In this document: piece by piece, positions 1 to 6,001 of the stretch
How positions within the stretch are numbered: the first letter of the stretch is position 1
Layout: each line of letters opens with the position of its first letter
Virus record (IMG/VR): IMGVR_UViG_2585427725_000002
Span: 1 to 6,001 of that record
Source: a virus
Taxonomy: Duplodnaviria > Heunggongvirae > Uroviricota > Caudoviricetes
DNA: 6,001 bases
Reading direction: 5' to 3' (one strand)
Notes under the pieces: model-generated
Seen by the model: the letters and a program-made list of their open reading frames with translations, nothing else
What the model was told of the DNA's origin: nothing
The model's database searches: none
Made by a program: the position numbers and the translations under genes

Positions 1-2
1 CC

Positions 3-188
3 CTGCCGATATCTTTCAGCAATACCAATTATTGTGTTGTTGCATCGTACGATAATGCACGGTCAGGTGCGTCAACAATGGTTAGTTTTGCAGCATTACC
101 TGTTTCACCATCGCAATTTTCCCTGATGTCATCTGTGACTGAGCAAGGAATAAATCCTTTTGCTTACTGGATTGCTTTTGGAGATTGA
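3..188 (+). CDS. Alternative tail-fibre C-terminal variable segment, 3' end only (5' part off-window); promoterless in this orientation
   Basis: Frame 3 is open from the window edge to TGA at 186..188 (61 codons, ending ...INPFAYWIAFGD). It sits directly upstream of, and in frame with, the plus-strand tfa gene (TGA TAA then ATG at 192), which is the arrangement expected for the silent fibre/tfa pair of an invertible segment. Not in the ORF track because it lacks a start inside the window. Confidence 0.45.
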   Translation: MPISFSNTNYCVVASYDNARSGASTMVSFAALPVSPSQFSLMSSVTEQGINPFAYWIAFGD

Positions 189-191
189 TAA

Positions 192-611
192 ATGGACAGA
201 TACTTCTATTCACAAAAAGAAAATGGTTTTTTTACCGATTTAAATAAAGCACCTTCAGATGCTGTTGAGATAACCACGGATGAATGGCTATCACTACTGG
301 ATGGTCAGGATAATGGCATGAAAATAGTCAGCAATCAGGAGGGATATCCGGTTTTGACAGAGCAACCACCTTTATCAAAAGAAAACCTTATTGCATTGGC
401 AGAGTTGAAAAAAGGAAAACTTATTAATGAAGCCAACGAGCACATGAACAGCAGGCAATGGCCTGGTAAAGCGGCTATTGGTCGTCTGAAAGGTGAGGAA
501 CTGGCGCAATATAATTTGTGGCTGGATTATCTGGACGCACTGGAACTGGTTGATTCCTCCAGTGCGCCAGATATTGAATGGCCTACGCCTCCGGCAGTTC
601 AGGCCAGATGA
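192..611 (+). CDS. Tail fibre assembly protein (Tfa/gpG/U-like chaperone), alternative copy
   Basis: 139-aa ORF with ATG at 192. The C-terminus (LDYLDALELVDSSSAPDIEWPTPP) carries the conserved Tfa C-terminal motif and parallels the C-terminus of the minus-strand tfa. It is convergent with that gene and overlaps it at 583..611. Confidence 0.8.
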   Translation: MDRYFYSQKENGFFTDLNKAPSDAVEITTDEWLSLLDGQDNGMKIVSNQEGYPVLTEQPPLSKENLIALAELKKGKLINEANEHMNSRQWPGKAAIGRLKGEELAQYNLWLDYLDALELVDSSSAPDIEWPTPPAVQAR

Positions 612-1185
612 CATCCGGCGCGGTGCTGGTATCTGTTGCCGTCACCGCGTCAATGTAATCCAGCACAGCGTTAAGTCGGGTGGTTTCTGCCTGCGTCAGC
701 TTCCGTCCGGCCTGTAGTTTCAGTTGAATCAGACTAATGGAAGCCATTGCTGCATCAATAAGTGACTGGCGCAGTGCTTCTGCCGCGTCTACTGCGGCAT
801 TATGCTGTGCCTCAGTATCTGTCACCCATTTCTCACCATCCCATTTATCGTATGGCGTTAACGGGGCGATAGTGGTTGTATTATCAGGGTAATCACCCGG
901 AGCTGTGATTTCTTTTGATTCTCCTGTTTCGGTGCTAAAGACGATTTCACCGCGATGGTCTGGCACATATTCCCATGAGTTAAAATCTGCAGATCGGCAG
1001 ATTGCATAACCAGTTTTGTATGAGCCAGGAGCATCTAAACAGGAACATGCCGGAATGCCGACACCCACAGCAAGATATTCAGTTGATGTGAAAATATATT
1101 CCCGTGTTTCACCATCATAGTTATAAACCGTAATATTTCCTGCCTGGGTGGCGATAAATTCGTTATTTAATACAGCGTAATCCAT
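583..1185 (-). CDS. Tail fibre assembly protein (Tfa/gpG/U-like chaperone)
   Basis: 200-aa ORF with ATG at 1185..1183. The C-terminus (LDYIDAVTATDTSTAPDVIWPELPEA) is the characteristic Tfa motif. Its start overlaps the fibre stop by 1 nt (TAATG), indicating translational coupling. Confidence 0.85.
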   Translation of the reverse strand: MDYAVLNNEFIATQAGNITVYNYDGETREYIFTSTEYLAVGVGIPACSCLDAPGSYKTGYAICRSADFNSWEYVPDHRGEIVFSTETGESKEITAPGDYPDNTTTIAPLTPYDKWDGEKWVTDTEAQHNAAVDAAEALRQSLIDAAMASISLIQLKLQAGRKLTQAETTRLNAVLDYIDAVTATDTSTAPDVIWPELPEA

Positions 1186-2000
1186 TATGCAGCCCTCACG
1201 ATATAATTAAAGGCAATGTTTCGAGGACGGTTTTCGTTTGCAGTTGGAACAACTCTGGAAGCATCAAATGTTACTCGCTTTGCATAACCACCTTTAATTG
1301 AATCAGATGAAGCATCTCCGATGACGCTGGTTGTAAAAACGCCAGAATCAGAAGGATAGGTATTAAACCTGACATCTACTAATGCACCAATTATATTTCG
1401 AATGGCATCGCCCTGTGATGCAAGCAAGCTACGGTTAGTATCAATTCCTCTTCCGTCATCCCAGCCACGAATAAACTCACCACGTAAATCAGGTAATTTA
1501 TTTGTCGGGTAAGCCTTTGCCAGTTCCGGGTATTCTTCAGCAGAAAAAGCCGCACCATTGCATTTCAGCCAGCCTGTTGGCGGAGTGGCTGAAGGCCACG
1601 GAACAGGGACACCAACAGGTAATGCAGAGCCTTCTCCCAAACCAAGGTTTTCGAGAGCCGTTGGTACCGTGCCGTCCGATTTGATATCACCAAACGGATT
1701 ATTGCGGCTCAGGTATTCAACAGCAAACCCCGATCCCAGCAATTCAACAAAACCGGGCAGATCACCATTATCAAGCACATCCCGTTGCGTTTTATCACTT
1801 ACAAACTGGGCCAGAGCTGCAGCAATAAAGCTGGCCTGCCGAATAACCTTATTGACTTGCGCACTGGAGGCTTTCCCTGCTGTAAATCCGGATAAAAGCG
1901 CGGGCAACGCTTCCCATTCCTCCTGCGATATAACATTGGCATTTCGATCCGTTGCAAACGCTTTAAAGTCATTTTTCGCCATCAGAGTAATACTCCCCAT
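1185..2000 (-). CDS. Short tail fibre protein with a constant N-terminus and an invertible C-terminal part
   Basis: 271-aa ORF. The C-terminal part has a tail-collar-like stretch ([22 protein letters not shown]...[13 protein letters not shown]), it lies immediately upstream of tfa, and the crossover site falls in frame at codons A115..E123. The true start may instead be Met7 (ATG at 1982..1980), which gives a TGATG coupling with the upstream gene. Confidence 0.85.
1632..1657. other. Site-specific inversion crossover site (hix/gix/cix/pix-like) for a serine invertase
   Basis: The 26-bp sequence TTCTCCCAAACCAAGGTTTTCGAGAG has the imperfect dyad AAACC-NN-GGTTT with a central AA, closely resembling hixL (TTCTTGAAAACCAAGGTTTTTGATAA, recalled from memory). 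It lies inside the fibre ORF, where it encodes LENLGLGE. Confidence 0.6.
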
Positions 2001-2662
2001 GCTCCTACATCAAAACCACTGATGAATTCGTTATCCATATCAAAACCAAAAAATTTTGAGCCTTCCGATGGGGTTTCCACCGAAGGTGTTTCAATGCCAC
2101 CCGCCCATACCCCGGCAGCTTTTACTGTGAGATACCCCTGTTTAATTGCCGCAATTAACTCACGCGATACATCTGAAATATCAGTATCAGGAAAGACCCA
2201 GACCGATATCGTCATGTCCTGGTTATCGACTATCTGCATTCGCAGCCCGGATCCTGCTGTTGCAGAGTCAAGAATTGCCGGAAGCGAATCATTCCGTCCA
2301 TCCCAGTTATTAATCGCAATCTTCGCTTTAAGAATGACACGATAAGTTTCATCGCTGAGGTACATGTATCCGGAATCAGGATCGTATGGTCCCTGCCATA
2401 CCCCCTGATCATATCCAAGCCCGTCGGTATCCCAGCTGAAATAGACACCTGAGATAGGCTGGCTGACAACACGGCTACGTCCGATCCACAATCCCAGAAT
2501 GTCAAGTTGCACACCAACCGCAGAGTCAATATCAAATGCAGTAATCAGCCCTCTGGTGGCAGCCGCAACATCAATAAGCGGCCGGGTCATCAGATCAACA
2601 TGCGCAAGAAATTTAGGTTTGGTGGCGTGGTAGTTCGTGATTAGTTCGGTGTATTTGCTCAT
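1982..2662 (-). CDS. Phage tail/baseplate protein I-like (P2 gpI / Mu gp48 family, DUF2313-type)
   Basis: 226-aa ORF placed between the baseplate J-like gene and the fibre gene, as in P2 (J-I-H) and Mu (gp47-gp48-S). Its start overlaps the J stop as ATGA. The assignment is by synteny and size; family membership is recalled, not searched. Confidence 0.65.
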
Positions 2663-3858
2663 GACTCCACCGTTATAACGATATTTTCCGGGGTACAGGA
2701 CGCAGATTCGTTGTATCTGATATCAATGTTTGATGACGACAAAGCCCCCGGGGATTTCCCAATCGTCAGTTCCTGAATATCGTAATAGCGTGCATTCCCG
2801 CCACTCACCACGCCAAGATTCGCCGGTGAGTAAATGCGACTTAAAAGGACCGAATCACCAATCGTCAAACTATTGATATAGTCGGAAATAGCCTGCTGGA
2901 TCTGCTGCCCTATCTGTGAGGTATAACCCGTAAAAACTTTTAATTTAATCCGGGCATAAACAGGCACATCACTGGAACGCGAGAATTTGATTACATGGGG
3001 ATTGCCGTATTTATCCGGAACCGTAACGGATGTTGTACCGTGAGTGGCTGTCCCCTGGCCTTTATTCCCTCTGATAGCCTGAGCAATATCCGTCACATCA
3101 CCGCCATCCACAATTACAGCAACAGAGTGTGGCGGTAACCCGTTACCGTCCTCCGAACCAGTATCGTTTTCATAGAGTTTGTGGCGGGTTACACCGGGAA
3201 CATTAGAAACAGCACCATCCAGTGCTTCAAATGGGGTTATTGATGGCAACGCAACACTTTGCGACTGGCGGATACGTAACTCAGCATCAGTTTCTGCCGG
3301 AGAGCCAACAGTAGCCGCAGCAGGATTAGTTACCGAAACCCAGCCACGGGTTGGCGTATTAATTTCAGTGATAGTTCCAGCCAGCGCCGCCACTGCACCA
3401 CTGACGGAACATGTTGCGGTCGCCATCACTGTACCATCCACGCCGACCACCACTGAAGCAGGCAAACGCCATATCACATTATTACTGTCTTTCACGCTGC
3501 CATTAATGATGGTTGTTCCGGCAGTTCCTGTAAGAAGCAAATCAACCGTAGAGTTCGTCGCGCCTTTACGTGAAATACCATTTATTTTCACGTTACTGGT
3601 CAGTGCAGCCCCATAGCCGGTTGCCGGTGAAAAACAGTTGTAGACAGTTATCGCCATATTATTGGCATCATGAATCGCCAGCGCCATCAGAGCCACCATC
3701 TGGCCGTCTTTGCTGTCCGGTTCGAGGTAGGCATCACTGCCATAAATCTGCTGAAAATAGCTAATCAGGGTGCTGAGTATCGTCTGATAATCAGGCGCAC
3801 TGATCCCCTCCGCGGTTACCTTTGCAGATAAACCGAGAGAATCAAGGTTCAGAGCCAT
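2659..3858 (-). CDS. Baseplate J-like protein (P2 gpJ / Mu gp47 / T4 gp6 family)
   Basis: 399-aa ORF with a GGAGG ribosome-binding site about 5 nt upstream of the ATG. Its size and position between the W-like and I-like genes fit the family. Start overlaps the upstream stop (TAATG). Confidence 0.8.
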   Translation of the reverse strand: MALNLDSLGLSAKVTAEGISAPDYQTILSTLISYFQQIYGSDAYLEPDSKDGQMVALMALAIHDANNMAITVYNCFSPATGYGAALTSNVKINGISRKGATNSTVDLLLTGTAGTTIINGSVKDSNNVIWRLPASVVVGVDGTVMATATCSVSGAVAALAGTITEINTPTRGWVSVTNPAAATVGSPAETDAELRIRQSQSVALPSITPFEALDGAVSNVPGVTRHKLYENDTGSEDGNGLPPHSVAVIVDGGDVTDIAQAIRGNKGQGTATHGTTSVTVPDKYGNPHVIKFSRSSDVPVYARIKLKVFTGYTSQIGQQIQQAISDYINSLTIGDSVLLSRIYSPANLGVVSGGNARYYDIQELTIGKSPGALSSSNIDIRYNESASCTPENIVITVES

Positions 3859-4211
3859 TACGCCTCCGATGTAACAGTCGTTATTCCATAGAGAGTGTCG
3901 ATTTCAGCGGAAAACATGACACGTCGGGTCGTGGTATCCACCGTCGTATTGAAAGAGAGGATTGATTTAACGCCCTGCGTTTCGAGGATGCGCTTACGGA
4001 TCGCCAGGTTGTAAGTTTCTGGTTTTTGCCTGCCCAGCACGGACTGGATCCACGGTGTTCCCTCTGTGGTATCAAGAAACCATTGCCCATACCACAATTC
4101 GAATCGCGTTTTCACAGCCTGCGCTACGGCCTCAGGCGAGTTAATCAGCCAGGTGTCATCACCGCTGCCAAAGGTGTAATCGCCATCGGCGTCTTCACGT
4201 CTGTATCGCAT
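3858..4211 (-). CDS. Baseplate wedge protein, gpW/gp25-like (Mu gp46-like)
   Basis: 117-aa ORF located between the spike V-like and J-like genes, with the size typical of gpW/gp25. It is translationally coupled on both sides. Assignment rests mainly on synteny. Confidence 0.6.
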   Translation of the reverse strand: MRYRREDADGDYTFGSGDDTWLINSPEAVAQAVKTRFELWYGQWFLDTTEGTPWIQSVLGRQKPETYNLAIRKRILETQGVKSILSFNTTVDTTTRRVMFSAEIDTLYGITTVTSEA

Positions 4212-4963
4212 CAGTTTACCCCGTCGGTACTGCTTCCACCACGCTGAACACCACCATGAGTGTGTGTATCATCGATTGGCTTGCCATTAGCCTTCACGCT
4301 CCCCAAAAACTCAACAGCACCAGTGATTTTTGAAGCCACACCAGAAACCACAGACCCCACCATGCCCCCCATCCAGGTTAACAGGCCATGAATGGTTACT
4401 TTCTCAGAAAAATCAGCCAGAGGGGCAACCACATCAAGACCACCTGGAGCGACAATTTTAATTTTCCTGGTATCAGGATTAAGCTCAAAATAGGTGCTGC
4501 CGTCATCACTACGCAACTGTGTGGCACTGGTATTAATACCGCTAATCTTCCTTGCCTGCGACTGGGGACCGACAATACAAAACGCATCCGATAAATCATG
4601 CATTCTGTCATCGACCGACTCCTGTATCCCGCCACTCTGCCACCAGAAATCAATACAACGATCGGCAAAAATCACCAAACATTCATCACCGGCTTTAACT
4701 GGGAACGTTAGCGTACATCCTCCGCCGCGCGGGAATACCACTGGCACATCCACCAGCAATGGGTAATTTTTGGTAATGCGGTTGCCGTCATTATCCTTTT
4801 CAACCGAACGGATAGCAGGCTGCACAACTGCCGTCACCGCATCAGGATCGAATGACTGAATAATGCCAGGCAAGGCGACACGGATCTGGTTCTTTGTTGT
4901 TTCCCGTTCAGATTTGAATGTTTCGGCAAGGTCGCCGCTGCGGGTCTGGTCAGATACTGCCAT
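4211..4963 (-). CDS. Baseplate assembly protein V / central spike (P2 gpV, Mu gp45-like)
   Basis: 250-aa ORF with a GGAG ribosome-binding site 8 nt upstream of the ATG. It contains the OB-fold-like motif FPVKAGDECLVIFADRCIDFWW, comparable to the GDEvLVxF motif of Phage_base_V proteins, and a His-rich C-terminal tip (DDTHTHGG). Confidence 0.75.
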   Translation of the reverse strand: MAVSDQTRSGDLAETFKSERETTKNQIRVALPGIIQSFDPDAVTAVVQPAIRSVEKDNDGNRITKNYPLLVDVPVVFPRGGGCTLTFPVKAGDECLVIFADRCIDFWWQSGGIQESVDDRMHDLSDAFCIVGPQSQARKISGINTSATQLRSDDGSTYFELNPDTRKIKIVAPGGLDVVAPLADFSEKVTIHGLLTWMGGMVGSVVSGVASKITGAVEFLGSVKANGKPIDDTHTHGGVQRGGSSTDGVN

Positions 4964-4980
4964 TTAGTAGGCTCCAGAAA

Positions 4981-5006
4981 GCAAAAAACCCGCCGAAGCG
5001 GGTTTG
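4981..5006 (-). terminator. Rho-independent terminator (minus-strand reading)
   Basis: The minus-strand transcript reads AAACCCGC-UUCG-GCGGGUUU followed by UUUGC: an 8-bp GC-rich stem with a UUCG tetraloop and a U-tract. It lies between the truncated upstream ORF stop (5023) and the V-gene ribosome-binding site. Confidence 0.6.
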
Positions 5007-5022
5007 ATAACGTTAATTTTAT

Positions 5023-5144
5023 TCATGAAACTCTAGCAGACTTTAGCTGTTCCCAGCGCTCAAAATAGAGTTCAGCAGCCTCGATTGCATCCTGTCCCAT
5101 CTCTTTCGAAACAGTCACATTCGTCAGATCATAGTCAGCTTCAT
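5023..5144 (-). pseudogene. 3' fragment of an unidentified gene interrupted by the IS2 insertion
   Basis: One minus-strand frame stays open from the IS2 junction (5144) to TGA at 5025..5023, about 39 codons ending ...ELYFERWEQLKSARVS. The other two frames stop immediately. The upstream part would lie beyond the IS2. Confidence 0.35.
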
Positions 5145-5185
5145 TGGATTTGCCCCTATATTTCCAGACATCTGTTATCACTTAA
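5145..5185. repeat. IS2 right terminal inverted repeat (IRR, about 41 bp)
   Basis: The terminal sequence matches the remembered IS2 IRR. The exact inner boundary is approximate. Confidence 0.7.
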
Positions 5186-6001
5186 CCCATTACAAGCCCG
5201 CTGCCGCAGATATTCCCGTGGCGAGCGATAACCCAGCGCACTATGCGGATGCCATTCGTTATAATGCTCGAACGCCTCTGCAAGGTTCTTTGCTGCCGTT
5301 AACCCGTCTGGTTTGGGCATGATACTGATGTAGTCACGCTTTATCGTTTTCACGAAGCTCTCTGCTATTCCGTTACTCTCCGGACTCCGCACCGCCGTGT
5401 TCTTCGGTTCAAGTCCCAACATCCGGGCGAACTGGCGTGTTTCATTAGCCCGGTAGCATGAACCATTATCCGTCAGCCACTCCACTGGAGACGACGGAAG
5501 ATCGTTGCCGAAGCGGCGTTCCACCGCTCCCAGCATGACGTCCTGTACTGTTTCACTGTTGAAGCCGCCGGTAGTGACCGCCCAGTGCAGTGCCTCACGA
5601 TCACAGCAGTCCAGCGCGAACGTGACACGCAGTCTCTCTCCGTTATCACAGCAGAACTCGAACCCGTCAGAGCACCATCGCTGATTGCTTTCTTTCACGG
5701 CCACTCTGCCTGTATGTGCCCGTTTCGATGGCGGTACAGCAGGTTTTCGCTCAAGCAACAGCGCATTCTGGCGCATGATCCGGTAAACACGTTTGGCATT
5801 GATCGCAGGCATACCATCAAGTTCTGCCTGTCTGCGAAGCAGCGCCCATACCCGACGATAACCATACGTGGGCAGCTCTCCGATAACATGGTGTATACGG
5901 AGAAGCACATCCGTATCATCAGTGTGACGACTGCGGCGGCCATCCATCCAGTCATCGGTTCGTCTGAGAATGACGTGCAACTGCGCACGCGACACCCGGA
6001 G
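5156..6001 (-). CDS. insD: IS2 transposase OrfB (InsD), N-terminus off-window
   Basis: The translation ([26 protein letters not shown]...WCSDGFEF...[10 protein letters not shown]...[14 protein letters not shown]...RCLEI, stop TAG at 5158..5156) shows the IS3-family DDE motif and matches IS2 InsD as I remember it. The track's leading M at 5995 is a GTG, an in-frame Val; the real start lies upstream, off-window. Confidence 0.9.

Follow-up and report, generated by a model that had tools for sequence, protein, structure and literature searches.

Does the tail-fibre gene near the left end of this phage DNA belong to an invertible host-range switch, in which one fibre stalk is joined to either of two C-terminal tips? 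An earlier note on the window (the whole 6,001-nt stretch of DNA analysed here) had interpreted it in that way, and this interpretation is supported. The window very probably contains the fibre-proximal end, together with about 90%, of a 1.82-kb Din-type segment (Hin, Gin, Cin, Pin), more precisely one of the e14 P-segment type. This segment comes last in the tail operon of a prophage that has a contractile tail and is of the E. coli/Shigella type. Switches of this type are already known, and relatives of the locus are already annotated with pinE, tail fibre, and tail-fibre assembly protein. The window shows the features by which such segments are recognized, namely a site in frame within the fibre gene and two C-terminal arms, each with a chaperone, in convergent arrangement. 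The second site and the invertase gene lie outside the window, so that the switch is incomplete as observed. The features of the window, from left to right, are the following:

3-188, plus strand: 3' end of the silent fibre arm, last 61 codons and stop (Pfam Gp53-like_C, E = 4.7e-6)
192-611, plus strand: tfa', 139-aa TfaP-like chaperone of the silent arm (Pfam Caudo_TAP, E = 2e-25)
583-1185, minus strand: tfa, 200-aa TfaE-like chaperone of the expressed arm (Pfam Caudo_TAP, E = 4e-32)
1185-1631, minus strand: variable fibre arm (C-terminal, expressed), 149 aa, Collar, StfE-like, inside the segment (Pfam Collar, E = 2e-15)
1632-1643: inner half-site of the crossover site, TTCTCCCAAACC
1644-1645: core of the crossover site, AA
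1646-1657: outer half-site of the crossover site, GGTTTTCGAGAG
1658-1979, minus strand: constant N-terminal part of the fibre, outside the segment (alignments with annotated relatives)
1982-2662, minus strand: wedge/DUF2612 gene (Pfam; annotation of relatives)
2659-3858, minus strand: baseplate J gene (Pfam; annotation of relatives)
3858-4211, minus strand: 117-aa sheath-initiator-like gene (sheath initiator by annotation of relatives)
4211-4963, minus strand: spike gene (spike N-terminal domain and GpV apex motif, Pfam)
5144-6001, minus strand: incomplete IS2 copy, continuing past the end of the window (domains rve, rve_3, and HTH_21)

The phage genes from the spike through the fibre to the 200-aa tfa are all on the minus strand and stand in tail-operon order.

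Crossover site, fibre gene and the two arms

The 26-bp crossover site, which reads TTCTCCCAAACCAAGGTTTTCGAGAG on the plus strand, occupies positions 1632-1657, and both the position and the codons that had been proposed for it (A115 to E123, in frame) are exact. It lies within the minus-strand fibre ORF (1185-2000) and encodes ALENLGLGE, codons 115-123 of the 271-aa ORF. The two half-sites agree with each other at 9 of 12 positions around the 2-bp core, and the symmetry is therefore imperfect. With up to 3 mismatches allowed, the site occurs once in the 6,001-nt window, and neither the site search nor a repeat search found an inverted copy inside the window, in keeping with the earlier note, which had placed the second site to the left of it. 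The same 26 bp, with no differences, are present in stfP (ycfK) of the e14 prophage of E. coli K-12 MG1655, where the inverted partner site, TTCTCCCAAACCAACGTTTATGAAAA, adjoins pinE. The gix sites of Mu equal the window site at 18 of 26 positions and have the half-site pattern TTnTCnnAAACCnnGGTTTnnGAnAA in common with it; they differ in the core dinucleotide and in variable half-site positions. Among GTDB species representatives, the exact 26-bp site was found at 8 loci, which by alignment are e14-like or other elements.

Judging from alignment with annotated relatives, the fibre almost certainly starts at the ATG at 1979 (MAKNDF...), which would give a protein of 264 aa rather than 271 aa. 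The shorter form is the likelier one because relatives are annotated from this ATG, which overlaps the stop codon of the wedge gene as ATGA; counted from here, the site forms fibre codons 108-116. An exact look-up of the fibre protein returned no record for either the 271-aa or the 264-aa form. Immediately outside the site, positions 1658-1709 encode a conserved block that is common to StfP of e14 and that, with the site region included, comprises 27 aa.

On the other side of the site, the earlier note had placed a variable fibre part followed by tfa and, further to the left, a convergent tfa' (192-611) and the 3' end of an alternative fibre C-terminus (3-188). The Pfam matches bear out all of these assignments: the Collar domain and the second Caudo_TAP match (583-1185) account for the variable part and its chaperone, tfa' has a Caudo_TAP match of its own, and 3-188 encodes the C-terminal 61 aa of a Gp53-like_C arm, with a match that passes the Pfam cut-off. 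In the present orientation, this silent arm has no promoter and neither an N-terminus nor a start of its own. It is identical at 187 of 188 nt to positions 7810-7997 of the related locus L005, where the silent arm spans from the second site to the same stop and is 115 aa long in all. The 3' ends of tfa and tfa' overlap convergently by 29 bp. Alignment of the two Tfa proteins, which the earlier note had suggested along with that of the two fibre C-termini, showed similarity confined to about 65 C-terminal residues (35% identity), and sequence comparison of the Collar arm with the gp53-like arm detected no similarity. Unrelated arms with mostly distinct chaperones are as expected for two receptor-binding tips, each having its own folding helper. 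When joined in silico to the silent arm, the constant part of the window fibre continues in frame to give 232 aa; the fusion has the length and layout of the annotated gene of locus L004, from which few residues differ.

Second site, invertase and orientation in related loci

If the window carries such a segment, the second site would be expected about 160-185 bp left of the window, inverted and containing TTCTCCCAAACCAA, with a serine invertase gene just beyond it. Thirteen related loci were examined for both elements. All 13 have an inverted second site, 1,817-1,868 bp away, in which the inner half-site and the AA core are unchanged; it sits outside any fibre gene and, in the relatives that are collinear with the left end of the window, falls about 160-185 bp left of position 1. 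Beyond this site an intact serine invertase gene (Resolvase+HTH_7, 182-190 aa; Pfam E = 8e-52 for Resolvase and 1e-15 for HTH_7) is present in 11 of the 13. In the other two, L014 and L016, the invertase gene beside the cassette is truncated, which makes a locked copy plausible. L005, which is 99.94% identical to window positions 1-1709, has its second site at the window equivalent of -185 to -160 and a 184-aa Resolvase+HTH_7 gene at -794 to -240, the product of which is 79% identical to Mu Gin and near-identical to PinE of K-12. Likewise, in the closest E. coli matches (96-98.6%), pinE lies about 240 bp left of the equivalent of window position 1. The exact 139-aa Tfa' protein was found in 320 blocks of the assembly index, and among the matches listed it stood in the same cassette, with an adjoining Resolvase+HTH_7 gene of 182-190 aa, in 10 of 10. 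The ORFs of the segment in the window are all intact and are 99.8-99.9% identical to copies that adjoin intact invertases.

Opposite orientations of the segment were observed in three pairs of loci, L008/L004 (pao), L010/L012 (trpA-ompW), and L009/L007, with each pair representing one chromosomal site in different strains. The flanks within these pairs are 99.4-100% identical, and the approximately 1.8-kb segment between the sites is reversed. The outer half-sites (GGTTTTCGAGAG on the fibre side and CCTTTTAGAAAA on the invertase side) change partners; a marker at site position 7 (T or C), which is part of the inner half-site, remains with the inner flank. From the swapped outer half-sites and the fixed marker together, the exchange maps to the interval from site position 7 to 15, which, as read from these alignments, fits cleavage at the central AA. 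Two 300-bp junction sequences were also used as queries against complete E. coli genomes, 5,426 in number; the constant part is joined to the Collar arm in 55 genomes and to the gp53-like arm in 12, a census that compares genomes and not the cells of one culture. In the case of e14, both orientations coexist in clonal K-12 cultures, as determined by sequencing and PCR (PMC4272514); mixtures within a culture are documented in PMC12529663 as well. Either PinE or PinQ inverts the e14 segment at the repeat CCTTCTCCCAAACCAA (PMC12529663), which is present at 1630-1645 of the window. In a systematic survey with long-read confirmation, phage tail-fibre genes were among the families enriched for programmed inversions (PMC9881135).

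Proposed switch and its known counterparts

According to the proposed model, transcription would enter the constant fibre part from the upstream baseplate genes, which belong to the same operon. Transcription and translation would begin outside the segment, in the constant 116 codons, and cross the site into whichever arm faces it. The present orientation is predicted to yield a 264-aa fibre with a Collar tip and the 200-aa TfaE-like chaperone. In the Hin and Gin systems, each site is occupied by a serine invertase dimer, and the synaptic complex is put together by Fis from its enhancer. Cleavage at the core of both sites is staggered by 2 nt, and the segment is then inverted by rotation of the subunits. 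Here the invertase would presumably cut both sites at the central AA, rotate the strands, and religate them. After the flip, the constant part would be fused in frame to the gp53-like tip, giving a fibre of 232 aa, and the 139-aa TfaP-like chaperone would be brought into the transcribed orientation. The two tips probably bind different receptors, in which case a population of lysogens would release particles of two specificities. This particular copy would probably still be able to flip.

The earlier note had likened the locus to the e14 P and Mu G segments, and both comparisons hold. Apart from the identical fibre-side site, the P segment of e14 and the window type agree arm for arm: the second sites agree in their inner half-site and AA core, the four genes are laid out alike down to the 29-bp convergent overlap of the tfa genes, and the segment is 1,817 bp long in the window allele vs. 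1,827 bp in e14. In the window's relatives, the invertase is either PinE or a protein nearly identical to it. Amino acid identity to the e14 counterparts is 89% for the 200-aa Tfa (TfaE), 54% for the 139-aa Tfa (TfaP), about 60% for the Collar arm (StfE), and 33% for the silent arm (C-terminus of StfP). On the other hand, the constant N-terminal part of the e14 fibre is unrelated to that of the window outside the 27-aa block, and the baseplate module of the window has a DUF2612 wedge whereas that of e14 has the DUF2313 protein YmfQ. The orientation in the window is also opposite to that of the K-12 reference, in that the E-type arm is the expressed one. The window is an e14 P-type segment that is carried on a different tail module, a contractile tail with a DUF2612 wedge.

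The G segment of Mu (gin, S/U, S'/U') resembles the window in that a constant fibre part is fused across the site to either arm, both arms have a chaperone gene of their own behind them, and the arms converge. The Mu invertase gene lies just outside the far site, as it does in the window's relatives, and Mu S reads ...QNLGL... across its site, where the window site likewise encodes NLGL. The Mu segment differs in being about 3 kb long, in having much longer arms, and in belonging to a different tail module. The P1 C segment (cin) and the Min region of plasmid p15B also combine an invertase of the same serine family with a crossover site in the fibre gene and alternative fibre C-termini; p15B Min has six sites and many arms, in contrast to the two arms of the window. 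With respect to the tail module, over the baseplate and the constant fibre part the window is 96-97% identical to the vB_EcoM-606R2 record and 78% identical to Salmonella phage SEN34. In the vB_EcoM-606R2 record the cassette recurs next to a 'DNA invertase'; the left-arm alleles there are different and the invertase gene is truncated.

IS2, alternative readings and possible cassette exchange

At the right end of the window, the IS2 copy (97-99% identity to annotated copies of IS2) is inserted in a small gene that lies upstream of the spike gene, and collinearity with the relatives ends at 5145. It is not part of the switch, and it marks the prophage as damaged. The IS2/prophage junction was found in no complete E. 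coli genome, and its 36-bp sequence was absent from GTDB species representatives and from JGI metagenome contigs. Rfam gave 0 matches in the window. A promoter and terminator scan of the window gave counts not above those of shuffles, the lone convincing match being a terminator at 4986-5005.

The damage to the prophage bears on two alternatives to a working switch. One is that the locus is a locked fossil, whose own invertase or second site has been lost or truncated, so that the Collar arm stays permanently joined to the fibre unless another Pin-family invertase in the cell acts in trans. IS2 disrupts the prophage about 180 bp upstream of the spike gene, the recombinase is truncated beside an otherwise intact cassette in L014 and L016, and the segment of e14 can be inverted in trans by PinQ of another prophage (PMC12529663). 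Given that the ORFs of the segment are intact and nearly identical to copies beside intact invertases, and that 11 of the 13 relatives retain an intact invertase, a locked state is possible but unlikely. The other alternative is that the segment has been domesticated, its inversion yielding a chimeric fibre fragment that blocks the adsorption of other phages. This has been reported for the homologous e14 segment, which has the same repeats: StfE2 of e14 protects cells against T2 by blocking adsorption, in an inversion-dependent manner (PMC12529663). The IS damage in the window would be compatible with such a role. However, the baseplate, fibre, and chaperone genes are complete, intact, and in operon order, the loci of close relatives extend into a full set of tail genes, which fits a working role in the virion, and the arms of the window are just 33-60% identical to those of e14. 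By analogy with e14, a protective function may be entertained here, although it appears quite improbable.

A further alternative denies the site itself, by regarding the 26-bp match as chance coding sequence, as the earlier note had allowed, or as a conserved protein motif that serves as a joint for homologous recombination. The site does lie inside the conserved 27-aa block, and an older lineage joint of the window fibre gene falls near 1700-1709, in this block and not at the site. Nevertheless, 0 of 200 dinucleotide-preserving shuffles contained a match, the site is identical to a crossover site in experimental use, that of e14, and the exchange in natural inversion pairs maps within the 26 bp. 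Furthermore, the second site keeps the inner half-site and core without any constraint from fibre coding. Such a reading retains hardly any probability; the identity with e14, the exchange of half-sites, and the inverted pairs effectively refute the site as chance or as a joint only. The invertible switch of the e14 P type remains the preferred reading.

As a textbook phage host-range switch, of a segment type already annotated in hundreds of E. coli genomes, the locus matters little beyond its correct annotation. Annotation pipelines call the fibre and a 'gp53-like' fragment as separate genes and thereby miss that these are alternative ends of one protein, and a difference in orientation between otherwise identical genomes can mimic a misassembly or a structural variant. 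Since inversion in e14 is reported to be protective against T2, cassettes of this kind in damaged prophages may deserve functional interest.

The allele of the window recurs at 99.8-99.9% identity in loci with Mu-like, P2-like, and DUF2612-type baseplates. The flanking DNA to the left and right of it is unrelated or highly diverged in these loci, and their invertases share only about 50% identity; both boundaries of the near-identical stretch fall inside the two 26-bp sites. In the window fibre gene, the older joint near 1700-1709 lies in the conserved block just upstream of the site. A near-identical allele amid unrelated flanks suggests that the cassette is exchanged as a unit among unrelated tails, and the segment may tentatively be viewed as a discrete, horizontally mobile host-range cassette with the crossover sites as its edges, doubtful as this still is. 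The pattern would fit exchange of the whole segment between co-resident prophages by intermolecular invertase recombination. Din invertases are thought to avoid intermolecular reactions strongly, and the ordinary alternative is homologous recombination in short conserved sequences. Tail-fibre genes have long been regarded as mosaics, and exchange as a unit is in line with this.

Placement and relatedness of the invertible segment

The invertible segment, comprising two fibre arms and two tfa genes between inverted 26-bp crossover sites, is 99.8–99.9% identical (window 1–1656; L005 7630–9465 vs. L010 7630–9465) between loci with flanking sequences that, on either side, are unrelated or strongly diverged. 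These flanks encode Mu-like, P2-like, or DUF2612-type baseplates, the invertases are ~50% identical, and both ends of the segment identity fall inside the two crossover sites. Near-identity amid such flanks, bounded by the crossover sites, suggests that the segment passes from phage to phage as a discrete cassette. Among the matches listed (loci L005–L013), the cassette occupies several chromosomal sites (pao, trpA-ompW, the rcsC region, agaD, and yfhH-tadA) and lies at the end of prophages representing at least three types of tail; in every case it sits at the prophage edge, and the outermost gene is the invertase.

Two close relatives have a truncated invertase gene beside an otherwise intact cassette (L014, 3983–4297; L016, 3047–3313); natural locked versions of the switch therefore exist. 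The exact 26-bp site was also detected at 155–180 of L024, a 5.8-kb contig from a metagenome-assembled genome labelled "Bacillota bacterium," accompanied there by 79 bp of conserved fibre-block sequence; the likeliest explanation is mis-binning of an enterobacterial contig.

Within the window, the two tfa genes converge and share 29 bp at their 3′ ends (583–611), precisely like tfaP and tfaE of e14, the defective prophage of E. coli K-12. The two Tfa proteins carry a similar C-terminal motif (SSAPDIEWP and STAPDVIWP).

A chimeric fibre gene

The fibre gene is a chimera with a joint near 1700–1709, within its constant part (1658–1979, minus strand). The two sides of the joint match different loci:

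1–1709, left of the joint: matches the L005 allele
1710–1979, minus strand, fibre constant part right of the joint: matches the tail type of L008 and L004, a pair at the pao locus

The match to the L005 allele includes the marker substitutions AAT, GAC, and GTACCA within the conserved fibre block. With its markers, this switch of alleles is a sign that homologous exchange once took place immediately upstream of the crossover site rather than at the site itself.

IS2 insertion and a predicted terminator

Upstream of the spike gene (4211–4963, minus strand), a small gene, which encodes 131 aa in L004 (3863–4258), is interrupted by IS2:

5023–5143: remnant of the interrupted small gene
5023–5181: 52-aa ORF, the truncated remnant read out of the IS end
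5144–6001: partial IS2 copy

The IS2/prophage junction had no carriers among complete E. coli genomes, GTDB representatives, and JGI metagenome contigs. Between the spike gene and the interrupted gene sits a hairpin with the features of a strong intrinsic terminator (AAACCCGCTTCGGCGGGTTT and then a run of Ts; 4986–5005, minus strand), and the position of this predicted terminator suggests a transcription boundary within the tail gene cluster.

Follow-up and report, generated by a model that had tools for sequence, protein, structure and literature searches.

The e14 P segment of Escherichia coli K-12 (stfP-tfaP / tfaE-stfE, with pinE) has the same gene order as the locus described here. Its inversion has been demonstrated experimentally (PMC4272514, PMC12529663), occurs in culture (PMC4272514), and has recently been linked to the blocking of phage T2 adsorption (PMC12529663). 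The G segment of Mu (S-U / U'-S', gin) and the C segment of P1 (cin) likewise carry two tail-to-tail cassettes, each consisting of a fibre end and a chaperone gene, and, as in our locus, the serine invertase is oriented away from the segment and the crossover sites lie within the fibre gene. However, the chaperone genes of Mu (U/U') and P1 are separated by a 28-nt gap containing a GC hairpin with A-rich and T-rich flanks, and the encoded proteins end in ...WPQKPE and ...FPEQPE with no coding overlap. The chaperones of this type, the Tfa proteins, have been described as modular, the N-terminal domain, which binds the fibre, being variable and the C-terminal one conserved (PMC9608196).

The stretch of DNA analysed here, hereafter the window, is 6,001 nt long and comprises part of an invertible tail-fibre (host-range) segment of the Pin/e14 type, namely the right-hand 1.65 kb out of ~1.8 kb, plus fixed tail genes. 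The features on which the analysis is based are the following:

3..188, plus strand: stf', 3' terminus of the alternative variable part of the tail fibre, cut by the left window edge (Pfam Gp53-like_C, E = 5e-6)
192..611, plus strand: tfa', predicted TfaP-like tail-fibre assembly chaperone of 139 aa (ORF, Caudo_TAP match, annotation)
563..622, no strand assigned: imperfect inverted repeat/hairpin formed by the converging APDxxWP codons (RNA fold)
579..606, both strands: dyad core TGGCCT..CCGG..AGGCCA of 28 nt, the W-P-x-x-P codons in mirror register
583..611, both strands: tail-to-tail coding overlap of 29 bp, sequence CTACGCCTCCGGCAGTTCAGGCCAGATGA (read directly)
583..1185, minus strand: tfa, predicted TfaE-like tail-fibre assembly chaperone of 200 aa (ORF, Caudo_TAP match, annotation)
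591..594, both strands: palindrome CCGG, the last Pro codons of both chaperones (read from the sequence)
1185..2000, minus strand: tail-fibre gene of 271 aa (ORF; Pfam Collar domain, E = 2.5e-15)
1631..1651, no strand assigned: right crossover site, a 21-bp inverted repeat with core AAACCAAGGTTT at 1639..1650 (0.17 expected by chance)

The tail-fibre gene consists of a constant N-terminal part (~2000..1645) fused to a variable C-terminal part (~1644..1185); its homology to many phages stops at 1645-1656, and the crossover core at 1639..1650, which is of the Gin/Cin/Pin type (AAACCNNGGTTT-like), lies inside it. The partner site is located ~170 bp to the left of window position 1 and was identified in the locus of E. 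coli ATCC 43896 (L001), which is 99.9% identical over window positions 1..1654. There, it is found inverted at 4822..4833, identical in 20 of 21 positions, with the recombinase gene on one side and, on the other, the fibre fragment, whose CDS (matching stf') is annotated as a gp53-like domain-containing protein. The following characteristics of an invertible segment were observed for this locus: an inverted pair of crossover sites and two opposed cassettes of fibre C-terminus and chaperone, to which L001 adds the invertase, a serine recombinase whose gene lies immediately to the left of the part aligning with the window and hence outside the latter. A Pin homologue is present within 4 kb in 75 of the 83 loci with enough flank, on one side of the junction in 40 and on the other in 35; both orientations of the segment relative to pin occur among the loci, experimental inversion being reported for K-12 e14 only. 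Wherever a full-length Pin match was obtained (102 loci, e.g., L001 4188..4760), the pin gene faces away from the segment, lying to the left on the minus strand in 58 and to the right on the plus strand in 44.

Unlike the e14 remnant, the segment in the window sits behind a baseplate/tail-fibre module with DUF2612 and gpJ/gp47-like genes, the DUF2612, baseplate J, gpW-like, and spike genes being found upstream of the tail-fibre gene. These fixed tail genes show same-strand overlaps of 19, 4, 1, and 1 nt (1982..2000, 2659..2662, 3858, and 4211), the first one between the start of the fibre gene and the DUF2612 gene; short overlaps of this kind are typical of translationally coupled phage operons. 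The prophage is split by a copy of IS2 (IS3-family orfB, 279 aa, minus strand, 5156..5995), which takes up window positions ~5146..6001. Homology to intact prophages ends at ~5145, the tail module being severed upstream of the spike gene, and a 52-aa ORF (5023..5181, minus strand) that lies between the spike gene and IS2 and overlaps the IS2 end may be a remnant of the next tail gene.

Both convergent ORFs are tail-fibre assembly genes of the Caudo_TAP family (PF02413), for which a chaperone role is predicted; the plus-strand protein matches the family with E = 2e-25 and the minus-strand protein with E = 4e-32, and the scores of the two chaperones (89.7 and 111.5 bits) compare with a cut-off of 22.1. 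The plus-strand gene tfa' starts 3 nt past the stf' stop; its annotation is tail fiber assembly protein in L001 and tfaP in K-12. It is a member of the cassette that, in the present orientation, is unconnected to the constant part of the fibre gene. The minus-strand gene tfa, annotated as tfaE in both L001 and K-12, lies directly downstream of the complete tail-fibre gene, its start at 1185 being the end of the latter. The modular build described for Tfa proteins is observed here as well, as conservation is at a high level from ~433 to 870 and lower outside, and as the Tfa alignment has its conserved columns in the C-terminal part. Direct translation gives ...APDIEWPTPPAVQAR as the C-terminal end of the plus ORF (stop TGA at 609..611) and ...APDVIWPELPEA as that of the minus ORF (stop TAG read from 585..583), so that positions 583..611 are translated as (P)TPPAVQAR* on the plus strand and as (V)IWPELPEA* on the minus strand. 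The overlap of the two tfa 3' ends, as given in a preliminary description of this DNA, is hence exact in both coordinates and frames according to the ORF list and the direct translation. L001 carries the same pair of overlapping genes in its RefSeq annotation (5192..5611, plus strand, and 5583..6185, minus strand; overlap 5583..5611), and so does K-12 e14, where tfaP (1208132..1208545) and tfaE (1208517..1209119) share the same 29 bp (1208517..1208545; 4518..4546 of the retrieved locus, L005). The C-terminal sequences of K-12 are the same as in the window and the crossover-site core is of the same kind, whereas the N-terminal parts of the cassettes and the fibre parts differ, as in a mosaic. 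The overlap is, therefore, already known, being annotated in the K-12 reference genome; it is real, constrained, and ordinary. A PDB sequence search (phmmer) with both chaperones gave zero matches, so the role of the extreme C-terminus cannot be read from structure. Two extra ORFs, of 79 aa (375..614, minus strand) and 74 aa (493..717, plus strand), span the junction in other frames; neither is supported by a protein family, and both seem incidental to the frames that are open near the overlap.

The conserved C-terminal motif, which had been placed within the 29 bp in the preliminary description, is only in part encoded there. In an alignment of eleven diverse Tfa proteins, the terminal motif reads A-P-D-[IV]-x-W-P-x-x-P, with the two prolines of W-P-x-x-P invariant across all eleven, and maps to 564..593 on the plus strand and to 621..592 on the minus strand. 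The W-P-x-x-P parts fall inside the overlap, together with the non-conserved tails and nothing else, whereas the APD[IV]x part of each gene falls outside. The motif-coding stretches of the two genes have merely 2 nt in common, within the CCGG at 591..594, where P134 of the plus gene is encoded by CCG at 591..593 and P198 of the minus gene, an invariant column of the alignment, by CCG read from 594..592. In mirror register, the W-P-x-x-P parts of the two genes meet end to end (579..593 and 606..592), with TGGCCT and AGGCCA as the W-P codons of the two genes, and 18 of the 28 positions of 579..606 are self-complementary. Since the conserved residues of each gene mostly face the non-conserved tail of the other one, the conflict between the two frames is limited. 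A long perfect palindrome was also considered and ruled out, the arms being only ~48% identical over 200 nt.

The junction was then compared across 486 loci obtained through seven retrieval routes, in which tail-to-tail Caudo_TAP pairs were located with a profile of the C-terminal 70 residues. As the retrieval is skewed to E. coli-like prophages and includes many near-duplicates, the counts below are of non-independent events:

29-bp overlap: Escherichia, Shigella, and Kluyvera, 275 loci, representing 211 distinct sequence contexts
28-nt W-to-W geometry retained with a 20-bp overlap: Citrobacter (L044), 1 locus
genes 27-28 nt apart: segments of the Mu and P1 type, 64 retrieved with the Mu U query
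genes 26-37 nt apart: types of Mixta, Pantoea, and Edwardsiella, ~10
genes 75-295 nt apart: a few cases, scattered

The identical 29-mer is present in 223 of the 275 loci with the 29-bp geometry. A DNA pattern built on the flanks only gave 119 matches, all with exactly 106 nt between the anchors and none with an indel variant at the junction, and among 5426 complete E. coli genomes, 2512 had a match to a 201-bp query over the junction, with an identity of 95-99% in most of them. In Citrobacter sp. Awk 4 (L044, 3264..3283), one of the genes stops three codons earlier (WPTPPAQ*), which results in the 20-bp overlap; the retained 28-nt W-to-W geometry indicates an origin shared with the 29-bp overlap. 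The P2-like phage pro483, from a different phage family (Peduovirus), has an identical 29-bp overlap between ORF32 and ORF33 (locus coordinates 1665..1693) with an adjoining invertase, and thus the junction travels horizontally with the cassettes. In the non-invertible stf-tfa locus of HK97, the 3' end of tfa matches the minus gene of the window, and just downstream a 27-codon relic of the partner gene (L255 1201..1281, ...LDALELVDTSGAPDIEWPTPPAVQAR*) overlaps tfa by the same 29 bp. HK97 has neither an invertase nor a second cassette, its sib and att sites lie about 180 to 380 bp beyond the relic, and the relic resembles a vestige of what was once an invertible segment. Remnants such as this one, and the IS2 damage to the prophage from about 5146, are what could be expected if the overlap were a chance arrangement in one element, or if one of the ORFs were a decaying pseudogene whose frame is still open. 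Against this explanation, which we regard as the least credible of those considered and as highly improbable, stops and frames are intact in all 57 flank-anchored haplotypes and in the 275 loci, both proteins score far over the Pfam cut-off, and the same junction is found in intact phage genomes, pro483 among them.

Whether relatives share the overlap, a point on which the preliminary description had let the matter of chance depend, has a two-sided answer. All close relatives keep it, whereas in relatives of the Mu, P1, Pantoea, Mixta, and Edwardsiella types the chaperone genes are separated by intergenic sequence with a putative terminator. Every distinct spacer of 26-37 nt that was examined contains a GC-rich hairpin of 7-9 bp, flanked in most of them by an A-rich stretch on one side and a T-rich one on the other, which, judged by its sequence, is the form of a bidirectional intrinsic terminator. 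Examples are L002 3004..3031 (Mu), L003 6320..6347 (P1), L038, L041, and L051, in which the stems are kept while the loops vary. The window does not fall into this Mu G/P1 C subtype, defined by a 26-37 nt spacer with a hairpin, as it has no spacer and its own hairpin has no U-tract. The 29-bp overlap is probably a derived, lineage-specific state.

That dual coding constrains both genes, as had been proposed, is borne out by the sequence of the overlap and by its diversity. The codon phases pair as +1/-1, +2/-3, and +3/-2, and therefore the third position of each gene is the second position of the other. Out of 87 possible substitutions within 583..611, only one (G610A) is silent in both genes, compared with 18/87 and 24/87 silent ones in the single-coding 29-nt controls on either side. 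A first estimate of diversity was biased, since it had been anchored on the overlap, and it was redone with flank-anchored loci and with patterns outside the junction. For the 57 flank-anchored haplotypes, the mean per-site diversity is 0.017 in the overlap, 0.121 at flanking third positions, and 0.036 at first and second positions; the corresponding values with patterns away from the junction are 0.035, 0.239, and 0.122 (Mann-Whitney, p = 5e-7 against flanking third positions and p = 0.02 against first and second positions). Overlap diversity is hence ~7-fold under that of flanking third positions. The common variants in the overlap are silent in one gene and alter a non-conserved residue in the other (G587T, A200E in the minus gene; C595T, A135V in the plus gene; A596T, L197Q in the minus gene), the exception being C605A, which turns the conserved Trp 194 of the minus gene into Leu in 4 of the 275 loci. 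Given that no position is free in both frames, the overlap is shown to be nearly frozen once formed. Dual coding is not the sole source of conservation, though, because the single-coding stretch 567..582 to the left of the overlap is invariant, and the 29 nt at 623..651 are as conserved as the overlap in the least biased set.

The preliminary description had further suggested that the overlap could act as a recombination hotspot for the exchange of fibre/tfa cassettes. Every major combination of left and right cassette types is represented among the loci, so that exchange between cassettes is real. In addition, the junction is the most conserved bin of the segment, being the peak of the core from ~433 to 870, and the 563..622 fold has a stem of about -33 kcal/mol with z = -1.6 on the plus strand and z = -3.0 on the minus strand. 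All of this could be taken to mean that the 29 bp, or their hairpin, are a recombination hotspot or a structural signal standing in for the hairpin of the lost spacer, be it a terminator or a stem that stabilises RNA. Linkage, however, is low throughout the conserved 430..870 (r2 about 0.01-0.2), including between neighbouring bins on the same side, and there are no common informative sites between 566 and 667, so that the 29 bp cannot be singled out for breakpoints. Pairwise identity blocks were tried for placing the breakpoints and discarded, since their boundaries are largely set by two SNPs that are common (561 and 566). As for the structure, no U-tract was found after the 563..622 stem, the scan for terminator-like sites gave counts at the shuffled expectation, and no compensatory changes were detected in the stem, its 566/619 pair being broken in about a third of 65 haplotypes. 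On these grounds, the hairpin was rejected as a terminator, and the stem is judged to be an unselected by-product of the homology between the two genes. A hotspot or structural signal confined to the overlap is accordingly unlikely, and the part of the earlier suggestion that stands is the exchange of left and right cassettes, for which the wider coding region of the conserved C-terminal domain (~430..870), rather than the 29 bp, is a plausible substrate.

Two opposing promoters that give rise to overlapping antisense transcripts with reciprocal repression constitute an excludon, and with convergent excludons our locus has the 3' overlap in common. It could then be argued that the overlap is a selected antisense device, in which convergent tfa transcripts pair over their shared 3' ends and repress each other. 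In E. coli K-12, ExcludonFinder indeed lists the pair tfaP-tfaE as overlapping convergently at the transcript level (PMC12288877), and the junction lacks a canonical terminator. However, in an invertible segment mutual exclusion is already provided by the inversion of the DNA, and opposing promoters have no support: the silent cassette is devoid of a fibre N-terminus, the scan returned promoter-like sites at background level (4 found versus 3.6 expected), and pin, facing away in 102/102 loci, is unable to drive convergent transcription. Moreover, the two-strand RNA-seq signal of K-12 would also be expected from a culture of mixed orientation, since the segment inverts (PMC4272514), and the listing of tfaP-tfaE may partly reflect such cultures and not true convergent transcription. 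We therefore consider a selected excludon very unlikely.

Taken together, we estimate a probability of roughly 80% that the junction is the centre of a Pin/e14-type segment that lost its spacer by deletion, that the overlap was tolerated and subsequently frozen, and that cassettes are exchanged via 430..870. Under this deletion model, two alternative cassettes, each made of a variable fibre C-terminus and its own Tfa chaperone, would have stood tail to tail, and with the loss of a Mu/P1-type spacer and its bidirectional terminator the chaperone genes would have been pushed together in mirror register. Each frame would then run through the antisense of its partner up to a stop, gaining two codons in the minus gene and five in the plus gene, which would yield the overlap of 29 bp. 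We infer a single central deletion in the quasi-palindrome, removing both stops and the terminator, perhaps joining the CCGG motifs of two genes that ended in P-E (CCG GAR), an ending of this kind (CCG GAA) being present in one Pantoea relative. Such a deletion is consistent with the mirror register and with the sharing of one CCGG. Canonical tails after the W comprise 4-7 residues (PQKPE, PEQPE, PTPPAQ, PELPEA, and others) and that of the plus gene 9 (PTPPAVQAR), as expected if it has lost its own stop and now reads into the partner. No intermediate of the deletion was found among the present-day arrangements compared. The direction, spacer loss and not gain, is likewise inferred, from the tail lengths and from the broader range of taxa in which the spacer type is found.

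Once formed, the junction would have been inherited and also spread horizontally among prophages of Escherichia, Shigella, Kluyvera, and Citrobacter. The overlap would have come at a low cost, given that sense transcription would at any time be limited to the cassette linked to the constant part of the fibre and that conserved residues oppose non-conserved tails. The K-12 excludon listing (PMC12288877) counts against the silent cassette being untranscribed. Given the outward orientation of pin, transcripts continuing from the tail operon would enter this gene in sense. One could then envisage two transcriptional classes, a Mu/P1 class with a central terminator and an e14-type class in which the terminator was deleted and replaced by the overlap, with tail-operon transcripts running antisense across the silent cassette and then into pin in the sense direction; this is a speculative and rather improbable proposal.

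As a piece of sequence, the overlap is a clean natural example of antisense dual coding freezing a sequence (1/87 substitutions silent in both genes), and it is also a handy invariant landmark in the middle of a very mosaic host-range module, which could aid the typing or engineering of tail-fibre cassettes. If the read-through were true, it would couple both the expression of the invertase and the antisense silencing of the unused cassette to late/tail-operon transcription. The overlap alone matters little, and its contrast with the terminator-bearing arrangement of Mu and P1 is the sole point that may be worth an experiment.

Follow-up and report, generated by a model that had tools for sequence, protein, structure and literature searches.

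A compact tail-fibre gene, probably governed by an e14-type Pin switch, in a Brunovirus-like Escherichia coli prophage

Introduction

Can a phage tail-fibre gene of only 271 codons be a complete gene, and is the receptor-binding half of its product exchanged by DNA inversion? Both questions are raised by a minus-strand ORF within a 6,001-nucleotide stretch of viral DNA (positions 1 to 6,001 of the IMG/VR record IMGVR_UViG_2585427725_000002), which in its entirety is referred to here as the window. An earlier interpretation based on the letters of the DNA (the sequence-only reading) had described the ORF as an unusually short tail fibre with its collar-like domain in a switchable part, and had pointed to the compact side-fibre cassettes of e14-type elements. 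Here we report a computational analysis that followed up this interpretation. We conclude that the product of the ORF is very probably the baseplate fibre of a temperate, Brunovirus-like myovirus, carried as a prophage by E. coli, and that the gene is equipped with an e14-type (P-segment) Pin switch. The locus is an already well-understood system of low novelty, i.e., an ordinary E. coli prophage fibre gene with a flippable 1.8-kb segment.

Results

In order to establish the nature of the ORF, its translation was compared with protein families and solved structures. Pfam, PHROG and PDB sequence matches were found to span both halves of the protein, and the homology search that the sequence-only reading had proposed placed the 271-aa product among fibres, as that reading had supposed. 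Judged by homology, the ORF at 1185-2000 is a real gene and encodes a phage tail fibre. In RefSeq, annotation of the homologues begins at MAKNDF, which corresponds to Met7 of the 271-residue translation. The codon for this residue, the ATG at 1982, shares nucleotides with the TGA stop of the upstream DUF2612 gene; the fibre product is therefore probably 265 aa long, not 271. Translational coupling of the fibre start to the wedge gene was seen in every relative.

Database matches to the fibre numbered at least 8000 at E <= 1e-5. The best 120 of these were 262-296 aa in length, and all but one of the 120 (119/120) were full-length family members. The description of the fibre as unusually short was not upheld by this range, nor by the lengths of other fibres, i.e., 209 aa for StfP of e14, 381 aa for that of SEN34 and ~280 aa for that of Pam3. 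By these comparisons, the fibre is short only relative to P2 H and Mu S, and its length is normal for its lineage.

The features located in the window are collected in Table 1. Its minus-strand genes constitute the distal end of a phage tail operon, which in intact relatives is accompanied by tail sheath (PHROG E 1e-134), hub, tape-measure protein, head genes and integrase. Judged by its genes, the backbone is that of a Brunovirus-like temperate myovirus; in a recent survey, a deposited E. coli phage that has the same tail module is listed with the Salmonella phage SEN34 as its closest classified relative. No other recognizable receptor-binding protein was found in the intact relatives. Given that the fibre is the sole recognizable protein of this kind, we consider it to be the main fibre of the contractile tail rather than an accessory side fibre, and the earlier "side-fibre" label to be a misnomer. 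For homologues of the 117-aa wedge subunit, some database records give "putative oxidoreductase" or "thioredoxin domain-containing protein", labels that appear to be erroneous. The IS2 copy cuts the prophage ~170 bp upstream of the spike gene, and homology to related prophages ends at 4995-5145. Because IS2 interrupts the prophage, the element may be defective, and its fibre may never reach a virion.

Table 1. Features located in the 6,001-nucleotide window.
Feature	Position	Strand	Evidence or remarks
Alternative distal part Sv', 3' end, 61 codons + stop, ...INPFAYWIAFGD	3-185, stop 186-188	plus	Gp53-like_C PF21882, E 4.7e-6
Second, currently silent TfaP-like chaperone, 139 aa	192-611	plus	Caudo_TAP PF02413, E 2e-25; 54% identical to K-12 TfaP
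TfaE-like assembly chaperone for the expressed tip, 200 aa	583-1185	minus	Caudo_TAP PF02413, E 4e-32; 89% identical to K-12 TfaE
Tail-fibre gene	1185-2000	minus	Longest ORF, uninterrupted, 271 aa; PHROG tail-fibre families match both halves
Exchangeable distal part Sv, 148 aa + stop	1185-1631	minus	Collar domain with inserted hypervariable region
Hypervariable ~62-aa insert between collar halves	1242-1427, aa 186-247	minus	36% mean identity
Phage Tail Collar core	1470-1613, aa 130-177	minus	PF07484, E 2.5e-15, 56.6 bits against a cut-off of 24
Din-family (pix) crossover site, 26 bp, TTCTCCCAAACC-AA-GGTTTTCGAGAG	1632-1657, core 1644-1645		Two 12-bp half-sites and a 2-bp core
Junction segment before the crossover site	1632-1712	minus	~28 residues common to K-12 e14 StfP (alignment)
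N-terminal ~90-aa lineage-specific adaptor	1713-1982	minus	SEN34 match, conservation, N-terminal matches to PHROG 11303 and 1396
DUF2612 / "baseplate wedge 1" protein	1982-2662	minus	Pfam E 3e-47; 81% identical to SEN34 homologue
Baseplate J protein	2659-3858	minus	
Wedge subunit, 117 aa	3858-4211	minus	PHROG baseplate wedge, E 7e-37; without Pfam match
Gp138-like spike	4211-4963	minus	
IS2 copy (IS3 family)	~5128-6001		99% identical to annotated IS2 elements

The crossover site within the fibre gene was present as a single copy in the window, against 0.03 expected from shuffles. The experimentally determined inverted repeat of the e14 P segment, CCTTCTCCCAAACCAA (PMC12529663), was present exactly, at 1630-1645. 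The core dinucleotide is part of codon L119 in the numbering of the 271-aa ORF, and the site as a whole lies within the codons for LENLGLGEG. Given that the inner half-site is identical at both segment ends, the first residue altered on inversion would be residue 124. This leaves a constant part of 123 residues, or 117 when counted from Met7, and an exchangeable part of 148 aa, in good agreement with the "roughly 116" and "about 150" residues of the sequence-only reading. The collar-bearing distal portion likewise proved to be the switchable part, the Pfam Collar match lying entirely beyond residue 124.

The partner site and the pin gene are located just outside the window and were seen in relatives only. 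In close complete genomes, pinE is followed by a site ending in ...TT GGTTTGGGAGAA and then by the Gp53-like part, and the partner site was found at the equivalent place in the relatives' loci L001, L002, L004, L005 and L007 as well as in K-12. From this layout, the partner site is placed ~170 bp before window position 1, giving a segment of ~1.8 kb. In the relatives and in K-12 e14, the paired sites are inverted with respect to one another. Relatives have pinE annotated immediately adjacent to the segment, in some cases with a frameshift.

To compare the regions of the fibre, mean identities to the window as reference were computed over the 119 full-length members among the best 120 matches. 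The N-terminal 90 aa, i.e., the adaptor, showed 98% mean identity among these close relatives, and the junction 91%. PDB sequence and profile searches found no similarity between the constant N-terminus and solved structures. An AF2 monomer model of the 265-aa product, made from a 35-sequence alignment, had a pLDDT of 54.6 and a pTM of 0.24, with helices in the constant part at low confidence; the adaptor is thus predicted to be mainly helical, a prediction to which we attach little weight. In other phages, the short fibre of phiTE binds wedge 1, and gp24 of Pam3 docks through an N-terminal helical bundle (PMC9608196). By analogy, the adaptor may dock on the baseplate wedge, with the DUF2612 protein as the candidate docking partner. 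An apparent homology of the N-terminal half to the fibre of the P2-like phage 500465-1 was also considered, and was rejected on the grounds that the alignment consisted of weak filler.

The exchangeable part was homologous to the distal tip of T4 gp37 (PDB 2XGF), with an E value of 2e-16 that became 2e-24 with a profile, and also to T4 gp12. The top PDB sequence match was the short tail fibre of phiTE, over a region that is unmodelled in that map. Within this part, the first collar half showed 93% mean identity to the window across the 119 relatives. The C-terminal strand returns to the collar, and its ending aligns with the C-terminus of T4 gp37, the last 18 aa showing 96% identity in the same set. 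The stretch between the two collar halves fell into at least 31 types among the 119 close relatives, with HxH motifs like those of T4 gp37 and gp12 in 3/31; no HxH metal-binding motifs were found in the insert of the window. The identities of the regions, i.e., 36% for the insert against 93-98% for its flanks, indicate that the tip consists of a collar scaffold bearing a short hypervariable insert. By this variability and by analogy with related tips, the ~62-aa insert is probably the receptor contact.

Each chaperone gene lies immediately downstream of its own fibre part. The 3' ends of the two convergent genes share 29 nt (583-611), exactly as those of tfaP and tfaE do in K-12 e14.

The alternative C-terminus described in the sequence-only reading, ending in ...INPFAYWIAFGD, was found where expected on the plus strand (Table 1). 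It is cut by the start of the window, and its full version is present in relatives. When the constant part was joined to this alternative tip at the core dinucleotide, an open frame of 240 aa was obtained (234 from Met7), ending in ...AYWIAFGD. Both distal sets are accordingly in frame with the constant part, one as seen in the window and the other as reconstructed. Pfam assigns one tip to Collar and the other to Gp53-like_C, and the two are by this assignment predicted to have unrelated folds. A loose resemblance between their C-terminal ends had been remarked upon earlier; it did not exceed chance level, in that 29% of shuffles reached the best local ungapped score.

A common fibre C-terminal motif read by the conserved C-terminal domain of Tfa was considered and rejected, as the literature assigns fibre binding elsewhere: in Tfa-type chaperones, the variable N-terminal domain binds the fibre, and the conserved C-terminal domain trimerizes (PMC9608196).

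Annotation pipelines call an ORF of 100-132 aa that runs from the pin-proximal spacer through the outer half-site into the silent Gp53-like part (L002 5790-6188; L001 5886-6188), window positions 3-188 being the 3' end of this ORF. It is the counterpart of K-12 "StfE2", a protein claimed to block T2 adsorption.

To determine whether the segment occurs in both orientations in nature, all complete E. coli genomes were searched for both junction types. The constant part was contiguous with the collar tip in 61 complete genomes and with the Gp53-like tip in 12. In two O103:H2 strains, 12009 and 129, the segment was oppositely arranged, with flanking gene order alike on both sides; these strains have identical protein accessions for the spike, the 117-aa wedge subunit, baseplate J, the DUF2612 protein and both chaperones. 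The natural occurrence of both orientations shows that the crossover site is functional in this family, and the role earlier ascribed to it was corroborated at the level of the family, as distinct from that of the present strain. In this particular strain, the switch may be active. The pinE gene was annotated as frameshifted in both O103:H2 strains (129: L004 5690-6243; 12009: L005 706-1259). For the segment to lie in opposite orientations nonetheless, either another Pin-type invertase must have inverted it in trans, or the inversion must have preceded the frameshift. Trans inversion by Pin paralogues has been demonstrated for K-12 (PMC12529663), and the inversion, or phase variation, of the e14 P segment has been measured directly (PMC4272514).

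Hundreds of "partial" fibre proteins from draft assemblies stop at residue 111-113, which is the crossover (e.g., P0172, P0174, P0176-P0178). Assemblies evidently break at the invertible segment, a pattern that is expected of a segment that is repeated or present in mixed orientation. Within the segment, five promoter-like sites were found against 5.3 expected, and this absence of an excess fits expression from the upstream operon only.

Discussion

The data are very probably explained by a phage-encoded switch of the fibre tip, the operation of which can be pictured as follows. Transcription and translation would enter the fibre gene from the late tail operon via the DUF2612 wedge gene. Of the fixed first ~117 residues, a helical adaptor of ~90 aa would dock on the baseplate, and a short junction would follow. 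A Pin-type serine invertase, encoded just past the window and replaceable by paralogues able to act in trans, would recombine the crossover site with its inverted partner ~1.8 kb away. In the present orientation, the constant part is fused to the 148-aa collar resembling T4 gp37 and gp12, the ~60-aa insert of which would be the likely receptor contact, and the co-oriented TfaE-like chaperone would fold the fibre trimer. In the inverted orientation, the constant part would be joined in frame to a Gp53-like tip of ~117 aa, giving a fibre of ~234-240 aa that would be co-expressed with the other chaperone. Inversion would thereby alter the host range.

An alternative is that the switch is kept mainly for the benefit of the host, as an anti-phage device like that of K-12 e14, the inverted state of which gives StfP2 and StfE2 and lowers the adsorption of T2 and other phages (PMC12529663). 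The window does match the K-12 post-inversion state, in that its constant part with the collar tip is StfP2-like, and relatives carry an ORF of 100-132 aa, annotated as "gp53-like domain-containing protein" and StfE2-like, that begins just outside the segment, by pin. Moreover, the prophage is damaged by IS2, yet the switch genes are intact. However, the claim for K-12 stands on one study with over-expression and docking (PMC12529663), the window holds only the last 61 codons of the StfE2-like ORF, and the Gp53-like tip is only ~25-31% identical to K-12 StfP. The locus also occurs in apparently complete prophages, where a phage role suffices. We consider such a host function unlikely. A more specific form of the idea, to which we would give slightly less credence again, is that the switch of this IS2-crippled prophage has been retained by its host as a recombinase-controlled anti-phage device, the StfP2- and StfE2-like products of which would mask outer-membrane receptors. 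If a host anti-phage function were true, the more than 30 types of collar insert would reflect selection by competing phages and not the host range of the prophage itself.

It is also conceivable, though very improbable, that the short ORF is a non-functional, truncated remnant of a longer fibre gene like P2 H or Mu S. The ORF falls well short of the 502 aa of the 500465-1 fibre, which has the same distal cassette, and the prophage in the window is disrupted by IS2. Against this, the best 120 of at least 8000 matches share the length range given above, the N-terminus is 98% conserved, and the start is coupled to the wedge gene in every relative. The fibre N-terminus also matches fibre N-terminal PHROGs from profile position 1, and the same gene order is shared by a complete prophage of ~40 kb and by phage genomes that have been deposited. 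The reading as a truncated pseudogene was therefore rejected on length conservation and gene coupling. Finally, contractile-tail genes with an invertible fibre, in an element that IS2 truncates in the window, recall a tailocin that switches its killing spectrum, for which carotovoricin Er is a known precedent (cited in PMC4272514), but in relatives the modules for head, packaging, replication and integrase are all complete, and related genomes have been deposited as those of phages, making this explanation the least credible of all.

With the fibre regarded as the invertible baseplate fibre of a temperate phage, the importance of the locus lies mostly in its correct annotation, as a classical Pin/e14 host-range switch grafted onto a different, Brunovirus-like backbone. 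The fibre itself reduces to an adaptor of ~90 aa, a crossover junction and an exchangeable tip. The conserved flanks of the ~60-aa insert, together with the LGLGEG junction, would be natural splice points for the engineering of receptor specificity.

Comparison with Known Systems

The collar of the expressed tip is homologous to those of the T4 gp37 tip and gp12 (PDB 2XGF, 1OCY, 5IV5; E 2e-16 to 2e-24) and has the same C-terminal ending. It differs from them in that the insert comprises only ~60 aa, without a long needle or HxH, and in having a chaperone of Tfa (lambda gpK) type instead of gp38/gp57. In architecture, the fibre resembles the "simplified tail fibre" of Pam3, gp24/gp25 (PMC9608196), a cyanophage fibre of ~280 aa with a solved structure, in which a helical domain at the N-terminus serves for docking, the distal receptor-binding domain is compact and a Tfa-like chaperone is present. 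This likeness is architectural only: instead of a collar, the Pam3 fibre bears a distal domain that is TNF-like and glycine-rich, it lacks an inversion switch, and its sequence showed no similarity to that of the window fibre.

With the Mu G (gin), P1 C (cin) and P2-like systems, the locus shares a serine invertase, a site inside the fibre gene and alternative C-parts that each have a Tfa-type chaperone. The constant parts of those systems, however, comprise several hundred residues, as opposed to ~117 aa here. The exact tip of the window (98% identical) ends the 502-aa fibre of the P2-like phage 500465-1 (Peduoviridae; L006 8296-9804), beside a DNA invertase, and was also found on a 296-aa variant of the constant part. 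These two occurrences indicate that the cassette moves between phages at the LGLGEG junction. On this sequence comparison, the crossover junction is the point at which unrelated phage backbones have exchanged the cassette.

The backbone is best compared with that of SEN34 (Brunovirus), with which it has in common the order of the tail genes, the wedge protein (81% identical) and the first 90 aa of the fibre (68% identical). In contrast, the SEN34 fibre is 381 aa long, with another distal part and a single small chaperone, and it is without an invertase or an alternative cassette.

The switch itself is closest to the K-12 e14 P segment, with its order ycfK/stfP-tfaP-tfaE-stfE-pinE and its two opposed sets of tip and chaperone in ~1.8 kb. 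The e14 element has the crossover repeat found in the window, an stfE whose collar N-half is nearly identical, and a StfP that shares the junction. Together with the 89% identity to TfaE, these features bear out the earlier suggestion of an e14-type cassette. The differences lie in the constant N-terminal ~90 aa, which are unrelated, and in the upstream baseplate gene, which is DUF2313 (ymfQ) in e14 as opposed to DUF2612 here. Furthermore, the Gp53-like tip is ~25-31% identical to StfP and its chaperone 54% identical to its counterpart, and the silent stfE carries another collar insert, with HxH, whereas the insert of the window is without it. K-12 is normally in the opposite orientation, and the arrangement in the window corresponds to the K-12 post-inversion state, termed "StfP2" in PMC12529663.

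Follow-up and report, generated by a model that had tools for sequence, protein, structure and literature searches.

Lambdoid morons are units of promoter, gene and terminator located between late genes, e.g. HK97 gp15 and lambda lom and bor (PMC3851460, PMC2629481). In P22 the ant moron (the immI region) is positioned between gene 16 and the tailspike gene 9, just 5' of the latter (PMC2629481), and the P22 late operon is dependent on gp23, a protein of the Q type (PMC2629481, PMC8022706); Q lets the polymerase pass terminators (PMC3851460, PMC8022706). Moreover, intrinsic terminators are predicted inside the late operons of phages L and P22 and are common in such operons. Their roles are given as "not known", and partial termination or the stopping of spurious, non-antiterminated transcription has been proposed (PMC8022706).

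We report on the junction between the baseplate hub and spike genes in a 6,001-nt window (the whole stretch of DNA that was analysed; positions are numbered along this window, and the sequence is read on its minus strand). As judged by comparison with its relatives, the locus is a well-documented further example of the known kind, i.e. a predicted intra-operon terminator at the edge of a moron hotspot in a Q-dependent late operon; a description of a hub-spike hotspot was not found in the literature searched. As for the P22 ant moron, a variable accessory region is present in the late operon immediately 5' of a host-recognition or tail-tip gene, the late polymerase must traverse this region to reach the downstream structural gene, and one of the cargo types is a homologue of the P22 antirepressor. 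The two differ in that the tail here is contractile with spike, wedge and fibre genes downstream while P22 has a single tailspike, in their cargo families, and in that one terminator marks the same boundary here whichever of the about 70 cargo types is present, and also at empty sites. With the lambdoid morons the locus shares an insert at a point where a relative (Aaphi23) has adjacent or overlapping genes, a lower GC content, a promoter-like element, a 3' terminator and, to judge from its relatives, a Q-dependent operon; here, however, the terminator seems to be owned by the site, and many inserts have no space for a promoter of their own. The phage L and P22 elements are likewise predicted intrinsic terminators in an operon with one antiterminated promoter, and the same two roles are candidates for both, whereas the present element is represented at >200 loci, with compensatory changes and a link to a cargo hotspot.

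Among other known systems, the P2-like and P4-like defence hotspots (bioRxiv 10.1101/2021.01.21.427644) have in common with this locus a fixed position, conserved flanks and many alternative defence or toxin systems; they differ in that the present site belongs to another phage group and is the hub-spike junction inside the tail module. The IS2 fusion promoters (ampC, Jaurin and Normark, PMC9330008) and the junction promoter Pjunc (PMC3299598) also have an IS2 right end with an outward -35 facing the adjacent genes, but here there is no usable -10 at 17 bp and a strong predicted terminator precedes the first gene. The Nus-dependent mEpimmI and the Tai defence were considered as well and have no relevance to this locus. 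A conserved terminator that marks a hotspot at >200 loci should be useful for prophage annotation and for defence-gene mining, and the system is suited to testing the role of intra-operon terminators, a question that is open in the literature (PMC8022706).

The spike gene junction and its hairpin

On the minus strand the order of features at the junction is the end of IS2 orfB, the IS2 right inverted repeat (IRR), the 3' remnant of a cargo gene, the hairpin, GGAG and the spike ATG. The IS2 part comprises the 3' 857 nt of the element (orfB and the right end; 5145..6001), is co-directional with the phage late genes and extends past the window. Its 41-bp IRR reads TTAAGTGATAACAGATGTCTGGAAATATAGGGGCAAATCCA (5185..5145) and is followed by 122 nt of cargo gene, i.e. 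the last 39 codons and the stop (5023..5144, with TGA at 5025..5023). The hairpin, a putative intrinsic terminator according to scan, fold and conservation, comprises a stem, a cUUCGg tetraloop and six T (4983..5005). Specifically, the 5' arm is AAACCCGC (5005..4998), the loop is TTCG (4997..4994), the 3' arm is GCGGGTTT (4993..4986) and the T-run is located at 4988..4983, which as RNA corresponds to AAACCCGC-UUCG-GCGGGUUU plus the U-run (5005..4983). The Shine-Dalgarno sequence of the spike gene, GGAG (4975..4972), is positioned 8 nt before the ATG (4963..4961), and both GGAG and its spacing are conserved across the relatives.

The spike gene (4211..4963) encodes a baseplate central spike of 250 aa, as indicated by the PF18352 N-terminal domain (Pfam, E=4e-44) and a GpV apex motif; its relatives in RefSeq are annotated "membrane-puncturing spike protein". 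It is followed, also on the minus strand, by genes for a 117-aa wedge protein (3858..4211), a 399-aa baseplate J protein (2659..3858), a 226-aa DUF2612 protein (1982..2662), a 271-aa fibre (1185..2000) and a 200-aa fibre assembly protein (583..1185). According to the ORF list all of these ORFs downstream of the spike start (583..4211) are intact and co-directional, and synteny and annotation of these tail genes agree in BH100N, KOr019, 606R2 and SEN34.

The sequence-only reading of this DNA had placed a UUCG terminator just upstream of the spike gene, and its coordinates and description were correct. In the terminator scan the hairpin (8 pairs, 5 GC, loop 4) is the top-ranked site in the window; the folding energy is -12.3 kcal/mol, and the six T at 4988..4983 are followed by GCTTTCT. 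The site is reported for the minus strand only, the opposite strand giving just TTTGAT. The window scan alone, with 7 terminator-like sites vs 5.6 expected, is insufficient to exclude a chance origin, which is excluded because 212 of 226 related loci have the element and the stem shows covariation (see below). The fold of the whole region 4950..5050 is unremarkable (z=-0.8), and it is the local hairpin alone that matters and not this wider fold. By its sequence features and its conservation the hairpin is a genuine element of the intrinsic-terminator type, at which transcription would be expected to terminate.

The same reading had noted that a promoter does not fit into the space from the hairpin to the spike gene, and we agree: the distance from stem to ATG is 22 nt and, since the ribosome-binding site is inside that stretch, no space for a promoter is left. 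In P2, the genes V, W, J, I, H and G constitute an operon with its own Ogr-dependent promoter, and the order spike-W-J-I-fibre seen here is similar. It is nevertheless extremely improbable that the V-like spike gene heads a late operon of its own with an activator-dependent promoter immediately upstream. The stem is only 15-22 nt from the ATG, the relatives share no homology 5' of the hairpin, so that no conserved promoter can exist there, and the relatives have Q and not Ogr-type regulators.

Insertion of IS2 into a cargo gene

The 857-nt IS2 part shows 98-100% identity to IS2 copies annotated in phage records and in thousands of E. coli genomes. It has OrfB upstream and an exact 41-bp IRR ending 5'-...CA, and independent IS2 copies are 100% identical to it exactly up to position 5145; the IS2 IRR has been described as 41 bp with the sequence 5'-TGG...TTAA-3' on the bottom strand (PMC3299598). 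Prophages in 19 complete E. coli genomes match the window from 5142 to 4600 (543 bp) at 100% identity, and IS2 is absent from the corresponding position in all 19. The exact IS2/cargo junction was not found among complete RefSeq E. coli genomes, GTDB species representatives, IMG/VR or GenBank phages. The closest uninterrupted relative is the prophage of E. coli BH100N, located between yfhL and yfhH, which is 100% identical over the 543 bp and about 98% identical over 3.5 kb of shared tail genes. Its gene order is sheath, tube, chaperone, tape measure, baseplate protein, plug and hub (354 aa), followed by ORFs of 110, 257 and 131 aa, the hairpin and the spike gene, which corresponds to a gap of ~1.6 kb between hub and spike. 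The cargo remnant in the window is 100% identical to the intact 131-aa ORF (BH100N L001 8725-9120), and IS2 is inserted in this ORF between codons R91 and N92.

The 131-aa protein and its counterparts of ~130 aa share the invariant residues R25, S29, R30, Y32, Y33, H54, R91, D95 and Y96. Single-sequence searches with the cargo pair of the window against Pfam, PADLOC and PHROGs gave no function, and a family profile (A3) was needed to detect HEPN; searched against PDB it matched the HEPN proteins 9xbd_A (E=6.5e-9), 9xbc_A (E=5.7e-8) and 2hsb_A (E=3.6e-6). With respect to the HEPN Rx4-6H motif, the family shows an invariant R91-x3-D95-Y96 and not R...H, and R-N-x-S-D-Y is also present in the PDB match. 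The split point is thus inside this conserved R-x3-DY motif of an HEPN-type accessory gene, and IS2 did not strike a regulatory region of the tail genes. What the insertion is predicted to have inactivated is thus the HEPN gene of a two-gene cargo cassette and not the control of the tail operon.

The presence of IS2 had led the sequence-only reading to the idea that the operon might be silent or dependent on IS2, possibly through a hybrid promoter driven from the IS2 end. The outward-facing -35 in the IS2 right end that this idea builds on is real (PMC3219604), and together with the mandatory 17-bp spacer of the junction promoter it is documented (PMC3299598, PMC3219604). From the published 17-bp rule we deduce that the -35 of the circle-junction promoter in the IRR would be the hexamer TGGAAA at 5166..5161. 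At this spacing the flank has TGAAGC (5143..5138) as -10, which matches at 2 of 6 positions and is without A2 and T6. The hybrids scored -1.1 (ATGAAG, 16 bp), 0.7 (TGAAGC, 17 bp) and 1.5 bits (GAAGCT, 18 bp), compared to 7.6 bits for the natural TGGAAA-17-TAGACT, so the proposed hybrid promoter did not stand up. Promoter prediction on the minus strand across the junction likewise gave nothing above chance: in 4950..5260, a stretch that includes the sequence from the IS2 end to the spike gene, no promoter was present in the consensus scan or above the shuffled expectation, and the best candidate scored 7.5, which is below the median shuffled maximum of 7.6. The terminator scan gave no terminator-like sites on the minus strand in the 857-nt IS2 part, and a transcript starting from an IS2 or a cassette promoter would meet the terminator ~140 nt further on.

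On ordinary operons IS2 is classically polar, this polarity being Rho-dependent, and an antiterminated polymerase is expected to ignore IS polarity. That the spike-fibre genes have been cut off, and are either silent or driven by an IS2-end hybrid promoter, would be in keeping with polarity, with IS2 physically separating the spike gene from the late genes upstream, with the outward -35 in the IRR, and with the IS2 fusion promoters known for ampC, acrEF and neoR (PMC9330008). We consider this quite improbable, given the TGAAGC at 17 bp and the low hybrid scores, the terminator that any IS2-end transcript would meet, the expected disregard of an antiterminated polymerase for IS polarity and the downstream ORFs, which are all intact. 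The lack of a usable hybrid -10, the conservation of the arrangement as a ground state (see below) and the location of IS2 in a cargo gene taken together make a silent or IS2-dependent operon unlikely.

Conservation of the hairpin and variable cargo at the hub-spike junction

Spike-relative loci (226 in total) were collected in three IMG/VR scans, using E. coli, Klebsiella and Hafnia spike seeds, and from GenBank phages; the loci are related to one another and are not independent samples, with spike identity down to ~68%. A GC-core hairpin followed by at least five T in 8 was scored as canonical. The GC hairpin and the T-run are present in 212 of the 226 loci, in most of them 15-22 nt before the spike ATG, while two loci have a slightly degraded form, seven a hairpin without T-run, one (Yersinia YP3) a weaker and different hairpin, and four none; the T-run is thus found in 212 of the 221 hairpin-bearing loci. 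The stem occurs as CCCGCC/GGCGGG, CCCAC/GTGGG, CCCGTC/GACGGG, CCTCGC/GCGAGG, CCCAGC/GCTGGG, GGCCGCT/AGTGGCC, CCCTC/GAGGG, GCCGC/GCGGC and others, and the loops vary freely (ACCC, ACTT, GGAT, ATTC, TTCG, CTCTGA and others). In an alignment of 61 distinct hairpins double-sided (compensatory) changes were detected in 7 of 9 stem pairs (23 cells), with none of 500 shuffles equalling the observed values and with far lower values in slid registers; the sequences in the set are related and were picked with a hairpin finder, so that the percentage paired is inflated. These compensatory changes argue that the structure of the hairpin is under selection.

The conserved, stable stem, the free loop and the position at a gene boundary would also fit a processing signal or 3'-end protector, where the hairpin mainly shields the upstream (cargo or hub) message from 3' exonucleases. 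This is very unlikely to be its main role: it is the T-run, of no use to a stabiliser, that is conserved best, T being the base in all three invariant columns of the alignment (in a set pre-selected for the T-run), and it accompanies the hairpin in 212/221 loci.

Homology to more distant relatives (E. coli prophages, vB_EcoM-606R2, SEN34 and Klebsiella Mulock) starts exactly at the hairpin, and the sequence 5' of it is unrelated. The terminator is absent in L055, L060, L155, L156 and Aaphi23. A terminator followed by no promoter is the conserved ground state of the lineage, including the isolated phages vB_EcoM-606R2 and SEN34, and neither results from the IS2 insertion nor is an oddity linked to it. 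This removes a false alarm: a strong promoterless terminator beside an essential phage gene would be a normal antiterminator-driven design and not the mark of a dead or IS-dependent operon.

The distance from the hub gene to the hairpin varies between 58 and 2,203 nt and is occupied by unrelated cargo in about 70 sequence clusters. Most of the cargo ORFs point in the direction of the late genes (144 plus, 19 minus). Among the cargo sampled are a protein of the PD-Lambda-1 defence type (E=4e-84), a toxin of the Fic/Doc type, an antirepressor like that of P22 and a membrane protein with DUF2335, and a diversifying two-gene cassette (~250 aa plus a ~130-aa HEPN protein), of the same kind as the one in the window, is present in >15 clusters. 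The GC content is 0.42-0.44 for the cargo (0.37 for the promoter gap) vs 0.49-0.54 for the flanking tail backbone. In 8 divergent cassettes of the family to which the cassette in the window belongs, a promoter-like TTGAC[GT]-17/18-TAnAAT was detected, the -10 of which ends 22-33 nt before the first ORF; singly these are weak (p=0.005-0.36). In BH100N the corresponding element is TTGACG-17-CACAAT, 30 nt before the 257-aa ORF, a site that falls outside the window. In Aaphi23 the hub and spike genes overlap, and neither cargo nor hairpin is present. The region thus has the features of a moron, i.e. extra DNA between genes that are adjacent in relatives, a 3' terminator and a deviant base composition.

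Cargo-free loci keep the hairpin: the distance from hub stop to spike ATG is 64 nt in L226, L228 and L230 and 127 nt in L162. The hairpin is also kept where the 110-aa ORF is the sole cargo (L126, L157 and L160 types), and where inserts abut the upstream gene with no space for a promoter of their own, as many do. The terminator therefore seems to belong to the site and not to each insert. Its retention at cargo-free sites and before promoterless cargo implies that insulation from cargo promoters is not the sole selective reason for it. From these comparisons the hairpin appears as the fixed right-hand edge, in the late-operon backbone, of a hotspot for exchange of accessory genes (moron, defence and toxin-antitoxin). 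The clusters without a canonical terminator nearly all have a minus-strand ORF beside the spike gene that is transcribed away from it (4 of the 8 clusters with such an ORF are without the terminator, vs 1 of the 62 others; Fisher p=4e-4, in a test that ignores phylogeny), which is suggestive of a tie between terminator loss and adjacent cargo transcribed away from the spike.

We tentatively raise the possibility that the terminator came first, as a "landing pad" of the backbone, that by insulating the essential tail genes from unmodified transcription it allowed accessory and defence genes to be captured and exchanged again and again at this position, and that its loss was confined to sites whose neighbouring cargo is read in the direction away from the spike; on balance this remains doubtful. 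If such an order of events were general, it might be possible to predict accessory-gene hotspots of prophages from the conserved terminators inside their Q-dependent late operons. A homology breakpoint that in many lineages coincides with the 5' base of the hairpin, and a conserved stem with a variable loop next to about 70 cargo types, could also suggest a cassette-exchange site, in which a recombinase recognises the hairpin in the manner of integron attC and drives the replacement of cargo. That the hairpin acts in this way is highly improbable: the site has no linked recombinase, the left edge of the cargo has no matching counterpart of it, and selection for a terminator combined with homologous recombination in the conserved flanking genes explains the pattern.

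No family was matched in an Rfam scan that covered the window together with five related loci. At the cargo-free locus L162 a promoter-like TGTGATAAT is present together with the hairpin. The idea that the two constitute a small-RNA gene is without support.

Late operon layout and probable read-through by Q-modified polymerase

The Q gene and the start of the late operon were read in the relatives, as the corresponding region of this prophage lies outside the window. In SEN34 a Q protein is encoded (PF03589, E=1e-50), and the holin gene is preceded by two strong terminators (38689-38712 and 38868-38891), after which comes one co-directional cluster running from the lysis genes via terminase, head and tail to fibre assembly. 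Inside this late cluster the pre-spike hairpin is the only canonical terminator on the same strand. The Q of the BH100N prophage is another one (PF06530, E=5e-42), with 45% identity to the Q proteins of Stx phages; here, too, a terminator precedes the holin gene (L086 10205-10184), and all late genes form a single cluster on one strand. Four isolated myophages, 606R2, 611R5, 689R2 and 683R1, have Q of the BH100N type, at 89% identity, and the same pre-spike hairpin.

Since phages that form virions have the terminator with no promoter space after it, late transcription must pass the hairpin. The conserved hairpin, the Q genes and the co-directional late cluster in the relatives make read-through by Q-modified polymerase the best explanation. 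The earlier suggestion that transcription of the spike, baseplate and fibre genes comes from upstream, past the terminator, is thereby well supported by comparison, with Q and a single late cluster in the relatives. Q-dependent read-through of downstream terminators is known for the Q proteins of lambda, 82, 21 and 933W, and Q-modified complexes are classically highly resistant to terminators.

On the whole we regard it as probable that the hairpin is a conserved terminator in a Q-antiterminated late operon, that it is read through by Q-modified polymerase and that it borders the hotspot. The phage would belong to a group of temperate myophages that are SEN34/Brunovirus-like, vB_EcoM-606R2-like and Klebsiella Mulock-like, in which the hairpin would act as a Rho-independent terminator within a single late operon, with the baseplate-hub genes before it and the spike gene after it. 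During lytic growth the Q-loaded polymerase, coming from a late promoter far upstream, would read through the hairpin. Polymerase without Q, started from a cassette promoter, from IS2 promoters or spuriously, would stop there, so that the tail genes would be off in the lysogen; silence in the lysogen would then be the designed state. The most likely role of the terminator, as suggested by its conservation and position, is accordingly that it insulates the tail genes from unmodified transcription.

A variant in which the hairpin is an attenuator, overridden only partially even by the Q-polymerase and giving less mRNA for the low-copy baseplate and fibre proteins downstream than for the head, sheath and tube proteins encoded before it, is unlikely. 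Apart from the resistance of Q-modified complexes, the genes for the low-copy tape measure, hub and plug proteins are encoded upstream, so the split does not track copy number, and several lineages are without the terminator (L055, L060, L155, L156 and Aaphi23). Attenuation would be in line with the retention of the terminator even at cargo-free sites, with a role of this kind proposed for the intra-operon terminators of phage L (PMC8022706), and with the P22 ant region, which is thought to affect the level of tailspike (PMC2629481).

Returning to read-through by Q-modified polymerase as the probable course in this genome, we infer that the polymerase would also cross the 1.3-kb IS2, which would not be polar for it, and that the spike, wedge and fibre genes would be expressed. 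A loose precedent for late transcription across an IS may be seen in the functional phage SfIV, where an IS1 transposase gene is located between Q and the lysis genes (PMC3851460).

The HEPN cassette and other cargo of the hub-spike interval

In the window, IS2 interrupts a 131-aa HEPN-type cargo gene between codons R91 and N92 (window 5023..5144; 7965-9120, together with its upstream partner, in L001, the uninterrupted prophage of E. coli BH100N), and the insertion point lies within the R-x3-D-Y motif, which is invariant in this HEPN family. Upstream of the HEPN gene a partner protein of 257 aa is encoded (phrog_17809), in which no domain was recognised. Strongly diverged pairs of the same kind, i.e. 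approximately 250 aa plus a HEPN protein of approximately 130 aa, occupy this hotspot in more than 15 cargo clusters; the arrangement resembles a toxin-antitoxin or defence cassette undergoing diversification, and it is absent from PADLOC. The IS2 insertion also generates a chimeric ORF of 52 aa that runs from a GTG start within the IS2 right end into the HEPN 3' remnant (window 5023..5181, minus strand) and is probably meaningless.

Other cargo includes a 409-aa protein in L102, L123 and related loci, located approximately 400-1650 nt past the hub gene, which carries a T5orf172/MUG113 domain and has PD-Lambda-1, a defence system, as a match (E=4e-84). The hotspot further carries genes for Fic/Doc, with a small ORF upstream, for an antirepressor of the P22 type and for a DUF2335 membrane protein. 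In most loci the hub gene is followed at its 3' side by an ORF of approximately 105-110 aa (phrog_3443; 7537-7869 in L001, with equivalents elsewhere), which some loci lack; in phage Mulock it is annotated as a putative membrane protein. Its identity between lineages is 54-70% compared to >95% for the corresponding hub genes, and this ORF may be an accessory gene in its own right, one that evolves rapidly.

The pre-spike terminator with and without cargo

The terminator is retained in sites without cargo, where it lies downstream of the hub stop codon and ahead of the spike ATG, as seen in L226, L228 and L230 (2434-2500) and in L162 (2374-2500). The 127-nt spacer of L162 has an extended -10-like element, TGTGATAAT, and a small stem-loop, both 5' of the terminator; judged from this layout the spacer would be sRNA-like, and it gave no match in Rfam.

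A conserved motif, CCTGAYATTTGWWCAGTA, directly adjoins the terminator, within the 20 nt 5' of the hairpin, in loci from E. coli, Klebsiella and Hafnia phages (L046, L047, L051, L061, L089, L092, L098, L109, L168, L169, L171, L172, L195, L207 and L243). The cargo of these loci has an ORF of approximately 120 aa on the minus strand, and the motif may represent the promoter or operator region of this divergent gene. A few lineages lack the canonical terminator (L055, L060, L155 and L156; L107, L209, L234-L236, L239 and L240), and in nearly all of these a minus-strand ORF adjoins the spike gene. In the L107 type the T-run is lost while the hairpin is kept (CCCCTCAC-TAA-GTGAGGG).

The distal fibre segment

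The segment encoding the distal fibre and fibre assembly (window ~431..1211) is an invertible host-range segment; it is reversed in the related loci L006, L007 and L013 and has the same orientation in BH100N, where the pinE invertase gene adjoins it. An ORF on the plus strand was also predicted in this region (window 192..611). Identity between the window and its relatives falls at ~1630, within the fibre gene.

Follow-up and report, generated by a model that had tools for sequence, protein, structure and literature searches.

Our analysis of a 6,001-nucleotide stretch of DNA (hereafter, the window) revealed what is very probably a single insertion of IS2, complete or near-complete, into the pentamer TTCAT of a gene encoding a 131-residue HEPN/UPF0332-like protein in a SEN34-like temperate myovirus prophage of Escherichia coli. 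In this event, 5 bp would have been duplicated and all else left unchanged, with the tail module otherwise intact. IS2, its 5-bp target duplication, the splitting of genes by it and its presence in prophages are textbook knowledge, and the event described here is an ordinary IS2 insertion at one more site, with no new kind of feature. Its significance beyond annotation is therefore small, and a mildly interesting by-product is the variable slot that it drew attention to, where HEPN-like two-gene cassettes are found. The coordinates of all features are collected in Table 1.

Table 1. Features of the window and of related contigs (positions refer to the window unless a contig is named).
Feature	Position	Strand	Description and basis
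Alternative fibre C-terminus (3-188, cut by the contig end) and second tail-fibre assembly gene (192-611)	3..611	+	Pin-type invertible segment
Tail-fibre assembly protein, 200 aa	583..1185	-	PF02413
Tail fibre with collar domain, 265 aa	1185..1982	-	PF07484; exact 265-aa product on record
Baseplate wedge protein (DUF2612 / Phage_Wedge1), 226 aa	1982..2662	-	PF11041
Baseplate J-like protein, 399 aa	2659..3858	-	PF04865
Sheath-initiator (gp25-like) baseplate protein, 117 aa	3858..4211	-	precomputed PF10934 Sheath_initiator on identical product
Tail spike (membrane-puncturing, GpV apex motif), 250 aa	4211..4963	-	Pfam N-terminal spike domain (E = 4e-44), Apex; RefSeq annotation
Terminator-like hairpin, AAACCCGC-TTCG-GCGGGTTT plus T-run	4976..5005	-	between accessory-gene stop and spike ribosome-binding site
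3' fragment of the interrupted gene (codons 92-131 plus stop)	5023..5144	-	131-aa HEPN/UPF0332-like accessory protein, phrog_5176
Chimeric 52-aa ORF	5023..5181	-	GTG start at 5181 within the IS2 IRR, fused to the 40-codon remnant
TTCAT target-site duplication copy (ATGAA in gene direction)	5140..5144		same pentamer at the IS2 left end in L022
IS2 right inverted repeat (IRR), 41 bp	5145..5185	-	alignment to the IS2A terminus; plus strand reads TGGATTTGCCCCTATATTTCC...
Right-hand 857 nt of IS2 (nt 1331 down to 475)	5145..6001	-	alignment to IS2A of K-12 MG1655
IS2 orfB (InsD) transposase coding region	5156..6001	-	Pfam HTH_21, rve, rve_3
Variable slot	L001 9424-10579; L003 8777-9936; L025 7043-8951		

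IS2 is a member of the IS3 family, 1,331 bp in length, which moves by a copy-out/paste-in mechanism via a minicircle; its DDE (rve) OrfB is made together with OrfA by -1 frameshifting. With the annotated IS2A of K-12 MG1655 as the reference, the IS2 part of the window aligned without gaps and with a single mismatch (856/857 nt identical, 99.88%), and thousands of E. coli matches to it carry the annotation 'IS3-like element IS2 family transposase'. The stop codon of InsD lies at 5156-5158 and its 3' end is complete, while the start side is cut by the contig end at approximately the annotated insD start. The corresponding open reading frame (5156-5995, minus strand) displayed the HTH_21, rve, and rve_3 domains in a Pfam scan, and its translation agrees with K-12 InsD from residue 20 through to the stop codon. 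IS2 and the phage genes point the same way, with the right inverted repeat of the element, for which a size of 41 bp has been reported (PMC3299598), toward the spike gene. Base 5145 is the final base of this repeat and 5144 the first host base; the T at 5145 is also compatible with the uninterrupted host sequence, and the boundary was fixed by the canonical IS2 end.

The sequence-only reading of the window had already placed the meeting point of the IS2 right end and host DNA at 5144/5145, which the alignment to the canonical IS2A terminus bears out, and had looked to a left end with a 5-bp target duplication. Both were found, not past the window's edge but in a separate public contig. From the uninterrupted sequence and the IS2 left end, we had predicted, ahead of the search, a reciprocal junction of the form ...GGGGGCCAGTCTA + TTCAT + TTCTAGCATCCCGCC (plus strand of the window). 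This 33-nt sequence has an exact and single occurrence in IMG/VR, in the record IMGVR_UViG_2585427779_000001 (L022), where the junction reads ...GCTAGAAATGAA followed directly by TAGACTGGCCCCC and continues for 112 nt of IS2 up to the contig end, all 112 of them identical to K-12 IS2A. Both canonical termini are thus present, the IRR ending ...GGGGCAAATCCA at window position 5145 and the left inverted repeat beginning TAGACTGGCCCCC at position 9033 of L022, and the 5-bp duplication TTCAT/ATGAA is found at both junctions, on two separate contigs (5140-5144 in the window and 9028-9032 in L022). Upstream of this junction, L022 carries the first 93 codons of the split gene, the gene for a 257-aa protein, and intact baseplate-hub, tape-measure, chaperone, tube, and sheath genes. 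From the exact reciprocity of L022 and the window, we infer that both junctions come from one genome.

The same allele was encountered in further samples. The window junction recurs base-for-base in L014 and L015, two metagenome scaffolds from independent assemblies, and the predicted 93-aa N-terminal fragment of the interrupted protein, ending in RDARNE, has an exact counterpart in the protein collection (P0030, four contigs from Logan and ENA). The window junction had no exact match in GTDB representative genomes or IMG/VR, and the reciprocal junction had none in JGI metagenome contigs. Among 5,426 complete E. coli genomes, BLAST returned no record of the spanning junction and no closed genome with the whole insertion. 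This specific IS2 junction, present in several samples, can serve as a lineage marker. The orfA region of the element (IS2 nt 113-474) is covered by neither the window contig nor L022, and the present copy may carry an internal deletion within this interval. The frameshift site, like orfA, is located past the end of the window contig.

Joining L022 to the window in silico, with IS2 and one ATGAA removed, restored the 131-aa open reading frame within a sequence of ~14 kb. This reconstruction is gaplessly colinear with the uninterrupted prophages L004 (over 12,719 bp) and L005 (over 12,541 bp), and to either side of the join 1,225 bp match both prophages at 100% identity. In the event that we propose, IS2 would have targeted the pentamer TTCAT and duplicated it once, and the insertion lies between codons 93 and 94, with the 5' fragment (...RDARNE) stopped by the TAG at the beginning of the IS2 left end. 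The arrangement resembles that of IS2A in K-12, which splits yaiX: in both cases IS2 lies within a gene that is left in two pieces and is flanked by a 5-bp target duplication (ATTAC in K-12, ATGAA/TTCAT here). Over the 857 nt, the present copy shares its right terminus and its InsD reading frame with the yaiX copy, and, over the parts visible in the contigs, the insertion site is the sole difference from IS2A of K-12.

The expectations that a minus-strand frame runs open from the junction to a stop at 5023 and that the gene preceding the spike gene had been split by IS2 were likewise confirmed. The frame is open in the list of open reading frames (TGA at 5025-5023), and the 40-codon remnant corresponds to the 3' end of a 131-aa open reading frame in relatives. 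Its host-derived part (5144-5026) translates to NEADYDLTNVTVSKEMGQDAIEAAELYFERWEQLKSARVS, that is, residues 92-131 of the intact product, with 40/40 residues identical in seven relatives (L001, L004, L005, L006, L008, L011, and L013). An uninterrupted allele, with the 131-aa frame in the same place, was identified in L001, L002, L004, L005, L008, L011, and L013. Chance cannot account for these agreements. The 3' fragment (40 codons, in the window) lacks its own start codon. The chimeric 52-aa frame that arises from its fusion to IS2 matched no family in a Pfam scan and was also called in the metagenome scaffolds L014 and L015; it is most likely non-functional and, as a remnant of the gene joined to IS2 sequence, is best annotated as a pseudogene fragment. 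Since IS2 sits between E93 and A94, in an invariant motif of the family, neither piece of the protein can be functional, and the knock-out of the accessory gene follows directly from the sequence.

The intact 131-aa protein belongs to phrog_5176, a PHROG of no assigned function, and the overlapping upstream gene encodes the 257-aa protein, assigned to phrog_17809. Homologues of the 131-aa protein were found in Citrobacter, Klebsiella, Enterobacter, Rahnella, and further genera; the label HEPN or UPF0332 is attached to them in some sources. In the protein collection (P0029-P0043), the 131-aa and 257-aa proteins share one 90%-identity cluster with a 257-aa representative, which is probably an artefact.

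Profile comparison of the 131-aa family against the PDB revealed nearly full-length matches to 9xbd (5e-8), 9xbc (2.9e-7), and 2hsb (UPF0332 protein AF0298; 2e-5). PF05168 matched 6 of 18 family members with a best E-value of 3.8e-5, and the E. coli 131-aa protein alone gave no Pfam match, being below the reporting thresholds. The AF2 model of P0001, a homologue of 89% identity, is all-helical with a pLDDT of 91.8. A Foldseek search with this model placed HEPN structures at the top (2hsb with a probability of 0.99 and a TM score of 0.58-0.60, 2q00, and the sacsin HEPN domain), as weak hits with E-values that are all at least 0.15. Invariant residues of the family comprise RAYY (30-33), H37, and the stretch R91-N-E-A-D95-Y96. 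Canonical HEPN RNases carry an Rx4-6H motif with the catalytic histidine; in the 131-aa family this motif is absent, with a tyrosine in the expected histidine position, and PDB 9xbd has the same RN..DY form. Taken together, the 131-aa protein resembles the HEPN/UPF0332 proteins (PF05168; PDB 2hsb and 9xbd), including HepT of the MntA-HepT system, in its size, its all-helical predicted fold, and its RAYY ... RN-x-x-DY signature, and we describe it as a divergent protein of the HEPN/UPF0332 type, or 'HEPN-like'. It differs from the HepT/MntA pairs in having tyrosine for histidine and in its neighbour, the 257-aa protein, which is of no known family (no significant match in Pfam, NCBIfam, PADLOC, or the PDB) and is not an MNT nucleotidyltransferase; no MNT partner was identified. 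On these two grounds, the label of a HepT-type toxin was set aside. A literature search on 9xbd/9xbc and on UPF0332 with HEPN returned nothing usable.

The overlapping genes for the 257-aa and 131-aa proteins form a two-gene cassette, with the baseplate-hub genes on one side and the spike gene on the other. The content of this slot changes between otherwise colinear relatives: some have the 257+131-aa pair, others carry a pair of 243+142 aa from the same two PHROGs, and phage vB_EcoM-606R2 has four small, unrelated genes there. The GC content of the cassette is 42-44%, as compared with ~50-52% in the neighbouring tail genes, and a megablast search of 50,697 phage records returned no match to the 257+131-aa cassette. 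The exchange of slot contents, the deviating base composition, and the hairpin that follows the cassette mark it, on sequence features, as accessory or moron-like. The position between hub and spike can thus be viewed as a hot spot for exchangeable cargo in this prophage family, HEPN-like genes included. A bolder proposal is that phrog_5176 and phrog_17809, together with the 142+243-aa allele pair, constitute a HEPN-based two-gene defence or toxin-antitoxin-like module in a hypervariable slot, with the recurrent IS2 allele as a selected knock-out. The pointers toward it are the HEPN-like fold, the variability of the slot, and one weak PADLOC match of the 142-aa protein of the other allele (HEPN_IX, E = 0.009), and we regard this proposal as rather unlikely.

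A terminator-like hairpin, with its fold z-score of only -1.28 and an unexceptional energy, is located 22 nt upstream of the start codon of the spike gene. It is native and not made by IS2, as it is present in the uninterrupted L001, and it is kept after the 142-aa allele in L003 (9958-9983), where the loop has changed from TTCG to an AAGT-containing form. Located mid-way in a presumed single late operon, it confronts late transcription with a terminator-like signal.

The sequence-only reading had further held that the insertion separates the downstream genes from any upstream late promoter. This holds in the physical sense, since IS2 does lie in between; as a statement on transcription it is weakened by the hairpin, which already occupies the same place in the uninterrupted relatives. 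A mostly untranslated, co-oriented insert of 1.3 kb would be expected to lower, by Rho-dependent polarity, the read-through transcription that reaches the spike, baseplate, and fibre genes, and a polar effect on these genes is plausible by analogy. Classical IS2 insertions in gal are polar and rho-dependent, and a literature search on the classical orientation-dependent effects of IS2 yielded nothing usable. As in the gal-operon mutants, IS2 in the prophage is inside a polycistronic unit, upstream of genes that need read-through. Unlike in those mutants, the unit is a phage late operon with a terminator-like hairpin already present and perhaps a terminator-resistant polymerase, and polarity is here what we infer. 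No polarity would be expected if phage late transcription were terminator-resistant, and it may be so because the native hairpin must already be traversed.

IS2 would not be expected to act as a replacement source of promoter activity. No promoter-like -35/-10 pair was detected at or near the junction. The -35 box at the IS2 right end can form hybrid promoters (PMC9330008), while the wild-type right end is reported to show no detectable outward promoter activity (PMC12095673). A hybrid promoter at the IS2 right end was considered and rejected on both counts, the lack of a -35/-10 pair and the lack of reported activity.

Taken by itself, the window has one junction only, and IS-associated rearrangements do occur in this prophage family. 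In L006 (CP163825, 7208-9500), IS2, together with another element of the IS3 family, borders the start of the 131-aa gene beside the cassette, and replication genes replace the upstream tail genes, which amounts to a deletion or rearrangement in that genome. The IS2 end in the window could in principle mark an endpoint of this kind, with the other IS2 end beside unrelated DNA and the upstream tail genes lost or moved. We consider this very unlikely, as the predicted reciprocal junction does exist with the same 5-bp duplication and with intact upstream tail genes, the predicted 93-aa fragment is on record in four contigs, and neither flank departs from the uninterrupted relatives over its 1,225 bp. 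The event is thus a simple insertion rather than a deletion endpoint, because the reading frame is restored upon excision, the flanks are fully identical, and the target is duplicated. The continuity of the joined flanks, on which the earlier interpretation hinged, was borne out in this manner by uninterrupted homologous prophages. That the junction is an assembly artefact, a chimera of prophage reads and a repeated IS2, is exceedingly improbable, even though the contig ends in a multicopy repeat of the sort that is error-prone for short-read assemblers: the identical junction recurs in two independent metagenome assemblies, its reciprocal is found in a further contig, and the breakpoint matches the genuine IS2 terminus to the base, with a proper 5-bp duplication.

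An alternative of a different kind accepts the insertion and holds that it is functionally meaningful, either because inactivation of a costly HEPN-type toxin or defence gene was selected, or because the IS2 -35 box helps to transcribe the spike and baseplate genes. The position within the invariant RNEADY motif and the recurrence of the allele in several samples, which shows that it is stably inherited, are in line with the former, and the hybrid promoters formed via the right-end -35 box (PMC9330008) with the latter. However, selection cannot be deduced from one insertion allele in a single lineage, and the HEPN-like protein, of only presumed toxicity, is without the catalytic histidine. The promoter variant is further opposed by the missing -35/-10 pair near the junction, by the reported inactivity of the wild-type right end (PMC12095673), and by the hairpin between IS2 and the spike gene. 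We therefore find a functional role for the insertion improbable, and retain the reading of an ordinary insertion into an accessory gene.

The genes that flank the insertion provide the context for this reading. The spike gene is the first gene downstream, its start codon 181 nt from the IS2 end, and the baseplate-hub, tape-measure, tube, and sheath genes lie upstream. IS2 had initially been thought to precede a self-contained baseplate operon in a disrupted, probably defective or cryptic element, and neither part of this description could be upheld. The spike and baseplate genes make up the distal portion of a single long tail cluster; all 17 tail genes compared, on both flanks, have open frames with almost no difference from those of intact relatives; the split gene is non-structural; and the close relatives are sequenced phages. 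The prophage should thus not be dismissed as decayed, as the accessory gene alone is affected. The same block order (spike, sheath-initiator, baseplate J, wedge, and tail fibre) is found in the temperate myoviruses SEN34 of Salmonella and vB_EcoM-606R2, -689R2, and -611R5 of Escherichia, and the baseplate block is 97% identical to that of the three Escherichia phages and 78% identical to that of Salmonella phage SEN34. In vB_EcoM-606R2, the sole one of these phages inspected for this feature, other small genes lie upstream of the spike gene and there is no IS2.

Some details of the tail genes deserve mention. The sheath-initiator assignment of the 117-aa protein was not reproduced in our own Pfam scan, which returned no match as against the precomputed PF10934, and this looks like a threshold or version discrepancy. 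The real start of the tail fibre gene is at 1982 and not at 2000, the 271-aa frame in the mechanical list starting six codons too early. The fibre end and assembly gene on the plus strand face the expressed pair on the minus strand, and in relatives pinE adjoins this invertible segment. Another prophage of this family (L013 11156-12384, strain 2824) has its baseplate J gene interrupted by an IS3-family element.

Finally, the insertion accounts for the position at which the draft contig stops. Reverse-complemented, the window equals the whole of draft contig JOSS01000105.1 (6001 bp; assembly GCA_000713825.1), and its right edge falls within IS2, at nt 475 of the element, with no sequence past 6001. 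Short-read assemblies typically stop at multicopy repeats, and the contig ends within IS2 because IS2 is such a repeat in a short-read draft; the assembly would have been broken within the repeated element, which places the window edge there. The last base of the window, IS2 nt 475, coincides exactly with the annotated insD start in K-12, which is most likely a coincidence. At the opposite side (window 1-1185), the left end of the contig lies within the Pin/Gin-type invertible tail-fibre segment, and the break there is probably due to the inverted repeats of this segment.
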